A DNA stretch of 64,000 nt, from contig CAVWWD010000008.1 in assembly GCA_963758635.1 (NCBI GenBank), positions 779,215 to 843,214 on the forward strand, given 5' to 3'. The DNA comes from an uncultured Candidatus Rokubacteria bacterium (GTDB taxonomy: Bacteria > Methylomirabilota > Methylomirabilia > Rokubacteriales > CSP1-6). Every line of letters starts with the position of its first letter. Within the stretch, counting starts at the first letter, position 1. The notes under the pieces are model-generated. The model was given only the letters and a program-made list of their open reading frames with translations. It was not told the DNA's origin and searched no databases. Shown here piece by piece: positions 1 through 64,000 of the stretch. The translations under genes were made by a program, and so were the position numbers.

Positions 1-515
1 TCGGTGCCGAGCGCCCGGTGCACGAAGCCGGCGCGGTGGATCGCGGCGAGGCCGTCCGTCACGCCCGCGGACAGGGCCACGAACTCCGCGATGCTGGAAG
101 GAGGCCGCTCGTCCTTCTGGATCGACGCGACGATGTCCGAGAGCGGGCGCGCCCCGCTGGCCCGCGCGAACACGGAGAACCACTCGCCCTCGTGCTGGAA
201 GAAGTCGATGACGGGGAGGATGTGCGGATGCTGAAGCTCCGCCTGGAGGCGTCGGGCGCGCCTCAGGCCCTCCACCGCGTCACTGTTGACGGCAACGTCG
301 GAGGCCGGCGCCGGTGACGGTGCCCCGCGCTGGCTCTCGTCGGACGGCCAGCGTTCGTGCCGCAGGAGCACGCCATGGCCCAGCGTGCGATGGTGGGCTT
401 CGTAGTCCGAGTAGCTCTCGCCGTACAGCAGGCGCCGGTCGGCCACGTACGATCCGACCGTCGCTGGCAGTGCGCGGCCGAGCAGCCGAGCGCCCCTCGT
501 CCTCGTTTGCTCCAT
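1..515 (-). CDS. protein kinase-like domain protein, N-terminal part (3' end runs off window start)
   Basis: Open frame missing from the ORF track because it has no stop inside the window; ATG at 515-513. Translation MEQTRTRGARLLG...LQHPHILPVIDFF...RPLSDIV...GLAAIHRAGFVHRALGT follows Hanks-kinase subdomain order. The glycine loop and HRD motif are degenerate (HRALG). Confidence 0.4.
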   Translation of the reverse strand, partial: MEQTRTRGARLLGRALPATVGSYVADRRLLYGESYSDYEAHHRTLGHGVLLRHERWPSDESQRGAPSPAPASDVAVNSDAVEGLRRARRLQAELQHPHILPVIDFFQHEGEWFSVFARASGARPLSDIVASIQKDERPPSSIAEFVALSAGVTDGLAAIHRAGFVHRALGT

Positions 516-651
516 GTGATCACCGACACCTACGTGTATAACAGGAAGACCTCGGGCATCGCGCCCGCGAGCTCGAACGTCCGGCGCGCGCGATGGTCGC
601 AAGCCCGGGTGCCCGCCCCATGGTGACCTCAATGATCCAGGAGATCCGAGC

Positions 652-1566
652 ATGAAGCTCTCCGTCGAGTTCCCGAGTGTCGCCTACCGCGAGGGGCCGC
701 AGGGGGTGGCCAGGTTCGCCCGGGCCGTCGAGGAGATCGGGTACGACCACATCGACGTGTTCGACCACGTCGTGATGGGGTTCCCGCGCGACGGCCGGCC
801 GCCCGGCCCGTACCCCGCCGGCATGCCGATCCTCGAGGCGCTGATGACGCTCTCGTACGTGGCGGCCGTCACCTCGCGGGTGACGCTCGGCACGGAGGTG
901 CTGGTGCTCCCGCAGCGGCAGCCGGTGCTGGTGGCCAAGCAGGTGAGCACGCTCGACACGCTCTCGGGCGGCCGGGTGCGGCTGGGGGTGGGCGTCGGAT
1001 GGCAGGAGTCGGAGTACGAGGCGCTTGGCGAGGACTTCCGCGACCGGGGCGCGCGCATGGACGAGGCGATCCGCCTGCTCCGCGCGTGCTGGTCGGACGC
1101 GAAGCTCGACGTGGACGAGCCGCACTACAAGATGGTCGCCATGGGCATGGAGCCGAAGCCCCCGCAGGGCCGCGCGCTCCCCATCTGGGTGGGCGGCCGA
1201 TCCGAAGCCGCCTATCGCCGGGTCGCCCGGCTCGGAGACGGATGGCTCGCCGGCGGCATGCCGGACAACGAGAGCACGACGAAGGCCATCGAGTCGATCC
1301 GCCGGCACGCCGAGGCGGCGGGCCGCGATCCCGCGTCGATCGGGCTCGGGAGCATGGTGGCGACGCCTCCGAAGGACACGGAGGGCAAGCGCTTCTACGC
1401 GGAGCACGACCGCGTCGCCGCCCGCGCCGCGGAGCTGCAGAAGATGGGCTTCCAGTGGGCGGCCATCAACGCCACCGCGATCTTCCAGGCTGGCGCGCGC
1501 TCGGTGGACGCCATGATCGACGCGCTCGCCGCCCTCCATGCCAAGCTCCGCGCCACCGTCGGGTGA
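652..1566 (+). CDS. LLM class F420-dependent oxidoreductase (luciferase-like)
   Basis: 304-aa ORF with GGAG upstream of the ATG. Luciferase-like hallmarks: GYDHIDVFDHV, LGTEVLVLPQRQPVLVAKQVSTLD, GGRVRLGVGVGWQESEYEALG. Confidence 0.85.
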   Translation: MKLSVEFPSVAYREGPQGVARFARAVEEIGYDHIDVFDHVVMGFPRDGRPPGPYPAGMPILEALMTLSYVAAVTSRVTLGTEVLVLPQRQPVLVAKQVSTLDTLSGGRVRLGVGVGWQESEYEALGEDFRDRGARMDEAIRLLRACWSDAKLDVDEPHYKMVAMGMEPKPPQGRALPIWVGGRSEAAYRRVARLGDGWLAGGMPDNESTTKAIESIRRHAEAAGRDPASIGLGSMVATPPKDTEGKRFYAEHDRVAARAAELQKMGFQWAAINATAIFQAGARSVDAMIDALAALHAKLRATVG

Positions 1567-1721
1567 CCACGTGTCGTCGCCACGCGATGCCGCGATCGCC
1601 CCTTGTGCGACGCGGGTTCGGCGTTTGAATGCCGGGGACGCGCGTGGGGCCGACGAGGGCTGAGACGGGCAGGGCACGCGGTGTCGTTCGCGGAAACGTC
1701 CTTCAGAAAGGAGGCACGGCC

Positions 1722-2129
1722 ATGCGAGGGGAGAACAGGTCGATGAGATCGAGGGACTGGGCGGTTCGGCTCGTCTTGGTTGTCATGGTCGCGGCGATCG
1801 CCGCCGCGTGCGCCTCCGGAGACGCAGCCAAGCGCGTCGCGGGAGCGCCCATCGAGAGCGTCGGGTCCATCGCCGGGACGTGGACGGGCACGCTCGAGTT
1901 CGGGTCCGGCGAGCAGGCGTGCACGCTCACGATCGAGCCCGGCGGCCATGCCACGCTCGTGGCCCGCACCATGACGGTGCACGGCTCGGTCTCCGTCAAC
2001 CAGGGGAAGGGCGCGTATTCCTTCCCCGGCCGGTCGGATGGGACGTTGACGCTCTACCAGGACGGCGGCAAGCGCCAGCTGCAGCTGAAGGGCACCAGCG
2101 GGGTCTTCGACGCGCGCGTGACGAAGTAG
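1722..2129 (+). CDS. small secreted protein, probable lipoprotein
   Basis: Internal ATG at 1722 preceded by GAAAGGAGG (1706-1714). Signal peptide VRLVLVVMVAAIAAAC with a Cys in lipobox-like context. No family recognised. Confidence 0.55.
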   Translation: MRGENRSMRSRDWAVRLVLVVMVAAIAAACASGDAAKRVAGAPIESVGSIAGTWTGTLEFGSGEQACTLTIEPGGHATLVARTMTVHGSVSVNQGKGAYSFPGRSDGTLTLYQDGGKRQLQLKGTSGVFDARVTK

Positions 2130-2234
2130 CGCGCCGGGGCGGTGCGCGTCATCGGCTCGCCGGCGTCCGATACACGCCCATCAGATACGCGCTCGTGAGC
2201 CGGCAGTTGCCGCCCGCGCCTCCGACGCCGTGCC

Positions 2235-3038
2235 TCAGGGCAGGGGGATCCGCGGCGGCAAGCCGGTCTGGGCGGTGAGGCCGCCGTCGGCCACCACCGC
2301 CGCGCCGGTCACGTACGACGCGAGATCCGAGGCCAGGAACAGCACCACGTTCGCCATCTCCTCGGGCTTGCCGAGCCGGCGCATGGGGATCGCCGCCGTC
2401 GTCGCCTCCGCGAAGCCGGGCAGGGCCAGCGACGGGCGCAGCAGCGGGGTGTCGATCGCCCCGGGGCAGACGCAGTTGACGCGGATGCCGCGAGCCGCGT
2501 ACTCGATCGCCGTCACCCTGGTGAGGTTGACCACGCCGGCCTTGGCCGCGTTGTAGGCCCCGATGGCGAAGTCCCCGAACAGGCCCGAGATCGACGCGGT
2601 GTTCACGATGGCGCCGCCCCCACGCCGGAGCAGCTCGGGGATCGCGCGCTTGGTGGCCCGGAAGACCCCCGTGAGGGCGAGGTCGATCACGTGGGTCCAG
2701 ACCTTCTCGTCGATGTCGGCGGTGAAGGCGAGGCGGCTCTGGCCCGGTGGCAGGGACGGCTGGCCGAAGGCGTTGTTGTGGAGGATGTCGAGCCCGCCGA
2801 ACGCCTTGACCGCGCCCGCGACCATCGCCTCCACGCCGTCGATCGTCGCGGCGTCGGCGGCGATCGCCACGGCCTTGCCACCCGCCGCGCCGATCTCGGC
2901 GGCCACCGCCTCGGCCCTGGCGCCGTCGATGTCGGCCACGGCCACCTGCGCGCCCCGTGCCGCGAATCCCAGCGCCGTCGCGCGGCCGATGCCCGAGCCC
3001 GCGCCCGAGATCAGCGCCGCCTTCCCGTCGAATCGCAC
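2235..3038 (-). CDS. SDR family oxidoreductase
   Basis: 267 aa. Motifs: TGxxxGIG-type (ISGAGSGIGRA), NNAFG, catalytic YNAAK, C-terminal PGAIDTP. Confidence 0.9.
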   Translation of the reverse strand: MRFDGKAALISGAGSGIGRATALGFAARGAQVAVADIDGARAEAVAAEIGAAGGKAVAIAADAATIDGVEAMVAGAVKAFGGLDILHNNAFGQPSLPPGQSRLAFTADIDEKVWTHVIDLALTGVFRATKRAIPELLRRGGGAIVNTASISGLFGDFAIGAYNAAKAGVVNLTRVTAIEYAARGIRVNCVCPGAIDTPLLRPSLALPGFAEATTAAIPMRRLGKPEEMANVVLFLASDLASYVTGAAVVADGGLTAQTGLPPRIPLP

Positions 3039-3056
3039 GACGTCTCCGGCCGGGGC

Positions 3057-3665
3057 TCAGAACCTCATGCGGCGCTGCAGGTCGTCCACGCTCTGGTTGA
3101 GCTGGTCGAAGTCAGTCCCCTCGCCGCCCGGCGTGACGTGGTTCACCACCTCGGGCAGGAGCTCCGCCATGCCCGCGCTCGCTTGCTCGCGGGTAATGCC
3201 GGCCCGCTGAGCGATCTCCTCGAGGCCGCCCTGGCCGAAGATCTCCTCGAGGGCGCCCGGCTCGATCGGCATGTTCTGGCCGTTGCCCACCCACGAGCGG
3301 GCCTGCTCGCCGTAGCCGGCCCGCTGCATCTGCTCGACGAGGCCGCCGAGCCCGCCCATGCCGGCTTCCTGGCCGGCGCCGCGACCGGTCATGCCGCCGA
3401 TGACGTCACCGAGCCCGCCGCCACCTCCGGGCTGCCCGCCGCCGAGGATCTGGCCCAGGATGTCTCCCAGGCCGCCGCCGCCGCCGCGCCCGCCGCCACG
3501 GCTCGCGAGCATCGACAGCACCACCGGGAGCAGCGCCATCATGACGCCGCCCATGCCGCCGCCGCCCGCCTGCGCGGACGGCGGCGCCGGGCTTCCGCGA
3601 GGATCCAGCTGGCTCGAGCCTCCGCCGAGGGCACCACGGAGCAGGTCGTCAAGAAGTCCCATCAC
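3057..3665 (-). CDS. YidB/DUF937 family protein (Gly-rich)
   Basis: 202 aa. N-terminal MMGLLDDLL, long Gly-rich repeats (GGGGGLGDILGQILGG / GGGGGLGDVIGGMTG). C-terminal GLEEIAQRAGITREQASAGMAELLPEVVNHVTPGG is typical of DUF937. Confidence 0.7.
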   Translation of the reverse strand: MMGLLDDLLRGALGGGSSQLDPRGSPAPPSAQAGGGGMGGVMMALLPVVLSMLASRGGGRGGGGGLGDILGQILGGGQPGGGGGLGDVIGGMTGRGAGQEAGMGGLGGLVEQMQRAGYGEQARSWVGNGQNMPIEPGALEEIFGQGGLEEIAQRAGITREQASAGMAELLPEVVNHVTPGGEGTDFDQLNQSVDDLQRRMRF

Positions 3666-3695
3666 ACCCTCCTGTCGAGGCGGCGGCGCCGTCGG

Positions 3696-5129
3696 CTAGT
3701 AGCGGTAGTGGTCCGGCTTGTACGGGCCGGCCTTGTCCACGCCGATGTAGCGCGCCTGGGCGTCGGTCAGCTCGGTCAGACGCGCGTTGAGCTTCTTGAG
3801 CTGTAGCCGCGCCACCTTCTCGTCGAGGTGCTTGGGCAGGACGTACACGCCGACGGGGTAGGCTTGCGGGCGCGTGAAGAGCTCGATCTGCGCGATGACC
3901 TGGTTGGCGAACGACGAGCTCATCACGTAGCTCGGATGCCCGGTGCCGCAGCCCAGGTTCACCAGCCGGCCCTCGGCGAGCAGGATGATGCGCTTGCCGT
4001 CGGGGAACACCACGTGGTCGACCTGCGGCTTGATGTTCTCCCACTTGTACTGGCGCAGCGAGGCGATGTCGATCTCGCTGTCGAAGTGACCGATGTTGCA
4101 GACGATGGCCTGGTCCTTCATCCGCGCCATGTGGTCGTGGCCGATGACGTGGTAGTTGCCGGTGGCGGTCACGAAGATGTCGCCCTGGCTGGCCGCCTCG
4201 TCCATGGTCACGACGCGGTACCCTTCCATCGCGGCCTGGAGCGCGCAGATCGGGTCGACCTCCGTCACCCAGACCTGCGCCGACAGCGCGCGCAGCGCCT
4301 GCGCCGAGCCCTTGCCCACGTCGCCGTATCCGCACACCACCGCGACCTTGCCCGCGACCATCACGTCGGTGGCGCGCTTGATGCCGTCCACCAGCGACTC
4401 GCGGCAGCCGTACAGGTTGTCGAACTTGCTCTTGGTCACGGAGTCGTTGACGTTGATCGCGGGGAACTTGAGCCGTCCGTCCTTGGCCATCTGGTACAGA
4501 CGCTTGACCCCTGTCGTGGTCTCCTCGCTCACGCCCCGCACCTTGGCCGCGCGCACGGAGTACCAGGCCGGGTCCTGCGCGAGCTTCGCCTTGATCGCGG
4601 CGAAGAGCGCGGTCTCCTCCTCGCTGGTCGGCCGCGCGATCACCGACGGGTCGCGCTCGGCCTCCGCGCCCAGGTGCAGGAGCAGCGTGGCGTCGCCGCC
4701 GTCGTCGAGGATCATGTTGGAGTGCCCGCCGTCGGGCCACTCGAAGATCCGGTGCGTGTAGTCCCAGTACTGCTCGAGCGACTCGCCCTTGGTCGCGAAG
4801 ACGGGCGTGCCGGCGGCGGCGATCGCCGCGGCGGCGTGGTCCTGCGTGGAGAAGATGTTGCAGGACGCCCACCGCACCTGCGCGCCGAGGGCCTGCAGGG
4901 TCTCGATGAGGACGGCGGTCTGGATCGTCATGTGGAGCGACCCGGAGATGCGGGCGCCGGAGAGCGGCTGGGCGCTCGCGTACTCCTCGCGGATGGCCAT
5001 GAGACCGGGCATCTCGGTCTCGGCGATCAGCATTTCCTTGCGGCCCCAGCCGGCGAGGCCGAGGTCGGCGACGACGTGGTCGGGCGTGGCGGCGGTCTTG
5101 CGGGTGGCGGACTGCTGGGCTGTGCTCAT
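3696..5129 (-). CDS. ahcY: adenosylhomocysteinase
   Basis: 477 aa with unmistakable SAHH sequence: [48 protein letters not shown] site [16 protein letters not shown]-terminal [10 protein letters not shown]. Confidence 0.97.
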
Positions 5130-5156
5130 CTCGCACTCTCCCGTGTCTTGGAGTTT

Positions 5157-5257
5157 GCGAGCGCCGTTGCCTGGTGCTGGCCCGGTCCGGTGCTTCCTGT
5201 CCGGTCAGCCGCTTCGAGCCTGGCGGGAGGGCTCCCGTCGCAACGCTCCTCGAAGCC
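5157..5257 (-). promoter_or_regulatory. SAH riboswitch (RF01057-type) in the ahcY leader
   Basis: Minus-strand RNA GGCUUCGAGGAGCGUUGCGACGGGAGCCCUCCCGCCAGGCUCGAAGC...(variable hairpin)...GGCAACGGCGCUCGC. It has P1 (GCUUCGAG/CUCGAAGC), P2 (CGGGAG/CUCCCG), and the conserved GAGGAGCGYUGCGAC, AGGCUCG and AACGGCGCUC blocks with GAGCG/CGCUC pseudoknot potential. It lies 28 nt upstream of the ahcY ATG. Confidence 0.8.
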
Positions 5258-5277
5258 GTTGGGTGACTCCCGGGCGA

Positions 5278-6175
5278 TTATCGGCCGGTTCGCGGCTCCT
5301 GACAAGTCGGAAGGCCCATGAGGGCGAGCGCCTCGGCGCCCAGCAGGCCCTCCGGGCTCGCCAGGGTCTCCGGGATCTCGAAGTGGTTGAGCCCGGGCGC
5401 GACGATGAGCCGGCGCAGCCGGCCGCTGCCGCTCGAGAGCCTGGGCGAACTCCCGCGACTGCCGCTGGAACTCCGGGGAGTCGCCGCCGGCGTAGGCCAC
5501 CGTGACGGGGCACGTGATCCGGGCGAGGTGACGGAGCGGACTCAGCTCGTGCTCGATGCGGTCGTCGAAGCGCACGTACGACGAACGCGCGGACAGCCGG
5601 ACCGGCCTGAGGTCGTACATGCCGCTCACGCAGAGGGCGCCCTTGACCACGTCGGCGGCCAGCCCGAAGTCCGCGATCCAGTCGGTGACCAGCACGTTGG
5701 CGGCCAGGTGCGCGCCCGACGAGTGCCCGGCCACGTGGATGCGCGCGGGGTCGCCGCCCAGGTCCTTCGCGTGACGGGCGACCCACGCCACCGCGCGCCG
5801 CACCTGCGCGACCATCCCGTCGAGCCCCACCTCCATGACCGTCGCGAAGTCGGGAACGACCCAGTGGGCGCCGGCGCGGACGAACGTCTCCGCGGCGTAG
5901 GCCTGGCTGCGCGCGTCGCCGCCGCGCCACGCGCCGCCGTGCAGGAACACCATGACGGGCGCGTTCGGCGCCGCGGTCGGGAAGACGTCGAGCTGCTCGA
6001 TCGCGGCCGAGCCGTAGGCGTGGCGCTCGGGGTCGCCGAGCCGGGCGCGCAGGGCCTCCGAGGCGGCGGCGCGCCGGTCGAGCGCCTCCTGACGGTTGGG
6101 CGCCCACGCCGCCTGGTCGTAGGCGCGGTCCAGGGCGGCCTGGTCGTAGTCGAGGAAGACCCGCTCGGGTGACAT
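5278..6175 (-). CDS. alpha/beta hydrolase (fold-3, arylformamidase/esterase-like), one apparent +1 frameshift near 5433
   Basis: Starts MSPERVFLDYDQAALDRAYDQ. Oxyanion FLHGGAWRGG, nucleophile elbow AGHSSGAHL. After ...EFAQALE the family-typical tail RLRRLIVAPGLNHFEIPETLASPEGLLGAEALALMGL continues one base out of frame and stops at TAA 5280-5278. The track ORF instead reads on through the riboswitch. Confidence 0.7.
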
Positions 6176-7876
6176 GGCCCGGAAGATACCACTGATGTTG
6201 CGAGGGTCATGGCGGATGCGCGCGAGGATGACCAGGCGGTGGCCCTCGACGAAGTCGATATGCCGCGGATACGTCCAGCGCGGCGGGGCGGGCGACGCGC
6301 GGTCGAAGACGATGCGGTACGCGTACCGCTCGGCGAGCAGGTCGTCGAAGAACGACCGCATCTCCGGGTAGAGCTCGCGTTCGGTCCAGTCGAGGAAGCG
6401 CTGGTAGTAGAGCGAGCTGACCGCGATGAAGTCGGGTCCGAGCTCCTGCAGGTGCTCCTGGCGGTACGCGCGAACCCGTTGGTCGTCGCGCTCGCGCGCT
6501 TCCCGGGACACGACCTCGGCGCGCCCCCGCGACGTGGGCGCGAACCGCGCGGAGAAGAGCCGCGTCCGCCCGCTGACCGTCGGCAGGCTCACGACCCCGA
6601 AGGGAAGCCGGGGCCAGCCGCGCCACGTCGGCGCGTACTCGGTCCGGAGGAGGCGGGCCCCGGGCGGCACGTGCTCCACGGCCCAGCGCTGCGCGGCCAT
6701 CCGCGGATCGCCGAGGAAGCGGCGGCCGACGTGGTAGCTGCACGCCACGTTGTACGTCAGCGTGACCACGAGGAGCGCGAGGAAGGCGCCGCGCCACCGC
6801 CGGAGGGCGTCCCAGGTCAGCGCGCTCAGGACCAGCAGGTACGGAACGATCGGCAGGATGAACCGGTCCTCGAGCCGCGGGAAGCTCCCGAACTTGATCA
6901 CGTACGGCACGGTGACGGACAGCGCCATGACGACGAGCGCGGTCCGCGCATCGAGGGGCCGGGGCGGGCGGACCACGAGGCGGAGGGCGAGGACGAGGCC
7001 GACCGTCGCCAGGGCGAGCCCATGGACCCCGATCAGCTCGCCCACGAAGCGCACGAGGTCGCCGAAGCTCGTCCCGGTCATCCGGCCCGAGTAGACGGGC
7101 GTGATCTCGTAGTTCAGCAGGAAGTCGCTCACGAAGGCGCGCGCGTCCAGGACGGCGTACGGGCACGCGAGGACGAAGGCGATCGGGACCGCGGCCAGCC
7201 CCAGCGCCAGGCGCCGGTCCAGCACGACCTCGCGGAGCGAGCGGCCGCGCGCGGACAGGGCGTGCGCGGCGACGAGCGCGAACCCGATGGCGAGGCCGTT
7301 GTACTTCGTGGCCGTCGCCACCCCGACGAGGGCGCCGGCGCAGACGTAGTGCGTGGGCGAGGGCCGGGTGAGGATCTTCTGCGCGAAGCGGAAGCTCGCC
7401 AGCATCCAGAAGAGGACGGGCACGTCGGCGGTCAGGAAGAGCGCGAACGGGATGATCCCCGCGCTGGTCGCGAACAGCACGGCGACGACCCGCGCCACGT
7501 GCGCGTGGAACGCGTCCCGGACGATCAGGAAGACGATCGAGACCGCGCCCAGGAAGAGCCCGAGGGTCAGGAGCCGCGAGAGCCAGATCACCAGCGCGTC
7601 GCGCGGCGTCCCGACGGCCAGGCTGATGGCCCGCGCGGGGCCCTCGGCGACGAGGAAGTTCAGATAGGTGTGGAACGGCGGCTTGAGGTAGCTCTCGGGC
7701 TGGAAGGGCCAGCGGCCGGGACCGAAGAGCGTCCGCAGGGCCATCTGGTCGGGGTTCCAGTGCTCCAGGCGTCCCCACGCCGATCCGTGCAGGCAAAGAG
7801 CCAGGCCCAGGAGCAGGGCCAGCGCGAGACCTGGGTCGACGCGCACAGCGTCCCGCGCCGGAGCCATGAGTCGCAT
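6176..7876 (-). CDS. glycosyltransferase family 39 / ArnT-PMT_2-like integral membrane protein
   Basis: N-terminal ~400 aa is multi-pass membrane, followed by a soluble tail (SSLYYQRFLDWTERELYPEMRSFFDDLLAERYAYRIVFD). Start could be 7894, 7876 or 7867. The 3' end is arbitrary because no stop codon separates it from the hydrolase ORF. Confidence 0.65.
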
Positions 7877-7892
7877 GCTAGAGTGCGCCACC

Positions 7893-9188
7893 ATGTGGCG
7901 ACGCCCGCTGCTCGCCGTCCTGGCGCTGGTCCTGGCGTTCGCGGCGCCGCGTGGTCCGTGGCTCGATCCGACCGCGGCCCAGCCCGCGCGGGAGCCCTCG
8001 CGGGCGGCCGAGCCGAAGCCGGCGCGCGAGGCGATCAGCCGGCGCGGCGTCCTCGACGGCGCGGACTACGTGATCGAGGCGCCGGCCGGCTGGCAGGGCG
8101 GCCTCGTCGTGTTCGCGCACGGGATCCAGCGGGGCCCCGGGCCGGGCGCGGTCACTGCGCTGCCGATCGCGAGCCACGTGACCGCGCAGGGGCACGCGTG
8201 GATCGCGTCGGGGTACCGCGCCCGCGAGTACCAGCCGCACCTCTTCATCGAGGACCTGGTCGCGCTGCGCGAGCTGTTCTTCAAGGAAGTCGGCCGGCCG
8301 CGCTGGACGATCATCTATGGCCAGTCGATGGGCGGCCACATCGTGGTGGCGTCGCTCGAGCTCCGGCCGGGGCTCTACCAGGGGGGCCTGGCCGAATGCG
8401 GCCTCGTCGACGGTATCGCCATCGCCGACTACCTGCTGGCGTACACCGCCGCGGCCGAGCTCATCGCCGGCGTGCCGCTCCTGGACGCGCCCGACCGGCC
8501 GGAGTTCGCGCGCGTCCTCAACGAGGGCGTCGTGCCGGCGCTGGGCACGCCCGGCGCCTACACCCCGCGCGGACGGCAGTTCGACAGCGTGGTCAAGTAC
8601 CTGATGGGCGCCGATCAGGCGGGCCACGACCTCCCGCTCCGCGTGCAGGGGCTCCGGCGGCGCTTTCTCCTGAACATGACCTACCGGCATCCCGACGTGG
8701 AGAAGGAAGCCACGCCGGGCGGGCGCGCGGCGAGCACCGCGCACATCCGGTACCGGATCGATCCCGGCCTCGGGCTCACGGAGGACGACCTCAACGCGCG
8801 GGTCCGGCGCCTGCATCCCGCGAAGGACGCCCGCTCGCCGGGCGCCAACCCCGTCTATGCGGAGCGCACCGGGCGGCTGACCGCTCCGCTCCTCACGCTC
8901 CATGAGACCGGCGACGCGTGGGTGCCGCTCAGCCTGGAGCAGTCCTATCGGCGCCGGACCATCGCCGCCGGCGCCGCGCATCTCCTGGTGCAGCGCGTGA
9001 CGCGCGCGCCCAGTCACTGCGGCTTCGACGGCGAGACGCGCGAGCAGGCGTTCGACGACCTGGTGACATGGATCGAGCGCGGCGTGCGCCCGGACGGCGA
9101 GGACGTGCTGGCGCCGGACCTCCGGCGCATCGGCCTCAAGTGGACGCTCGTGCTGCACCCGGAGGACCCGCTCGCCCCCGGCCGCTGA
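7893..9188 (+). CDS. secreted alpha/beta hydrolase-like protein
   Basis: Start chosen at MWRRPLLAVLALVLAFAAP (signal peptide). Nucleophile elbow YGQSMGGH. Subfamily not recognised. Confidence 0.55.
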   Translation: MWRRPLLAVLALVLAFAAPRGPWLDPTAAQPAREPSRAAEPKPAREAISRRGVLDGADYVIEAPAGWQGGLVVFAHGIQRGPGPGAVTALPIASHVTAQGHAWIASGYRAREYQPHLFIEDLVALRELFFKEVGRPRWTIIYGQSMGGHIVVASLELRPGLYQGGLAECGLVDGIAIADYLLAYTAAAELIAGVPLLDAPDRPEFARVLNEGVVPALGTPGAYTPRGRQFDSVVKYLMGADQAGHDLPLRVQGLRRRFLLNMTYRHPDVEKEATPGGRAASTAHIRYRIDPGLGLTEDDLNARVRRLHPAKDARSPGANPVYAERTGRLTAPLLTLHETGDAWVPLSLEQSYRRRTIAAGAAHLLVQRVTRAPSHCGFDGETREQAFDDLVTWIERGVRPDGEDVLAPDLRRIGLKWTLVLHPEDPLAPGR

Positions 9189-9233
9189 GCGTGTCGGGGA
9201 CATCTCCAGGGCCGGCCGTGGCGCGCGGCCCCG

Positions 9234-10478
9234 TCACTTCCGTGCGGCGCGTGCCTCTGCCTGCGCCAGGTCCGGCAGGTTGGCGGCCGACGCGGCCAGG
9301 AGCGGCGACTTCGTGACCTTGAGCGCGGCCGCCGCCGCCTCGTTCCCCGTGATCTTCGCCATCACGGCCTCGCGGGCGCGGTTGAAGTACTCGCGGTTGG
9401 TGGCCACGAATTCCCGCGAGGTCCGGAGCCCCGTGAGGTAGCCGTTGATCTCCGGCACCACGTAGCGCGCCACCATGTCCCAGCTCCGCATGGTGTTCTC
9501 CGGGTTGGCCCAGTCGTGGACGAAGCCGACCACGGTGCCGAAGCCCCCGGAGATGTCCAGCAGCGACTTGATGCGCGTCACGAGATCATCCGGGGTGCCG
9601 ATGGTGGCGACGGCGCCGGAGACGAACGCCGTCTTGTCCACGGCCTCGTCCGCGTCCTTGTAGGGGCGGGCGCCGGGGCGCTGGAGCGTGGCCGTGATGT
9701 ACTCGTTGTGGTGCCGGAGCAGCCCGTCGCGGGCCTCGGCGCGGGCCCGCTCGCGCGTCTCGGCGATGTGCCAGCTCATGAGCACGCGCCAGTCCTTCCG
9801 GCTCACCACCTGGCCGTGCTCGGCCGCCGCCGTCTCCGCGAAGCCCCACTGCGTGGGCAGGGCGTTCAGGCCTTCCTCGGACAGCGACCCGATCGAGATC
9901 ACGCCGATGCCGTGCTTGCCGGCCAGCGTCATGCCCGACGGGCTGATCTGCGACGCGACGGCGAACGGCATGTCGTCCTGGAGCGGCAGGAGCTGCAGCT
10001 TGGCGTCCTGGAGCGTGAACCAGTCGGACGTGACGGTGAGGCGCTCTCCGCGCATGAGGCGGCGGATGACGCCGATGGCCTCGTCCTGCCGGTCGCGCAG
10101 GAGCATCGGGTCGATGCCGAGGGTGTGGGCGTCCGACGCCAGCGCGCCCGGTCCCGAGCCAAAGATCACGCGCCCGCCCGTCATGTAGTCGAGCTGCACC
10201 ATCCGCTGCGCCACGTTGTAGGGATGGTGATAGGGCAGGGACACGACGCCGGTGGCGAGCTTGATGCGCCTGGTGCGCTCGCCGGCCGCGGCGAGGAACA
10301 TCTCGGGCGAGCCGATCGTCTCCCAGCCGCTCGAGTGGTGCTCCCCGCACCAGAACTCCTCGTAGCCCAGCTCGTCCAGGCGCGCCACCAGATCGAGGTC
10401 GCGGCGGAACTGGAGCATCGGGTGCTCGCCGATCGGGTGGTGGGGGGCGAGGAAGGCGCCGAAGTTCAGTCGAGGCAT
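9234..10478 (-). CDS. LLM class flavin-dependent oxidoreductase
   Basis: Start MPRLNFGAFLAPHHP at 10478 with GAGGAG upstream. Motifs: ELGYEEFWCGEHHS, KLATGVVSLPYHHPYNVAQRMVQLD, GGRVIFGSGPGA. The upstream 530 codons of the track ORF are non-coding read-through. Confidence 0.85.
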   Translation of the reverse strand: MPRLNFGAFLAPHHPIGEHPMLQFRRDLDLVARLDELGYEEFWCGEHHSSGWETIGSPEMFLAAAGERTRRIKLATGVVSLPYHHPYNVAQRMVQLDYMTGGRVIFGSGPGALASDAHTLGIDPMLLRDRQDEAIGVIRRLMRGERLTVTSDWFTLQDAKLQLLPLQDDMPFAVASQISPSGMTLAGKHGIGVISIGSLSEEGLNALPTQWGFAETAAAEHGQVVSRKDWRVLMSWHIAETRERARAEARDGLLRHHNEYITATLQRPGARPYKDADEAVDKTAFVSGAVATIGTPDDLVTRIKSLLDISGGFGTVVGFVHDWANPENTMRSWDMVARYVVPEINGYLTGLRTSREFVATNREYFNRAREAVMAKITGNEAAAAALKVTKSPLLAASAANLPDLAQAEARAARK

Positions 10479-10736
10479 CAGCGGGTCTCCTCGGTCGAGG
10501 TTGTGAAGGGCCATGGACGCTTCCTCCCGCCCCAACGTTACCATCGCCGGGGCGGCGGACGGGCGGCCTCTCGGGCGCCCGCCGCGGATCAACGTCCCCA
10601 TGGCGCTGCGCGGGCACATCGCGGTACCTTCTGCGTGACCGGGTTCGGCGCCACGCGGGAGCGCGGCGGGCGCCGACCACCGGCGCGCGCGATGGGTACG
10701 AGATGCTCCAGTCACCACCGATTGGAGGGCCGTCCG

Positions 10737-11957
10737 ATGCCGCAGGTCGCTGCCGCAGAGCGCCTCCCCGTTGACGTCGACGCTCACGCCCCGGTGCAGG
10801 CCGCCCTGGCGCTCGGCCCGGCCATCCGCGGGTGCCACGACGAGATCGAGCGCGAGCAGCGGCTGCCGAAGGCGCTGGTCGAGCAGTTCCACGCCGCCGG
10901 CTTCTACAGCATGGTCATCCCGCGCGCGCTGGGCGGCCTGCAGGCCGACCCGCTGACCTACCTGCGTGTCGTCGAGGTCCTGGCCGAGAGCGCGGGCTCC
11001 GTGGGCTGGAACATCGCCAATAACACCATCGGCCAGCTCGTGACGCTCGGGCTGCCCGACGACGGCGTCCGCGAGATCTACGCGACCGGCGCCGACACCG
11101 TGATCGCGGGCACCGCGGTGATGGGCGGGGGGCGGGCCGTGCCGGTCGATGGCGGCTACCGCGTCAGCGGGCGCTGGCGCTTCGGCAGCGGCTGCCAGGA
11201 GAGCGCGTGGATGCTGGGCAGCTTCCAGATCCTCGACGGAGACCAGGTGCGCCGGAGCCCCGACGGCGCCTTCGCGTTCTGGCGCGGGGTCTTTCCGCGC
11301 TCGGAGGCCCACGTCGTCGACGGGAGCTGGGACGTGTCCGGCCTGCGGGGCACCGGGAGCTTCGACTGGACGGTCGAGGACGTGTTCCTGCCCCAGCGCC
11401 GCGTGATGATCCACGCCGGCGTGCCGCTCGATAACCAGTGGAGCCGGTGGCCGGGGATCTCGTACGCGCTCCCCGCCCAGGCCTGGGTCGGGCCGCACCA
11501 CAGCGCGGTGATCACGGGCATCGCGCGCGCGGGCATCGACGCGCTGGTCGAGCTGGCCGGCGGCAAGACGCCGCGCGGCCGCACCGGCCTCCTCTGCGAG
11601 AACCCGCAGGTCCAGGACGCGGTGGGACGCGCCGACGCCATGCTGAACGCCGGACGCGTCTACCGGAGCGCGATGATCGCCGAGCTGTGGAACACGATCG
11701 CCGCCGGCCAGGAGACCACCCGCGAGCAGCGCGCGCGCTGCCGGCTCGCCGCGGTGTACGCCGCGGACAGCGCGCGCGGCGCGATGGACCTGATGTACCG
11801 GCACGGCGGGAGCACCTCGTTCGAGCGCGAGAGCCGTCTCGCCGAGTGCTGGCGCGATCTCCACGTCGTCGGCCAGACCGTCACGATCGCCCCCGAGTGG
11901 TACCCGATCGGGGGCCGCGTGTACCTCGGAATGGACCCCGGCCCGCGGCTCCGCTAG
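10737..11957 (+). CDS. acyl-CoA dehydrogenase-fold flavoenzyme (type-2 ACAD/monooxygenase-like)
   Basis: ATG 10737 after GGAGGG. 406 aa: LPKALVEQFHAAGFYSMVIPRALGG, GGYRVSGRWRFGSGCQES, WDVSGLRGTGSFDW. Divergent from the LLM gene. Confidence 0.8.
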   Translation: MPQVAAAERLPVDVDAHAPVQAALALGPAIRGCHDEIEREQRLPKALVEQFHAAGFYSMVIPRALGGLQADPLTYLRVVEVLAESAGSVGWNIANNTIGQLVTLGLPDDGVREIYATGADTVIAGTAVMGGGRAVPVDGGYRVSGRWRFGSGCQESAWMLGSFQILDGDQVRRSPDGAFAFWRGVFPRSEAHVVDGSWDVSGLRGTGSFDWTVEDVFLPQRRVMIHAGVPLDNQWSRWPGISYALPAQAWVGPHHSAVITGIARAGIDALVELAGGKTPRGRTGLLCENPQVQDAVGRADAMLNAGRVYRSAMIAELWNTIAAGQETTREQRARCRLAAVYAADSARGAMDLMYRHGGSTSFERESRLAECWRDLHVVGQTVTIAPEWYPIGGRVYLGMDPGPRLR

Positions 11958-12042
11958 CTCGGCCGGGCTCAGGGGAGTCGACGACGACGCTGCGTACGAC
12001 GGGAGGGCCCTAGGCAGTGCACCCAGGCCGAAGGAGGGCGTC

Positions 12043-12297
12043 ATGGTGATGTTCATCATCTGGTATGTGATCGTGGGGTTCATCGTGGGGCTGATCGCGC
12101 GCGCGGTGCTGCCGGGGGCGGATCACATGGGGATGATCGCCACGACCGTCGTGGGCATCGTTGGCTCGGTCATCGGCGGGCTCATCGGAGGGGTGATCAG
12201 CCGGCCCGCGTCCGGCGCGAAGGTCCATCCCGCCGGGCTCCTGATGTCGGTCGTGGGCGCGGTCGTGCTCCTGTTCCTCCTGCGCATGCTCCGGTAG
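12043..12297 (+). CDS. GlsB/YeaQ/YmgE family stress-response membrane protein
   Basis: 84 aa: IIWYVIVGFIVGLIARAVLPG...VGIVGSVIGGLIGG, characteristic of the transglycosylase-associated family. AAGGAGG upstream. Confidence 0.85.
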   Translation: MVMFIIWYVIVGFIVGLIARAVLPGADHMGMIATTVVGIVGSVIGGLIGGVISRPASGAKVHPAGLLMSVVGAVVLLFLLRMLR

Positions 12298-12340
12298 GGC
12301 CGCTTCTCGACGACGCGAGCCACTTCGCCTCCTGCGCCGC

Positions 12341-12365
12341 GGCCGGCCATCCCACGTGGCCGGCC
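12341..12365. terminator. GC hairpin between convergent genes
   Basis: GGCCGGCCA-tcccacg-TGGCCGGCC, a perfect 9-bp stem between the GlsB (+) and NIPSNAP (-) 3' ends. No U tract. Confidence 0.4.
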
Positions 12366-12432
12366 GTCGCGCGCGGCGGCGGCGTCCCGCGGAAGCTCGT
12401 GTGTCTGGAGTCGTACTGGTGTCCGGTCGCGT

Positions 12433-12759
12433 TCAGGGATGCGGGCCCCAGGGCGCGGCGGTCAGGAGCTTGACCTCCTGGGACGCCAGCAGCGGCCGGA
12501 ACTTCGTGGCGAAGCCTTCGATGAAGTCCCGGTTGGCATATACTGCGGCCCAGTGCGCGCGGCGATCCGCGTCGTCGTCGAACTTCCACAGATGGACGAG
12601 CTGATTGATGGTGCCGGTGTCGGCCTGGAAGTAGCCGATGAGCTTCCGATCCTGGCCGCCCTTCTGGAGCGCCGGGAAGCCCAGCTCGGTGTAGAGCTTC
12701 ACGGCCTCGGCCATCTTGCCGACGTGGAGCGTGTAGGTCCGCATCTCATAGACGGTCAT
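12433..12759 (-). CDS. NIPSNAP family protein
   Basis: 108 aa: MTVYEMRTYTLHVGKMAEAVKLY...GTINQLVHLWKFDDDADRRAHW, typical NIPSNAP. Confidence 0.85.
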   Translation of the reverse strand: MTVYEMRTYTLHVGKMAEAVKLYTELGFPALQKGGQDRKLIGYFQADTGTINQLVHLWKFDDDADRRAHWAAVYANRDFIEGFATKFRPLLASQEVKLLTAAPWGPHP

Positions 12760-12905
12760 GGGGGGTCCTTTCGAGCTGTGACCTGGCTGTGATGGTCGTC
12801 GAGATTCGCGTGAGCACGCAGGGGCGCGATGTCGCCCGCGTGGCCAGGGCTGAAGCTGCTTGAGGTGGAAAATGTAACACGTGGGAAATGTGATAGGAGG
12901 GTGAC

Positions 12906-13958
12906 ATGAAAGGCGTCGTGTTCCTCGGAGACCGGAAGCTGGAGCTCAGGGAGTTCGCGGATCCGACCCCTGGCCCGAGAGACGTGATCCTCGAGATCAA
13001 GGCCTCGGGCATGTGCGGCAGCGACCTGCACAACTACCGCGCGCCGGCCCAGCCGGCGGGCGCGGTGACCGGCGGCATCCGGCGCCAGGCCGGCGTGATC
13101 GCGGGCCACGAGCCGTGCGGCGTGGTGGCCGCGGTGGGCGCCGGCGTCACCGAGAGGGAGGCCCGCGTCGGCGAGCGCGTGATGGACCACCACTACGACG
13201 GCTGCGGCAACTGCAAGCACTGTCGGGCCGGCTGGACCCAGATGTGCCTCGAGGGCACGGTGGTGTACGGCTCCGGCGGGCATGGTGGCCACGCCCGGTA
13301 CATGAAGGTGCCGGTGTCCACGCTGGTGGCGCTGCCGGACGCGCTGTCCTTCGTCACCGGCGCGGCGATCTCGTGCGGCACCGGCACCGCGTGGGGCGCG
13401 CTCCGCCGGCTCAACCTGCAGGGCGGCGAGACGATCGCCATCTTCGGCCAGGGGCCGGTGGGGCTGTCGGCCACCCAGCTCGCCGTGGAGATGGGCGCGC
13501 GCGTCATCGCCCTCGACATCTCGCCGGAGCGGCGGAAGCTCGCGGGCGAGTTCGGCGCTCACCACGTGATCGACGCCGGCGAGGGGGACGTCGTGGCGGC
13601 GATCCGGGACCTGACCCACGGCGAAGGGGCGCACAAGACGCTCGACGCGTCCTCGGCGCCGGCCGCACGGGCCGCGGCCGTGCGGGCGGTGCGCTCGTGG
13701 GGCACCGCGTGCTTCGTCGGCGAGCGCGGCCAGGTGACGCTCGACGTGAGCCCGGACCTCCTGCGGCGCCAGGTGACGCTCGTCGGCTCCTGGACGTTCT
13801 CCAAGCAGGGTCAGGCCGAGTGCGCCGAGTTCGTCGCCGATCGGAAGGTGGACGTGGAGCGGCTCTTCACCCACCGCTGGACGCTCGATCAGGCCGAGGA
13901 GGCCTACAAGCTCTTCGACACGCAGACCACGGGCAAGGCGGTCATCCTGCCGTCCTGA
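12906..13958 (+). CDS. zinc-dependent alcohol dehydrogenase (MDR family)
   Basis: 350 aa with AGGAGG upstream. Catalytic Zn ligands (GMCGSDLH, GHEPCGVV), structural Zn motif (DGCGNCKHCRAGWTQMC), NAD fold GQGPVGLSA. Confidence 0.9.
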   Translation: MKGVVFLGDRKLELREFADPTPGPRDVILEIKASGMCGSDLHNYRAPAQPAGAVTGGIRRQAGVIAGHEPCGVVAAVGAGVTEREARVGERVMDHHYDGCGNCKHCRAGWTQMCLEGTVVYGSGGHGGHARYMKVPVSTLVALPDALSFVTGAAISCGTGTAWGALRRLNLQGGETIAIFGQGPVGLSATQLAVEMGARVIALDISPERRKLAGEFGAHHVIDAGEGDVVAAIRDLTHGEGAHKTLDASSAPAARAAAVRAVRSWGTACFVGERGQVTLDVSPDLLRRQVTLVGSWTFSKQGQAECAEFVADRKVDVERLFTHRWTLDQAEEAYKLFDTQTTGKAVILPS

Positions 13959-14162
13959 CGATCGTCGAGGGAGGCCGCGCGTCGGGCGGATCCCGCGCCA
14001 CGACGAGCCGGTCACGGCAGCCCGCGCCAGCGGCGGACCCCGGAGAGGATCTGCGGGTCGTGCCAGTCCCACAGCCGCTCGGGATGCGCGTCAACGTCGC
14101 GCGGCGACCGACACCCGCTCGCTACCGGACCTCGCCGGCAGCGACCCAGAGGAGAGTGCCCG

Positions 14163-15005
14163 ATGAGCTCGAGCCGTCGACCCGTTGCCGTCGTCGTGGG
14201 CGCAACGTCCAAGTGGCAAGCGGATGGCCGCAACACGCTGCTGGCCCACGGCAAGGCCGTGGACGACCGTGACCTGCCGGTCGGCGTGCGCTGGGGCGTC
14301 GGCGGCGCCATCGCGCAGAAGTTCGCGCAGGAGGGCTTCGCGGTGGTCCTGACGACCCGCAAGGCCGCCAACGCGGCCGCGCTGGACGAGGCGATCCGCG
14401 CGAAAGGCGGGACGAGCGTGGTCGTCGAGCTGGACCTCGTCTCGCCGGAGTCCATCGCGAAGGCCTTCGCCACGGTCCGAGAGAAGGTCGGGGACCCCGA
14501 GGTCCTCGTCTACAACGCGGGGTATCTCGAGGGGCGGGACCTGCCGCCCGACAAGGAGCTCCTCGAGCACGTCCCCGACGAGATCTTCGAGACGGCGCAG
14601 CACATCGCGAGCCGCGGCCCCTTCCTGGTGGCGAAGGAGGTCCTGCCCACGATGCGCCGGCGCGGATCGGGCTCGTTCCTCATCTCGAACAACCAGTTCT
14701 CGCTCCGGGGCCGCAAGCGCCTCACCGGGCAGTCGCTCTACTATCCGCGCGTGATGATGCGCACGCTCGCGCAGGTGCTCACGGAGGAGTATTCCGAGCA
14801 CGGCGTGCACGTCGCCAACGTCATCATCGACGGCCTGATCGACTCGCCGGGGACCCGGGCCCTCCCGCGCGCCCAGCAGCACCCGGAGGCGGTGATGAAC
14901 CCGGTAAAGATCGCCGAGGCGTTCTACTACCTCCATACGCAGGACCGGTCGTGCTGGACGCACGAGCTGCAGCTCACGCCCTACTCGACCAGGCCGAGCG
15001 TCTAG
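14163..15005 (+). CDS. SDR-like oxidoreductase (atypical)
   Basis: 280 aa. VAVVVGATSKW...GVGGAIAQKF is an interrupted dinucleotide motif. Also VLVYNAG and a Rossmann-type layout. No clean YxxxK noted. Confidence 0.65.
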   Translation: MSSSRRPVAVVVGATSKWQADGRNTLLAHGKAVDDRDLPVGVRWGVGGAIAQKFAQEGFAVVLTTRKAANAAALDEAIRAKGGTSVVVELDLVSPESIAKAFATVREKVGDPEVLVYNAGYLEGRDLPPDKELLEHVPDEIFETAQHIASRGPFLVAKEVLPTMRRRGSGSFLISNNQFSLRGRKRLTGQSLYYPRVMMRTLAQVLTEEYSEHGVHVANVIIDGLIDSPGTRALPRAQQHPEAVMNPVKIAEAFYYLHTQDRSCWTHELQLTPYSTRPSV

Positions 15006-15049
15006 TTTAGTCGCCACGGGGCCCGGCGGGCGGCACATCGGCTGCGCAG

Positions 15050-15349
15050 ATGATCGGCGTTGCCGTCCTCGTGCTGGTGGGACCCACCGACCAGGAGGTG
15101 GATCGGGCGGAGGACACGCTCGAGAGCCTGTGGGCGTACGAGCCCGCGGTGGGCTGGTGCGTCCTCGTCGACGACTCGGTGGACGATCGCCGGCTGAGCC
15201 GGCGTGTGCGTTGCCCGCCGACGGCGGAAGTGGTCAGCATCCCGAATCCGCGCCGCGGACGGGGCAACGGCCTCCTCGGGGGCACCTGTGCCGGCGTTCT
15301 GTCGGCGCTGTCCTGGATCCACGCGCACGCGGATCCGCAGTTCTGCCTC
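15050..15349 (+). pseudogene. N-terminal fragment of a glycosyltransferase-like gene
   Basis: MIGVAVLVLVGPTDQEVDRAEDTLESLW...CVLVDDSVDD...RGRGNGLLGGTCAGVLSALSWIHAHADPQF resembles the first ~100 aa of a GT-A type protein. It loses similarity at ~15345, where GC drops and a 9-bp-stem hairpin (15350-15397) follows. Confidence 0.35.
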
Positions 15350-15470
15350 AGAAGAACGACCCCACGTTCAGCGAGGAAGAGATCCGCGCGTTCTTCTCGG
15401 CGCGCCGCGCGCGCAGATGACGCGCCGGCCCCGGGACCCGAGGACGGCCGCGGCCCGCCGGCCGCGAAGG

Positions 15471-16028
15471 CTAGGCGGGGAGCGCGGGCTCGGTGGCGTG
15501 CGCGGGGGCCTCCAACTCGTAGGTGTTCATGTTGTAGGCGAGCACCGCGTAGCAGGCGATCAGGTTGGTGAGCGTCATGACGCCGCGCTGGCCGAAACGA
15601 GCGGTGGCCGCGTCGAACGTGGGCCGGGTCACCTTGCGCGCCTGGAGCAGCTCGCGCGTGAAGTCCACAAGGATCCGCTCGTCGGCGTCGAGACCCGCGG
15701 GCGGACGCTTCTCGCGGATCGCGTCCACGACGTCGTCGCGCACGCCGGCCTGGCGGGCCGCGGCGGCGTGCGCGTACCAGATGAAGGCGCAGCCCATCTC
15801 CCGCGCCACCGAGATCATCACGAGCTCCTGGAGCCGCGGGGGCAGGCTCTCCTCGGCGCGGATGTAGGTGCGGAGCGCCTCGAGCCGTTGCGCCATCTCC
15901 GGCATGTGCAGGAGCAGCGAGTACGGCCCGACGTTCGGCCGGTTCGCCCGGCTGGCCATGAACGCGTCGTACGCGGCCTGTTCCCGGTCGGAGACCTGCT
16001 CACGAGTCGCGAGGGGTATGCGGGCCAT
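15471..16028 (-). CDS. carboxymuconolactone decarboxylase (AhpD-like) family protein
   Basis: Start MARIPLATREQV at 16028 after AAGGAGG. 185 aa: LQELVMISVAREMGCAFIWYAH, GVMTLTNLIACYAVL. Confidence 0.85.
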   Translation of the reverse strand: MARIPLATREQVSDREQAAYDAFMASRANRPNVGPYSLLLHMPEMAQRLEALRTYIRAEESLPPRLQELVMISVAREMGCAFIWYAHAAAARQAGVRDDVVDAIREKRPPAGLDADERILVDFTRELLQARKVTRPTFDAATARFGQRGVMTLTNLIACYAVLAYNMNTYELEAPAHATEPALPA

Positions 16029-16063
16029 GGAGCCTCCTTGACGGCCGTCCGCGGGCAAACGGC

Positions 16064-16939
16064 CTACATGCTGTCGAGGGCCTGCTTCATCTTGAGCGCG
16101 GCGTCGATGTGGTCGCGCGGCGAGGCGAGGCCCGAGTTCATCGTGTTCACGGAGAGGTGGGTCGCGCCGAGGTCGCGCCACTCGCGCGCCCGCTGCACCC
16201 ATTCCGCGGGGCCGCCGATGGAGAGGGCGAAGCGTCCCTCGATGCCGACGGCGGACGGCGCGCGCCCGGCGGCCTGGATATAGCCGCGCAGCCGGTCCAG
16301 CGTCTGCCTGGCCTCGTCGCCGGGCTGAAACTGCGGGAACCACCCGTCGGCGACCTCGGCGAGGCGCTTGAGCACCGGCTCCACGGTGCCACCCATCCAT
16401 ACCGGGATCGGCCGCTGCACGGGCAGGGGGTTGATGCCGGCCCGGTCGATGTGGTGATACGCGCCGTCGAACGTGACGACGGGCTCGGTCCAGAGCTTGC
16501 GCATGACCGCGATCTGCTCGCTGACGCGCCGGCCGCGGGTGTGGAAGTCCTCGTTGAGGGCCTCGTACTCCACGTGGTTCCAGCCGATGCCCACGCCGAG
16601 TCGCAGGCGGCCGCGCGTGAGCACGTCGACGGCGGCGGCCTGCTTGGCGACCAGCGCGGTCTGCCGCTGCGGCAGGATGATGACGCCGGTGACCAGCTCG
16701 AGCCGCTCCGTCACCGCGCCGAGGAATCCGAACAGGACGAACGGTTCGTGGAAAGCGCTCTGGTCGGTGTAGGGGGGCCGCCGGCCCAGCTTCTCGAAGC
16801 GCTCGAGCTTGCCGCCGAGCACGTGGTCGAACACGAGCAGGTGCTGATAGCCCGCGCCCTCCACGGCCTGCGCGTAGTCTCGGATCACCGCGGGATCCGA
16901 GCCGATCTCCGTCTGCGGAAAGACCACGCCGATCTGCAT
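16064..16939 (-). CDS. LLM class F420-dependent oxidoreductase
   Basis: Start MQIGVVFPQTEIG at 16939 after AGGAGA. Motifs: GYQHLLVFDHVLG, ELVTGVIILPQRQTALVAKQAAAVD, GRLRLGVGIGWNHVEYEAL. Confidence 0.85.
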   Translation of the reverse strand: MQIGVVFPQTEIGSDPAVIRDYAQAVEGAGYQHLLVFDHVLGGKLERFEKLGRRPPYTDQSAFHEPFVLFGFLGAVTERLELVTGVIILPQRQTALVAKQAAAVDVLTRGRLRLGVGIGWNHVEYEALNEDFHTRGRRVSEQIAVMRKLWTEPVVTFDGAYHHIDRAGINPLPVQRPIPVWMGGTVEPVLKRLAEVADGWFPQFQPGDEARQTLDRLRGYIQAAGRAPSAVGIEGRFALSIGGPAEWVQRAREWRDLGATHLSVNTMNSGLASPRDHIDAALKMKQALDSM

Positions 16940-17094
16940 GTGTCGTTCTCCTGTTCGTTGGAGGCTGTGCCGCACCGGCCCGCGAGCGAACGGTAGTGCG
17001 CCAGCCCCGCCCAGTCAAGCCGTCCGCCGCCGTCACCCGCAACGCGTCGGCGGGCGCTTGACAAGGCCGAACTCACCTCCCAGGATGCGCTCCG

Positions 17095-17385
17095 CAGCTC
17101 CGCCTGGGCGCCGGCGAGATCCACTTCAGCGAGACCTCACATCCCGCCCCCACCGCGTCCAGTCACTTCGCCATCGAGATCGACGACTGGGACGGCATGA
17201 TGTCCCACCCCGGCGCGCTGGGCATTCCCCACGTCCGGACAGTCCGCGGCGAGCGTCGCCACCAACCTCGCCGGGACCGATCCGACCCAGGGACGCCGGG
17301 ACTACAGCGGGGAGCACTACACCTATCTGCACGACCGGACGGGAACATGATCGAGCTGGTCCACCACCCCTGGGGCATGGAGGAA
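17095..17385 (+). pseudogene. VOC/glyoxalase family remnant (C-terminal half, frameshifted)
   Basis: QLRLGAGEIHFSE...SHFAIEIDDWDGMM...ALGIPH and, one base out of frame, HYTYLHD / PDGNMIELVHHPWG. The expected N-terminal half is absent because the LLM gene start lies at 16939. Confidence 0.45.
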
Positions 17386-17519
17386 CGCGCGCGGAAACAA
17401 GGTGACCATGCCGGTCGCCGACGGCCTCCGCTGGACCCTCCGTCGGGAATTTTTTCAGATTTGCCCCCGGTAGTAACGCACCGCCTTACAACCTATTGAA
17501 ATCTCTGCGCTATGTCGGG

Positions 17520-17535
17520 TGGCATGATACCTGCG
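17520..17535 (+). promoter_or_regulatory. putative sigma-54 (-24/-12) promoter
   Basis: TGGCAT-GATAC-CTGCG versus consensus TGGCAC-N5-TTGCW, with exact GG-N10-GC spacing. It lies ~75 nt upstream of the VPLPA-CTERM protein start in the only AT-richer intergenic region. Confidence 0.4.
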
Positions 17536-17541
17536 AAGGGG

Positions 17542-17567
17542 TTATCCCGTCAGTAATTATCCCGTCA
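17542..17567 (+). repeat. tandem direct repeat TTATCCCGTCA x2 (period 15)
   Basis: TTATCCCGTCA at 17542-17552 and 17557-17567, both perfect. Located between the sigma-54-like promoter and the GGGAGGAG RBS. Confidence 0.6.
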
Positions 17568-17607
17568 TTGGATGGCTAAACCCCGCCAGGGGGCTGGGAG
17601 GAGAGCA

Positions 17608-18588
17608 ATGATCGGTCTGAGACGAGCGATGATCGGTGCACTGGTGGCGGCTGCGGGGCTGCTGGCGCAGCCAGCCCAAGCCGTGCAATTCACATGGTCC
17701 CAGCACGGAGGCTTCGAGTTCGGCAGCGGCACGCTCCGGGCCGGAGGCTTCTTCGGGGCCGACCTGCCGGCGGTGGCCGGCAACGGAGGGCTCGAGTACT
17801 TCGGGCCCCAGGGCGGGAACGCTCCCGCCAACACCTACCGCACGATCGGGTGGGGCTGCCCGCCCGACGGCAACGCCGATGGGAGCGTGGACGAGGCCAC
17901 CTGCGCCGGCGGCGTGTCGGCGGAGGTGTTGGCCGCCAGCGACCCCGCGACGAACGCCGCGAGGAGCTCGCTGGTCGTGGACGTGTTCAACAGCGGCGAG
18001 AGCGGCGTGCTGGACTCCGAGACGGAAGTCTGGCGGGTGATCTCGAGGATCACCCACAACAACACCGTGCTCGACAACGAGGGCAACTTGCTCGCCACCG
18101 TGTCGATCGCCGCCAGACTCATCGTGGACGCGGTCCCGCCCGTCGACGACCCCGACACCATTCCCATCGGCTTCCTCGAGACGCTCAACGTCAGTGACTG
18201 CACCGAGACATCGGACCCGCTCGGCTCGCAGTGCGACGACGTGTTCACGTTCGCCGGCGACTTCAATGCGGTGCCGTTCTCGCACGGGGGCGAGGACTTC
18301 GCCCTCGAGTTCCGCCTGCGCCCCACCGCGGCGTGCTCGACGCCCGCGGGAAGCCAGGGCACCATCGCGATCTTCCAGTGCTTCGACAGTCCCGACCACC
18401 GCATCGCGATCGACCTCGCCAATTTCCAGGCGTGGGCGATGGAGGGCTTCGACAGCGCCTTTCAGGTCGAGATGCGAGTGGTCGGCACCCCGCGTACGGA
18501 CGTCCCCATGCCCGCAGGAGTTGTGCTCATCGTGGCCGGAATCGCCGGCTGGGGGATTCGCGCCTGGCGCCGCCGCGGGATGGCGTGA
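17608..18588 (+). CDS. secreted protein with VPLPA/PEP-CTERM-type C-terminal sorting signal
   Basis: ATG 17608 after GGGAGGAG. Signal peptide MIGLRRAMIGALVAAAGLLAQPAQA. C-terminus VPMPAGVVLIVAGIAGWGIRAWRRRG is motif + TM + Arg cluster. An internal ITHNN motif resembles THxN-type PEP-CTERM proteins (from memory). Confidence 0.65.
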   Translation: MIGLRRAMIGALVAAAGLLAQPAQAVQFTWSQHGGFEFGSGTLRAGGFFGADLPAVAGNGGLEYFGPQGGNAPANTYRTIGWGCPPDGNADGSVDEATCAGGVSAEVLAASDPATNAARSSLVVDVFNSGESGVLDSETEVWRVISRITHNNTVLDNEGNLLATVSIAARLIVDAVPPVDDPDTIPIGFLETLNVSDCTETSDPLGSQCDDVFTFAGDFNAVPFSHGGEDFALEFRLRPTAACSTPAGSQGTIAIFQCFDSPDHRIAIDLANFQAWAMEGFDSAFQVEMRVVGTPRTDVPMPAGVVLIVAGIAGWGIRAWRRRGMA

Positions 18589-18637
18589 GCGCCGGACCAC
18601 GTCGCGCGTGATCGCTCCCGGCGGCAGTCGAACTTCT

Positions 18638-18749
18638 TGACCCTCGCATAGCACTGAGACACGGCCGGCGCCGTTCACGCGGCGCCGGCCGTGAGCGCTT
18701 CGCCGAGGCGGAGGGGTTCGGGGCGGGCAGGGAGCTGCCTTCGGCTTCA
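18638..18749 (-). repeat. possible divergent member of the Z repeat family
   Basis: On the minus strand it begins at the deacylase stop (TGAAGCC) and ends TATGCGAGGGTCA. That shares the 11-nt TGCGAGGGTCA terminus with Z copies. The interior is different and is occupied by the 13-bp hairpin. Confidence 0.3.
18661..18692. terminator. strong GC hairpin between convergent genes
   Basis: ACGGCCGGCGCCG-ttcacg-CGGCGCCGGCCGT, a perfect 13-bp stem. No U tract. Confidence 0.5.
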
Positions 18750-20429
18750 GCCGCGCCGGCTGGCCCGCAGCACCCGGCCCGGGAGCGCGCCGGTGTGCTG
18801 GTTCCCGCTGAACACGACTTGTCCGTTCACCACGACGTGATCCACGCCCTCGGCGCGCTGGATGCGGCGCTGGGTGCCCGACGGCCCGTCGTTGGTCGCC
18901 TCGTCCTCGCCCACCCCGATGCGCGCCAGGTCGAACACCATGAGGTCGGCGGCCATGCCCTCGTGGATGAGGCCGCGGTCGGAGAGGCCGAGGATGCGGG
19001 CGGGCTGGAATGTCATGCGACGGACGGCGTCCTCCAGCGTCATCAGCTCGCGCTCGCGGACCCACTGGCTCAGCACGTAGCTGGACTCGCCCGCCGTGCA
19101 GAAGTTCGTGTTGAGGTGCGCGCCGGCGTCGGACTGGGACGGCAGCGCGTGCCCGCGCTTGACCATGTCGGCCAGCGCAGCCTCCTCCTCGGCCGATCGC
19201 GTCCCGAGCTGGAACTCGGTGGCGAGGTCTTCCTCGAGCGCCAGGTCGAGCATCACGTCGGCCACGTGCCGGCCTGTCTGGTCGGCGATGTCCTTCAGCC
19301 CGCGGCCAAGGAGCGCGCGATTCTTATCGAGCTTCACGTGGTTGACCACGATCGAAGCCCAGGACACGTAGCGGCCGGGCACGCCGGGCCGGCGCCGCTG
19401 CCGCTGCGTCGCCGCCTCGCGGAGCGCGGCGCGCCGCTCCGGGGAGCGCAGCGCGGCCAGCTTCGCCTCATGAGGCAGGTCCATGACGGCGTCCCAGACG
19501 TCGAGGTTCTTGAAGAACGTGGTGTGCCGGAGGGTGAAGCGCGGGTTGAAGGGGGTCGCACGTAGCAGGTTGTAGAGCTCCAGGCCGTCCTGCGCGGCCG
19601 ACTCGACGAAGTCGCGGGCGTGGGCGTCGAAGCCCAGGAAGAAGACGGGCCGGCCGCTCGCGCGCGCCACGTCGCGCAGGTGCTTCTGGTCGGCCTCGTC
19701 CGGCCGGGCCACCGACGGGGGCAGGATCTCGATGACGCCGCGGTTGTAGTCGCCGAGCGTCCGGGCCAGCGCCAGGCGCTCGGCGTCGTCGGCGAGTCGG
19801 CTCGGGACGGGCGCGCCCGTTGGGCCGGCGTGGGTCGGCGAGTTCGTGGTGCTCCATCCCCAGGCGCCGGCCTCCAGCGACTCGGCGAGCAGCCGCTGCA
19901 TCGCGGCGATCTCGCCGGCGGTGGCCGCCCGGTCCCACGACGCCTCGCCCATGGCGCCGAGGCGCAGCGGGTTGTGCCCGACGAGCGGCACCAGGTTGAG
20001 CCCGAGCCCCTGGTCGATGGCGTCCAGGTAGTCCCCGAAGTTCTCCCACGTCCACGGGATCACCGCGGCGAGGGACGCCACCGGCAGGTCCTCCACGCAG
20101 CAGAACGTGGCCAGCATCCCCTCGCGGTGCTCGGGCTTCAGCGGGGCAAGGGTCAACCCGCAGTTGCCCATCAGGACGGTGGTGACGCCGTGCCAGATGG
20201 ACGACGTGCAGAGCTTGTCCCAGAACGGCTGCGCGTCGTAGTGCGTGTGGGTGTCGATCATGCCGGGGGCCACGAAGCGCCCCTCCGCGTCGATCGTCGT
20301 GGCCGCCGCGCCGCGGATGCGTCCCACCTCCACGATGCGGCCGTCCCGGATCGCGACGTCCGCGCGATACCTCGGGAAGCCGGTCCCGTCGACGACCATG
20401 CCGTTCGTGATGACCAGGTCGAAGGCCAT
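18747..20429 (-). CDS. N-acyl-D-amino-acid deacylase family amidohydrolase
   Basis: Start MAFDLVITNGMVVDGTG at 20429 after GAGGAGA. 560 aa: PGMIDTHTHYD metal site, VTTVLMGNCG, SQSDAGAHL, typical D-aminoacylase layout. Confidence 0.85.
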   Translation of the reverse strand: MAFDLVITNGMVVDGTGFPRYRADVAIRDGRIVEVGRIRGAAATTIDAEGRFVAPGMIDTHTHYDAQPFWDKLCTSSIWHGVTTVLMGNCGLTLAPLKPEHREGMLATFCCVEDLPVASLAAVIPWTWENFGDYLDAIDQGLGLNLVPLVGHNPLRLGAMGEASWDRAATAGEIAAMQRLLAESLEAGAWGWSTTNSPTHAGPTGAPVPSRLADDAERLALARTLGDYNRGVIEILPPSVARPDEADQKHLRDVARASGRPVFFLGFDAHARDFVESAAQDGLELYNLLRATPFNPRFTLRHTTFFKNLDVWDAVMDLPHEAKLAALRSPERRAALREAATQRQRRRPGVPGRYVSWASIVVNHVKLDKNRALLGRGLKDIADQTGRHVADVMLDLALEEDLATEFQLGTRSAEEEAALADMVKRGHALPSQSDAGAHLNTNFCTAGESSYVLSQWVRERELMTLEDAVRRMTFQPARILGLSDRGLIHEGMAADLMVFDLARIGVGEDEATNDGPSGTQRRIQRAEGVDHVVVNGQVVFSGNQHTGALPGRVLRASRRG

Positions 20430-20571
20430 GCGCTGTCTCCTCACATGCGCGCGACGCGCGCGTCCGCGAGAACGAGGGAGAGGGGATCCGCTGCCGAGGA
20501 TAGGCCGGAACGGGGTCGCCGGACAAGACGCCACCGCGCGGTCTCGGGCTGTGAGAGCTGCAGGTCGAGGA

Positions 20572-22983
20572 TCACGCGGAGAGTGCCTGATCGCACGGCA
20601 GCTCGACATGAAGCGTCAGGCCCCTGGCGTCGTTCCGCGTGGCCCAGATGCGCCCGTCATGCGCCTCCACGATCGAGCGACTGATGGCCAGCCCCATCCC
20701 CAGCCCCTGCGGCTTCGTGCTGACGAAAGGCTCGAAGAGGCTCTCCAGCTCCGAGGGCTCGACCCCGACCCCGCTGTCACGGATCGCGAGGGCGATGCGC
20801 CCCGCCACCGTCTGCTTGGTGTCGATCCGGATCTCGCGCGTGCCGTCCGCGGCGAGGGCAATGGCCTCCGTCGCGTTGACGACGAGGTTCAGGACGACCT
20901 GTCGGAGTTGAACGGGATCTCCGGAAACGGGCGGCAGCGCCTCTCCGCGTGTGAAGCGCACGGCGATGCTCTTTCCCTGGATGTCGCCCCGGAGCAGGGC
21001 CAGCACGTCGTCGACCAGCGCATTGATGTCCACCGCGGCGCGCGCCGCCTGTTCCTTGCGGAACAGGGCGCGCAGCCGGTGTATCGTCTGCGAGGCGCGC
21101 TTGGCATCATCGGCGATGTCGATGAGCGCGTCCTCGAGCTCGCGTGGCTTCGCGGGCTCGATGGCCAGGAGTCGCCGCGCCGCGTCGGCATTCGCCACGA
21201 TGCCCGCCAAGGGCTGATTGATCTCGTGGGCGATCGACACGGTCAGCTCGCCCAGCGTCGCAACGCGCAGCGCATGCGCGAGCTCGTCACGCTGGCGCTG
21301 CACCTCCTCCTCGGCCTGCCGCTGACGCTCCTCGCTCTCCCGCGCGGCGCTCTCGGCTCGGTGGCGCGCCAGGACGTTCGCGAAGACGTCCGCGAGCAGC
21401 CGCAGCCGAGCCATGAGCTCGTCGGGCCACTCCCGCTCTCCGCGTAACCGGCTGAATGCGAGCGCTCCCACGACGGCCCCGTTCACGACGAGAGGCACAG
21501 CGGCCACCGAGCGGACGCCGAGCTCGGCGAGGCTCCGGCGGTCGCGCGCGGCCTCCTCCGGGAGCTCGTCGAGGCGCGAGATCCTGACCGGGTCGCCATG
21601 GGACAAGCGCCTCCCCATCCACGGCCAGCCGTGAGCGTCGAGGGGTATCGTGACGGGCATGAAGCCGGCGCGCGTCCACGAGTGCGTGACGCGCAAGGTA
21701 TCCGTCCCCTTGGTCCGCTCGCCCAGCGTCGCCCGATCGAGGTCCAGCGCCTCGACGACTCGCTGCAGCATGCGCTGGATCCGCTCGTCGACCGAGGTCG
21801 AGGGCACGGTGAGAAACTCCGCGGACACCTCGGACATCAGCGTCTCGAACTGGAGACGCTGGGCGAGGATGCCCTGCGCGTGCTGGCGCTGAGCGCGGGC
21901 CACGAGCAGGCCGACGATGAGGGCGCTCTGCAGCACGAGCAGGCCCGCGCCGACCGCGATGTGCCACTTGTACCGGTCCCAGAGCGACGGGGGCCGAAAG
22001 TGGATCACGCTGCCCGCGGGAAGCCGTGTCTCGGGGAGCCCCCAGCGCTGGAGCTGACGCCAATCGAAGAGGTCCCGGTAGGCTGCGGACTCAACCACGG
22101 GAATGCGCGCGGGAGGGTCGCCTCGGAGGATCCGCAGCCCGAGCTTCGCGGCGTGCTGGCCGTGCGCGTCGATGCTGTAGACATGGCCACCGACCGCTCC
22201 GGCTCCCACGTACTGATCCACCGACACGTAGACGGGAGCGTTGGCGAGGCCGGTGATCGCCGCGAGAGCCTGGTGGGGGATGAACGCGCGTCCCGCGCCG
22301 TCGGCGAAGATCGTCAGGTAGAGGACGACGCTGTGGGGCGGGAGGGTCGACAGCGTCTTCAGCAGCTCACCCATGGGCAGCGCGGTGAGATAGGTGATGG
22401 CGACGCGGTGCTCGAAGCGGGCAAGGTCGCGGCGTGCGATGGCCTGCAGCTGGCGGTCGAAGGTCGAGGTGCCGCCCACGACGAAGAGGGTGCGAGTGTC
22501 CGGCTGAAGCCCGAGCGCGGCCTCGACCGTCGGCGCGAACGTGCGCTTGAGCACCACCCCGGTGACGTTCTTGCCGAGCGTCCTCCCGCCGAGGTCGGAT
22601 GGGTCGACTCCGCAGAAGACGATGGGGACCCCCGGAAACAACCCGGGCCCGTGCCGCAGCAGGAAGTCGAGGGAAGGCCCCATGACCGCCACGATGAGGT
22701 CCAGGCGGGTGCCGGCATATTTCCGCCGGAAGGAGTCACGCAGCACCGCATCGTGCCCCGGGTCCGTGAACTGCGAGAGGCTCAGCGACTCGCTGTAGAA
22801 CTCGACGTCGGTCTTGAGCTCCGACCGGAAGGTCTCGCGCAGGCTGCGATTGATCATGCCCAGGCCCGGGAAGTCCTTGTCCTCGTCGAACACGAGGAGC
22901 ACATTCTTGCGGGTGTCGGCCGATGACAGGCCTGGCAGCAGCAGCAGAGTCAGGAGCGCGAGCGTGAGAGCTCGGACGGTCAG
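20572..22983 (-). CDS. sensor histidine kinase with periplasmic ABC-substrate-binding-like domain and GAF domain
   Basis: Signal/TM LTLALLTLLLLPGLSSA, a periplasmic domain, TM HIAVGAGLLVLQSALIVGLLV, a GAF-like region, H-box SIAHEINQPL, N-box LNLVVNATEAI, G-boxes DSGVGV and GLGMGLAISR. No in-frame ATG/GTG/TTG near the N-terminus; CTG at 22983 follows GGGGAGG. No response regulator nearby. Confidence 0.8.
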   Translation of the reverse strand: MTVRALTLALLTLLLLPGLSSADTRKNVLLVFDEDKDFPGLGMINRSLRETFRSELKTDVEFYSESLSLSQFTDPGHDAVLRDSFRRKYAGTRLDLIVAVMGPSLDFLLRHGPGLFPGVPIVFCGVDPSDLGGRTLGKNVTGVVLKRTFAPTVEAALGLQPDTRTLFVVGGTSTFDRQLQAIARRDLARFEHRVAITYLTALPMGELLKTLSTLPPHSVVLYLTIFADGAGRAFIPHQALAAITGLANAPVYVSVDQYVGAGAVGGHVYSIDAHGQHAAKLGLRILRGDPPARIPVVESAAYRDLFDWRQLQRWGLPETRLPAGSVIHFRPPSLWDRYKWHIAVGAGLLVLQSALIVGLLVARAQRQHAQGILAQRLQFETLMSEVSAEFLTVPSTSVDERIQRMLQRVVEALDLDRATLGERTKGTDTLRVTHSWTRAGFMPVTIPLDAHGWPWMGRRLSHGDPVRISRLDELPEEAARDRRSLAELGVRSVAAVPLVVNGAVVGALAFSRLRGEREWPDELMARLRLLADVFANVLARHRAESAARESEERQRQAEEEVQRQRDELAHALRVATLGELTVSIAHEINQPLAGIVANADAARRLLAIEPAKPRELEDALIDIADDAKRASQTIHRLRALFRKEQAARAAVDINALVDDVLALLRGDIQGKSIAVRFTRGEALPPVSGDPVQLRQVVLNLVVNATEAIALAADGTREIRIDTKQTVAGRIALAIRDSGVGVEPSELESLFEPFVSTKPQGLGMGLAISRSIVEAHDGRIWATRNDARGLTLHVELPCDQALSA

Positions 22984-23157
22984 GGCACACCTCCCCAGCG
23001 CAGTCGCTGAAGCACGCCCACCGTAGGGGGCGGCCGGTCCAGTGTCAAGCGGGCGCAGGGCGCCGGCCTGGGGGCGTCGGGCACCGGTCCCACCCTTCGA
23101 TGGGGTGCGCGAGGCGAGAGGAGGACGAGGGACGGGGACCGAGGGGGCCGCGGCGAC

Positions 23158-23163
23158 TATACT
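23158..23163 (+). promoter_or_regulatory. putative -10 box TATACT
   Basis: cgaCTATACTact lies 37 nt upstream of GTG 23200. The same CTATACT heptamer recurs at 42467-42473. Confidence 0.25.
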
Positions 23164-23199
23164 ACTGGCGCTTCTACACCCGACCGCCAGGAGGAGACC

Positions 23200-24177
23200 G
23201 TGGCCAAGATCATCACGCCGCCTCAGCCGGCCCCCGTCATGGAGATCGCGCGCGAGCTGCTGCCCCCGGGCATGGAGCTCGTCGTGGCCGACCCGAGCAA
23301 GCCGGAGTTCTACGATGCCGTCGGCGACGCCGACTACTACCTGGGCTCGCCCCGCCAGGGCATCGGCAACGAGTTCTTCCGCGCCGCGCCCCGGCTCAAG
23401 CTGGTGCAGCTGACGAGCGCGGGCTACGACCGCGTGGACGTCGAGGCGGCCCGCAAGGCGGGGGTGCCGGTGGCCAACAACGGCGGCGCCAACTCCGTGG
23501 CGGTGGCCGAGCACGCCGTCATGCTGATGCTCGCCGTGCTCAAGCGGCTCGTCCGCAACCACATCGACGTCGTGGCGGGCAAGTGGCGCACCGCGGAGTT
23601 CGCGGCCACGCGCCTGTACGAGGTCGAGGGCAAGCGCCTGGGGATCGTCGGCCTCGGCAACATCGGCAAGAAGGTGGCCCGCCGCGTCCAGGGCTTCGAC
23701 ATGGACGTGCGCTACTACAACGTCCTCCGCCTGACCGAGGACCAGGAGGACGCCCTGGGCGTGCGCTACGCCCTCTTCGCGGAGCTGCTCCGCACGTCGG
23801 ACATCGTCACGCTGCACGTGCCCCTCAACGACGTGACGCGCAAGATGATGTCGACGAAGCAGTTCGCGATGATGAAGCCCACCGCGATCCTCATCAACAC
23901 CTGCCGCGGGCCGGTGGTGGACGAGGATGCCCTCCATCACGCGCTCACGTCGAAGACGATCGCCGCGGCGGGCCTCAACGTCATGGTCGAGGAGCCGCCC
24001 AAGCCGAGCCACCCGCTCTTCTCGCTCCCGAACGTGACCCTCACGCCCCACAGCGCGGGACCCACGTGGGACAACTGGACGAAGGCGTACCGGAACGGCT
24101 TCGACAACATCCAGCGCGTCGAGGACGGCGGGGCACCGCTCTGGGTGGTCCCCGAGCTGCGCAGCCTGCTCGCCTGA
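23200..24177 (+). CDS. D-isomer-specific 2-hydroxyacid dehydrogenase family protein
   Basis: GTG start after AGGAGGAG. 325 aa. NAD motif GIVGLGNIGKKVARR. Also LINTCRGPVVDE and TPHSAG. Confidence 0.9.
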   Translation: MAKIITPPQPAPVMEIARELLPPGMELVVADPSKPEFYDAVGDADYYLGSPRQGIGNEFFRAAPRLKLVQLTSAGYDRVDVEAARKAGVPVANNGGANSVAVAEHAVMLMLAVLKRLVRNHIDVVAGKWRTAEFAATRLYEVEGKRLGIVGLGNIGKKVARRVQGFDMDVRYYNVLRLTEDQEDALGVRYALFAELLRTSDIVTLHVPLNDVTRKMMSTKQFAMMKPTAILINTCRGPVVDEDALHHALTSKTIAAAGLNVMVEEPPKPSHPLFSLPNVTLTPHSAGPTWDNWTKAYRNGFDNIQRVEDGGAPLWVVPELRSLLA

Positions 24178-24256
24178 TGAGCCCCGCGCATCAAGACGAA
24201 TGCCGAGCGGTGGGACTGTAGAGGCCCGTGGCGGTTACCGCATTCTGCGAGGGTCA
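24178..24256 (+). repeat. Z repeat, copy A (~78-nt family)
   Basis: TGAGCCCCGCGCATCAAGACGAATGCCGAGCGGTGGGACTGTAGAGGCCCGTGGCGGTTACCGCATTCTGCGAGGGTCA. It starts immediately after the dehydrogenase stop codon (24175-24177). Confidence 0.8.
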
Positions 24257-24397
24257 TTAGCAGGCTGCTGCCGGCTTCGCGTACAATCGCGGGCGCGTGG
24301 ACCTTCCGGACGGGAAGGTCGCGCGGCGGCGCGAATCGGCTGATCACGGGCGCGGTCCGTCCCCCGCGTGCGACGGGCTGACGCGAAGGAGGATCTC

Positions 24398-24823
24398 ATG
24401 GCAATCCAGACGCAGGAGCAGCGGGTACGGCCGACCACGGGCACCCACGTGGTGCGCGTCCAGCACGAGGGCCTCGTTACCGCCGACGCCGAGCGGTCGA
24501 AGGACTTCTACTGCCGCGTGTTCGGCTGGCAGGTGCTGGACCGCCCGGCGTTCAAGGTCGGGGGGTACTGGATCGGGACGCCGGGCATCTTCCCGCAGAT
24601 CCACATCATCCAGTCCGACCAGGTGCCGCCGGGGCCGGGCGCGCCGATCCTCCCGATCGTCCGGCACACCGCCTTCGAGGTGGCCGACTACGCCGCGATG
24701 AAGGCCACGCTCGAGCGGGAAGGCATCCCATACGTCGAGAACACCCAGCCCGGCGGACGCGTGCAGATGCTCTGCAACGATCCCGACGGCAACACGCTGG
24801 AGTTCCAGCCCGCCACCGTCTGA
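24398..24823 (+). CDS. VOC (glyoxalase/bleomycin-resistance/dioxygenase) family protein
   Basis: ATG 24398 after AAGGAGG. VQHEGLVTADAERSKDFYCRVFGW...HTAFEVADYAAMKATLEREGIPY...CNDPDGNTLEF. Confidence 0.8.
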   Translation: MAIQTQEQRVRPTTGTHVVRVQHEGLVTADAERSKDFYCRVFGWQVLDRPAFKVGGYWIGTPGIFPQIHIIQSDQVPPGPGAPILPIVRHTAFEVADYAAMKATLEREGIPYVENTQPGGRVQMLCNDPDGNTLEFQPATV

Positions 24824-24840
24824 TCCCGGACTCGACGCCC

Positions 24841-27210
24841 ATGTCCTTCCTCGAGTCGCGGAGCCACTCCGCGCGCGAGGGCTTCGGCAAGCCCGTGCTG
24901 CGCAAGGAGGACGGGCGCCTCCTCACGGGCGGGGGCGCGTACAGCGACGACCTCAACGTGCCCGGCCAGGCCTACGCGTGCTTCGTGCGGTCGCCGCACG
25001 CGCACGCGCGCATCGGGCGCATCGACACCGCCGCCGCCCTCGCCGTTGTCGGCGTGATCGCGGTCCTGACCGGGCGGGACGCCGTCGCGGACGGCATGAA
25101 GCCGGTCACGCACAGCCCGATGCCCGGCAATCCCTACGAAGAGATCGTCCGCGACCGCGACGTGGCCTTCGTCCCGCCTCACCCGCCGATGCCCGCGGAT
25201 CGCGTGCGCTTCGCCGGTGGCGTGGTCGCCATGGTGGTGGCGGAAACGCCGGCGGCGGCGCGTGACGGCGCCGAGCGCGTCGACGTGGACTGGACACCGC
25301 TTCCCGCGGTGACGGGAAGCCTCGCCGCGGCGGGCGCGGAGGCGCCGGTGCTCTACGACGAGAGCGCGTCGAACGTGTGCGTGGACGTCGAGGCGGGCGA
25401 CCGCGAGGCCGTCGACCGCGCGTTCGCCCGCGCCGCTCACGTGGTGCGCCTGGACACGTGGGTCCAGCGCGTCACCGGCGTGCCGATGGAGCCGCGCGCC
25501 GCGGTGGGGGAGTGGGACGGCCAGAGCCAGCGCTACACCGTGCACGCCGGCGCGGGCGGGCTCGGCCGGACGCGCACGGGCGTCGCCGGCGCCCTCGGTG
25601 TGGCCGAGAGCGAGGTGCGGGTCACCGCGGGCGACGTGGGCGGCAACTTCGGCACGCGCAACAGCTGCTACCCGGAGTTCGTGCTAGTCGCGTGGGCGGC
25701 CCGGCGCCTCGGCCGGCCCGTGAAGTGGACGGCCGACCGCAACGAGGCGTTTCTCGCCGACTACCAGGGCCGGGACCTCGCCGTTCAGGCCGAGCTGGCG
25801 CTGGACGCCGCGGGCAACTTCCTGGGCCTGCGCGGCGCGAACACCAGCAACGTCGGCGCGCACGCCGTCTCCTTCCACCCGCTGAACAAGGGCATGGCCC
25901 TCACGGGCACCGTGTATCGCATCCCGGCGGTGGCGGTGCGCGGCCGCGCCGTGGCCACCAACACCTCGCCGACCACGCCGTACCGGAGCGCGGGACGACC
26001 CGAGGTCATGTTCGTGATGGAGCGGCTGATCGACCTGGCCGCGCGGCGACACGGCTTCGACCGGCTCGAGGTCCGACGCCGGAACCTGGTGCCGGCGAGC
26101 GCGATGCCGTACCGGAACGCGATGGGCACGGTCTACGACAGCGGCGACTACGTGGCCGCGCTGGACCGGGCCGCGGAGCTGGCCGACTGGTCCGGCTTCG
26201 AGGCGCGCCGCGCCGAGGCGCGCCGGCGGGGCGCGCGCCGCGGCATCGGCGTGGCCAGCTACATCGAGCTGAACACCGGTTTTCCGCGGGAGCGCGCGCA
26301 CCTCACGGTGCGCCCGGAGGGCCGGGTGGACCTCGTCCTGGGCACGCTCTCGTCCGGGCAGGGACATGCCACGAGCTTCGGCCAGCTCGTCGTGGAGTGG
26401 CTCGGCGTGGACCTCGCGCAGGTGAACCTCGTCACCGGCGACACCGACGTCACGGTGGTGGGCGGCGGCGCGCACTCGGCGCGGGCCCTCCGGCTCGCCG
26501 CGGTCGTGATGGCCAAGGCCTCGGACCAGATCGTGGACAAGGGCCGCCGGATCGCCGCGTGGCTCCTCGAGGCGGCGCCCGGCGACGTCGAGTTCGCGGC
26601 CCGCCGGTTCACGGTGAAGGGCACCGACCGGGGCGTGGACCTCTTCGAGGCCGCGGCGGCGGCGCTGCGGGCCGACGCGCCCCCGGACTGCCGCGGCCCG
26701 CTCGACGGCACCAGCGACGAGACCATGCCGCAGCCGTCGTTCCCCTACGGCGCCGCGGTGTGCGAGGTCGAGGTCGACCCCGAGACCGGACACGTGGAGG
26801 TGGCGCGCTACACCACCGTGGACGATTGCGGCCGCGCCGTGAACCCCATGATCCTGCACGGCCAGACGCACGGCGGCATCGCGCAGGGCGTGGGCCAGGC
26901 CCTCTGGGAGTCGTGCGCGTACGACGCGGCCACCGGCCAGCTCCTGTCGTCCACGATGATGGACTACACGATGCCGCGCGCCGACATGCTGCCGATGTTC
27001 ACGACGGAGATCAGCGAGGTCCCCTCGACCGCGCACCCCCTCGGGCTGCGCGGGGGCGGGGAGGGCGGCACGACGCCGGCGCTCGGCGCGGTGGTGAACG
27101 CCGTGGTTGACGCGCTGGCCGACCTCGGCGTGGAGCACATCGAGATGCCCGTCACCGCCGAGCGCGTGTGGCAGGCGATCCAGGACGCCCGGCGACGGTC
27201 GGGCTCGTGA
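24841..27210 (+). CDS. xanthine dehydrogenase family protein, molybdopterin-binding (large) subunit
   Basis: 789 aa, CoxL/aldehyde-oxidase architecture: GKPVLRKEDGRLLTGGGAYSDD, GGNFGTR, PYRSAGRPE, GGIAQGVGQALWE, GLRGGGEGGT. No adjacent FeS or FAD subunit genes. Confidence 0.9.
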   Translation: MSFLESRSHSAREGFGKPVLRKEDGRLLTGGGAYSDDLNVPGQAYACFVRSPHAHARIGRIDTAAALAVVGVIAVLTGRDAVADGMKPVTHSPMPGNPYEEIVRDRDVAFVPPHPPMPADRVRFAGGVVAMVVAETPAAARDGAERVDVDWTPLPAVTGSLAAAGAEAPVLYDESASNVCVDVEAGDREAVDRAFARAAHVVRLDTWVQRVTGVPMEPRAAVGEWDGQSQRYTVHAGAGGLGRTRTGVAGALGVAESEVRVTAGDVGGNFGTRNSCYPEFVLVAWAARRLGRPVKWTADRNEAFLADYQGRDLAVQAELALDAAGNFLGLRGANTSNVGAHAVSFHPLNKGMALTGTVYRIPAVAVRGRAVATNTSPTTPYRSAGRPEVMFVMERLIDLAARRHGFDRLEVRRRNLVPASAMPYRNAMGTVYDSGDYVAALDRAAELADWSGFEARRAEARRRGARRGIGVASYIELNTGFPRERAHLTVRPEGRVDLVLGTLSSGQGHATSFGQLVVEWLGVDLAQVNLVTGDTDVTVVGGGAHSARALRLAAVVMAKASDQIVDKGRRIAAWLLEAAPGDVEFAARRFTVKGTDRGVDLFEAAAAALRADAPPDCRGPLDGTSDETMPQPSFPYGAAVCEVEVDPETGHVEVARYTTVDDCGRAVNPMILHGQTHGGIAQGVGQALWESCAYDAATGQLLSSTMMDYTMPRADMLPMFTTEISEVPSTAHPLGLRGGGEGGTTPALGAVVNAVVDALADLGVEHIEMPVTAERVWQAIQDARRRSGS

Positions 27211-27283
27211 GCCTCGCGCATCAGACAATGCCGAGCGGTGGGACTATAGGGGCCCGTGGCGTTACCGTATTCTGCGAGGGTCA
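27208..27283 (+). repeat. Z repeat, copy B
   Basis: TGAGCCTCGCGCATCAGACAATGCCGAGCGGTGGGACTATAGGGGCCCGTGGCGTTACCGTATTCTGCGAGGGTCA. Its first three bases are the stop codon of the XDH-family gene. Confidence 0.8.
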
Positions 27284-27322
27284 CTAGAGCCCGGACGACC
27301 GGGCAGCGACGGAGGACGCGAG

Positions 27323-27857
27323 ATGCCGGGAAAGGTCCGCCGCATCGTGACCGGCGTGAACGAGCGCGGGCGCTCGTACATCGTCTCCGACCGCGCGTTT
27401 CCCGCCGGCGACGTCGCCCCCGGCCAGGCGGTGCGCGTCGGCCTCTGGGCCACGGGGGCGGCGCCGGCCTCGAACGAGGGCACGGACGACCCCGTGCCGG
27501 ACGGGGTGATCCTGAAGACGCCGCCGGCGGCGCGGGGCGGCAGCGTGATCCGGATCACCGACATCGCCCCCGACAGCCAGCGGGCGTACGACGCCGACGA
27601 GCTGCGCCGGCGCGGCTGCAAGACGACGCCCGACCGCTCGGCGCGCCACCCCGGCTTCCACGCCACCGACACCGTGGACTACGCGATCTGCCTGGAGGGA
27701 GAGGTGTGGGCGGTGCTGGACGAGGCCGAGACGCTCATGCGTCCGGGCGACGTGCTGATCCAGCGCGGCACCCATCACGCGTGGTCGAATCGCACCGATC
27801 GCGTCGCCCGGATGGCTCTTCATCCTGATCGACGCCGAGCCGCTCCCCAACCACTGA
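27323..27857 (+). CDS. cupin domain protein, one apparent +1 frameshift near 27818
   Basis: ATG after GGAGGA. DTVDYAICLEGEVWAVLDEAETLMRPGDVLIQRGTHHAWSNRTD. After ...ARMA the expected ending (F/L)ILIDAEPLPNH-stop (TGA 27855-27857) is one base out of frame. Confidence 0.65.
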
Positions 27858-27871
27858 AGGAGGCCCCGCCG

Positions 27872-28780
27872 TTGTCCATTCCGCTCGGGATGTCGCTGCC
27901 CCACCGATCGCCCGACGCCATCGACCCCGACGAGGTGCGCCGCGTGGCGGAACGCTCCGAGGCGCTCGGGTTCAAGGACCTCTGGGTGACCGAGAACACG
28001 CTCGATCACGTGACCAGCTTCGACCCGGCGGTGATCCTGACCTACGCCGCGGCGGTGACCACGTCGATCCGCCTGGGCGTCTCCGTGGTGGTCCTGCCCG
28101 TCCGCCATCCGATCCACGTGGCCCACCAGGTCGCCACGCTCGACTACGTGAGCCGCGGCCGGGCCATCCTCGGCGTGGGCATCGGGCGGCCCGACCACTA
28201 CGCCCACTTCCAGGTGTCGCCCGAGCACCGGGTGCGCGCCTTGCGCGAGGGCGTCGAGCTGATCAAGGCGTTCTGGACCTCGCCCGCGGTGAAGTACCAG
28301 GGACGCGTCTACCGGATCGACGACGGCGCCATGGCCCTCCGGCCCGTCCAGAAGCCCCGCCCGCCCATCTGGCTCGGCGGCGGGCATCCCGACGCCGTCC
28401 GGCGCGCCGTGGCCATCGCGGACGGCTGGATGGGCGCGGGAGGATCGACCCGGGCCTCGTTCGCGGCGAGCGTGCCCCTCCTGCGCGAGGAGCTCGAGAA
28501 GGCGAGACGTGATCCCGCGGGATTTCCCATCTCCAAGCGCGTGTTCCTCTCCGTCCACGAGCGCGCGGACGTGGCCCGAGCGGAGCTCCACCGCTGGTTC
28601 ACCACGGTGTACAGGAACCCCGACGGCGCCGACACCGCCGGCGTCCACGGCACGCCCGAGCAGGTGCGCGAGCGGCTCCAGGACCTGATCGCGCTCGGCG
28701 CCAACCATCTGCTCCTGAACCCGGTCAGCCGCTACGCCGAGCACGTCGAAGCCCTGGCCGCCGTGATGCGCCCGTCCTGA
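27872..28780 (+). CDS. LLM class F420-dependent oxidoreductase
   Basis: TTG 27872 lies 7 nt after AAGGAGG. (M)SIPLGMSLPH..., GFKDLWVTENTLD, RLGVSVVVLPVRHPIHVAHQVATLD, GRAILGVGIGR. Confidence 0.8.
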   Translation: MSIPLGMSLPHRSPDAIDPDEVRRVAERSEALGFKDLWVTENTLDHVTSFDPAVILTYAAAVTTSIRLGVSVVVLPVRHPIHVAHQVATLDYVSRGRAILGVGIGRPDHYAHFQVSPEHRVRALREGVELIKAFWTSPAVKYQGRVYRIDDGAMALRPVQKPRPPIWLGGGHPDAVRRAVAIADGWMGAGGSTRASFAASVPLLREELEKARRDPAGFPISKRVFLSVHERADVARAELHRWFTTVYRNPDGADTAGVHGTPEQVRERLQDLIALGANHLLLNPVSRYAEHVEALAAVMRPS

Positions 28781-28806
28781 CCGAACCCGACAAGGGGAGG
28801 CACAGC

Positions 28807-29163
28807 ATGTCATTCGCGCTCAATCACGTGCACCTGAAGACGCGCGACCCGAAGCAGACGGCCCAGTTCTACGTGGACAACTTCGGCGCGACCCTGGTCG
28901 GCGAGATCGGCACCCGCGGCTGGCGCGTGAACCTGCACGGGCTCACGCTGAACATCACGACGATCATCGACTCCCAGCGGCGCGAGCAGCACTACGGGGT
29001 GGAGCACCTCGCGCTCGACACGGACGACTACACGGGGACGCTGGCTCGCCTCCGGGCCAACGGCGTGCGCGTCCTCGAGGAGATGCCGCCGGTCAACGGC
29101 CGTCGCGTGTGCTTCCTCGAGGCGCCCGACGGCGCCCAGGTCGAGGTGATCGAGAAGGTCTAG
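28807..29163 (+). CDS. VOC family protein
   Basis: 118 aa after GGGGAGG. LNHVHLKTRDPKQTAQFYVDNFGA...GVEHLALDTDDYTGTLARLRANGVRV...LEAPDGAQVEVIE. Confidence 0.85.
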   Translation: MSFALNHVHLKTRDPKQTAQFYVDNFGATLVGEIGTRGWRVNLHGLTLNITTIIDSQRREQHYGVEHLALDTDDYTGTLARLRANGVRVLEEMPPVNGRRVCFLEAPDGAQVEVIEKV

Positions 29164-29187
29164 CGACGCGCGCGTTGCCTCTGGCGG

Positions 29188-29370
29188 TCAGGCGCGCTCG
29201 GGCGGGGCGGCGGGGAGGCACTCAGGGGTCGTCGGGACCACGCCGCACGCGTGCGCTGCCCCGCTGGGACTGGGCTCCATCCGGGCGCGCGGGGTCCGAT
29301 GACCGTTGGAGGGGAAGGGCCGCCGCGACCCCTGGTGCCTCCCCACCGCCCACCCGGCGACCGGCTGATG
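29188..29370 (-). repeat. X element, left arm of large inverted repeat
   Basis: About 93% identical (hand alignment) to the reverse complement of 29597-29776. Internally palindromic: GGGGAGGCACTCAGGGG (29212-) pairs with CCCCTGGTGCCTCCCC (29328-29343). Contains CGCACGCGTGCG. Confidence 0.85.
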
Positions 29371-29412
29371 CCGCCGGCGCGGCTAACCAGCGTACCCAAG
29401 TCAGCGCGACAC

Positions 29413-29508
29413 CCGGGTCAGGTCTTGAATTGCGACATCGCCTTCCGGGCGGCGCGAAGTGATCGGCCGATGCCCCGGCGAGGTGCTGCATTTCAAGACC
29501 TGACCCGG
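29413..29508. repeat. Y palindrome, copy 1 (long-loop form)
   Basis: CCGGGTCAGGTCTTGAA (29413-29429) pairs perfectly with TTCAAGACCTGACCCGG (29492-29508), with extra partial pairing (TGCGACA/TGCTGCA). The loop is about 60 nt. Confidence 0.85.
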
Positions 29509-29596
29509 ATGTTGCCGGAGGAGACTCGCGGCCGTGCCCGTCGACGGATCGTCGGAGCAAGACGCTCCTCAGTGGATCGTGGTGGCACGTGAGCGA

Positions 29597-29776
29597 CATC
29601 AGCGGGTTGCCGGGTGGGCGGTGGGGAGGCACCAGGGGTCGAGGGGCCCTTCCCCTCCAACGGTCATCGGACCCCGCGCGCCCGGATGGAGCCCAGTTCC
29701 AGCGGGGCAGCGCACGCGTGCGGCGTGGCCCCGCGGCCCCTGGTGCCTCCCCGCCGCCCTGCCCGAGCGCGCCTGA
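29597..29776 (+). repeat. X element, right arm of large inverted repeat
   Basis: CATCAGCGGGTTGCCGGGTGGGCGGTGGGGAGGCACCAGGGG...CCCCTGGTGCCTCCCCGCCGCCCTGCCCGAGCGCGCCTGA. Perfect 16-bp closing stem. It ends 29 nt before the lhr stop codon. Confidence 0.85.
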
Positions 29777-29804
29777 TGACGGTCGTCGGGAAGGGGGGCC
29801 GCGC

Positions 29805-32800
29805 TTACGCAGGCGCGGCGATGCCGGGTGGCGGGGCGGCGGCGCTGGTTACCGGGAGGCCGTCGCAGTAGGTGATCGTGTTGCCGCGCACGGCGGGCAC
29901 TCTGGGGCCGGGCGTGATGATGCCGGTGAGGTTGAGGGGATCGACGGCGGCGATCTTCACGATCTCGCCGGTGCGGTCGCGGCGGCGGGTCGCGCGGAGG
30001 GCCTCGACGGCGTCGGGCAGGGCGTACTGCTCGCCCACGAAGCCCGTGACGAAGCGGCCGCCGCGCGCGGTGCCGCGGGCTTCCATGCGGCGGAGCGCCC
30101 AGAGGATCTCCCGCCACGGCAGGACGAGGCCTTCGCGGACCGCGAGGTCGCGGAACACGACGCCGTAGCGCGCCAGGAGCTGCTCGGCCACCGCCTCGGC
30201 CAGGGTCTCGAGGTCCGCGCTGTCGTCCTCGACCGGCGCGGGCGCGTGCAGCAGCGACCAGCGGCCCTCCCGGCCGAGCGCGAGGTCGCGGGCCCGCTGG
30301 CGGAGGCGGCGGCCGCGCGCGAGCGCGGCGCGCTTGGCCCAGCGCTCCCGCGCGGTCAGGAGCGCGCGGACGCTCCCGAAGCCGTCGGCGGTGACGAGGC
30401 CGCGCGAGACCAGGTCCCAGAGCCCTTCCTCGACCTCCACGCGGAGCCGGCCGGTGATCGCCACGAGGTCGTCGTAGAAGAGCGCGCCACGCGCCCGCAG
30501 GGCCTCGAGCACGTCGCGCGCCGCGCCCTCGCCGGGCAGCAGCGGAGCCGATGCGCCGCGCGACGCGCGGAGCCACCAGCCCAGGTTGTCCCGAAGCGTG
30601 AAGGCGAGCGGCGTCGCCCGTGACGGCACGGCGCCGCCCCGGCCGGCAGGCTCCGCGGGAGGCGGGGCGTCCCCGGTCGCGGGGCGCGTGGTCAGGCGGC
30701 CCCACGCGACCGCGCCGGACAGGCACGCGTCGTCGAGCCACTCGGGACGATACGCGCCGACCCGCGCGGGGAGCACGGACTCCTCCCAGGAGCCGGCGGC
30801 CACCTCGACGCCCTGGAGCTGCTCGATCACCGCGAGCACGCCGCGCCGCCCTTCCACCTGCGTGTCCGGCGCCACGTGCTGCCAGCGCAGCAGGAAGCGC
30901 ATGAAGTCCTGCGCGGTGACGGGCTCGATCTCGCGGCGGAGGCGGTCGGTGGTGTACCGGTGGATCCGGGCGAGGAGGCGCCGCTCGCAGTACTCGACGG
31001 CGTCGTCCCCGCGGGCCGGATCGAAGCGCCCCCGCAAGGCGAACCCTTCCATCTCGAGCCGCGCGAGGGCCGCGTCCATCGACGACGCCGGCAGGCCGGT
31101 GAACCCGGCCAGCTCGGCGGCGGTCGACGGGCCCACGGTGGCGAGATGGCCGCGCGCCACCGCCACCGCGGCGGCCTCGGGGCCGACCGGGCCGCGGGTG
31201 CGGAGGGTCTCGGGAAGCGTCACGTCGGGATCGACGGGCGCGCCGGGCAGGAGCGCGTCCACCAGGTGCCGGCGCTCGGTGGCGAGCCAGAGCGGGCCGT
31301 CCGGACCCTCGACCCGCGCCGCGCGCCCGTGGCGGACCAGCTCGTCGAACCACGCCGACCACTCCGCGCCCGGCCGCATCAGCACCAGTCCCAGGAGCGT
31401 GTCGTGCAGCTCCTCGGCGTCGCGGGGGCCGGGGCGCGCCTCGTCGCGCACGCGGAGCGATGGCGTCGGGATCGAGCCGGCCCAGCTCGCGGACACTGTC
31501 GGGGAGGCCACGGCGCAGCGCGACCGCGCGCGTGCGGCGCTCCTCGAGCGGCGCGTCGTCCAGGTACGTGTAGGGCCGCCCGTTCAGGATCTCGTGGGAC
31601 ATCGGCGAGGGCTCGGCGGAGTCCACGAAGTGCGGCCGCACCGCGCCGGTCTCGATGCGCTCGAGGAGCGCCACGAGCCCGTCCACGTCGGTGGCCTCGT
31701 GCAGGCAGTCGTGCATGGTCTGCCGGACCATCGGATGCTCGGGAATGTCGATGGGCCCGGCGCCTGCGTTCTCCTGGCAGGCGGCGAGCGCGGGGAAGAC
31801 GGCGGCGAGCAGGTCGTCGGCCTCCATGCGCTGGATCGGCGGCGGGTTGCGCCGGCCGCCGCGCTGGCGCAGCACCACGAGGGCGCGGCCCAGGTTCCAC
31901 CGCCACCGCACCTGGAACATGGGCGACAGCAGGAGCGCCTGGGCGAGCGTGTCCTCCGCGGTGGCCGACGTGAGGAAGCGCGGCAGCTCCTCGAGCGGGA
32001 GGGACTGGCCGGTCCCGAGCGAGATGACCACCGCGTCGTCGCTCGCCGCCGCCTGCAGCTCGAAGTCGAAGCGGCGGCAGAAGCGCTTCCGGAGGGCGAG
32101 GCCGAGGGCCCGGTTGATCCGGCCGCCGAGCGGCGAGTGGATCACGAGCTGCATCCCGCCCGCCTCGTCGAAGAACCGCTCGAAGACGAGGTCCTTCTGG
32201 GTGGGGATGACGCCCAGCGACTGCTGCGCGGCGGCGAGGTAGCCGACGATCTCGGTGGCGGCCACCGCGCTCACGCCGCACTCCGCCTGGACCCAGGCCT
32301 GCGCGGCCGCGCGGTCTCCAGCGCGAAGCAGGCGGTCCAGGTGGTCGCGGAGGTCGGAGACTTCCCCCGAGAGCTCGGCGGTCCGTGCCGGCGCTTCGCC
32401 CAGCCAGAACGGCACCGAGGGCGGGGCGCCCTGCGCGTCCACCACGCGGACGATCCCTGCCTCCACCCGGCGGATGCGCCACGACGTGCTGCCGAGGAGG
32501 AACGTGTCGCCGGCCATGCTCTCGATGGCCCAGTCCTCGTTCACCGTGCCCACGACGGTGTCGTCGGGGTCGGCCACGACCTTGTAGTCCGCCGTCTCGG
32601 GGATGGCGCCGCCCGAGGTCAGGGCGGGGAGGCGCGCGGCCCGGCGCGCGCGCAGGACGCCGTTGACGCGGTCGTGGTGAAGCCAGGCGCCCCGCGTGCC
32701 GCGGCCCGTCTGGATGCCGTCGGACAGCATGTCCACGACCTCGTCGAAGTCGGCCCGGGCCAGCTCCGCGTACGGCGCGGCGCGGGTGACCAGGGCGTAG

Positions 32801-34110
32801 AGGTCGTCAACCCGCCATGGCTCCGCCACCGTCGCGGCCACGATCTGCTGAGCCAGGATGTCCAGCGGCGCCACGGGCGGCAGGACGCGGTCGAGGCGCC
32901 CCGCACGCACCCCGCGGAGCAGCGCCGCGCTCTCCACCAGCTCGTCGCGCGTGGTCGGGTAGAGCCGGCCCTTCGGCGTGGCCCCGCGCGCGTGCCCCGA
33001 GCGTCCCACGCGCTGGAGGAACGTGGCGAGGCTCCGCGGCGAGCCGATCTGGCAGGCCAGCTCAACGGGACCGATGTCGATGCCCAGCTCGAGCGACGCG
33101 GTCGCGACCAGGACCTTCAGGTCGCCCGCGCGCAGCCGCGACTCGAGGGTGAGCCGCCGGCCCTTCGAGAGGCTCCCGTGGTGCGCCGCGACCTTGTCCT
33201 CGCCCACGCGCTCGGCGAGGAGGTGGGCGAGCCGCTCGGCGAGCCGGCGCGTGTTCACGAAGACCAGCGTGGTGCGATGCTGGGCCACGTGCCCGGCGAT
33301 GCCGTCGAGGATCTCCCCCCACTGCTCGTGGGAGGCCACGGCCTCGAGCGGGGTCTGCGGCAGCTCGATCGCGAGGTCGAGCGCGCGCCGGTGTCCGAGG
33401 TCCACGATGCGGCACGCCGGACGGCCCTCGGCGTCCGTTCGCCCGGGGCCCGCGCCCACGAGCAGGCGGGCGATGGTCTCGATGGGGCGCTGGGTCGCGG
33501 ACAGGCCGATCCGCTGCGCGCGCCCCCCGCAGAGCGCGTCGAGGCGCTCGAGGGTCAGGGCCAGGTGGGATCCGCGCTTGTCGCGCGCGACGGCGTGGAT
33601 CTCGTCGACGATGACCGCGCGCACGCGGCGGAGGCGCTCGCGGCTCCGGCCCGCCGTCACCAGGAGGTACAGCGACTCCGGGGTGGTCACCACCAGGTGC
33701 GGGGGGCGCTTGATCATGGCGGCCCGCGCGGACGAGGGCGTGTCGCCGGTACGCAGGAGGACCCGCAGCTCCGGCACGTCGAGGCCCAGCTCGCGCGCGG
33801 TGGCCCGGATCTCGGATAGCGGCGCCCGCAGGTTCTGCTCGATGTCGGCGGCGAGGGCCTTGAGCGGCGAGACGTAGACGACCTCGGGCCCCTCGTCGTC
33901 GTCCGGGGACGGGGGACGCCGCATCAGCCGGTCGATGGCCACGAGGAACGCGGCGAGCGTCTTGCCGGAGCCCGTCGGCGCGGCGATCAGGGTGTCGTCG
34001 CCGGCGGCGATGGCGGGCCAGCCCGCCTCCTGGGGCTCGGTCGGGCCCAGGGGGAATCGCCGTTCGAACCAGGCGCGGACGGCGGGATGGAACGATGCCA
34101 GCGCGGACAT
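29805..34110 (-). CDS. lhr: ATP-dependent helicase Lhr (long form), one apparent +1 frameshift near 31457
   Basis: N-terminus MSALASFHPAVRAWFERRF, motif I APTGSGKT, motif II VIVDEIHAV, Lhr WH/beta-barrel region. After ...LDPDAIA the sequence continues one base out of frame (RVRDEARPGPRDAEELHDTLLGLV...) to TAA 29807-29805. The Arg/Pro-rich 700-aa tail of the 1503-aa track ORF is out of frame. Confidence 0.9.
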
Positions 34111-34164
34111 GCGCGTGAAGTGTACCAGAGCCCTCGCGGGCCCACCGCCGGCCGCGGCGCACCA

Positions 34165-34209
34165 GGGTCAGGTCTTGAAATACGACAGATGCTGCAATTC
34201 AAGACCTGA
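34165..34209. repeat. Y palindrome, copy 2 (short-loop form)
   Basis: GGGTCAGGTCTTGAAATACGACAGATGCTGCAATTCAAGACCTGA with a 12-bp perfect stem TCAGGTCTTGAA/TTCAAGACCTGA. It lies 55-100 nt upstream of the lhr ATG. Confidence 0.85.
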
Positions 34210-34301
34210 ATGTGCGGGCGTGACCGTGAAGGCGCGGGTGGATGGGGCCGGGCAGAACGCGGTAGCAATGCCGGGGGACATGGAGTAAGACAGGGGCCCA
34301 G

Positions 34302-35112
34302 ATGAACCGTCGCGCGCTCGGACGCCTCGCCTTGAACGCCGCCGCCGCGGCATCGCTCGGCCTGATCCTGCTGCCGCTGGTGTTCGTGGTGTGGCTCGCC
34401 TTCTTCCGTCAGGCGATCCCGTCTTTTCCGCCCCAGGGCTACAGCTTCAAGTGGTTCCTCGCGATCTCGGAGAGCCCGCGCTTCGTGGACGGGTTCTGGC
34501 TGAGCCTGAAGATCGCGGTGACGGCCATGCTCATCGGCCTGGGCGGGGGCGTGCCGGCGGCGCTGTGCCTGGCGCGCTACCGGTTCCGCGGGCGGGAGCC
34601 GCTCGGGAACCTGCTCCTGCTGCCGCTCATGGTGCCCGGCATCGTGCTCGGCACCTCGCTCTACGTCTTCCACGTGGAGGCCACGATCGCCACGGGGCTC
34701 CCGATCCTGGGCTCGATCGCCGCGCTCATGGCCGGCCACGTCCTCATCGTGATCCCGTGGACGGTGCGGCTGGTCAGCGCGAGCCTCGCCGGGCTCGACC
34801 GGAGCATCGAGGAGGCGGCGCAGAGCCTCGGCGCGCGGCCGCTGACCACGTTCCTCCGCGTCACGCTGCCGAGCCATCCGGCCCGGCATCGTGGCCGCGG
34901 CGCTCTTCGGCTTCGTGGTGTCGTTCGGCAACCTCGAGATGTCGATGTTCCTGGTGGGGCCCGGCCGCACCACCCTGCCGATCACGATCCTCCAGTACCT
35001 CGAGTACCGCATCGATCCCACGATCGCCGCGGTGTCGGTGCTCCAGATCCTGCTGATCGGCGGCGCCATGGCCGTGACCGACCGCTTCGTGAAGCTCTCG
35101 CGGGTGGTGTGA
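34302..35112 (+). CDS. ABC transporter permease (PotC-like), one apparent +1 frameshift near 34876
   Basis: EAAQSLGARPLTTFLRVTLP then, one base out of frame, IRPGIVAAALFGFVVSFGNLEMSMFLVGPG...FVKLSRVV. The stop overlaps the next gene start. Confidence 0.8.
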
Positions 35113-35113
35113 G

Positions 35114-36202
35114 GTGGCCCGCCTCGAGGTCGCCGGCCTGTCGAAGCACTTCGGCGCCACCGTGGCGGTGAGCGACGTCTCGCTCGACGTGCGCGACGGC
35201 GAGTTCGTCGTGCTCCTCGGGCCCAGCGGCTGCGGCAAGACCACCACGCTCCGCATGGTCGCGGGGTTCATCGCGCCCACCGCGGGCCGCGTGCGCCTGG
35301 GCGGGGTGGACGTGACCGCGCTGCCGCCGTGGAAGCGGAACGCCGGCATGGTGTTCCAGAGCTACGCGCTCTTCCCGCACCTGACCGTGGCCGAGAACGT
35401 GGCCTTCGGCCTCGAGATGCGCAAGGTGGCGCGCGCGGAGGCGGGGGATCGCGTGGCGGAGGCGCTCCGGCTCGTCCGGCTCGAGGGGCTGGCCGCGCGC
35501 CTGCCGCGCCAGCTCTCGGGCGGACAGCAGCAGCGGGTGGCCCTCGCCCGCGCCCTCGTGATCCGTCCCGACGTGCTGCTGCTCGACGAGCCGCTGTCGA
35601 ACCTCGACGCGAAGCTCCGCGAGACGGTGCGGGTGGAGATCCGCGAGCTCCAGCACGCGCTCGGCATCACCACGGTGATGGTCACGCACGACCAGGAGGA
35701 GGCGCTGATCATGGCCGACCGGCTGGTCGTCATGGCCGAGGGCGCGGTGCGCCAGGTCGGCACCCAGCGCGACCTCTACGAGCGGCCGGCCGACGCGTTC
35801 GTGGCGGGCTTCGTGGGCCGGAGCAACCTCCTCGCCGGGGCGGTGACGGGGCCGGGGCGGTTCCGCAGCGACGGCGGCCTCTCCATCGCCTGCGCCGACG
35901 GGGCGACGGGCCCCGGCGTGATCGCGCTCCGGCCGGAGCGGCTCGTGCTGGGCGCGGGCGCGGCGGGCCTCGACAACCGCGTGACGGGCACGGTGGAGCT
36001 GGTCTCCTACCTGGGCTCGTCGATCGACGTCCACGTGCGCGTGTCGCCGGCCGACCGCGTGGTGGTGAGCCAGCCGAACCGCGCGGATGCCACGCTGCCG
36101 AAGGAGGGCGACACGATCGACGTGGGCTGGCCCGCCGGCGCCGGCGTGGTGCTCGCCGCCGGCCGCGACCGGACGGACCGACAACCGACCGAGACAGCGT
36201 AA
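35114..36202 (+). CDS. ABC transporter ATP-binding protein (PotA/MalK-like)
   Basis: GTG start. Walker A GPSGCGKTT, signature LSGGQQQRV, Walker B LLLDEPLS, C-terminal TOBE-like domain. Confidence 0.9.
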   Translation: MARLEVAGLSKHFGATVAVSDVSLDVRDGEFVVLLGPSGCGKTTTLRMVAGFIAPTAGRVRLGGVDVTALPPWKRNAGMVFQSYALFPHLTVAENVAFGLEMRKVARAEAGDRVAEALRLVRLEGLAARLPRQLSGGQQQRVALARALVIRPDVLLLDEPLSNLDAKLRETVRVEIRELQHALGITTVMVTHDQEEALIMADRLVVMAEGAVRQVGTQRDLYERPADAFVAGFVGRSNLLAGAVTGPGRFRSDGGLSIACADGATGPGVIALRPERLVLGAGAAGLDNRVTGTVELVSYLGSSIDVHVRVSPADRVVVSQPNRADATLPKEGDTIDVGWPAGAGVVLAAGRDRTDRQPTETA

Positions 36203-36311
36203 ACGAATGGCGAAAAGGCGTGCCGCGTGTTCGCGGAAGCGCGGTGTTGCTCCGCTTGCTGAAGCCGACATCCCGGTTGCTTGACCACATGGACAACAAG
36301 GAGGAGAGACG

Positions 36312-37380
36312 ATGACCGAACGTATCGATTCCCGCATCAGCCGGCGTCAGGTGCTCGCGGGCGCGGCGGCCCTCGCCGGGGCGGGCGCGCTCGGCGCGGC
36401 GCCCGGCCTCGCCCAGGGGAGCAAGAGGATCGTGCTGTCCACGTGGGGCGGCGACTACGCGAAGCTCCTGACCAAGCACATCTCGACGCCCATCCTGGCC
36501 CCGAAGGGCTGGGAGGTGGTGAACGACGAGGCCCAGGTGGTCCAGCGGAAGGCCAAGACGGTGGCGGAGAAGCGGCTGCCCAAGGGCACCTCCGACATCC
36601 AGGCCCTGACCGCCACGGACATCGCCGAGCTGACGCAGGTCGAACGTCCTCGAGAAGCTCGACCACGCCAAGCTCAAGAACGCCAGGAACCTGATGAAGA
36701 TCTTCAGCATCGCCGACTCGCCGTACTTCTCGCCGCACATCTTCAGCGGCAAGGTGGTCCTGTACAACCCGAAGCTGATCCCGAACGCTCCCAAGGGCAT
36801 CGACGCCCTCTGGGACCCGAAGAACCAGGGGAAGGTGGGCGTGGTCGACATCCAGCACATCTACACGACCATGGCCGCCGCCCTCGTGGCCGGTGGCAAG
36901 ACCGGCGACTTCGACAAGGCCAAGAAAGCGCTCCTCGACCTGAAGAAGCTCAAGCCGCGCATCTATCCGAGCAACGAGGCGCTCGCCCAGGGGCTTCAGA
37001 CGGAGGAGGTCGGGCTCTGCATCATGTGGAAGGCGCGCGCGGTGCAGTGGCAGAACGCCGGCGCCAACATCCTGACGGTGGCGCCCAAGGAAGGCATCAT
37101 CACCTACGTCTCCGGCTTCGCCGTTCCGAAGAACGCGCCGAACCGGGACGGCTCCTACGCGTTCCTCGACGCGGCGATGGAGCCGTCCGCCCAGGAGGGC
37201 TTCGCGGTCGACATGGGCTATAACCCGGTGGTCGCCAACGCGAAGGTCGCCGCCGACCTCAAGAAGCGCATCGGGTTCGGCCCGGAGGAGGAGAAGCTCT
37301 TCGTCAACCCGGACCTCGCGTTCCTCGCGAAGCACGCGTCCGACGTGAAGGACTTCTGGGACAAGGAGTTCAAGGCCTGA
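36312..37380 (+). CDS. ABC transporter substrate-binding protein (PotD/family-1-like, Tat signal), one apparent +1 frameshift near 36638
   Basis: Tat motif SRRQVLAGAAALAGAGA. ...TDIAELTQ then, one base out of frame, SNVLEKLDHAKLKNARNLMKIFSIADSPYFSPHIF...FWDKEFKA. Confidence 0.8.
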
Positions 37381-37404
37381 GGCGATAGGGAGGCGGCGGG
37401 CGCC

Positions 37405-38301
37405 GTGGCCATCGGCGCCGAGCGGGTGGGGGCGCTCGCCGCGCGTGAACAGCGCGGCGGGCGCCTCTCCACCGCCGCCGCCCTCGTTGGGCCCGCCACC
37501 ATCTTCGTCACCGTCGGCCTGCTGCTGCCGATCCTCATCCTGTTCCGCTACAGCCTGAACGCCTTCGTGCCCGGCAAGCTGATGGTCGAGGCGCTCACCG
37601 TCGAGAACTACGTGCTGTTCGTCACCGACCCGTACTACCTCGCCGCCTTCACGCGCACGCTCCGCGTGGCGGTGATCGTCACCGCGCTCGCGCTCGTGTT
37701 CGCGTTCCCGCTCGCCTACGCGCTGGCGCGCACGCAGAGCCGGTTCAAGAACCTCCTGGTCATGCTGGTGGTGCTCCCGCTCTTCGTCGGCAACGCCGTG
37801 CGCGCGGCGGGGTGGATGACGCTCCTCGGTAACCGCGGCTTCGTCAACGTCACGCTCCAGTGGCTCGGGATCACGGGCGAGCCCATCCGCTTCATGTACA
37901 CGGAGTTCGCCGTGATCCTGGGCATCCTGACCGTGAACCTGCCCTACGTGGTGCTGACCCTCCAGAGCGTGATCGAGGGCATCGACCGCGCGGTGGAGGA
38001 CGCCGCGTTCAGCCTGGGCGCGGGGCCGTTCACGATGGCGCGGCGCGTGCTCCTGCCGCTGGCCCTGCCCGGCGTGGCCGCGGGGGCCATCTTCTGCTTC
38101 ATCCTCACCATGAACGCGTACGCCACGCCGGTGCTGCTCGGCGGGCCGCAGTTCACGATGATGGGACCGCTCGTCTACGTGCAGTTCGCGGCGAAGAGCA
38201 ACTGGCCTTTCGGGGCCGCGGTGTCGTTCGTGCTGATGACGGCGACGCTCATCCTGACCGCGGCGGCCAACCTCCTGGTCCAGCGCCGCTATCGCGCCTG
38301 A
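37405..38301 (+). CDS. ABC transporter permease (PotB-like)
   Basis: GTG start. 298 aa, six TM segments, EAA-type loop DRAVEDAAFSLGAGPFTMARRVLLP. Confidence 0.85.
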   Translation: MAIGAERVGALAAREQRGGRLSTAAALVGPATIFVTVGLLLPILILFRYSLNAFVPGKLMVEALTVENYVLFVTDPYYLAAFTRTLRVAVIVTALALVFAFPLAYALARTQSRFKNLLVMLVVLPLFVGNAVRAAGWMTLLGNRGFVNVTLQWLGITGEPIRFMYTEFAVILGILTVNLPYVVLTLQSVIEGIDRAVEDAAFSLGAGPFTMARRVLLPLALPGVAAGAIFCFILTMNAYATPVLLGGPQFTMMGPLVYVQFAAKSNWPFGAAVSFVLMTATLILTAAANLLVQRRYRA

Positions 38302-38311
38302 GGATGACCCG

Positions 38312-39196
38312 ATGAAGATCACGCTGCTCGGAACCGGCAACCCCGCCCCGTCGCTGTCGCGCATGAGCCCCGGCTACATGGTCCGGGTCGGTGAGGACCT
38401 GATCGTGCTGGACCACGGCCCGGGCAGCCACCACCGGCTGCTCCAGACGGGCGCTCGCGCCGTGGACGTCACCCATGCGTTCTTCACGCACCTGCATTAC
38501 GACCACTTCCTGGACCTCCCGCGGCTGGTGCTGACGCGCTGGGACCACGGCGCCGGGCAGGTGCCGGAGCTCAAGGTGTACGGCCCGCGGCCGATCCGCC
38601 GCCTCGTGGACCGGCTCATCGGGCCCGACGGCGCGTTCGGGCCCGACATCGAGGCGCGGACGAAGTGGGACGCGAGCCTCTACGTGTATCGGAACCGCGG
38701 CGGGGTGGAGCCGCGCCGGCCGCCCGCGCCCGAGGTGACCGAGATCGGCAAGGGCGACACGGTGGAGACCGCGCGGTGGCGCGTGCAGGCGATCGAGGTG
38801 CCGCACGCCCAGCCCCACCTGACGTGCCTCGGGCTCCGGCTGGACTGCGACGAGGGCTCGGTCGTCTACACCGGCGACACGGGGCCGAGCAAGGCCGTCG
38901 AGAAGCTGGCCGAGGGCTGCGACGTGCTCATCCACATGTGCTCGCACATCAGCGGGTCCGTGGACGACCCGGCCACCCGCGCCGGCACCAGCGGCCATCT
39001 GGACGCGGCCCGCGCCGCCGCGGCGGCGGGCGCGCGCTGCCTCGTGGCCTCGCACGTCTACGACCAGTTCGACCGGCCGGGCGTGCGCGAGCGTGTGATC
39101 GCCGAGATGGCGCGCATCTACGACGGCGTGATCGTGCTCGGCGAGGACCTCATGGAGCTGACCGCCGACCCGCGGAAGCCCGGCATCTACCGGTAG
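38312..39196 (+). CDS. MBL-fold metallo-hydrolase (RNase Z-like)
   Basis: 294 aa. MKITLLGTGNP and the HxHxDH motif (FFTHLHYDHF). Confidence 0.8.
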   Translation: MKITLLGTGNPAPSLSRMSPGYMVRVGEDLIVLDHGPGSHHRLLQTGARAVDVTHAFFTHLHYDHFLDLPRLVLTRWDHGAGQVPELKVYGPRPIRRLVDRLIGPDGAFGPDIEARTKWDASLYVYRNRGGVEPRRPPAPEVTEIGKGDTVETARWRVQAIEVPHAQPHLTCLGLRLDCDEGSVVYTGDTGPSKAVEKLAEGCDVLIHMCSHISGSVDDPATRAGTSGHLDAARAAAAAGARCLVASHVYDQFDRPGVRERVIAEMARIYDGVIVLGEDLMELTADPRKPGIYR

Positions 39197-39322
39197 CCGT
39201 GAAGTCTCACGAGGCGGTCTGAGACGCCGCTCGAACACGGGCCACCGTCCCTTTGCCGATGCCCCTCGCGAACCAGGTGTTCATAAATGACCCGCGCGGC
39301 CCTCCTCGGGCCGCCACGACGG

Positions 39323-39496
39323 TCAATCGTCGTCGTCCAGCCTGGCGAGGAGGTCGGCGATGCTCGCGTCGCCCGCGGGCGGGCGCCAGTCGACCTGCAC
39401 CACCGTGACGCCCTGGGCCTCGAGCGCCTCGGCGAACGCGTCGAGGCCGATGTTCACCACCTGGAGCGGCTGGCCAAGCAGGCTCTCCGAGCTCAC
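39323..39496 (-). CDS. small conserved-looking ORF translationally coupled to fdrA
   Basis: Its GTG overlaps the fdrA stop (GTGA). 57 aa: VSSESLLGQPLQVVNIGLDAFAEALEAQGVTVVQVDWRPPAGDASIADLLARLDDDD. The VNIGL...VDWRPPAG pattern resembles N-terminal extensions I recall in some DUF1116/FdrA-associated proteins. Confidence 0.35.
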   Translation of the reverse strand: MSSESLLGQPLQVVNIGLDAFAEALEAQGVTVVQVDWRPPAGDASIADLLARLDDDD

Positions 39497-41085
39497 AGGG
39501 CGGCTCCGAGGACCTTCGCGGCCACGTGCGGGGCGGTGAGGAGGGCCGCGAAGCGCGCGGCCTGGGCGCTCGACGGCAGCACGTGGACGCCGGCGGCCCG
39601 CAGCGTCCCGATCTGGTCCGAGAGCCGTTGCGGGTCGTCCTCCGTGCCGACGACCGACGCCACGGCGTGGAGCGCGCGGCCGTCGGCCGCGGCCCGCCGC
39701 CGGGCCTCGCGGACCGCATCGGCAAGCGGCCGCGCCGGGTCGGGATGGGCGACGCGGCCCAGCACCACGTCGAGCAGCAGCACCGACACCTCCGCGCTCG
39801 CCCCCGCCTCGCGCACGCGCGCGTCCCGCAGCGTCGGGTCCAGCATCGGGTGGGGCCGCCCCACCGTGAACTCGTCCGCCCCCAGATCGAGGATTCGTAC
39901 GCGCCCTGCAGCCCCCTCTCCCCCTGCGCGGGGGAGAGGGGCAGGGGAGAGGGGGGGCCTGATCAACGGGAACAGCTCAAGCGCTCCCAGGAGCGCTTCG
40001 ATCAGCAGACGCGCCTCGTGGGCGAGGGTGCCGCCGGTGAAGAGCCCGAGCAGGCCGCCGCGGGCGTCCGCACCCTTCGTCAGGCGGTCCAGCGACGCAC
40101 GGACGCCCGCCGCGTCGTCGAACGTGCACGGTGTCCACGCGCGGCCCCGGGCCGTCGCGACGGCGGCGCGCGCCGCGTCCTCCAGGGTGGCGACCCACTG
40201 TCCGGGCGCTCCCGGCCGCGGCCCGACGCCGAGACAGCAGACGACCACGGGCTTGCCGGCGGCGCGGATCGCCTCGTCCAGCCGCGGCAGCAGCTCGGGC
40301 GCGGGCGGCTTCGAGACGAGGAGGATCACCTCGGTGGCCGGGTCGGCGCGGAGCGTCTCGAGCGCCAGGGTCGTCATGACGCCACCGACCGCGGCCGAGA
40401 GGTCGCGGCCGCCGACGCCGATGCCGTGGGAGAGCCCCTCCCCGAGCGCGGCCACCCCGGACGCGACGGCTTGCAGCCCCGTGCCCGACGCGGCCACGCA
40501 GCCGATCCGCCCGCGGGGCACCACGTTGGCGAACCCGAGGCCGACGCCGTCCAGGTAGGCGGTGCCGCAGTCCGGCCCCATGCAGAGGAGCCGGCGCTCC
40601 GCGGCCACCCGCTTCAGCTCGATCTCGTCGGCCAGGGGCACGTTGTCGCTGAACAGGAACACGTGGAGCCCGCGCCGGAGCGCGGCGAGCGCTTCGAGCT
40701 TCGCGTACGCGCCCGGCACGGAGACGACGGCGAGCCGTGCGCCCGGGAGCGCCCGCAGCGCCGTCTCGAGCGTGCGGGGCCGGGCCGGCCCCGCGCTCTC
40801 GCGGACCCGGGCCTGCGCCTCGAGGAGGCTCGCGGCGCGGTCGAGCGCGGCCACCGCCGCCGCGTCGGCGTCGGCCTGCACGGAGATGATCAGGTCGCCC
40901 GGCGTCGCGGCGCGCGTGTCGCCCGTGGCGAGGCCGGCCGCGCCGAGCAGCTCGTGGTTGGCCGGGGTGCCCATGAGGGCCGCCACCTCCCGCACGCCGG
41001 GCAGGGCGGAGAGCTCGGCGGCGAGCTGCATCAGGACCATCGAGTCCCGGTAGTCCGAGCGTCGCACGGCGGCGCGAACGGCCAT
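39493..41085 (-). CDS. fdrA: FdrA family protein (succinyl-CoA-ligase-alpha-like)
   Basis: Start MAVRAAVRRSDYRDSMVLMQ. 530 aa: VVSVPGAYA, LHVFLFSDNV, LLCMGPDCGTAYL, GRIGCVAASGTGLQ, HGIGVGGRDL, DEFTVGRPHPMLDP. Confidence 0.85.
   Translation of the reverse strand: MAVRAAVRRSDYRDSMVLMQLAAELSALPGVREVAALMGTPANHELLGAAGLATGDTRAATPGDLIISVQADADAAAVAALDRAASLLEAQARVRESAGPARPRTLETALRALPGARLAVVSVPGAYAKLEALAALRRGLHVFLFSDNVPLADEIELKRVAAERRLLCMGPDCGTAYLDGVGLGFANVVPRGRIGCVAASGTGLQAVASGVAALGEGLSHGIGVGGRDLSAAVGGVMTTLALETLRADPATEVILLVSKPPAPELLPRLDEAIRAAGKPVVVCCLGVGPRPGAPGQWVATLEDAARAAVATARGRAWTPCTFDDAAGVRASLDRLTKGADARGGLLGLFTGGTLAHEARLLIEALLGALELFPLIRPPLSPAPLPRAGGEGAAGRVRILDLGADEFTVGRPHPMLDPTLRDARVREAGASAEVSVLLLDVVLGRVAHPDPARPLADAVREARRRAAADGRALHAVASVVGTEDDPQRLSDQIGTLRAAGVHVLPSSAQAARFAALLTAPHVAAKVLGAAL
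39912..39957. repeat. REP-like GC hairpin embedded in the fdrA coding sequence
   Basis: CCCCCTCTCCCCC-tgcg-CGGGGGAGAGGGG (13-bp stem) followed by a half-copy CAGGGGAGAGGGGGGG. It is translated in frame as PPLSPAPLPRAGGEG in an FdrA linker. Confidence 0.6.
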
Positions 41086-41114
41086 CGCGGAGCGCCCCCG
41101 TGGCCGCGCCCGCG

Positions 41115-42365
41115 TCAGCGCGGGTACCGCTCGCCGAACGCGACGAGCGCGGCCAGGAACGGGTCCACGGGGGGCGTGGCGATGCCCGCGCCGATCATGC
41201 GGGGCGCGGCCCGGTGGACGATCGCGGTGTTGATGGCGGGCACGATCCCGGTCCGCGCGACCTTCCTGATGTCGATCCCCGTGGGCGTGCCCTGGCCGCC
41301 CAGCGGCGCGATCGGGAAGAGCGGGTTCGCGCCGGCGCAGATCTCGGCCATGCGCCGGGTGGTGGCCACGGCGTCGTCGAACGACCCCGCGCCGACGATC
41401 CGCTGGACGGCGGGCGAGGCGGCCATGGCCATGCCGCCCAGGCCGTAGGTCTCCATGATGGCCGAGTCGCCGGTGTCGAGGTTGGCGTCGGCGGCGCCGA
41501 AGCCCGGGAAGTAGAGTCCGGCGACCGCGCTGGCGGGGCCGGTGAACCAGCGATCGCCGAGCCCGGCCACCCGGATCCCGAACTCCACGCCGTTGCGCGC
41601 CATCGTCGACACGATCGTGGACCCCTCGAGGCCGTCTATCGATCGTGCGGCAGCCTTGGCCGCGCACATCGACCACGCGAGGAAGAACTGATCGTTGTCA
41701 CGCGTCACGAGCCGCATGATCGGCTCGAGCCGTGCTCCGTCCGGCACCGCGCTCACCAGCGGGGCGGCGAGCTGTCGGGCGAGGAGTCCCGTCGCCGCGG
41801 CGTTGCGCATGTGCATCTCGTCGCCCATGCCGAGGGCCTGGGCCATCAGGCTGGCCAGGTCGATGGGGCCGGTGCGCTCGAGCACCGCCGAGAACGCCGG
41901 CGCCACCACGTCGCGGATCCACGCGAGGCCGGCGAGGGTCTCGGGCCCGTGCGCGCCGAAGCGGAGCTGGTGTCCCCACGGCCCGTCGGCGATGAAGCTC
42001 CCGGTCGCGGTCCCGTTCACCGCGTCCTCGACGACCAGGAGGGGCGTGGCCGGCGAGATCACGCCGGCCATGGGGCCGACGGCGCCCAGCGAATGGCACG
42101 GCGCGAAGTCGATCTCTCCCGAGCCGGCGAGCGCCTGCGCGTCGTCCGCGGTCCTGGCCCAGCCCTCGAAGAGGATGGCGGCGGTCACCGCCCCGCGCAT
42201 CGGCCCGCACATGCGCTCCCAGGCGATCGGCGGGCCGGCGTGGAGCAGGCGGCGCCCGGTGAGCCCCAGCGCCTCGCCGGCCGGCCGGACCGCGGTCCAC
42301 GCGGGGCGAGCGCGCACGAGGCGGTCCACGGCCTCACGGTTCGCGGCGGCGATGTCGACGGTCAT
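41115..42365 (-). CDS. DUF1116 domain protein (YlbE-like)
   Basis: 416 aa, collinear with E. coli YlbE as I recall it: ANREAVDRLVRARPAW, LLHAGPPIAWERMCGPMRGAV, FAPCHSLGAVGPMAG, GDEMHMRN, RNGVEFGIRVAGLGDRWFT, GDSAIMETYGLGG. Confidence 0.85.
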   Translation of the reverse strand: MTVDIAAANREAVDRLVRARPAWTAVRPAGEALGLTGRRLLHAGPPIAWERMCGPMRGAVTAAILFEGWARTADDAQALAGSGEIDFAPCHSLGAVGPMAGVISPATPLLVVEDAVNGTATGSFIADGPWGHQLRFGAHGPETLAGLAWIRDVVAPAFSAVLERTGPIDLASLMAQALGMGDEMHMRNAAATGLLARQLAAPLVSAVPDGARLEPIMRLVTRDNDQFFLAWSMCAAKAAARSIDGLEGSTIVSTMARNGVEFGIRVAGLGDRWFTGPASAVAGLYFPGFGAADANLDTGDSAIMETYGLGGMAMAASPAVQRIVGAGSFDDAVATTRRMAEICAGANPLFPIAPLGGQGTPTGIDIRKVARTGIVPAINTAIVHRAAPRMIGAGIATPPVDPFLAALVAFGERYPR

Positions 42366-42467
42366 GATCGTTCGGGCCGTAGGATGCGCGACGGCCGGGG
42401 GCATTGTAGAGGAAGCGGAAATGCGCCGGGAGACTTTGTGGCGGTGGTGGTCCTCGGGCGCCTCCGC

Positions 42468-42473
42468 TATACT
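42468..42473 (+). promoter_or_regulatory. putative -10 box TATACT giving a leaderless/near-leaderless transcript
   Basis: cgCTATACTgccgcggccATG. Only 9 nt separate the -10 hexamer from the ATG at 42483, and no Shine-Dalgarno is present. Confidence 0.3.
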
Positions 42474-42482
42474 GCCGCGGCC

Positions 42483-44037
42483 ATGAGCGGATCTCTTGCC
42501 CTCGCCCTCCGGGGGATCAGCAAGGCCTTCCCCGGTGTCGTCGCCAACGATCGCATCGACCTGGACGTGCACGCGGGCGAGGTGCACGCGCTCGTCGGTG
42601 AGAACGGCGCGGGGAAGAGCACGCTGATGAAGATCGTGTACGGGTATCTGCGCGCCGACGCGGGAGAGATACGTGTCGATGGCGCCCCGGTCTCGATCCG
42701 CTCGCCCGGGGACGCGAGGCGGCTCGGCATCGGCATGGTGTTCCAGGACTTCGTCCAGGTGCCCGCGTTCAGCGTGGCCGACAACATCGCGCTGTTCCTT
42801 CCGGACCTGCCGTGGGCGCTCGACGCGCGGGCGCTGGCCGCGCGCATCGAGGCCACGTCCGAGCGCTACGGCCTGCGCGTCGATCCCGCGGCGCCGCTCG
42901 GGCGTCTGTCGATCGGGGAGCGCCAGCGCGTCGAGATCGTGAAGCTGCTGCTCGCCGAGGCGCGGCTCCTCATCCTGGACGAGCCCACGCGCAGCCTGGC
43001 GCCGCACGAGGTGGACAGCCTGTTCCGCGTGTTCGCGGGCCTGCGCGCCGACGGGTACGCGGTCGTCTTCATCACCCACAAGATGCCCGAGGTGCTGGCC
43101 TGCGCCGATCGCATCACGGTGCTGCGCCGCGGGCGGGTGACGGGCACGCTGGGGCGGGCCGAGGCCACCGCGGCGGGTCTGGTCTCGCTGATGTTCGGCG
43201 AGACCCTCGGCGAGCCGGCGGCCGCTCGCACGGCCGCGCCGTCTCCGCGCGCCGGCGCGCCGCTTCTCGAGCTGCGTGGGGTGAGCACCCGAGCCGAAGG
43301 CCGAGAGACCGCGCTCGCCGCCGTGGACCTCGCCGTGCGGGCGGGCGAGGTCGTCGGCGTCGCCGGCGTGGCGGGCAACGGGCAGCGCGAGCTCGGGGAC
43401 CTGGTGCTGGGCCTCACGTCGTGCGCCGACGGGGTCGAAGCGGCTTGGCGGAGATGACGCCACCGGCTGGTCGGTGGCGCGCGTCCGGGCGGCCGGCGTG
43501 GCGTTCGTGCCCGAGGATGCCTCCGAGATGGGCGCGGTGCCCGGTCTGACGCTCCTCGAGAACATGATGCTGGGCGACACGCGGAAGTACGCGCGCCGGG
43601 GCGGCCTCGCTCTGGACTCGGCCCGCGCCCGGGCGGACCTCGCCGGCTCGCTCGCCCGGCTCGGCGTGACGCTGCCGTCGCTCGACCTCCGCGCCGGGGC
43701 GCTCTCCGGCGGCAACGTCCAGCGCCTGATCCTCGCCCGCGAGATGGCCCGGGAGCCGCGGCTCATCGTGGCCTTCTATCCGACGCGCGGCCTGGACGTG
43801 AGGAGCGCGGCGGCGGCGCGGGCCTTTCTGGCCGCGCGCCGCGACGCGGGCGCGGGCGTGCTGCTGATCTCCGAGGACCTGGACGAGCTCTGCGCCCTGA
43901 GCGACCGGCTCGTCGTGCTGTCACGCGGGCGCATCGCCGGCGCCGGCACGCCGGAGACGTTGACCGTCGAGGAGATCGGCTACCTGATGACGGGCACCCG
44001 CGAGCGGGATGAGCGAGGCGCGGGCGTCGGCGCCTGA
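42483..44037 (+). CDS. ABC transporter ATP-binding protein, two-domain (BMP/sugar type), one apparent +1 frameshift near 43427
   Basis: Domain 1: GENGAGKST, LSIGERQRV, LILDEPT. Domain 2: GVAGNGQRE ...LGLTSCA then, one base out of frame, GSKRLGGDDATGWSVARVRAAGVAFVPED..., LSGGNVQRL, VLLISEDLDE. Confidence 0.85.
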
Positions 44038-45061
44038 CCCCGTCCGCCGGCGGGCCGCCCGCGGGCTCGCCGGCCTCGGGCGCGCCGCCGGTCTCTCCGC
44101 CGTCGCGCTCGCGGTGTTCGCCGCGGTGCTGGTCGTGTTCGGCAAGGATCCCGTCAAGGCCTACGTCGACGTCCTCTCGAGCACGCTCGGGAGCGGGTAC
44201 GGCGTGTCCGAGACGGTCGTCAAGATGATCCCACTCGTCCTGACCGCGGTGGCGGTGGCGGTGCCGGGCCGGGTGTGGCTGATCAACGTCGGCGGCGAGG
44301 GCCAGCTCTTCGTCGGAGCCCTCGCCGCGACGTGGGTGGCGCTCGGCCTGCACGGGCTGTCCGCGTGGATCGTGCTACCGTGCATGGCCGCCATGGGCTT
44401 CGCGGGCGGGGGCCTGTGGGCGGCCCTGGCGGGGTGGCTGCGGGCGCGCGGCTGGGTCAGCGAGACCATCTCGACGCTGCTGCTGAACTACGTGGCGATC
44501 CTGCTCGTGAACTTCTTCGTCTTCGGCCCGTGGAAGGACCCCGAAGGGGTGAACTACCCGCAGACGGCGGAGTTCGCGCCCGGCGCGGTGCTGCCCACGC
44601 TCGGCGGGACGCGCGTGCATCTCGGCCTGGCCTTCGCCATCCTTGCCGTCGCCGCGTTCGCCTTCGTGCTCGCGAGGACGCGCTGGGGTCTGGAGATGCG
44701 AGCGATGGGCGGCAACGCCGAGGCGGCGCGGCGCGCGGGCATCCCCGTCGGCCGGTACGTGGTGGCGCTCATGTTCCTGGGCGGCGGCCTGGCCGGCCTC
44801 GCGGGGATGGCCGAGGTGTCGGCGATCCAGGGGCGGCTCAGGCCCAGCCTGTCCCCGGGCTACGGCTACACGGGCTTCCTCGTGAGCTGGATGGCGGGTG
44901 GGCATCCGCTCGGCATCCTGGGCGCGGCCTTCCTGCTCGCCGTGGTCACCGCGGGAGGAGACATTCTCCAGATGTCGCAGGCGGTGCCCGGCTCGGTCGT
45001 GAACATCCTGATGGCCGTCATCCTGTTCGTCGTGCTCGGCCGCAGGACGGCCTGGCGCTGA
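44009..45061 (+). CDS. ABC transporter permease (BMP-family system)
   Basis: 350 aa, multi-TM: INVGGEGQLFVGALAA, RAMGGNAEAARRAGIPV. Confidence 0.85.
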   Translation: MSEARASAPDPVRRRAARGLAGLGRAAGLSAVALAVFAAVLVVFGKDPVKAYVDVLSSTLGSGYGVSETVVKMIPLVLTAVAVAVPGRVWLINVGGEGQLFVGALAATWVALGLHGLSAWIVLPCMAAMGFAGGGLWAALAGWLRARGWVSETISTLLLNYVAILLVNFFVFGPWKDPEGVNYPQTAEFAPGAVLPTLGGTRVHLGLAFAILAVAAFAFVLARTRWGLEMRAMGGNAEAARRAGIPVGRYVVALMFLGGGLAGLAGMAEVSAIQGRLRPSLSPGYGYTGFLVSWMAGGHPLGILGAAFLLAVVTAGGDILQMSQAVPGSVVNILMAVILFVVLGRRTAWR

Positions 45062-45975
45062 TGGCGGCCCTCATCCGGAGCCTGCTTGCCGGCGCCGCCG
45101 TCTCCGGCGCCCCGCTCCTCTACGCGACGCTCGCCGAGCTGGTCAGCGAGCGCGCGGGCATCGTGAACCTCGGGCTGGAAGGCGTCATGCTGATGGGCGC
45201 GGTCACGGGCTTCGCCGTCACCGCGAGCACGGGATCGTCGGCCCTCGGCGTGCTCGCCGCGGCGGCCGCCGGCGCCGCGTTCAACATGATCTTCGCGTAC
45301 CTGGTCGTGGGCCGGCGGGCCAACCAGCTCGCGAGCGGGCTGGCCCTCATGTTCTGCGGCGTGGGGCTCTCCGCGCTCGTGGGGGCGCCGTACGTGGGCC
45401 GCCAGATCGCAGGCCTGCCCGAGCTGCCGGTGCCGGTGCTCTCCGCCGTGCCCGTGATCGGCCCCGCCCTCTTCACCCACGACGCGCTGGTCTACGGGGC
45501 GGTGCCCGCGGCCCTGCTGCTCCACTGGCTGCTCTTCTCGACGCGCTGGGGGCTCGGGCTGCGCGCGGTCGGGGAGAACCCCGCGGCCGCGTTCGCCGCC
45601 GGACGCAGTCCATGGGCCGTCCAGTACCAGGCGCTCGCCATCGCGGGGATGCTCGGGGGCATCGCCGGCGCCTCGCTCTCCGTCGGGATCGCCCGGGCGT
45701 GGGCCGAGTGGATGACGGCGGGACGCGGGTTCATCGCGGTGGCGCTGGTGATCTTCGCCAAGTGGCAGCCCCTTCGCGCCATCGGCGGCGCGCTCCTGTT
45801 CGGAGGCGCCATCTCGCTGCAGCTCCAGCTCCAGGCGCGCGGGCTGCCGGTCTCGCCGTTCCTCCTCGACATGCTGCCGTATCTTCTGAGCCTGGCCGTG
45901 CTGATCGGGTGGGGCGGCGCGCGGCGGCACGCCGCGCCCGGGAGCCTGGGCCGGGTCTTCCAGGGCACGCCGTAG
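45061..45975 (+). CDS. ABC transporter permease (BMP-family system, second)
   Basis: ATG overlaps the previous stop (TGATG). GIVNLGLEGVMLMGAVTGF, LRAVGENPAAAFAAG. Confidence 0.85.
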   Translation: MAALIRSLLAGAAVSGAPLLYATLAELVSERAGIVNLGLEGVMLMGAVTGFAVTASTGSSALGVLAAAAAGAAFNMIFAYLVVGRRANQLASGLALMFCGVGLSALVGAPYVGRQIAGLPELPVPVLSAVPVIGPALFTHDALVYGAVPAALLLHWLLFSTRWGLGLRAVGENPAAAFAAGRSPWAVQYQALAIAGMLGGIAGASLSVGIARAWAEWMTAGRGFIAVALVIFAKWQPLRAIGGALLFGGAISLQLQLQARGLPVSPFLLDMLPYLLSLAVLIGWGGARRHAAPGSLGRVFQGTP

Positions 45976-46087
45976 GGATGCGTCCCGGCGGCACGCGACG
46001 CGTGTGCACGGAGAAGCGCGATGTTGGCGCGCGCGCCGGCGTCGAGTTCTGCATTTGTGTCACAACATGGAGGCAAGGAGCCACGTC

Positions 46088-47167
46088 ATGAACGCGACGA
46101 GAGCGCTGGCGGCACTGCTGAGCGGGGTCCTCCTGCTGTCCGCTGCCGGGTCCCCCGCCACGGCGGCCGGGCTCAAGGTGGGAGTCGTGCACATCGGATC
46201 CGTCGCGGACGGCGGATACAACCAGGCCCACGCCGAGGGCATCCAGGCCATGAAGCGCAACGTGCCGGGCGTGGAGGTCATCACGGTCGAGAACGTCCCC
46301 GAGGGCGCGGACGCCGAGCGCGTGATGGAGAACATGATCAAGCAGGGGGCGACCCTGATCTTCGCGGCCAGCTTCGGCTACCTCGAGCCCGCGCTGCGTG
46401 TCGCCGCCCGGTACCCGGAGGTGAAGTTCGTCCACCCCGGCGGCTACAAGCGCGCGCCCAACCTGACGACGTACTGGGCGAGCACGCCCGAGGCCTTCTA
46501 CCTGATGGGCGTGGCCGCGGGCAAGACGACGAAGACGAACAAGCTGGGGTACGTGGTGGCGCTGCCCATCAGCTTCTTCCTCGCCAACGTGAACGCGTTC
46601 CAGCTCGGCGCGCGCTCGGTGAACCCGAAGGCCGAGACGCGCGTCGTCTTCACGGGCGGATTCATGGACCCCGCCAAGGAAGCGGCCGCGGCGAGCGCGC
46701 TCCTGGACCAGGGCGTGGACGTGCTCGGGGTCATCGTGGACTCGCCGGTCACCGTGGTCCAGACCGCGGAGAAGCGCGGCGCGTACTCGGTGGGGTTCCA
46801 CTACGTCGGCGCCCAGAAGTTCGCGCCGAAGGGATGGGTCAGCGGCGTCGCGTTCACGTGGGGCAACCTCTACACGACGTTCGCGACGCAGGTCATGGAA
46901 GGCCGCTTCAAGAGCGAGAACATCCTGGGCTCGCTCGCCGACGACTTCCTGACCATCGCGCCGTTCGGCCCCGCCGTGCCCCCGGACGCGGCGCAGCTCG
47001 TCGCCACCGCCCGCCAGGAGCTCGTGTCCGGCAAGCGCCAGCCCTTCGTGGGACCGCTCAAGGACAACCGCGGCGCCGAGCGGGTGAAGGCGGGCGAGAC
47101 CTTCCCGCTCACCGACCTCCGCAAGATGGACTGGCTCGTCGAGGGCGTGGTCGGCCAGCCGCGCTGA
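46088..47167 (+). CDS. BMP family ABC transporter substrate-binding protein
   Basis: ATG 46088 after AAGGAG, with a signal peptide. KVGVVHIGSVADGGYNQAHAEGI, FAASFGY, KLGYVVALPI. Confidence 0.85.
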   Translation: MNATRALAALLSGVLLLSAAGSPATAAGLKVGVVHIGSVADGGYNQAHAEGIQAMKRNVPGVEVITVENVPEGADAERVMENMIKQGATLIFAASFGYLEPALRVAARYPEVKFVHPGGYKRAPNLTTYWASTPEAFYLMGVAAGKTTKTNKLGYVVALPISFFLANVNAFQLGARSVNPKAETRVVFTGGFMDPAKEAAAASALLDQGVDVLGVIVDSPVTVVQTAEKRGAYSVGFHYVGAQKFAPKGWVSGVAFTWGNLYTTFATQVMEGRFKSENILGSLADDFLTIAPFGPAVPPDAAQLVATARQELVSGKRQPFVGPLKDNRGAERVKAGETFPLTDLRKMDWLVEGVVGQPR

Positions 47168-47175
47168 CGGCCGGG

Positions 47176-48393
47176 CTATCCGGCGGGCGAGCCCCGCGCA
47201 TCAGACCCAGGCCGAGCGGTGGGATTGTAGAGGCCCGTGTCGGTTAGCGTGCCCTGCGAGGGTCTTTGGCCCGCGGCGCCCGGGCGGTCGAAGCGGAGGC
47301 GGCGCCACAGCTCGGGCCGGGCGTCGCGGCCGAGGGCGAGACGGGCGAGCACGTCACCGATCATCGGCGAGAGCGCGAAGCCGTGGCCGGAGAAGCCCGC
47401 GGCGACGAAGAGCCCGTCGATGCCGGGAACGGGCCCCAGCACCGGAACCTCGTCGGGGGTGAACGCCTCGAGCCCGGCCCAGCCCCGGGCGAACGCGACG
47501 CCCGCGACGGACGGGTACACCTCCCGAGCGGTCGCCAGGCTCGAGTCCACGCTGTCCGGGATCAGCTCCCAGCCGTTGGCCGACAGGTTCACGACGCGCG
47601 CGGGCCAGCCGCCGCCGATCAGGTACGCGCCGGAGTCGAGCTGCTTGAAGCTCAGCTTCCGGCCGAAGGCGCCCAGCACCGGCTGGAGCGCGGCGCGCGC
47701 CGTCGCCGTGAGGAGCATCTGGAGCGGGCGCGTCTCCAGGCGGAGTCCGATCTCGGCGCTCGCCAGCAGCCCGGCAGTCCAGACGCCGGCGGCCACGATG
47801 GCGACATCGCACCCCTGGACGGCGCCGTCGCTGCGCCGGATGCCGGTGAGACGCCCGCCGGTGACGACGAGGGCGTCCGCGCCCACGCCTTCCTCGATGC
47901 GTGCCCGCTCGCGCAGGGCCGCGATGCCGAACGCGCGCACGGTCCCCATCGCGTCGGCCTGGCCGTCGATCGGCGAGTAGACGCCGCCGAGGCATGCCGG
48001 CGTCACGCCGGGCGCGAGCTGGCGGGCCGAGGGGGCGTCCACGACCTCGAGGGTGACGCCATCCTTCGCCTGCTCCGCGACCCACCCCGGCGCCTCTCGC
48101 CACGCGTCGTCGTCCAGCGCCACGCGCAGCCCCCCGCCCCTCCGGTACTCGGTCGGGTGTCCCAGCTCCCGCGAGAGGTCCGGCCATCGGTCGAGGCTGG
48201 CGAGGGCCAGGGCGCGCTCGGCGGGGTCACGGCCCATCACGCGTACGCCGGCCGCGCTGGCGCCCGATGCGGCGGCGCCGATCTGTTCGCGCTCGAGCAC
48301 GGTGACCTGCACGCTCGGGTCCTCACGGCGGATGTGCCAGGCCGTGCTGAGGCCCATCAGCCCGCCGCCCACGATGACCACGGAGATCGGCAC
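47176..48393 (-). CDS. FAD-dependent oxidoreductase (DAO/glycine-oxidase-like)
   Basis: GTG 48393 after GAGGGGA. Dinucleotide fold ISVVIVGGGLMGLSTAW. Also AAGFSGHGFALSP. The last ~30 codons are the antisense of Z copy C, so the native C-terminus is uncertain. Confidence 0.8.
   Translation of the reverse strand: MPISVVIVGGGLMGLSTAWHIRREDPSVQVTVLEREQIGAAASGASAAGVRVMGRDPAERALALASLDRWPDLSRELGHPTEYRRGGGLRVALDDDAWREAPGWVAEQAKDGVTLEVVDAPSARQLAPGVTPACLGGVYSPIDGQADAMGTVRAFGIAALRERARIEEGVGADALVVTGGRLTGIRRSDGAVQGCDVAIVAAGVWTAGLLASAEIGLRLETRPLQMLLTATARAALQPVLGAFGRKLSFKQLDSGAYLIGGGWPARVVNLSANGWELIPDSVDSSLATAREVYPSVAGVAFARGWAGLEAFTPDEVPVLGPVPGIDGLFVAAGFSGHGFALSPMIGDVLARLALGRDARPELWRRLRFDRPGAAGQRPSQGTLTDTGLYNPTARPGSDARGSPAG
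47188..47265 (+). repeat. Z repeat, copy C
   Basis: CGAGCCCCGCGCATCAGACCCAGGCCGAGCGGTGGGATTGTAGAGGCCCGTGTCGGTTAGCGTGCCCTGCGAGGGTCT. It lies 21 nt after the SBP stop, and the convergent flavoprotein ORF reads through it antisense. Confidence 0.75.
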
Positions 48394-48520
48394 CCGAGTC
48401 CCCTCGCCCCCGTATAGCACACCGAGCCTGGGCTGGTCCCGCCGCGCGTGGAATAATGCGGCCAACGGCCGAGGGGCGACCGGGAAGGGGTCCCGCCGTC
48501 CGCCGGTCCGGGAGGCGACC

Positions 48521-49525
48521 ATGGACAGACGCCACGGGCTCGGCCGGCGGGAGTTCCTGCGGGGGATGCGCGCGCTGGGCGTGGCGGCGGTCCCCGTCCT
48601 GGCGACGACGATCTCAACGTCCCCGGCTCGGTCGAGCGGCGGGGCAGGAGGATCTTCAATGAAGACGGCGTACGATCCGGCGGCGAAGTTCGAGCTGAAG
48701 GTGAGCGAGGTCGAGTTCCGGCGTGCGGTGAGCGGGCGCATGCTGATGGCCCGGATCTACCAGCCGCAGGGCGTGGGACCGTTCCCCGTGATCCTCGACC
48801 TCCACGGCGGCGCCTGGAACGGAAAGGACCGCACGGCGAACGAGCCCATGGACCGGGCGGTGGCGGCGAGCGGCGTGCTCGTGGTGGCCATCGACCTCAC
48901 GCTCGCCCCGGAGGCGCCGTATCCCGCGTCCGTCCAGGACGGCAACTTCGGGGTGCGCTGGCTCAAGTCACGGGCGGCCGAGTGGAACGGCGACCCGGGC
49001 GGGCTGGGGCTCATCGGCAGCTCGAGCGGCGGTCACGTGGCCCAGCTCCTCGCCATGCGCCCGCGCGACGCGCGCTACAACGCGCTGTCGGTGCCCGCGC
49101 ATCCCGCGGTGGACGCGACGGTGGCATACGTCGCCACGCGGTCGCCGATCAGCGACACGCAGGCGCGCTTCCAGCAGGCGGAGAAGATGAGCCGCGAGGG
49201 GATGATCAAGAGCAACCGGACGTACTTCCACCCGTGGGAGAGCATCGTCGAGGCCAACCCGCAGGGCATCCTCGACCGCCGCGAGCCGGTGTCGCTGCCG
49301 CCGCTCCTGATCATGCAGGGGGCCCTCGACGACAACGTGCTGCCCGCCGTGCAGGAGAAGTTCGCCGCGTCCTACCGCGCCGCGGGCGGGCAGTGCGACC
49401 TCACGATCTTCGAAGGGTGCGAGCACGAGTGGGTGGCGAAGCCGGGTCTCCAGACCGATCGCGCCCACGAGATGGTGAAGGCCTTCGTCGCGCGGAACCT
49501 GGCCGCGGCGCGGCGCGCGTCGTAA
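48521..49525 (+). CDS. alpha/beta hydrolase (fold-3 esterase-like) with Tat signal
   Basis: ATG after GGGAGG. Tat motif GRREFLRG, oxyanion LHGGAWNG, nucleophile elbow GSSSGGH. Confidence 0.8.
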   Translation: MDRRHGLGRREFLRGMRALGVAAVPVLATTISTSPARSSGGAGGSSMKTAYDPAAKFELKVSEVEFRRAVSGRMLMARIYQPQGVGPFPVILDLHGGAWNGKDRTANEPMDRAVAASGVLVVAIDLTLAPEAPYPASVQDGNFGVRWLKSRAAEWNGDPGGLGLIGSSSGGHVAQLLAMRPRDARYNALSVPAHPAVDATVAYVATRSPISDTQARFQQAEKMSREGMIKSNRTYFHPWESIVEANPQGILDRREPVSLPPLLIMQGALDDNVLPAVQEKFAASYRAAGGQCDLTIFEGCEHEWVAKPGLQTDRAHEMVKAFVARNLAAARRAS

Positions 49526-49552
49526 GGCCGGCCCTCGCGCCGGCCCGGGCGT

Positions 49553-50059
49553 CTACTCCAGGGGGCGGCCGAACCGCTCGAGGTGCGCCACCTCGCGGAG
49601 CGACTTGCGCCGCTTCTTGCCGCGACCCACCGGCCGCGCCGGGTAGCCGAACGGAAGGATCGCCAGCACCTCCAGGTCGGCCGGGATGCCGAGCACGCCC
49701 TTGACCCCGTCGAGCCCGCCGAAGCCCACCCAGTTCGAGCCGACGCCGTCGGCCCATGCCGCGAGCAGCATGGACTGGATGGCCCGGCTCGCGTCGGAGA
49801 CGGCGAAGCGGCTCTTGCTGGTCGCGACGACGACGGCGAGCGGCGCCTCGGCGACGTAGCGGCCGCTCGAGGCCAGCCCACCCAGCGTGCGGAGGGTCTC
49901 GCGGTCGCGGACCACGATGAAGTGCCAGGGCTGTCCGTTCATGCCGCTGCCGGTGAGGCGGCCCGCCTCCACGATGCGGCGGGTCACGTCGTCGGGCACC
50001 GGAGTGTTCCGATAGCTGCGCACGGCCAGGAGCGTGCGGATCGCCTCGAAGACATTCAT
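49553..50059 (-). CDS. nitroreductase family protein
   Basis: 168 aa: MNVFEAIRTLLAVRSYRNTPVPDDVTRRIVEAGRLTGSGMNGQPWHFIVV. Confidence 0.9.
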   Translation of the reverse strand: MNVFEAIRTLLAVRSYRNTPVPDDVTRRIVEAGRLTGSGMNGQPWHFIVVRDRETLRTLGGLASSGRYVAEAPLAVVVATSKSRFAVSDASRAIQSMLLAAWADGVGSNWVGFGGLDGVKGVLGIPADLEVLAILPFGYPARPVGRGKKRRKSLREVAHLERFGRPLE

Positions 50060-50065
50060 GGATGC

Positions 50066-50330
50066 TTACCTGCTATTCTTACGGGCCAATGAGCTCCGGC
50101 GCAAGATCCGCGGTCGGTCCGTGCTGCTGATCGCGGAGAGTTGGTGGGCCAGCTTTCCCTCGTCGTAGCCGCGCCCGGTGTAGGTGATGGGGATCTCGTA
50201 GACGCGGTAGCCGCGCCGGAAGAGCTTCAGCGTCACCTCCACCTCGAAGTCGAACGAGGACGATTGCAGATCCAGGTCACGCAGCGCCGCCGTCCGGATG
50301 ACCTTGAAGCCCAGAACGGCGGGTACACGA
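50066..50330 (-). pseudogene. C-terminal fragment of a GT2 (Dpm1-like) glycosyltransferase
   Basis: GFKVIRTAALRDLDLQSSSFDFEVEVTLKLFRRGYRVYEIPITYTGRGYDEGKL matches only the last third of the GT2 catalytic domain. No N-terminal part is present. Confidence 0.55.
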
Positions 50331-50547
50331 CGTTCAAGCCGCCCGCGTAGATGGGCTCGCCGGCGAGGAGGCGCCGGCCCTGCTCCCAGTGGCGGGGGAA
50401 GTCGCCGCGCGGGCCGACGACGATCAGGATCCACTCGACGGTGAGCCACGTGGCTCCCACGAGGATGGGGAGCCAGCGTCGCCGGCGACTCACGGGGCCG
50501 CTCGCCCGCGGACCGCGCCGCGGCCCGCGCTCGCGCACCAGCCCCAC
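50331..50547 (-). pseudogene. N-terminal fragment of a DUF2029/GT87-like membrane glycosyltransferase
   Basis: RRRRWLPILVGATWLTVEWILIVVGPRGDFPRHWEQGRRLLAGEPIYAGGLNVVYPPF stops abruptly at the junction with the GT2 fragment, in a different frame. Its start overlaps the XDH-family gene end. Confidence 0.45.
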
Positions 50548-52853
50548 ACACGGGCGGACGTGAGCGGGAGCTCGTCGGGCTCCGCCCCGAGCGGCGCCAG
50601 CGCATCGGCCACGGCGTTGGCGAGGACCGCGGCCGGCCCGAGCGTGCCGCCCTCGCCGACGCCACGCACCCCGGCCAGGTTCGCGGCCGCCTCCTCGACG
50701 TGCTCGACCTCGAACGACGGAAGCGAGGCCGCCGTGGGCAGCGCGTAGTCCATCAGGGTGCCGGTGAGGAGCTGTCCCGCCTCGTCGTAGACGAGGTGCT
50801 CGGCGAGAGCGCCGCCGATCCCCTGGGCGATCGCCCCGTGCACCTGGCCGTCCACGATGAGCGGGTTGATCACGCGGCCCGTGTCCTCCACGCAGACCCA
50901 GCGCCGGATGGCGATCGTCCCCGTCTCGGCGTCCACCTCGACGATGGCCGCCTGCGCGCCGGCGGCGAACGTGCCGCGGATGGGATCGTAGAAGCGGGTC
51001 ACGTCCAGCCCGGGCTCGGTGTCCGGCGGCAGCCGGTGGGTCTCCAGATGCGCGATGCGCGCCACCTCGGCCAGCGTCACGGCGCGGTCGGGAGCGCCGC
51101 GGACGCTCACCCGGCCGCCGGCCACCTCGAGGTCGTCCGCCGCCGCCTCGAGCACGTGCGCGGCGATGTGCACGATCTTGTCACGGAGGGCGCGGCTGGC
51201 ACGGAGCGTCGCGCCGCCGCCGATCACCGCCTGGCGCGACGCGAACGCCCCGAGGCCGAACGGGGTGGCGTCGGTGTCGCCAAGCACCACGCGGACGGCG
51301 GAGACGGGGACGCCGAGCTCGCCGGCGACGAGCTGGGCCATGGTCGTTTCCAGGCCCTGGCCTTGAGAGGTCACGCCGGCGAGGAGCGTGACCGCGCCGG
51401 ACGGGTCCATCCGGACGGTGGCGCCCTCGTGGCCGGTGCGAAACGGCATCCGTGGTCCCGCGGAGGCGGCCTGGCCGAGGCCGGTCAGCTCGTTGTAGAC
51501 GGCGAAGCCGATGCCCACGTGCCGCCCCTCGGCGCGCAGGCGCGCCTGCTCCGCCACGAAGCTCGCGTGGTCGATGGCGGCCACCGCCCGCTCGAAGCAC
51601 ACGGGATACGTCGAGCTGTCGTGGACGAGGCGGGTCGCGGAGGTGTACGGGAGGTCGGCGGGGCCGATCAGGTTGGCGCGGCGGACGGCGACCGCGTCGA
51701 GACCGAGCGCCCGCGCGCCGAGGTCGAGCACGCGCTCCATCACGAACGTGGTGGCCGGCCGCGCCACGCCGCGGTACGGGCCCGCCGGCGTGGTGTGCGT
51801 GGCCACCGCGGTGACCTCGCACCGGTAGTGCTCGAGCCGGTACGGGCCGGTCAGGAGGCCGCCCGCCATGAGCGCCTCGATGCCGGCGGTCCACGGCGTC
51901 ACGCCGTAGGCGCCGGCGTTGCAGGCCACGCGCGCGTCCAGGCCCACGAGCCGCCCCTCGGTGTCGAAGCCGGCCCGGACCTGGTAGACGTGGTCGCGGG
52001 CGTGCGCGGACGCGAGCATGCCCTCGCTGCGTCCCTCCACCCACTTCACGGGCCGCTCGAGCGAGATCGCAAGCACGCAGAGCGCCACGTCCTCCGGGTA
52101 GAGGATGGTCTTCACCCCGAAGCCGCCGCCCACGTCCGGCGCCACGACGCGCACCTGGTTCTCGGCGAGGCCCAGGATGCCGGCGAGGAGGTGCCGCGCG
52201 AGGTGCGGCACCTGGGTGCCCGACCACAGCGTGAGCTTCCCGTTGGCCGCGCTCCAGTCGGCCACGCCGCCCCGACCCTCGAGCGGAGCCGCGCACTGGC
52301 GGTTGGTGCGGAACGTGCGCTCCACGACGACGGCCGCGCGGGACAGCGCGGCGTCCACGTCGCCGGCCTGGAAGCGGCGCGAGAGGAGCACGTTGCCGGG
52401 CGCGGCCTCGTGCACGGTGGCAGCGCCGGGGAGCGTCGCGGCCAGCACGTCCACCGATGCGGACAGCGGTGTCTCGTCGACGACGACCAGGGCCGCGGCG
52501 TCCTCGACGCGATAGCGGTCGGCGCCCACCACGGCGGCGATCGCCTCGCCGGCGTGGCGCGCCACGGGCCACGCGAGGACGGGCTGGTCCGTCTCCACGT
52601 AGCCGGGGAGCGCCGAGCGTGCGCGGATGCGGAGAGCGGCGAAGAGCGGGTCTCCGCCGGTGACCACGGCGCGGATGCCGGGCTGGGCGGCCGCGGCGGC
52701 GACCTCGATGCCGCGCAGCCGGGCGTGCGCGTGGGCGCTCCGCACGAAGGCGACGTGGAGCAGGCGCGGCAGCTCTACGTCGCTGACGTAGCGACCACGG
52801 CCGGTGAAGAGGCGGGGGTCCTCGGTCCGCCGGATCGCCGCGCCGAAGGCCAC
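50490..52853 (-). CDS. xanthine dehydrogenase family protein, molybdopterin-binding (large) subunit (second copy)
   Basis: 787 aa: RRTEDPRLFTGRGRYVSD, GGGFGVK, PYRGVARP, GAIAQGIGGALAE, VRGVGEGGT. No FeS or FAD subunit genes adjacent. Confidence 0.9.
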   Translation of the reverse strand: MAFGAAIRRTEDPRLFTGRGRYVSDVELPRLLHVAFVRSAHAHARLRGIEVAAAAAQPGIRAVVTGGDPLFAALRIRARSALPGYVETDQPVLAWPVARHAGEAIAAVVGADRYRVEDAAALVVVDETPLSASVDVLAATLPGAATVHEAAPGNVLLSRRFQAGDVDAALSRAAVVVERTFRTNRQCAAPLEGRGGVADWSAANGKLTLWSGTQVPHLARHLLAGILGLAENQVRVVAPDVGGGFGVKTILYPEDVALCVLAISLERPVKWVEGRSEGMLASAHARDHVYQVRAGFDTEGRLVGLDARVACNAGAYGVTPWTAGIEALMAGGLLTGPYRLEHYRCEVTAVATHTTPAGPYRGVARPATTFVMERVLDLGARALGLDAVAVRRANLIGPADLPYTSATRLVHDSSTYPVCFERAVAAIDHASFVAEQARLRAEGRHVGIGFAVYNELTGLGQAASAGPRMPFRTGHEGATVRMDPSGAVTLLAGVTSQGQGLETTMAQLVAGELGVPVSAVRVVLGDTDATPFGLGAFASRQAVIGGGATLRASRALRDKIVHIAAHVLEAAADDLEVAGGRVSVRGAPDRAVTLAEVARIAHLETHRLPPDTEPGLDVTRFYDPIRGTFAAGAQAAIVEVDAETGTIAIRRWVCVEDTGRVINPLIVDGQVHGAIAQGIGGALAEHLVYDEAGQLLTGTLMDYALPTAASLPSFEVEHVEEAAANLAGVRGVGEGGTLGPAAVLANAVADALAPLGAEPDELPLTSARVWGWCASAGRGAVRGRAAP

Positions 52854-52890
52854 GAAGAGAGCTAGCGGGCGCGCCCGTCGCGGCGGCCGA

Positions 52891-54753
52891 TCACGAGGCG
52901 GCGGCGTCCAGGTGGCGCGCGAGGAGCGCGCGCGTCATGCCCTCGACGGTGGGCGTGTCGAGCGCGGCGGCCACGTTGACCTCCACGCCGAGATCGTCGC
53001 CGAGTCGCCACGCGAGCTCGGTGGCGAGGAGCGAGTTCCCGCCGAGCTCGAGGAAGTCGTCGTGCACGCCGACCCGGTCGATCCCGAGCACGGCGGCCCA
53101 CGCCCGGGCCACCCGCTCCTCGAAGGGGTCGCGCGGGGCCACGAACGGCGTGTCGAGGACGGGTCGCACCGGCGGCGGCGCGGGCAGGGCGAGGCGATCG
53201 ACCTTGTCGTTGGCCAGGTGCGGGAGCGCCTCCATCCGCACGATGGTCGCGGGCAGCATCTCGCTCGCCATGGTGGCGGCCAGCGCGCGCCGGATGGTCC
53301 CGTCGCCCGGGCCCGGCGGCTCCTGCGGCACGACGTAGGCCACCAGGGTAGACTCCCCGGCGGGATCCGTCCGCGCGATCACCGCGGCCTCCCGGATGGA
53401 CGGCAGCTCGAGCAGCGCGTTCTCCACCTCGACCGGCGCGATCAGCTTGCCGCGGATCTTCACCTGGAAGTCCTTCCGGCCCAGGTGGACCAGACAGCCG
53501 TCGGCGCCCATCCGGCCGAGGTCGCCGGTCAGGTAGAGGCACTCGCCGGCGGCGCCCGGCACGTCGAGGAAGCGCGCCGCGGTGAGGGCGGGCTGCCGCC
53601 AGTAGCCGCGGGCCATGTAGCGGCTCCGCACCGCGATCTCGCCGACCTCGCCGTCGGGCACGGGCCGCCGCTCGTCGTCGAGGACGACGACCTCCTTGTC
53701 CGGCGCGGGGTAGCCGACGGGCACTGCGTGGGTGGCGAGCCGCGTCTGCTTGTCGATGAAGCAATGGCGGATGACGTGCGCCTCGGCGCTCCCGAGCCCG
53801 TTGCGCAGGATGCAGCCGGACGCTAGGCGGCTCTGGTAGAGCTCGGCGTCGCTGCGGAGCATCTGGTCTCCGCCGAGCCGGACGAGGCGCAGCGCGGGGG
53901 CGAACTCGCCCTCGGGCAGATCGGCTCGCCCACGTCCGGAAGATGGCGGGAATCGAGCAGTAGCAGGTGATGCCTTCGTCGAGGATCCAGCCGGGCAGCG
54001 CGGCGATGCCGTGAGACCCCACCGAGTACGGCAGGACCGCGGCGCCGTTCAGGAGCGCGGTGAAGACGTCGCTGGCCGCGGGGTTGGTCGTGACGGCGTT
54101 CAGGAGCGAGACCCGATCGTGGCACGAGTAGTAGGCGCTGTTCGTGTACGTCATCGTGTAGTGCAGCACCTCGCGGTGGTCGATCATGACGCCCTTGGCC
54201 CCGCCCGTGGAGCCCGAGGTGAAGATGACGTAGGCGAGGGCGTCCGGCGGGATGGCGAGGCCGGGATCGCCGGCGCGCGCGGCCGCGCTCTCCGCCTCGG
54301 CATCGAGGACGGCGACGCCGTCGCCCGCGGCGGCGCGCGCCTGGGCCAGGCCGGCGCGGTCGGTGAGCAGCACACGCGCGTCCAGGTCGGCGATGAGATC
54401 GCGGAGCCGGGCGGCGGGCTGGCCGGGATCGAGCGGCGCGTAGAGCTTGCCCGCCTTCAGCACGCCCAGGAGCGACACGACGAAGGGGATGCCGAGCTCG
54501 AACAGCAGCGCCACGGGCGCGGCGCCGCGCCGAAGCGGTCGAGGAGCGCGTGCGCCACCTGGTTGGCGGCGGCGTCCAGCTCGGCGTAGCTCAGCGCGCG
54601 GCCGCCCGCCTTGACGGCGAGGCGGCCGGGATGCGCCCGCGCCATCTTCGCGAAGCGCGCGGGGATCGACTGCTCGACCTCGGCCGAGGCGAACGGCACG
54701 AAGCCCCGCGGAGCGGGGCCGGCGTCAGGTCGCGGGCCTTCGCGTGCGCTCAT
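52891..54753 (-). pseudogene. stand-alone NRPS-like adenylation-thiolation (A-T) didomain, at least 2 frameshifts
   Basis: Three frames join into one A-T protein. Piece 1: ...LSYAELDAAANQVAHALLDRFGAAPRP (shift ~54515). Piece 2: VALLFELGIPFVVSLLGVLKAGKLYAPLDP...YVIFTSGSTGGAKGV... (shift ~53915). Piece 3: DLPEGEFAPALRLVRLGGD...YLTGDLG...GRKDFQVKIRG...NDKVDR... carrier motif FLELGGNSLLA. Confidence 0.75.
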
Positions 54754-54857
54754 GACGCGGCGATGATGAGCCGGCGCGGAGCGCGGCGTCAAGTAACCTG
54801 CAACTCGCCGACGCTCGAAGCGCCCCGGCGCCAGCCGGCCGGGGCGCTTCGGACGGC

Positions 54858-55342
54858 TTACTTCATGTTGTCGATCCCGGCCTGGGCGATCTGGGCGTCT
54901 TGCTGGGACGTGACGCCGGAGACGCCCACCGCGCCGATGATCTTGCCGTCGGCCACGATCGGGATGCCGCCCTCGAGCACGCTGTAGCGGATCGTGAGGA
55001 GGCGCAGGTTGGCGCCGCCCTGCCGACAGCGTCCTGGAACACCTTCGTGGGCCGGCGCAGCGCGACGGCCGAGCGCGCCTTCTCCTTGGCGATATCGACG
55101 CTACCCCACTGGGCGTTGTCGAGGCGCTGGAGCATGACGAGCTGCCCGCCGGAGTCCAGGATGGCGATCACCACGGGCCAGTTGTTCTTCTTGGCCTCGG
55201 CCTCGGCGCCCGCCATGATCTTCTTCGCCTGCTCCAGGCCGATCGGGACTCCGTACGGCGGCGGCGCCTGCGCGCTGGCCGTGGCGGCGACGCAGAGCAT
55301 CAGCGCGGCGAGGACGACGGTGAGCGGTCGGGTCATCTGCAT
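54858..55342 (-). CDS. GlcG/HbpS-like (DUF336) protein with signal peptide, one apparent -1 frameshift near 55022
   Basis: MQMTRPLTVVLAALMLCVAATASA...WPVVIAILDSGGQLVMLQRLDNAQ...KVFQDAV then, out of frame, GGANLRLLTIRYSVLEGGIPIVADGKIIGAVGVSGVTSQQDAQIAQAGIDNMK-stop (54860-54858). Confidence 0.75.
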
Positions 55343-55370
55343 TGGCGTCTCCTTCTCGGGGGTGGAGGGT

Positions 55371-56150
55371 TCAGGACAGCATCCAGTGCCCGCCGTCCAC
55401 GCTGATGGTCTGGCCGGTGATCCACGCCGCGTCGTCGGACGCGAAGAAGCGGACGGCGCGGGCGATGTCCTCCGGGGTGCCGAGGCGGCGCAGCGCGATG
55501 GACTCGACGAGGGCGCGCTGGCCGGCCTCGCCCATGGCGTGCCACTGGGCCTCGGAGGCGGGGTTCGAGCGGATGAACCCCGGGGCGATGCAGTTGACGC
55601 GGATGCCGTGCTGCCCCAGCTCGCGCGCGGTCTGGCGCGTGAAGCCGATCAGCCCGGCCTTGGCGCTGGCGTAGGCCTGGATGCCGGTCAGGCTGTAGGA
55701 GCGCCCGGCGCCCGACGAGATGTTCACGATCGCGCCGCCGCCCTGCCGCTTCATGGCCGGCGTGACCGCGCGCGTGAAGTGGAAGGCGCCGTCGAGGTTG
55801 ATGGCGAAGATCACCCGCCAGTCCGCGTCCGAGACCTCCTCGACCGGGCGCATGGTCTGGCCGGCCACGCCGCCCGCGGTGTTGACCAGCACGTCGATCC
55901 GCCCCGCCGACTCGAGCACGCCGGCGACGAACGCGGCCACCGCCGCCGCGTCACGCACGTCGACCACGCCGGCGCGGCACGACCCCGCGGCGACGGCGTC
56001 CACGGCGGCGCGCGTGGCGTCCAGCTCGGCGGCGCGCACGTCGCACGCCCACACGCCCGCGCCCTCGCGCGCGAGCTCGGCGGCGATGCCCCGGCCGATG
56101 CCGTGGGCGGCGCCGGTCACGATGGCCACGCGCCCGGACAGCGAGGCCAT
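55371..56150 (-). CDS. SDR family oxidoreductase (FabG-like)
   Basis: 259 aa: VTGAAHGIGRGIA, NTAG, catalytic YASAKAG, PGFIRS. Confidence 0.9.
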   Translation of the reverse strand: MASLSGRVAIVTGAAHGIGRGIAAELAREGAGVWACDVRAAELDATRAAVDAVAAGSCRAGVVDVRDAAAVAAFVAGVLESAGRIDVLVNTAGGVAGQTMRPVEEVSDADWRVIFAINLDGAFHFTRAVTPAMKRQGGGAIVNISSGAGRSYSLTGIQAYASAKAGLIGFTRQTARELGQHGIRVNCIAPGFIRSNPASEAQWHAMGEAGQRALVESIALRRLGTPEDIARAVRFFASDDAAWITGQTISVDGGHWMLS

Positions 56151-56152
56151 CG

Positions 56153-57046
56153 CTACACCTGCCCGCGCAGGCGGGGATCCAGCGCGTCGCGCAGCCCGTC
56201 GCCCAGGAGGTTGAAGGCGAGCACGGAGACCATGATGGCGAGCCCCGGGATGGTGGCCACGTGCGGGGCGACCAGGAGCAGGTCGCGCCCCGTCGAGACC
56301 ATCAGGCCCCACGACGGCGTGGGGGGCTGCACGCCGAGGCCCAGGAAGGACAGCGCGGCCTCCACGAGGATCGCGTTGGCCATGAACAGGGTCGAGTACA
56401 CGATCACCGTGGGCAGGATGTTGCGCAGCACGTGACGCATCAGCACCTCCCGCGTGGACGCGCCCAGGGCCCGGGCGGCGTGGACGTACTCGGTCTCGCG
56501 CGCGCCGAGCACGGCGCCGCGCACGATGCGGATGACGGCCGGCGTGCCCCAGATGCCGACGGCGATGGTGGTGTTCAGCACGCCCGTCCCCAGCGCGGAG
56601 ACCACGGCGATGGCGAGCAGGAGGTAGGGGAACGCCAGGAGCACCTCCGTGGCTCGCATCACGATGGCGTCCACCCAGCCGCCCGCAAAGCCGGCGAGAC
56701 AGCCGAGGGTGAGCCCCAGCAGCAGCGCGATGGCCACCGAGAGCAGGCCCACCACCAGCGCCACGCGGGTGCCGTAGATCACGCGGGAGAGGATGTCGCG
56801 GCCGAACTCGTCGGCGCCGAGGAGGAACTTGCCCCCGGGCCGCGTTCGCTTCTCGATGAGGCTCTGCTTCGCGGGGTCGGCGGGAGCCAGCCACGGGGCA
56901 CCCGCCGCGGCGATCAGGAGCAGGCCGGCGATGACGAGGCCGACGAGGGCGAGGCGGTTGCCGCGGAAGCGCCGCCACGCGTCCGTCGCAAGAGTGGCGG
57001 AGGTCCCGGTCGCCGGCGCCGGGCGTGCCGCCGCGATCGCCATCAT
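56153..57046 (-). CDS. ABC transporter permease (DppC/OppC-like)
   Basis: ATGA overlap with the upstream permease. GADEFGRDILSRVIYG, EYVHAARALGAS, typical C-terminal LGDGLRDALDPRL. Confidence 0.9.
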   Translation of the reverse strand: MMAIAAARPAPATGTSATLATDAWRRFRGNRLALVGLVIAGLLLIAAAGAPWLAPADPAKQSLIEKRTRPGGKFLLGADEFGRDILSRVIYGTRVALVVGLLSVAIALLLGLTLGCLAGFAGGWVDAIVMRATEVLLAFPYLLLAIAVVSALGTGVLNTTIAVGIWGTPAVIRIVRGAVLGARETEYVHAARALGASTREVLMRHVLRNILPTVIVYSTLFMANAILVEAALSFLGLGVQPPTPSWGLMVSTGRDLLLVAPHVATIPGLAIMVSVLAFNLLGDGLRDALDPRLRGQV

Positions 57047-57966
57047 CCCTGCCGCGACACGCGAGGGTCCAGCGCCCCGTAGGCGAGGTCCACCGCGAGG
57101 TTGATCAGGACGAAGGCGAGGGCGAAGACGAGCACCGCGCCCTGCAGCAGGACGTAGTCGCGCGCGAAGATGGCCTTGACCATGAGGCGGCCCAGGCCCG
57201 GCCACGCGAACACCGTCTCCGTGAGCACGGCCCCGCCCATGAGCTGACCCGCCTGGAGCCCGAGCAGCGTCAGGATCGGGATCGCGGCGTTCCGGAGCGC
57301 GTGCTTGGCCACCACCAGCCGCTCGGCCACGCCCTTGGCGCGCGCCGTCCGCACGTAGTCCTCGCGCAGCACCTCGAGGACGCTCGAGCGCGTCATGCGC
57401 GCGAGCATGGCCACGGACGGGAGCGCGAGCGTCACGGCGGGCAGGACCAGGTGCGCGGGCGTGCCCACGCCGCCCACGGGCAGCCAGGGGAGCCACAGCG
57501 CGAAGACCACGATCAGCACGAGCCCCGTCCAGAACACGGGCATGGACAGGCCGAACAGCGAGGCGAGCCGGGCGATCCCGTCGAAGAACGAGTTCGGCCA
57601 CACCGCCGACACCACCCCCGCGGTCACGCCGCCCAGGGCGGCGATCGCGAGCGCGGCGATGGTGAGCTGGAGCGTGGCCGGCCACGCATCGGCCAGCTCG
57701 TCGACCACGGGACGGTTCTGCTGGATCGAGCGCCCGAGGTCGCCCTTGACGAGGCGGCCCACGTACTCCACGTAGCGGATGGGCAGGGGCTTGTCGAGGC
57801 CCAGGTGGTCCCGCAGGCGGGCCACGGCGTCCTTGGTGGCGTGCTCGCCGAGCATGAGGGCCACGGCGTCGCCCGGGATCAGCTCCACGGTGAGCATCAC
57901 CACGAAGACGACGCCGAGCAGCACGGGCACGGCGAGCAGCAGCCGGCGCAGGACGAAGGTCAGCAT
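57043..57966 (-). CDS. ABC transporter permease (DppB/OppB-like)
   Basis: 307 aa: MLTFVLRRLLLAVPVLLGVVFVVM, DYVRTARAKG, DLAYGALDPRV. Confidence 0.9.
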   Translation of the reverse strand: MLTFVLRRLLLAVPVLLGVVFVVMLTVELIPGDAVALMLGEHATKDAVARLRDHLGLDKPLPIRYVEYVGRLVKGDLGRSIQQNRPVVDELADAWPATLQLTIAALAIAALGGVTAGVVSAVWPNSFFDGIARLASLFGLSMPVFWTGLVLIVVFALWLPWLPVGGVGTPAHLVLPAVTLALPSVAMLARMTRSSVLEVLREDYVRTARAKGVAERLVVAKHALRNAAIPILTLLGLQAGQLMGGAVLTETVFAWPGLGRLMVKAIFARDYVLLQGAVLVFALAFVLINLAVDLAYGALDPRVSRQG

Positions 57967-58059
57967 CGATGCGCGGCGCCGGCGCGCGCGGGCCGCCCGA
58001 TGGCCGGCCCGCGGGTCACGGCCATCGGGCGCGCCGCCCCGGCGTGGCGCCCGGGGGCG

Positions 58060-59649
58060 CTACTTGTCCAGCCAGGTCTTCCCCAGCCAGAGGTTGTACT
58101 CGACGGGGTGGACGGCGAAGCCCTTCACGGCGGCGCGGGAGGCGATGATCTCCTTGGTGGTGTAGACGGGGATCCACACCATCTCCTTGGCGATGATGTC
58201 CTGGGCCTCGGCGTAGAGCTTCTCCCGCTCGGACTGGTTCAGGCTGCGGCGCGCCTGCTCGACCAGGGTGTCGATCTTCGGGTTCACGTAGCGCGACGTG
58301 TTCCAGCCCGTGGGCGGCGCCTGCTTGGAGTGGAACAGCGCGTACATGGAATAGTCGGCGTCGGCGTTCGACGTCACCCAGCCGAGCGTGAAGAGGTTGT
58401 GGGCGAGGGTGGCCGCGCGCACCTGCTGGAACACCGCGGCCCACTCGAGGAACTGCACCTTGGCCTCGATGCCGACCTCCTTGAGCATGGCCTGCACGGC
58501 CTCGGTGATCTCGCCGTCCTTCGGGTAGCGGCCGCGCGCGGCGAGCCACGACAGGGTGAGCCGCTGGCCGCCCTTCTGCATGATCCCGTCCGGGCCCGGC
58601 GCCCATCCCGCCTGGGTGAGGAGGGCCTTGGCCTTGGCGCGGTCGAACGGGTACAGGCGGTCCAGGTTCATGTCCTTGAAGCCGAAGACGCCGGGCGCGA
58701 GCACGCCGCGCGCGGGCGCGGCCGAGCCCTCCATGATGTTCTCGAGGATGGTCTTCCGGTCCACGGCGTGGAGCATGGCGCTCCGGACGCGCACGTCGTC
58801 GAGCGGCGGCTGGCCGGCGTGCATGCCGATGAACACCACGCGGATGCCGCCCACCTCGTGCACGGTGAACTTCGAGTCCTTCCGGAGCGTGGGGAGCTGG
58901 GTGGGGGCGGGGAACAGCACCATGTCGGCGTCGCCGGTCTGGAGCGCGATCATGCGCGCCCCTTCCTCCGGCACCACCTTGAACACCACGCGGTCGAGGA
59001 GCGCCTTGTCGCCCCAGTAGTCCGGGTTCCGCTCGATGATCACGTGGGTGTTGGTCTTCCACTCCACGAACTTGAACGGGCCGGTGCCCACCGGCGCGCG
59101 GCTGAACGCGTCGCCCATCTTCTGCACCGCGGTGGGCGACACGATGCCCACGCAGTACATGGCGAGCGTGCGCAGGATCGGCCCGTACGGGTCCTTGGTG
59201 AGGACGTCCACGGTGAGGTCGTCGACGACCTCGGCCCCGCTCAGCGAGCCGGCGAGGCTCGCCCAGCGCGCCGGAGGCGTGCCCTTGAGCGCCCGGTCGA
59301 ACGTGAACTTCACCGCGGCGGCGTTGAACGGGGTGCCGTCGTGGAACTTCACGTTGGGCCGGAGCTTGAAGCGGACCTTGGTGGGCGACATGACCTCCCA
59401 CGACGTGGCGAGCGAGGGCTTCACCTGCATCTTGTCGTCGAGGGTCAGGAGCCCCTCGAGCATGTTGAAGTACACCCACGCCCCCGGCGCCGTGGTCTCG
59501 AGGTTCGGATCGAGCGACACGGGATCGGTGGGCCGGACGATGGTGAGCGTGCCCCCCCGCTTCTGGGCGAGCGCGGTGTCCACGGAGCCGAGCCCCACCG
59601 TGACGACGGCGGCCACGGCGAGCAGTGCGCGAAGGACGAAGCGGGTCAT
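58060..59649 (-). CDS. ABC transporter substrate-binding protein, family 5 (peptide/nickel type)
   Basis: ATG 59649 after AGGAGG, with a signal peptide. GGTLTIVRPTDPVSLDPN, GTGPFKFVEW, NPDYWG. Confidence 0.9.
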   Translation of the reverse strand: MTRFVLRALLAVAAVVTVGLGSVDTALAQKRGGTLTIVRPTDPVSLDPNLETTAPGAWVYFNMLEGLLTLDDKMQVKPSLATSWEVMSPTKVRFKLRPNVKFHDGTPFNAAAVKFTFDRALKGTPPARWASLAGSLSGAEVVDDLTVDVLTKDPYGPILRTLAMYCVGIVSPTAVQKMGDAFSRAPVGTGPFKFVEWKTNTHVIIERNPDYWGDKALLDRVVFKVVPEEGARMIALQTGDADMVLFPAPTQLPTLRKDSKFTVHEVGGIRVVFIGMHAGQPPLDDVRVRSAMLHAVDRKTILENIMEGSAAPARGVLAPGVFGFKDMNLDRLYPFDRAKAKALLTQAGWAPGPDGIMQKGGQRLTLSWLAARGRYPKDGEITEAVQAMLKEVGIEAKVQFLEWAAVFQQVRAATLAHNLFTLGWVTSNADADYSMYALFHSKQAPPTGWNTSRYVNPKIDTLVEQARRSLNQSEREKLYAEAQDIIAKEMVWIPVYTTKEIIASRAAVKGFAVHPVEYNLWLGKTWLDK

Positions 59650-59898
59650 GGAGTGCCTCCTGTGGCGTGGCGGGGCGCGGCGGTCAACCGTGGTCGTCGT
59701 GCTCGGGTTGCGTAGACGGTGATGGGCATCGCGTCCCCGGAGTATCACAGGGCCTCCGGACCCGTCAACGGCGGCGGCGCGAGCGCGGGGTGGCGCCCTC
59801 CGCGCCAGGATTCGGTTGACAGCCACCGACCGCGGTGCCTACCATCCGGCGTCGATGTTCGCCTCTTGCCTCTCATCCCCGACACCCGGAGGAAGGTC

Positions 59899-61177
59899 AT
59901 GAGCACTCGACGAGATTTCCTTACCGTGACCCTCGCCGGCATGGCCGGCACCGCGCTCGGCCGTCTCGCGCGGCCGCGGCGCCCAAGTCGATGAGCGTGG
60001 TGCACGAGAGCTCGTTCATCAAGGCGTTCGACGACTTCTTCGTGCAGAAGCTCGCCCCGGAGTACGAGAAGCAGACCGGTATCAAGATCAACTACGAGCC
60101 GGTCAGCGTGGGCAGCATGCTCACCCGGCTCACCACGATCGCCGAGACGAAGTCGGGGCCGGAGATCACGGCCACCGGCCTCAACTGGCCGCACCTCTTC
60201 GACAAGAGCCTCGTCGACGTCACCGACATCGCGACGAGAGGTGGGCAAGAAGCTCGGCGGCTGGCACGACAACATCCACGACGCCGTCGTCGTCAACAAG
60301 AAGTGGAAGGCCCTGCCGTGGGGCAACATCGGCCAGCTCGAGGTGTACCGCACGGACTGGTTCAAGGAGGCCGGCGTCAACAAGTTCCCGGACAACTGGG
60401 AGGACCTCCTCTCGGCCGGGCGCCTCCTGAAGAAGAAAGGCCATCCGTTCGGGTTCGAGCTGGGGCACGGCTTCGGCGACAACCACGGCTGGCTCTACCC
60501 GCTGCTCTGGTCCTACGGCGGGCGCGAGGTGGACAAGGACGGCAAGACGGTGCTGATCGACTCCTCGGAGACCGCGGCTGCCGTCGACTTCTGTCGCCGC
60601 TTCTACAAGGAGACCATGTTCGAGGACGTTCCTGGGCTGGACGGACGTGAACAACAACAAGGCGTACCTCGGCGAGCAGATCTCCTGCACCAACAACGCC
60701 ATGTCCATCCTGATCGTCGCCAAGCGGGACTTCCCGGAGATCGCCAAGGTCACCGATCACGGCCTCAACCCGCAAGGGCCCGAAGGGCCGCTTCCACGTC
60801 TACAACGCTCAGTCGCACGCGCTCCTGACCGACGCCCCGGACCAGGCGGCGGCGAAGGCGTTCCTGCGCTGGCTCTACGACGACAAGCAGCTGTCCGCGT
60901 GGCTCGTGTCCGGCGACGCGTACTACGCCCCGTACCTGCACGGATACGACAACCACGCGATGTGGAACGATGGATCCGCGCTACGCGCCGTACAAGGAAT
61001 GCCTCAAGACCTCACGGCTGCACGGCTGGCCGGGACCTCCGGGACAACCAGGCGTCGGAGAGCGTGGCCAAGTACGTGCTCGTGGACATGTTCGCGAAGG
61101 CGTGCCAGGGCACATCCACGAAAGAGGTCATCGCCACCGCCGCCGCCCAGCTCAAGCAGATCTACAAGACGAGGTAG
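59899..61177 (+). pseudogene. CUT1-type sugar ABC substrate-binding protein (Tat signal), ~6 frameshifts
   Basis: MSTRRDFLTVTLAGMAGTALG. Segments in successive frames join into one family-1 SBP, ending ...AKYVLVDMFAKACQGTSTKEVIATAAAQLKQIYKTR. Shifts lie near 59975, 60235, 60631, 60785, 60969 and 61039. Confidence 0.75.
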
Positions 61178-61252
61178 GCCGATGGCCGTCGGCCCCGCGT
61201 CGATCGCCCGGCCCGCACCCGCCGCGGGCCGGGCGGGCTCGCTGCGGGGAAT

Positions 61253-62125
61253 GTGGTCGAGCGCGAGGGCGTCTTCAGCTGGCTCATGCTGGCGCCCGGC
61301 GTCCTCTTTCTCCTCGCGTTCGTCGCGTACCCGTTCTTCTACGGTATCTACCTGAGCCTGCAGCACCGGCCGGTGGCCCAGCCCGGCGTGTTCGTGGGGC
61401 TGGCCAACTTCGTCTCGCTCTTGCACGAGAGCGGTGTTCTGGCAGGTCACGCGGAACACCCTCCTCTACGTCTCCGTCACGACGGTGCTCAAGCTCCTCG
61501 GCGGGACTCGCGATGGCCTTGATCGTGAACCAGAGCTTCCGGGGGCGCGGCATCGTGCGGGCGTTCCTGCTCCTGCCGATTCATCGTGCCCACCGTGCTA
61601 CAGCACCATCGCGTGGATGTGGATCTTCGACCCCACGTTCAGCGTGCTGAACTGGGTGCTGGTGAACACGGGGGCGGTGAGCACGGGCTTCTCGTGGCTC
61701 GGCAACGCCACCCTCGCCATGGTGTCGATCATCGTGGTGAACACCTGGCGCGGCATCGCCGTTCTACGGCATCACCCTGCTTGCCGGGCTCCAGACCATC
61801 TCGCCCGATCTCTACGAGGCGGCGGCCATCGACGGGGCGAGCATCGCCCAGCGCTTCTGGTTCGTCGACGCTGCCGATCCTCAAGCCGATCCTGATCATC
61901 GTGACCATGTTCTCGGTGATCTTCACCTTCGCGGACTTCCAGATCGTCTACGCGCTGACCCATGGCGGGCCGGCCAACGCCACCCAGGTCCTCGTGACCT
62001 ACGCGTTCGACCTCGGCATGTCCGGTGGCCAGCTCGGGATGGGCGCGGCGGCGGCGCTGGCCATGCTGCCCGCCCTCGTGCTCGTGATCATCGGGCTCAC
62101 GCTCTACCTGCGGCGGGACGGATGA
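61253..62125 (+). pseudogene. sugar ABC permease (MalF/UgpA-like), ~6 frameshifts
   Basis: Pieces FSWLMLAPGVLFLLAFVAYPFFYGIYLSL / FWQVTRNTLLYVSVTTVLKLLGG / LAMALIVNQSFRGRGIVRAFLLLP / VPTVL / STIAWMWIFDP...NTWRGI / PFYGITLLAGLQTISPDLYEAAAIDGAS...RFWFV / TLPILKPILIIVTMFSV... Each lies one base further along in frame. The N-terminus is uncertain (possible ATG 61182). Confidence 0.7.
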
Positions 62126-62141
62126 TGCGGGGCCGGGCCTG

Positions 62142-62990
62142 ATGGTCGGCGCGCGCGGGTTCGCCGGCCGCGTCCTCCGGCTCTACCTGCCGCTCCTGGT
62201 GTGCCTGGTGGTGACGCTCTTTCCGTTCTACTGGATGCTCGTCACGTCGATCAAGCCGAACCGCGAGCTGTACAACGCCCGCGTGATGCCGCTCATCGTC
62301 CACCAGCCGACGCTGAAGCACTACTACGACCTGCTCTCGAGAGACGAACTTCCTCACGTGGACGTACAACACGATGCTGGTGGCCGTGGTCACCACCGCG
62401 ATCTCGCTCGTGCTGGGCACGATGATGGCGTACCCGCTGGCCCGCATGCGCTTCCCGGGGGCCGGCGGTGGTGGCCATCGGGGTGGCCGCCACCTACCTC
62501 GTGCCGCAACCACTGCTCTTCATCCCCATGGCCGACATCATCAACAAGCTGGAGCTGGGCAACACGCTGACCGCGGTCATGCTCACGTACCCCACGCTGT
62601 TGATCCCGTTCTGCGCGTGGCTGCTCATGGGCTACTTCAAGAGCGTGCCGCGGGAGCTGGAGGAGGCGGCGCGGATCGACGGGGCGAGCCGGTTTCAGGC
62701 CATGATCCGCGTGGTGCTGCCCCTCTGCACGCCCGGGCTCCTGTCCGCGGGGATCTTCGCCTTCACGCTGGCGCAGAACGAGTTCCTCTACGCTTTGATC
62801 TTCCTGGCCAAGAGCGAGGTGCGGACGGTGCCGGTGGGCGCCATCACCGAGCTGATCCGCGGCGACGTGTTCTACTGGGGCCAGCTCATGGCCGCCGCGC
62901 TCCTCGGCTCGGTGCCCTGTGGCCATCATCTACTCGTTCTTCGTGGACTACTACGTGGCCGGCCTCACCGCGGGCTCGGTCAAGAGCTGA
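62142..62990 (+). pseudogene. sugar ABC permease (MalG/UgpE-like), 3 frameshifts
   Basis: Pieces LFPFYWMLVTSIKPNRELY...YDLLS / ETNFLTWTYNTMLVAVVTTAISLVLGTMMAYPLARMRFPGA / VVAIGVAATYLVPQ...EEAARIDGASRFQ...LLGSVP / VAIIYSFFVDYYVAGLTAGSVKS-stop. Shifts near 62340, 62465 and 62920. Confidence 0.75.
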
Positions 62991-63736
62991 GCAGCGCCGC
63001 CCTCCGCCCTCGCGGGGTCTGCGGCGGCCAGCCGCTCGTCGTAGAAGTCGGCCAGCCCGGTGAGCAGCGGCGCCGCCGCGCCCGAGAACGACGATCCGTG
63101 CATCACGGCGAGCGCGCGCGGCGCGAGGGCGGCGAGCCGGCGGATGGTCGCTCCGGTGGCCGGCGTGAGGGCGGTGTAGCCGAACGCCTTTTCCGCCTCG
63201 ATGGCCGGGCCCACGATGTCGCCCGTGGCGAGGGCGGGCGGGTCGCCCGCGTGGGTGAAGAGGTCGCTCGTGAACAGCGTGCCGGTGGTCTCCTCGTGGA
63301 GCAGCCCCGCGTCCCAGCAGTGCGGCACGTGGGGCGTGTCCAGCCGCCGCACGCGGCGGCCGCCGAGGTCCAGCACCTCGCCGTCGGCGAGCGCGCGCGG
63401 CGGCCGCGGCGCCTGGTCGTTCAGCCAGATCGCGCACCCGATCTGCCCGTGGGTCACGGTGGCGGCGGGCGCGGCGGCCAGCCACTCTCCGAGCGCGCCG
63501 CACTCGTCGGCCTCGATGTGGCTGAAGGCGATCCAGCGCAGGCGCGCGGGGTCCATCACGCGGGTCAGGGCCCGGGAGACCGCGGGGAAGAGCGAGCGCT
63601 GGCCGCAGTGGAACAGCAGCGGCTCCTCGGCGTCGATCAGGAACTGGTTGAACGTCAGCCCGCGCGGGCCCACCGCGGGCAGGAACGTGGACAGGCGGTA
63701 GATCCGCTCGCCGATCTCGTCGACCTTCGTTTCCAT
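62951..63736 (-). CDS. MBL-fold metallo-hydrolase-like protein
   Basis: 261 aa: YRLSTFLPAVGPRGLTFNQFLIDAEEPLLFHCG, FSHIEADECGAL, LDTPHVPHCWD. Subfamily uncertain. Confidence 0.65.
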   Translation of the reverse strand: METKVDEIGERIYRLSTFLPAVGPRGLTFNQFLIDAEEPLLFHCGQRSLFPAVSRALTRVMDPARLRWIAFSHIEADECGALGEWLAAAPAATVTHGQIGCAIWLNDQAPRPPRALADGEVLDLGGRRVRRLDTPHVPHCWDAGLLHEETTGTLFTSDLFTHAGDPPALATGDIVGPAIEAEKAFGYTALTPATGATIRRLAALAPRALAVMHGSSFSGAAAPLLTGLADFYDERLAAADPARAEGGAAQLLTEPAVRPAT

Positions 63737-63741
63737 TGATC

Positions 63742-64000
63742 CTAGGCGGGGGGCAGAGGCACGAAGATCGAGACGCGGGCCTCGGGGCCCACCTCGCGCG
63801 TGGCGTGTCCCTGGCCGGTCAGGTCCTCGGCGATGAGGATGTCGCCCGGGCCGAGGCGCTTGACCGTCCCGTCACCGATCTCGATGTCCACGGCGCCCTC
63901 GAGCGTGAAGACGGCGTAGCGGCCGGGCGCGTGGTGCCACGGGTTCGAGCGCGTGGGCTCGAAGCGGCGGATGACGATGCCGCTGCCGGGGATCAGCTCG
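63742..64000 (-). CDS. cupin domain protein (5' end beyond window)
   Basis: Open minus-strand frame to the window edge: ...WHHAPGRYAVFTLEGAVDIEIGDGTVKRLGPGDILIAEDLTGQGHATREVGPEARVSIFVPLPPA-stop (TAG 63744-63742). Confidence 0.6.
   Translation of the reverse strand, partial: ELIPGSGIVIRRFEPTRSNPWHHAPGRYAVFTLEGAVDIEIGDGTVKRLGPGDILIAEDLTGQGHATREVGPEARVSIFVPLPPA

Follow-up and report, generated by a model that had tools for sequence, protein, structure and literature searches.

The MITEs mobilized by IS630/Tc1-mariner-type transposases include RUP of Streptococcus pneumoniae (IS630-Spn1) and the eukaryotic Stowaway-type elements. MITEs of the IS5 family that target CTAG/YTAR make a 4-bp duplication. 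IS630/Tc1-mariner elements insert only at TA, which they duplicate (PMC2170065), with IS630 itself favoring the TA of CTAG (PMC2170065, referring to Tenzen and Ohtsubo 1991). The mycobacterial interspersed repetitive units (MIRUs) contain short ORFs that overlap the stop and the start of their neighbors and occur in about 40-50 copies. The Correia elements (CREE/NEMIS) of Neisseria have a length of 104-157 bp and contain IHF sites as well as outward promoters (PMC3184786).

The repeat family described here, named Z, is a non-coding jumping element, a bacterial MITE, and represents a new family of this well-known element type. It was encountered in the window, the whole 64,000-nucleotide stretch analyzed, which belongs to the MAG of an uncultured soil member of the Rokubacteria/Methylomirabilota (6.2 Mb, 71.5% GC, 87% complete). 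Z shares with the IS630/Tc1-mariner MITEs its small size, the lack of coding capacity, inverted repeats, insertion at and duplication of TA, a preference for CTAG, and many dispersed copies that vary between strains. It differs from them in that the search for a partner IS sharing its ends found none, in bearing no resemblance to any of them in sequence, and in its restriction to a single genus-level lineage of Rokubacteria; with its 80 nt it is also shorter than most, RUP measuring 107 bp (PMC3184786). Like the MIRUs (40-100 bp), Z resides in a high-GC host, lies in operons between stop and start, and has imperfect inverted repeats, short flanking direct repeats and head-to-tail arrays of varying copy number (PMC3184786). 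Unlike them, it has tandem stops at its edge, 171 copies and a TA duplication seen in one clean strain comparison, and the likeness is behavioral only. Z also resembles the Correia elements, as a TA-flanked MITE with inverted-repeat ends and copies in the hundreds near genes, but a search of 24100-27400, which spans the first two window copies, yielded no promoter-like site, and the host phylum is different.

A search of the whole MAG at E<1e-5 recovered 171 copies on both strands (82 plus, 89 minus), with a median identity to the consensus of 92%. The sequence-only reading, based on three copies in the window, had staked its proposal on further copies in the genome, and these exist in number. 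The core measures 76-80 nt in 143 of the 146 full copies, which leaves no room for a gene and lies below the limit of about 400 bp for MITEs. The unit comprises 80 nt, namely a 78-nt core and one terminal base on each side. With its flanks the consensus reads CTAG-TGAGCC...GGGTCA-TTAG, which is symmetric as C-TA-R-TGA-S-CC. The terminal inverted repeats are imperfect (R-TGA-S-CC-Y-CGC; 5' R-TGAGCCCCGCG... and ...TGCGAGGGTCA-Y 3'): the 5' end, (C)TAG-TGAGCCCCGCG, matches the 3' end as read on the opposite strand, (C)TAA-TGACCCTCGCA, giving the symmetric C-TA-R-TGA-S-CC-Y-CGC. The flanks read C-TA...TA-G, with TA on both sides in the consensus, and the outer bases are C in 79% (position L-4) and G in 84% of copies, in keeping with the CTAG preference of the IS630 type. 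Arrays are head-to-tail, their units sharing one 4-nt junction, and probably formed by local tandem amplification together with nested insertion into the flanking CTAG. Four dispersed dimers share diagnostic variants and might each have moved as a unit, but the dimer on contig C5 was instead built in place by nested insertion.

The three copies in the window share 81-91% identity, and a 29-nt core pattern matches these three sites only (0.00 expected, 100 shuffles). Their positions and common plus-strand orientation were as first read, the identities then judged by eye (about 88% for A and B, about 80% for A and C) are close to the measured 72/79 and 66/79 (B and C, 63/78), and the distances from the preceding plus-strand stops are indeed 0, -3 and +21. 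Copy A has a 79-nt core (TGAGCC...GGGTCA) at 24178..24256 on the plus strand, the element proper under the TA model being 24177-24257, and is absent from the related strain L134/L135. It abuts the gene for a D-2-hydroxyacid dehydrogenase (23200..24177, plus strand), whose stop is the TGA at 24175-24177; the TGA of the copy itself follows in frame. The left flank is CTGA (24174..24177), where the related strain has TAG, and the right flank is TTAG (24257..24260), made up of the last base of the element (T), the duplicated TA and the G of the target. The empty site in L134/L135 reads GCC-TAG-CAG, in which TAG is the stop of the gene; since the base ahead of this TAG in L134 is C, the T of the right flank is not target sequence. 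Copy B (76-nt core, 27208..27283, plus strand) is absent from strain L135, in which the end of the gene reads GAC TGA GCCCGG. In the window, the first triplet of the copy, TGA at 27208-27210, serves as the stop codon of the gene for a molybdopterin-binding dehydrogenase large subunit (24841..27210, plus strand). Its left flank CTCG (27204..27207) is a decayed CTAG, of which TCG is now the last sense codon, and its right flank is CTAG (27284..27287). Copy C has a 78-nt core with decayed ends (CGAGCC...GGGTCT) at 47188..47265 on the plus strand and a right flank TTGG (47266-47269); the same copy, its ends decayed in the same way, is present in the NCBI MAG GCA_040511415.1. It starts 20 nt after the stop (47165-47167) of a Bmp/PnrA-like substrate-binding protein gene (46088..47167, plus strand). 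The description of all copies as lying directly 3' of plus-strand genes needs amendment here: copy C sits between convergent genes, and a DAO-family FAD oxidoreductase gene on the minus strand (47176..48741) runs across it. With both inward stops lost at that end, about 30 of the C-terminal codons of this gene come from the reverse strand of the copy.

Ten Z copies are covered by DNA of related strains (97-99% identical), and five of them are missing there: window copies A and B, C5:642581-642663, C5:633592-633673 and unit 1 of the dimer at 224.6 kb of C5. Z was thus moving recently in this soil population of Rokubacteria. Dispersed copies in large number, and sites filled in one strain and empty in its relatives, are both features of MITEs. 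Since half of the covered sites vary between strains in this way, the copies are dispensable. The one fully clean insertion event (n=1) is in the C5 dimer, where the empty allele reads GCTCG-C-TA-G-TGAGCCTC and the filled allele GCTCG-C-TA-[T CGAGCC...GCGTCA T]-TA-G-TGAGCCTC. The difference is 80 nt plus a duplication of TA within CTAG with zero mismatches, and duplications of 3 bp or 4 bp do not fit. Together with the TA on both sides of the consensus, this pair of alleles establishes that Z targets the TA of CTAG and leaves it duplicated, as IS630/Tc1-mariner elements do; copy A and the C5 sites are consistent with this. Each empty site is either CTAG or a single step removed from it. Three of the other four empty alleles do not have the expected TA (CCAG, CGAG and CTGAG), the flank-to-flank correlation beyond the consensus is weak across all copies, and the assembly contains indel errors, such as a frameshift in mlaF.

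A different mobilizer, a transposase of the IS5, IS701 or IS1182 type with a YTAR/CTAG target and a 4-bp or 3-bp duplication, is improbable. Left flanks of the form CTAR and right flanks of the form YTAG would suit it, as would the same unusual 4-mer on each side of some copies (CTGG...CTGG, CTAC...CTAC) and the three DDE_Tnp_1 genes of the genome, and Z is like MITEPsy1, an IS5-family MITE of Pseudomonas syringae, in its CTAG-type target and intergenic location (PMC3189936). In the clean event, however, the new copy has a left 4-mer CTAT and a right 4-mer TTAG within a former CTAG, and only a 2-bp TA duplication, which sets Z apart from IS5-family MITEs, explains it without extra mutations. 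At L-4 the base is C in 79% of copies whereas at R1 it is T in 66%, so the two flanks are not copies of each other. Copy A has C before TAG when empty and T when filled, a 4-bp YTAR duplication was not observed, and the genome has no DDE_Tnp_4 gene.

The joint explanation that Z is a MITE inserting at the TA of CTAG, mobilized in trans by an IS630/Tc1-mariner-type transposase and placed at stop codons as a result, is very probably correct. The transposase would be a DDE enzyme encoded outside this assembly. In the 87%-complete MAG no autonomous IS with Z ends was found. Many accepted MITE families are likewise without a known partner. The Pfam search of the genome gave two DDE_3 and three DDE_Tnp_1 matches and none to DDE_Tnp_4 or Y1_Tnp. 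The two DDE_3 genes are IS630-like and located on contig C7, with termini that do not match those of Z, and inverted-repeat scans of these loci gave nothing matching Z. An alignment of Z with the ends of the C7 IS630-like copy (GCCGAGCAGTTGG against GCCGAGCGGTGGG) looked suggestive by eye, but with p = 0.078 and a location within transposase coding sequence it was rejected. Six solo matches to the Z terminal repeats lie outside the known copies, none beside a transposase, and self-BLAST for repeats of at least 300 bp returned only IS3-like and IS110-like elements and paralogous genes. The same searches bear on a REP/BIME-type origin with spread by a RAYT (IS200-like Y1 transposase), which the sequence-only reading had offered in the same breath as a MITE. 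Z is a short, GC-rich intergenic repeat after genes and is sometimes clustered, as expected for such elements, but Y1_Tnp (PF01797) lacks any match here and gives matches in six control genomes; Z is 80 nt long with inverted repeats and a target duplication rather than a palindrome of 20-40 nt, its arrays run head-to-tail instead of alternating, and its orientation is unrelated to GC skew. A REP/BIME identity is therefore extremely improbable, and of the double label only the MITE half stands, carried by the 171 copies, the inverted repeats, the TA/CTAG flanks and the strain polymorphism. GC skew is too weak here to define replichores, and a replication-strand bias of Z was likewise discarded.

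Between co-directional genes, Z is antisense in 68 cases and sense in 34; the uniform orientation in the window is thus a small-sample effect. This 2:1 bias relative to genes is one of the points in favor of Z as a functional RNA kept at gene ends by selection (a 3'-UTR stabilizer, processing site or terminator), along with the ability of the ends and of two inner segments to pair (84-90% of cells) and with common polymorphisms that keep the pairing through G-U on the plus strand. The pairing nevertheless equals that of shuffled controls: 84.2% against 83.9% of cells are paired in the structure drawn here, and 89.8% against 89.4% in the structure first proposed. Fold z-scores range from -1.7 to +1.2, as for shuffled sequence. 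The G-U change reported for the inner helix is real (34 G-U, 30 G-C) but one-sided, with no compensatory partner. No covariation was detected in the RNAalifold fold (-4.3 kcal/mol) or in either of the two hand-built structures, a comparison of low power with copies about 92% identical to the consensus. Rfam gave no match, and the absence of a U tract, already remarked on in the window copies, extends to any terminator-like site. One-third of the copies between co-directional genes have the other orientation, and half of the strain-compared sites are polymorphic. With both orientations in use, a stabilizer role is not upheld, and a selected RNA of any of these kinds is highly improbable. A tRNA-derived origin was considered since GCCGAGCGGT resembles the D-arm of a class II tRNA; it was dropped, ARAGORN finding nothing in Z.

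The placement of Z is strongly non-random with respect to stop codons (gene positions and start codons are from an ad hoc gene caller made for this analysis), which agrees with the enrichment that the sequence-only reading expected from three copies. Of 148 Z ends that face the 3' end of a gene, 53 are at distance 0 and 24 at distance -3; both ends of the element show this behavior, and 73 of 131 copies abut a stop codon at one end or both. TAG and TAA account for 39 of the 53 stops at distance 0, compared with 27% of stops in the whole genome (p = 2e-12). In the 24 cases at -3 the gene ends in the TGA of Z itself, preceded most often by TCG (12), then by TCA (6), CAA (2), CAG (2), TAC (1) and TTG (1), all of them one step from TAG/TAA. 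An orthologous copy on a metagenome contig (83% identical) has TGA as flank triplet where the copy in this genome has CAA. The genome contains 1,310 CTAG tetramers where 15,984 would be expected (~8%; 12-fold depleted), CTAG and the other YTAR tetramers being present at only 7-8% of the expected frequency, and stop codons make up 32% of the CTAGs outside gene interiors. With few tolerable CTAG sites, a large share of them TAG stops, Z would land on stops. The terminal purine on each inward strand rebuilds TAG or TAA for the adjacent gene (TA + R), and as the next triplet of the inverted repeat is TGA in frame, either end provides two tandem stops. Thereafter the flanking TAR often decays (TAG to TCG; TAA to TCA or CAA), leaving the TGA of Z as the working stop, while insertions elsewhere in genes were presumably removed by selection. 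Z would accordingly be found at stop codons because CTAG is rare and often part of a TAG stop, its ends read TAR-TGA in frame, the flanking stop decays and other insertions are presumably purged. This in-frame double stop distinguishes the ends of Z from those of RUP and the Stowaway-type MITEs.

A two-way interplay between Z and CTAG, in which excision footprints immunize sites or MITEs that seek the TA in CTAG help to drive the depletion of CTAG, is a tentative and rather doubtful extension. It rests on the empty alleles that have no TA and on the decayed CTCG, the commonest left flank of Z (28/146). At least two MITE families that seek the TA in CTAG are counted in this genome. If this reading were true, the TAR-TGA double stop would be a selected 'safe landing' design by which genes swap their own stop for that of Z, a swap already made by at least 24 genes here.

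It is unlikely that Z, besides being mobile, is retained as an operon spacer that provides tandem stops upstream and a ribosome-binding site downstream, as proposed for MIRUs. Z makes up the whole stop-to-start spacer in 17 of 102 co-directional contexts, and in nine antisense copies the next ATG or GTG comes right after the 4-nt flank, TAG-ATG junctions elsewhere numbering 2 of 805. At mlaF-mlaD the ancestral Shine-Dalgarno sequence was shifted by ~130 nt, and the start after Z aligns with the start of the orthologues; GAGG, 5-fold enriched upstream of starts, is present in the outward-reading 3' end of Z. In the commoner antisense orientation, however, the downstream gene is faced by the poor GGGGCTCA end and not by the GAGGG end; GGGG shows hardly any enrichment ahead of starts (1.5-fold), and the T7 variant that would make GAGG is not enriched among bridging copies. 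The start codons, moreover, are those of the gene caller used here. A role of Z as Shine-Dalgarno donor is weakly supported.

Among 250 other genomes of the phylum, a single diverged copy of Z was all that was present. A pattern scan of species-representative genomes gave no match, a plasmid collection had none either, and a scan of JGI metagenomes gave one contig. Z is restricted to a single genus-level lineage of Rokubacteria, and the initial impression that it belongs to no described family held in the phylum, species-representative and plasmid collections.

Knowledge of how MITEs work is unchanged by Z. Annotation has to mask about 170 intergenic sites and to reckon with at least 24 genes whose stop comes from the transposon and with some proteins that carry Z-encoded tails, as does the DAO-family enzyme. 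As a mobile element, Z has been active recently in an uncultured soil phylum, and its copies could serve as strain markers, since half of the compared sites differ between strains with 97-99% identical DNA. The family shows clearly why high-GC genomes accumulate TA/CTAG-seeking elements at their stop codons, and how stop codons may turn over: the built-in second stop of Z allows the original stop to decay.

Three copies of the roughly 80-nt Z repeat lie in the window, with cores (the unit between the flanking tetramers) at 24178-24256 (copy A), 27208-27283 (copy B) and 47188-47265 (copy C), where the sequence-only reading had placed them. Pairwise core identities of 72/79, 66/79 and 63/78 bear out the similarity it described, and a 29-nt core pattern matches exactly these three sites and nothing in 100 shuffles. 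Copies A and B carry ends of the TGAGCC...GGGTCA type, and the right end of copy C is decayed. The distances from preceding plus-strand stops are likewise correct: a TGA stop lies directly 5' of copy A, the TGA of ORF 24841..27210 is the first triplet of copy B, and copy C starts 20 nt past a stop. Copy C is located between convergent genes and has lost both inward stops at its right end (TCT TTGG), so the DAO-family oxidoreductase gene at 47176..48741 (-) reads on through all of the element and gains about 30 residues. Copy C occurs, with the same decay, in the NCBI MAG GCA_040511415.1 and is thus an older, shared insertion.

A profile made from the three window copies was searched against the whole source genome (6.17 Mb in 12 contigs, 71.5% GC, completeness rating 87%), in which the window occupies C8:779215-843214. 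At E<1e-5 it detected 171 copies (82 plus, 89 minus), 162 of them nearly full-length, amounting to about 0.23% of the sequence; the genome-wide count called for by the earlier reading thus showed a sizeable family. The copies match the consensus at a median identity of 92%, and the core measures 78 nt in 88 of 146 full copies. The consensus including flanks is CTAG-TGAGCCCCGCGCATCAGACTAATGCCGAGCGGTGGGACTGTAGAGGCCCGTGGCGGTTACCGTATTCTGCGAGGGTCA-TTAG, and its ends are symmetric when read inward from both sides (C-TA-R-TGA-S-CC-Y-CGC). The outer flank bases are C in 79% and G in 84% of copies; within the flank TA, T is kept in 77% (left) and 64% (right), and A in 64% (left) and 73% (right). Density is uneven: contig C5 holds 5.6 copies per 100 kb (45 versus 22 expected), and Z is depleted on C2, C4, C10 and C11, with 0-1 copies on C2 and C11 versus 4 and 7 expected. 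The GC content of C2 and C11 is slightly lower (70.4-70.6%); these contigs may have been mis-binned or may form a separate replicon.

Related-strain contigs were located via exact-protein matches (ENA ERZ25039565 and ERZ25039541, JGI 3300038383, NCBI GCA_040511415.1) and are 97-99% identical to the source genome over most aligned DNA, lower in some stretches. Jointly they cover ten Z sites. Five are filled (window copy C, C5:224598-224679, C5:232755-232830, C5:234580-234661 and C5:644333-644415) and five lack the element in at least one relative (window copies A and B, C5:224679-224760, C5:633592-633673 and C5:642581-642663). The cleanest event is a nested insertion into the CTAG flanking an older Z copy: the empty allele GCGCTCG-C-TA-G-TGAGCCTC... 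corresponds to the filled allele GCGCTCG-C-TA-[T-CGAGCC...GCGTCA-T]-TA-G-TGAGCCTC..., a gain of 82 nt made up of an 80-nt element and a TA duplication. A 3-bp or 4-bp duplication would require extra mutations. At the copy A site a relative reads CTCGCC-TAG-CAG..., the TAG terminating the same dehydrogenase gene, and the window reads CTCGCC-TGA-[core]-T-TAG-CAG...; the base preceding the right-hand TAG therefore belongs to the element, not the target. Transposons of the IS630/Tc1-mariner group insert at TA only and duplicate it (PMC2170065), and a passage of that paper citing Tenzen and Ohtsubo 1991 gives TA within CTAG as the preferred target of IS630 itself. We infer that Z was mobilised by an enzyme of this type. 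In three of four further empty alleles, CCAG, CGAG and CTGAG stand in place of the expected CTAG and lack its TA; among decayed Z flanks, CTCG is the most frequent. Fast CTAG decay in this genome, excision footprints and survival of immune sites are all possible explanations. In a strain without copy A (contig L134, 1182-1375), an unrelated insert, palindromic and about 190 nt long (AAAAGGGCCCATCTGC...GCATCTGGACCCTTTT), lies 12 nt downstream of the same CTAG, and the copy A site looks like a hotspot for insertions.

Placement relative to genes was assessed with 5,269 gene calls from a codon-usage caller purpose-written for this analysis, measuring from each Z edge to the gene 3' end facing it. 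The enrichment at stop codons anticipated from the window holds genome-wide: the distance is 0 in 53 and -3 in 24 of 148 cases, shares that indel errors in the assembly probably lower, and both Z ends show the pattern. A stop adjoins at least one side in 73 of 131 assessable copies, and both sides in 4. Only 6 copies lie between divergent genes versus 23 between convergent ones, even though the spacers of divergent genes add up to twice the DNA. TAG or TAA accounts for 39 of the 53 stops at distance 0, versus 27% of stops genome-wide (p = 2e-12), and genes at distance -3 end in the TGA of Z itself. The triplets ahead of this TGA (TCG 12, TCA 6, CAA 2, CAG 2, TAC, TTG) are all one step from TAG or TAA; for an orthologous copy on a JGI metagenome contig of about 83% identity, the flank triplet is TGA there and CAA in the source genome. 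Each Z end carries TA+R followed in frame by TGA, a double stop whose outer member is free to decay. CTAG is rare (1,310 sites versus 15,984 expected from base composition), and CTAG, CTAA, TTAG and TTAA all stand at 7-8% of that expectation; TCGA and GATC exceed it about 3-fold. The rarity of CTAG, the double stop and the freedom of the outer stop to decay jointly explain the stop-codon placement. Since 32% of the CTAGs that lie neither in a gene interior nor near Z are stop codons, target choice accounts for much of the placement; the rest plausibly reflects selection against insertion in promoters and genes.

The shared orientation of the window copies relative to genes does not extend to the genome, where 68 copies are antisense and 34 sense between co-directional genes (p = 0.001), a bias unrelated to GC skew. 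Eleven adjacent head-to-tail pairs have gaps of -5 to +3 nt between profile-match ends, and in the pairs inspected a single shared 4-nt junction separates the cores. The units of a four-unit array at C5:331662-331985 are near-identical, which makes the array a local amplification, and four dispersed two-unit arrays have the same diagnostic variants. Z forms the entire stop-to-start spacer in 17 of 102 co-directional contexts. One copy sits in the mlaF-mlaD operon (C3:335541); in relatives the spacer there is 1-6 nt long and holds no element, and the start codon directly past Z aligns with that of the orthologues. GAGG, a core enriched 5-fold upstream of starts, is part of the outward-reading 3' end; the commoner orientation faces the downstream gene with the other end, GGGGCTCA, so a ribosome-binding role is a weak possibility. 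The mlaF gene (C3:335300-335540) has an apparent one-base frameshift (extra C) versus all orthologues, and a molybdopterin dehydrogenase gene on the related ENA contig L135 (10444-12816) is broken up into several ORFs; long-read indel errors probably account for both.

Of the 'REP/MITE-like' label given earlier, the MITE part (a small non-coding element without its own transposase) stands, given a TA/CTAG-targeting, recently active family, and the REP part falls: a Y1 transposase of the RAYT/IS200 kind was not found in the source genome, and a REP/RAYT element was rejected on this ground. The proposed 3'-UTR stabiliser also finds no support. Rfam gave no match to Z at gathering or E-value thresholds, single-sequence folds were no better than shuffles on either strand (z -1.7 to +1.2), and the alignment fold was weak, without covariation. 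The ends and inner helices can pair as described, but pairable cells are no more frequent than in column-shuffled controls (89.8% versus 89.4% for the earlier structure, 84.2% versus 83.9% for ours) and compensatory changes are absent from the inner helices, in a test of low power because the copies are young. A structured RNA was rejected on present evidence. No promoter-like or terminator-like sites were detected in 24100-27400, which spans copies A and B. Elsewhere in the window, a SAH (S-adenosylhomocysteine) riboswitch lies at 5152-5257 (-) (RF01057, 60.8 bits versus a gathering score of 37).

No IS with ends matching Z was found in the source genome. Two IS630-family (DDE_3) transposase genes occur at C7:235058-236119 and C7:247791-248902, neither with Z-like ends; the second lies between C-TA...TA-G flanks, with the ends CAGTGGG/CAGCGAGG. 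At C3:727081, C3:1022708 and C9:211071 the Z 5' end (CGAGCCCCGCGCATCAG) is matched alone and leads into different sequence. The first of these matches continues into a different internal hairpin, terminates in GGGTCA, and may represent a second small family on the same ends. Another MITE-like family (about 220 bp) has two copies in the window at 29188-29776, just behind the stops of convergent genes, with ends that differ from Z by eye; this interval is about 640 nt longer on L135.

A search of 250 other genomes of the phylum gave a match in only one (G003), a single diverged copy at 1499-1582 of its locus L092, with no further Z-like copy outside the lineage. In this G003 copy the ends are those of Z, the interior is a near-perfect hairpin (CCAACGGTGGGACG-ATAC-GCGTCCCATGGCGTTGG), and it lies 12 nt past the stop of one gene and 3 nt ahead of the ATG of the next. 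The Z pattern was not found in the species-representative genome collection or in the plasmid collection, and in JGI metagenomes it occurred in one contig. By this distribution the family is a lineage-specific, recent expansion, in agreement with the earlier impression that Z belongs to no described family. Z is a genuine MITE family that targets TA/CTAG and was active recently; it is undescribed but of a well-known kind, and in behaviour it comes closest to IS630-type MITEs and to MIRUs.

Follow-up and report, generated by a model that had tools for sequence, protein, structure and literature searches.

The inverted-repeat block between the VOC and lhr genes of the DNA stretch analysed here (64,000 nucleotides, hereafter the window) is probably made up of two independent, convergent copies of a dispersed, non-coding hairpin repeat of ~220 bp, belonging to a TA-targeting, MITE-like family. 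Each arm of the block is one member of a repeat family that is common in soil Rokubacteria/Methylomirabilota and that we refer to as X, a MITE/ERIC/Correia-like repeat. On this reading, the apparent nested inverted repeat resolves into a pair of ordinary repeat insertions, one at each stop codon. X is abundant in an uncultured soil phylum and apparently undescribed as a repeat family, and its interest lies mainly in a core whose conservation exceeds that of the genes beside it.

The block lies between two convergent genes. On its left, a VOC/glyoxalase-family gene (28807–29163, + strand; Pfam PF00903, E = 1e−13) ends in a TAG stop codon (29161–29163) that sits inside the tetranucleotide CTAG (29160–29163), the left border of the first repeat copy, X-L. 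On its right, the Lhr helicase gene lhr (29805–34110, − strand; Pfam DEAD, Helicase_C, WH_Lhr, DEAD_assoc and WH3/WH4_Lhr) ends in TAA at 29805–29807, in the frame of ORF 29805–31511. These borders agree with the initial annotation, which had placed the convergent 3′ ends at 29163 and 29805. An apparent lhr frame shift is located between 31459 and 31454 (ORF list; tblastn with P0009/P0010), and an out-of-frame continuation of lhr remains open to 29599. This continuation passes through the second repeat copy, X-R, illustrating that X can mislead gene callers. The genes around the block are ordinary metabolic genes according to Pfam, and a Pfam scan of eight neighbouring genes between 24.8 and 37.2 kb found no recombinase domain.

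Comparison of the two arms gave 94.1% identity (176/187) between 29188–29374 (+) and the reverse complement of 29593–29776, with three single-base indels (BLAST E = 4e−77); the arms had first been put at ~180 nt and ~93%. Each arm is an imperfect palindrome by itself (inverted-repeat search). The closing stem GGGGAGGCAC(T)CAGGGG / CCCCTGGTGCCTCCCC was found at 29212–29228 / 29329–29344 and again at 29617–29632 / 29738–29753, and the 12-mer CGCACGCGTGCG at 29244–29255 and 29711–29722, so that the 16-bp closing stem and 12-bp palindrome previously described for each arm were all located in the sequence. Folding of each arm yielded approximately −134 kcal/mol (z = −3.9 and −5.9 versus shuffles, below every shuffle), and the whole 641-nt spacer between the VOC gene and lhr folded at −593 kcal/mol versus −348 kcal/mol for shuffles. 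Similarity between the arms stops at 29374–77 and 29590–93, and the elements themselves reach outward to the stop codons. X-L (29164–29383, + strand, 220 bp) is a full-length copy that follows the VOC gene in sense orientation, starting directly after GTC-TAG and sharing 29188–29374 with X-R. X-R (about 29590–29804, − strand, ~215 bp) lies in sense orientation behind lhr, starting directly after the lhr TAA, and shares 29593–29776 with X-L. Neither copy contains a Pfam-bearing ORF. The conserved, asymmetric core of X-L occupies 29235–29321 (+ strand; GGACCACGCcGCACGCG ... CTGGGCTCCATCCGGGCGC ... GGGGAAGGGCC, from alignments and segment identities), and the invariant 19-mer within it is found at 29270–29288 in X-L and 29678–29696 in X-R.

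The DNA between the two copies (29386–29589) shows no similarity to X and is probably the original intergenic sequence; ~200 nt of it are left around the hairpin Y once both X elements are taken out. Y (29406–29515) has arms GGGTCAGGTCTTGAA / TTCAAGACCTGACCC and a loop that encloses a further GC hairpin of 44 nt; Y folds at −74.5 kcal/mol (z = −6.4). The presence of a third, unrelated palindrome in the spacer had already been recognised, and we place its arms at 29406–29433 / 29488–29515. The Y 12-mer occurs four times versus 0.03 expected, and alignment revealed a homologous Y-type hairpin, Z (34165–34212), the sole match to the spacer elsewhere. Z has the same orientation as Y and is located in the divergent spacer that separates lhr from an ABC-transporter permease gene, 55–100 nt upstream of where lhr starts. 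The Y/Z hairpin motif was absent from all Rokubacterial loci collected. By eye, the Y arms (CATTTCAAGACCTGAC) resemble the subterminal CATGTTAAGACCTCGC of a 16-copy MITE subfamily described below.

To establish the distribution of X, we searched with short conserved sequences and a covariance model. The invariant 21-mer ACTGGGCTCCATCCGGGCGCG had matches in only 3/185,579 GTDB species-representative genomes, all of which were Rokubacteria/Methylomirabilota MAGs, and the 19-mer CTGGGCTCCATCCGGGCGC had matches in at least 120 metagenome contigs. The window probably stems from a Rokubacteria-like genome as well. Two 19-mer matches at least (L010, L020) were not surrounded by X features and look like chance matches. 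A covariance model (R1) built from 84 non-redundant copies (alignment A2) identified 109 copies in 745 kb of 19-mer-matching contigs, about a dozen of them lacking the exact 19-mer. These dozen or so extra copies suggest a density of roughly one copy per 60 kb, which would equate to the order of a hundred copies per genome. Across the 64-kb window, R1 matched the two arms only, X-L at 29206–29366 (109.3 bits, E = 2.6e−20, hairpin traced over 48 pairs) and X-R at 29601–29758 (107.3 bits, E = 6.3e−20); the next match scored 18 bits. The window's own subfamily consists of X-L, X-R and an orthologue at locus L003, and nothing more. A unique, locus-specific palindrome, one outcome foreseen in the initial annotation, is excluded because at least 120 contigs carry the family elsewhere. 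We found no relevant publication on Rokubacteria repeats or MITEs, nor any containing the X core sequence, and the family seems to be undescribed. Several contigs end inside X, which means that the repeat probably breaks short-read assemblies.

Family members share a common anatomy in which a long closing stem and an inner stem enclose the core. In the closing stem (30–60 bp), the 5′ arm is rich in G and the 3′ arm in C. Pairwise identity of this stem between copies is only 47–50% (outer 17 nt; nearly random), yet the two arms are complementary within each copy. Double-sided changes were observed at 21/21 closing-stem pairs, and 89% of cells pair, compared with 74% in shuffles and 40–55% when the arms were slid against each other. 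The inner stem (GGGGTCG-n3-GGACC / GGTCC-n3-CGACCCC) is 64–74% identical. The asymmetric core of ~90 nt follows the pattern ACGCGGCACGCGTnCGCTGCyCC-n4-GCGGCTGGGCTCCATCCGGGCGC-(variable, ~30 nt)-GGGAACGG, and its identity across copies, outside the ascertained 19-mer, was 79% in the 5′ part and 90% in the 3′ part. Copies recovered without requiring the 19-mer keep GCTGGGCTCCATC, GGACCACGCGGCAC and GGGAACGGGTCC. The closing stem is strand-symmetric, with equal folding energies on both strands and 170 G.U pairs in sense versus 180 in antisense; this lack of asymmetry indicates that complementarity is maintained either in the DNA itself or in both strands alike. An exhaustive column-pair scan inside the core found no covarying stack; the core hardly varies, and its internal helices consequently yield no usable covariation. 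Covariation is strong in the closing stem, whereas the core is too invariant to show any. Individual folds hint, inconsistently, at CGGGCGC/GCGYCCG followed by a small hairpin.

A MITE signature was seen in a subfamily of 16 copies that are at least 90% identical and located in unrelated flanks. In this subfamily similarity is lost exactly at C-TA-G on both sides, and the copies carry terminal inverted repeats GTGTCCCGTCC.../...GGACGGGACAC (full ends GTGTCCCGTCCCGGAAcTCATGTTAAGA... and ...TTAACAGAACTTCGCGGACGGGACAC). Its size, its spread over unrelated contexts, its TA flanks and its terminal inverted repeats make this subfamily a clear MITE, one that matches the TA-duplicating IS630/Tc1-mariner type. 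Recent spread was seen in this one subfamily only. Three further copies (L058, L104 and L098) have differing ends, yet CTAG or TA is found at both of their borders. Clean TA...TA flanks with complementary ends occurred in 17/105 copies, compared with 0–8 for control dinucleotides. Among 92 copies, CTAG was concentrated at −140 to −80 and +100 to +160 from the 19-mer, with a handful of occurrences elsewhere within ±300 nt, and TA peaked in the same two border zones. CTAG is strongly avoided in this genome (12 occurrences in the window versus 63 expected). The borders of X-L, TA at 29161–62 (in CTAG) and TA at 29384–85 (in CTAA, 29383–29386), coincide with these family-wide peaks and give the element C-TA-G on one side and C-TA-A on the other. 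Its terminal 12 nt fall below the terminal inverted repeat criterion of at least 8/12 matches, and X-R has TA at its lhr end only, its inner end being without TA.

The family also displayed a tight association with stop codons. Hairpins start at a median of a few nt past the stop codon, and an abutting stop codon on the same strand was TAG in 49/69 cases (71%), compared with 203/638 (32%) in the background. X would be an example of an element that targets TA/CTAG and is thereby steered to stop codons in a high-G+C genome. No autonomous element was detected among the 126 loci, a small sample, where every TAGTGTCCCGTCC match belonged to a MITE copy and no IS630-like partner was present. A flank-projection search of the same 126 loci revealed deletions or replacements only and no clean empty site. 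One candidate, L071, was a deleted copy, and the L096/L065 difference consisted of coding DNA. At L116/L085 and L028/L041, different family members with differing inner stems occupied the same site. In L001 and L002, the nearest Lhr relatives with genomic context, other genes adjoin lhr and X is not present; their different synteny makes them unusable as empty sites. In addition, the pattern of conservation is the opposite of that of a textbook MITE, with outer ends at 47–50% identity and an interior at 79–90%.

Adjacent X pairs, as in the window, were found at nine other loci (L011, L035, L053, L060, L072, L076, L093, L117 and L118), and all ten pairs including the window were convergent, which is the layout expected when two convergent genes carry one copy each. 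The spacer in eight measured pairs ranged from 37 to 234 nt. The copies in seven other pairs were 70–79% identical, similar to unrelated copies (mean 72%), compared with 94% for the window pair, and no other paired locus contained the Y hairpin. Further evidence on the history of the window pair came from L003, a contig from a different sample, whose encoded Lhr C-terminus is 95% identical to that of the window and which carries the same element directly behind lhr. This contig ends inside the element, which is ~88% identical to either arm and differs from the window by a compensatory change in the closing stem (CAGGGG/CCCCTG to CTGGGG/CCCCAG). As the L003 orthologue of X-R is only ~88% identical, versus 94% between the arms, the latter are best explained by duplication of one arm, or gene conversion between the two, since the L003 lineage branched off.

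X tends to be oriented in the same sense as the gene upstream of it. With the strands of flanking genes inferred from codon-position G+C, the upstream gene lay on the strand of the element in 73/95 callable copies and in 58/75 de-duplicated loci. Callable copies were located in 31 convergent, 40 tandem and four divergent spacers, and after orthologues were collapsed there were 26 convergent, 22 tandem-sense, eight tandem-antisense and three divergent cases. Nevertheless, the core was flipped between several orthologous loci (L116 vs L085, with 98% flank identity; L126 vs L084; L112 vs L122/L051/L099), including in tandem contexts. These flips, together with the member swaps at orthologous loci, fit ectopic recombination via the palindromic stems, or re-insertion.

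We further compared the conservation of X with that of its surroundings at 15 orthologous pairs. Mean identity was 79% in the mostly coding flanks and 69–76% in the outer stems, compared with 89% in the 5′ core and 83% in the 3′ core with the inner stem (19-mer excluded). The core thus changes more slowly than the genes beside it. Taken with the orientation bias, this suggests that some strand-specific property of the core is under selection, and the core is a plausible candidate for a regulatory element of 3′ ends that has been domesticated; X is probably not entirely a decaying MITE. A specific proposal, which we put forward tentatively and consider improbable, is that the core forms a domesticated strand-specific RNA or protein-binding module that follows perhaps 100 genes in each Rokubacterial genome, spread by the MITE and kept by the host. 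If true, the core, for instance as a 3′-UTR signal or as a small RNA freed from the long stem by RNase III, would be a phylum-wide post-transcriptional regulon element. Searches for known features of this kind gave no hits. Rfam had no match in 28500–30500 even at E ≤ 10, consistent with the block not having been recognised as any known RNA family at the outset, and its gathering score was reached nowhere in the window nor in five high-scoring loci. ARAGORN reported nothing in the block.

These observations bear on how far X should be regarded as an RNA rather than a mobile element. We consider it rather unlikely that X acts first and foremost as a functional, structured RNA element in 3′ UTRs, perhaps derived from a MITE by domestication and transcribed together with the gene that precedes it. 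Its long stem would then be an RNase III or exonuclease-blocking structure, and its ~90-nt core a strand-specific RNA module such as a protein-binding site, a processing signal or a released sRNA. This explanation is compatible with a MITE origin, and it would account for a core more conserved than flanks and outer stems, for the retention of core motifs in copies not selected by the 19-mer, and for the exclusively convergent pairs. It would likewise account for the predominance of same-strand upstream genes with few divergent cases, and the tandem ratio of 22 sense to 8 antisense, left unexplained by TA insertion, counts against the MITE reading. In 65/84 copies, moreover, the sense strand of the core folds better than its antisense strand, although this energy gap perhaps reflects base composition and the sequences are non-independent. 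Against a primary role as RNA are the lack of any Rfam match, the strand symmetry of the closing stem, the internal helices without usable covariation, and the core flips between orthologous loci, which occur in tandem contexts as well.

Explanations that treat the block as a local construct fared considerably worse. It is very improbable that the block is a single composite, be it a foldback transposon or a switch whose 187-bp arms invert Y. The arm identity of 94%, far above that of other pairs, implies recombination or conversion between the arms, and the block can fold as one 590-nt hairpin; however, X occurs as single copies at ~90% of loci, the spacers of pairs vary in length, none of the other pairs contains Y, and Y has its homologue Z elsewhere. 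Moreover, the outer border of each arm is the stop codon of a different gene, and the eight neighbouring genes encode no recombinase. The initial annotation had read X-Y-X as one nested unit, which is incorrect given that the arms are separate repeat copies, each next to the stop codon of a different gene, and that Y is unrelated to them. Among its candidates, the foldback-type MITE came closest to the truth, the MITE part being retained and the single unit abandoned. Least credible of all is that the block is a bidirectional intrinsic terminator or insulator evolved in place, or an assembly foldback artefact. Its location between convergent 3′ ends and its very stable hairpins would suit a terminator, but a consensus promoter/terminator scan of 28700–30200 returned 0 sites, no stem followed by a T-run was found and neither arm is followed by T-runs, which lends no support to the bidirectional terminator among the candidates originally proposed. 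The presence of the same family at unrelated loci on ≥120 contigs, in tandem and a few divergent spacers as well, demonstrates that X did not evolve in place. An assembly error is an unlikely source of the inverted arms, as these differ at 11 positions, the independent contig L003 also carries X behind lhr and at least nine other contigs have the convergent layout. The argument from arm divergence against an assembly foldback, made from the outset, is thereby strengthened.

Two convergent insertions of a MITE-like repeat would produce the block as follows. X would be mobilised in trans by a transposase of the IS630/Tc1-mariner type, which we infer by extension for the subfamily of the window. 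In these genomes of ~72% G+C, TA and above all CTAG are rare and concentrated in TAG/TAA stop codons; given this scarcity elsewhere, copies would land, and be tolerated, directly behind stops, and an element beginning with G would regenerate TAG. If two convergent genes each gained one copy, the X-Y-X picture would result, with Y as a remnant of the spacer that was there before, which has a small hairpin repeat unrelated to X. Once transcribed, the very stable 3′ hairpin is predicted to protect or end the upstream transcript and to insulate the convergent genes, and the conserved core may be a host-selected, strand-specific module.

Several known systems share features with X. Integron attC sites carry R″/R′ boxes (RYYYAAC / GTTRRRY) at their ends and a variable centre, and form arrays beside intI; X was rejected as an attC site because its ends read TCAGGCG.../...GCTGATG, its centre is conserved and its copies are solitary or in convergent pairs. 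X was also rejected as an intrinsic terminator, there being no U-run and no terminator-like site in 28700–30200, and as a tRNA-like element, whose defining features are absent (ARAGORN result empty). REP/REPIN sequences are, like X, extragenic palindromes behind genes, often in inverted pairs and with hairpin potential. REPs measure 20–40 nt and carry a GTAG or CGTC tag (PMC3733652). With its ~220-nt unit, 90-nt non-palindromic core and no tag, X does not belong to this class.

IS630 itself prefers CTAG, and the invariant C-TA-G flanks of the 16-copy X subfamily fit a CTAG-type target. Duplication of a TA target, which X has in common with IS630/Tc1-mariner elements, is the rule in that group (PMC2170065). 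X differs from IS630/Tc1-mariner MITEs in that its terminal repeats are not conserved across subfamilies and no transposase was present in the DNA collected. The bacterial MITEs Correia and ERIC likewise have TA at their termini (PMC2229807). Correia elements (CREE/NEMIS, Neisseria) resemble X in being small non-coding palindromes that are bounded by TA on either side and lie in intergenic DNA beside genes. Correia elements are co-transcribed, and the hairpins in their transcripts have been proposed as RNase III substrates (PMC2229807). X is likened to them by features and not by sequence, being longer (220–275 bp versus 100–155 bp), very G+C-rich, conserved in its interior rather than at its termini, and found in another phylum. 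ERIC/IRU sequences of enterobacteria are also intergenic, imperfect palindromes of >100 bp with a conserved centre and cross-species retention at the same loci. They lie in transcribed intergenic regions and, according to the account in PMC2229807 (citing De Gregorio 2005), their effect on upstream mRNA depends on orientation. X bears no sequence relation to ERIC, and its closing stems are far longer (30–60 bp) and its association with TAG much tighter; the two are alike in their conserved core, their retention at orthologous loci and an effect or bias of orientation.

Copies of X, the dispersed hairpin-forming repeat of ~220 bp, differed in their internal structure between orthologous loci. 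In the comparison of the copies in two fetched loci, L116 (12000-12158) and L085 (1154-1313), and in those of L084 with L126, L112 with L122, L051 and L099, and L028 with L041, the core (the conserved asymmetric centre of X) was reversed and/or the inner stems were different, while the outermost stem was common to the copies and the flanks were 83-98% identical. These reversed cores and changed inner stems suggest that copies have recombined ectopically through their palindromic arms, or that insertion at a given site has occurred more than once. Less probably, the differences in orientation and stems reflect ambiguity of short-read assembly across inverted repeats. Many metagenome contigs or fetched stretches (L003, L034, L037, L043, L052, L054, L055, L075, L093, L095, L097, L100, L105, L107, L115 and L120) terminated inside an X copy or no more than a few tens of bases from one, consistent with short-read assemblies having been broken by the repeat.

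Truncated or rearranged copies were also found (L015, 673-747; L113, ~2985; L056, 3682-3759; L024, 6520-6686; L063, 922-1047). Those in L015 and L113 lacked the 5' half, with upstream coding sequence reaching or entering the core, and the copy in L056 was unlike the full copy in L094, though their flanks were 99-100% identical. In L117 (1516-1606), a local duplication with the units GGCGACTACACTCGGCGGCCGTAG and GGCGACTACGCTCGGCGACGGTAG lay in the spacer that separates its two X copies; the related contig L071 lacked one of these repeat units, and its second X copy lacked the core and one arm.

In the window, the left border of X-L, the left-hand X copy, was one of only 12 CTAG sites; this tetranucleotide was strongly depleted across the whole window (63.5 expected from dinucleotide-preserving shuffles). 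The sole Rfam family above its gathering score within the window was the SAH riboswitch RF01057 (5152-5257, minus strand; 60.8 bits, E = 1e-08).

Comparison with orthologues revealed a one-base frame change in the minus-strand helicase gene lhr at 31454-31459, between ...GRLDPDAI and RVRDEARP..., which may reflect either a genuine frameshift or an error in sequencing. Past this point the wrong frame remained open for ~620 further codons, across the right-hand copy X-R, to 29599, and a gene caller would therefore return an 'Lhr' of 1503 aa (29599..34110, minus strand) whose tail is out of frame. The lhr of L001 was likewise called as two pieces (1130 and 331 aa).

lhr was bracketed by two homologous hairpins in the same orientation, Y (29406-29515) in the spacer between the X copies and Z (34165-34212) in the promoter region separating lhr from a divergently transcribed ABC-transporter permease gene. 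Both shared the arms GGGTCAGGTCTTGAA and TTCAAGACCTGA, Y corresponding to Z with a GC-rich 44-nt hairpin nested in its loop. A 12-mer of Y/Z occurred four times in the window (0.03 expected) and was absent from all 126 Rokubacterial loci fetched. Y/Z could represent a REP-like repeat specific to this genome, or a site bound by a protein.
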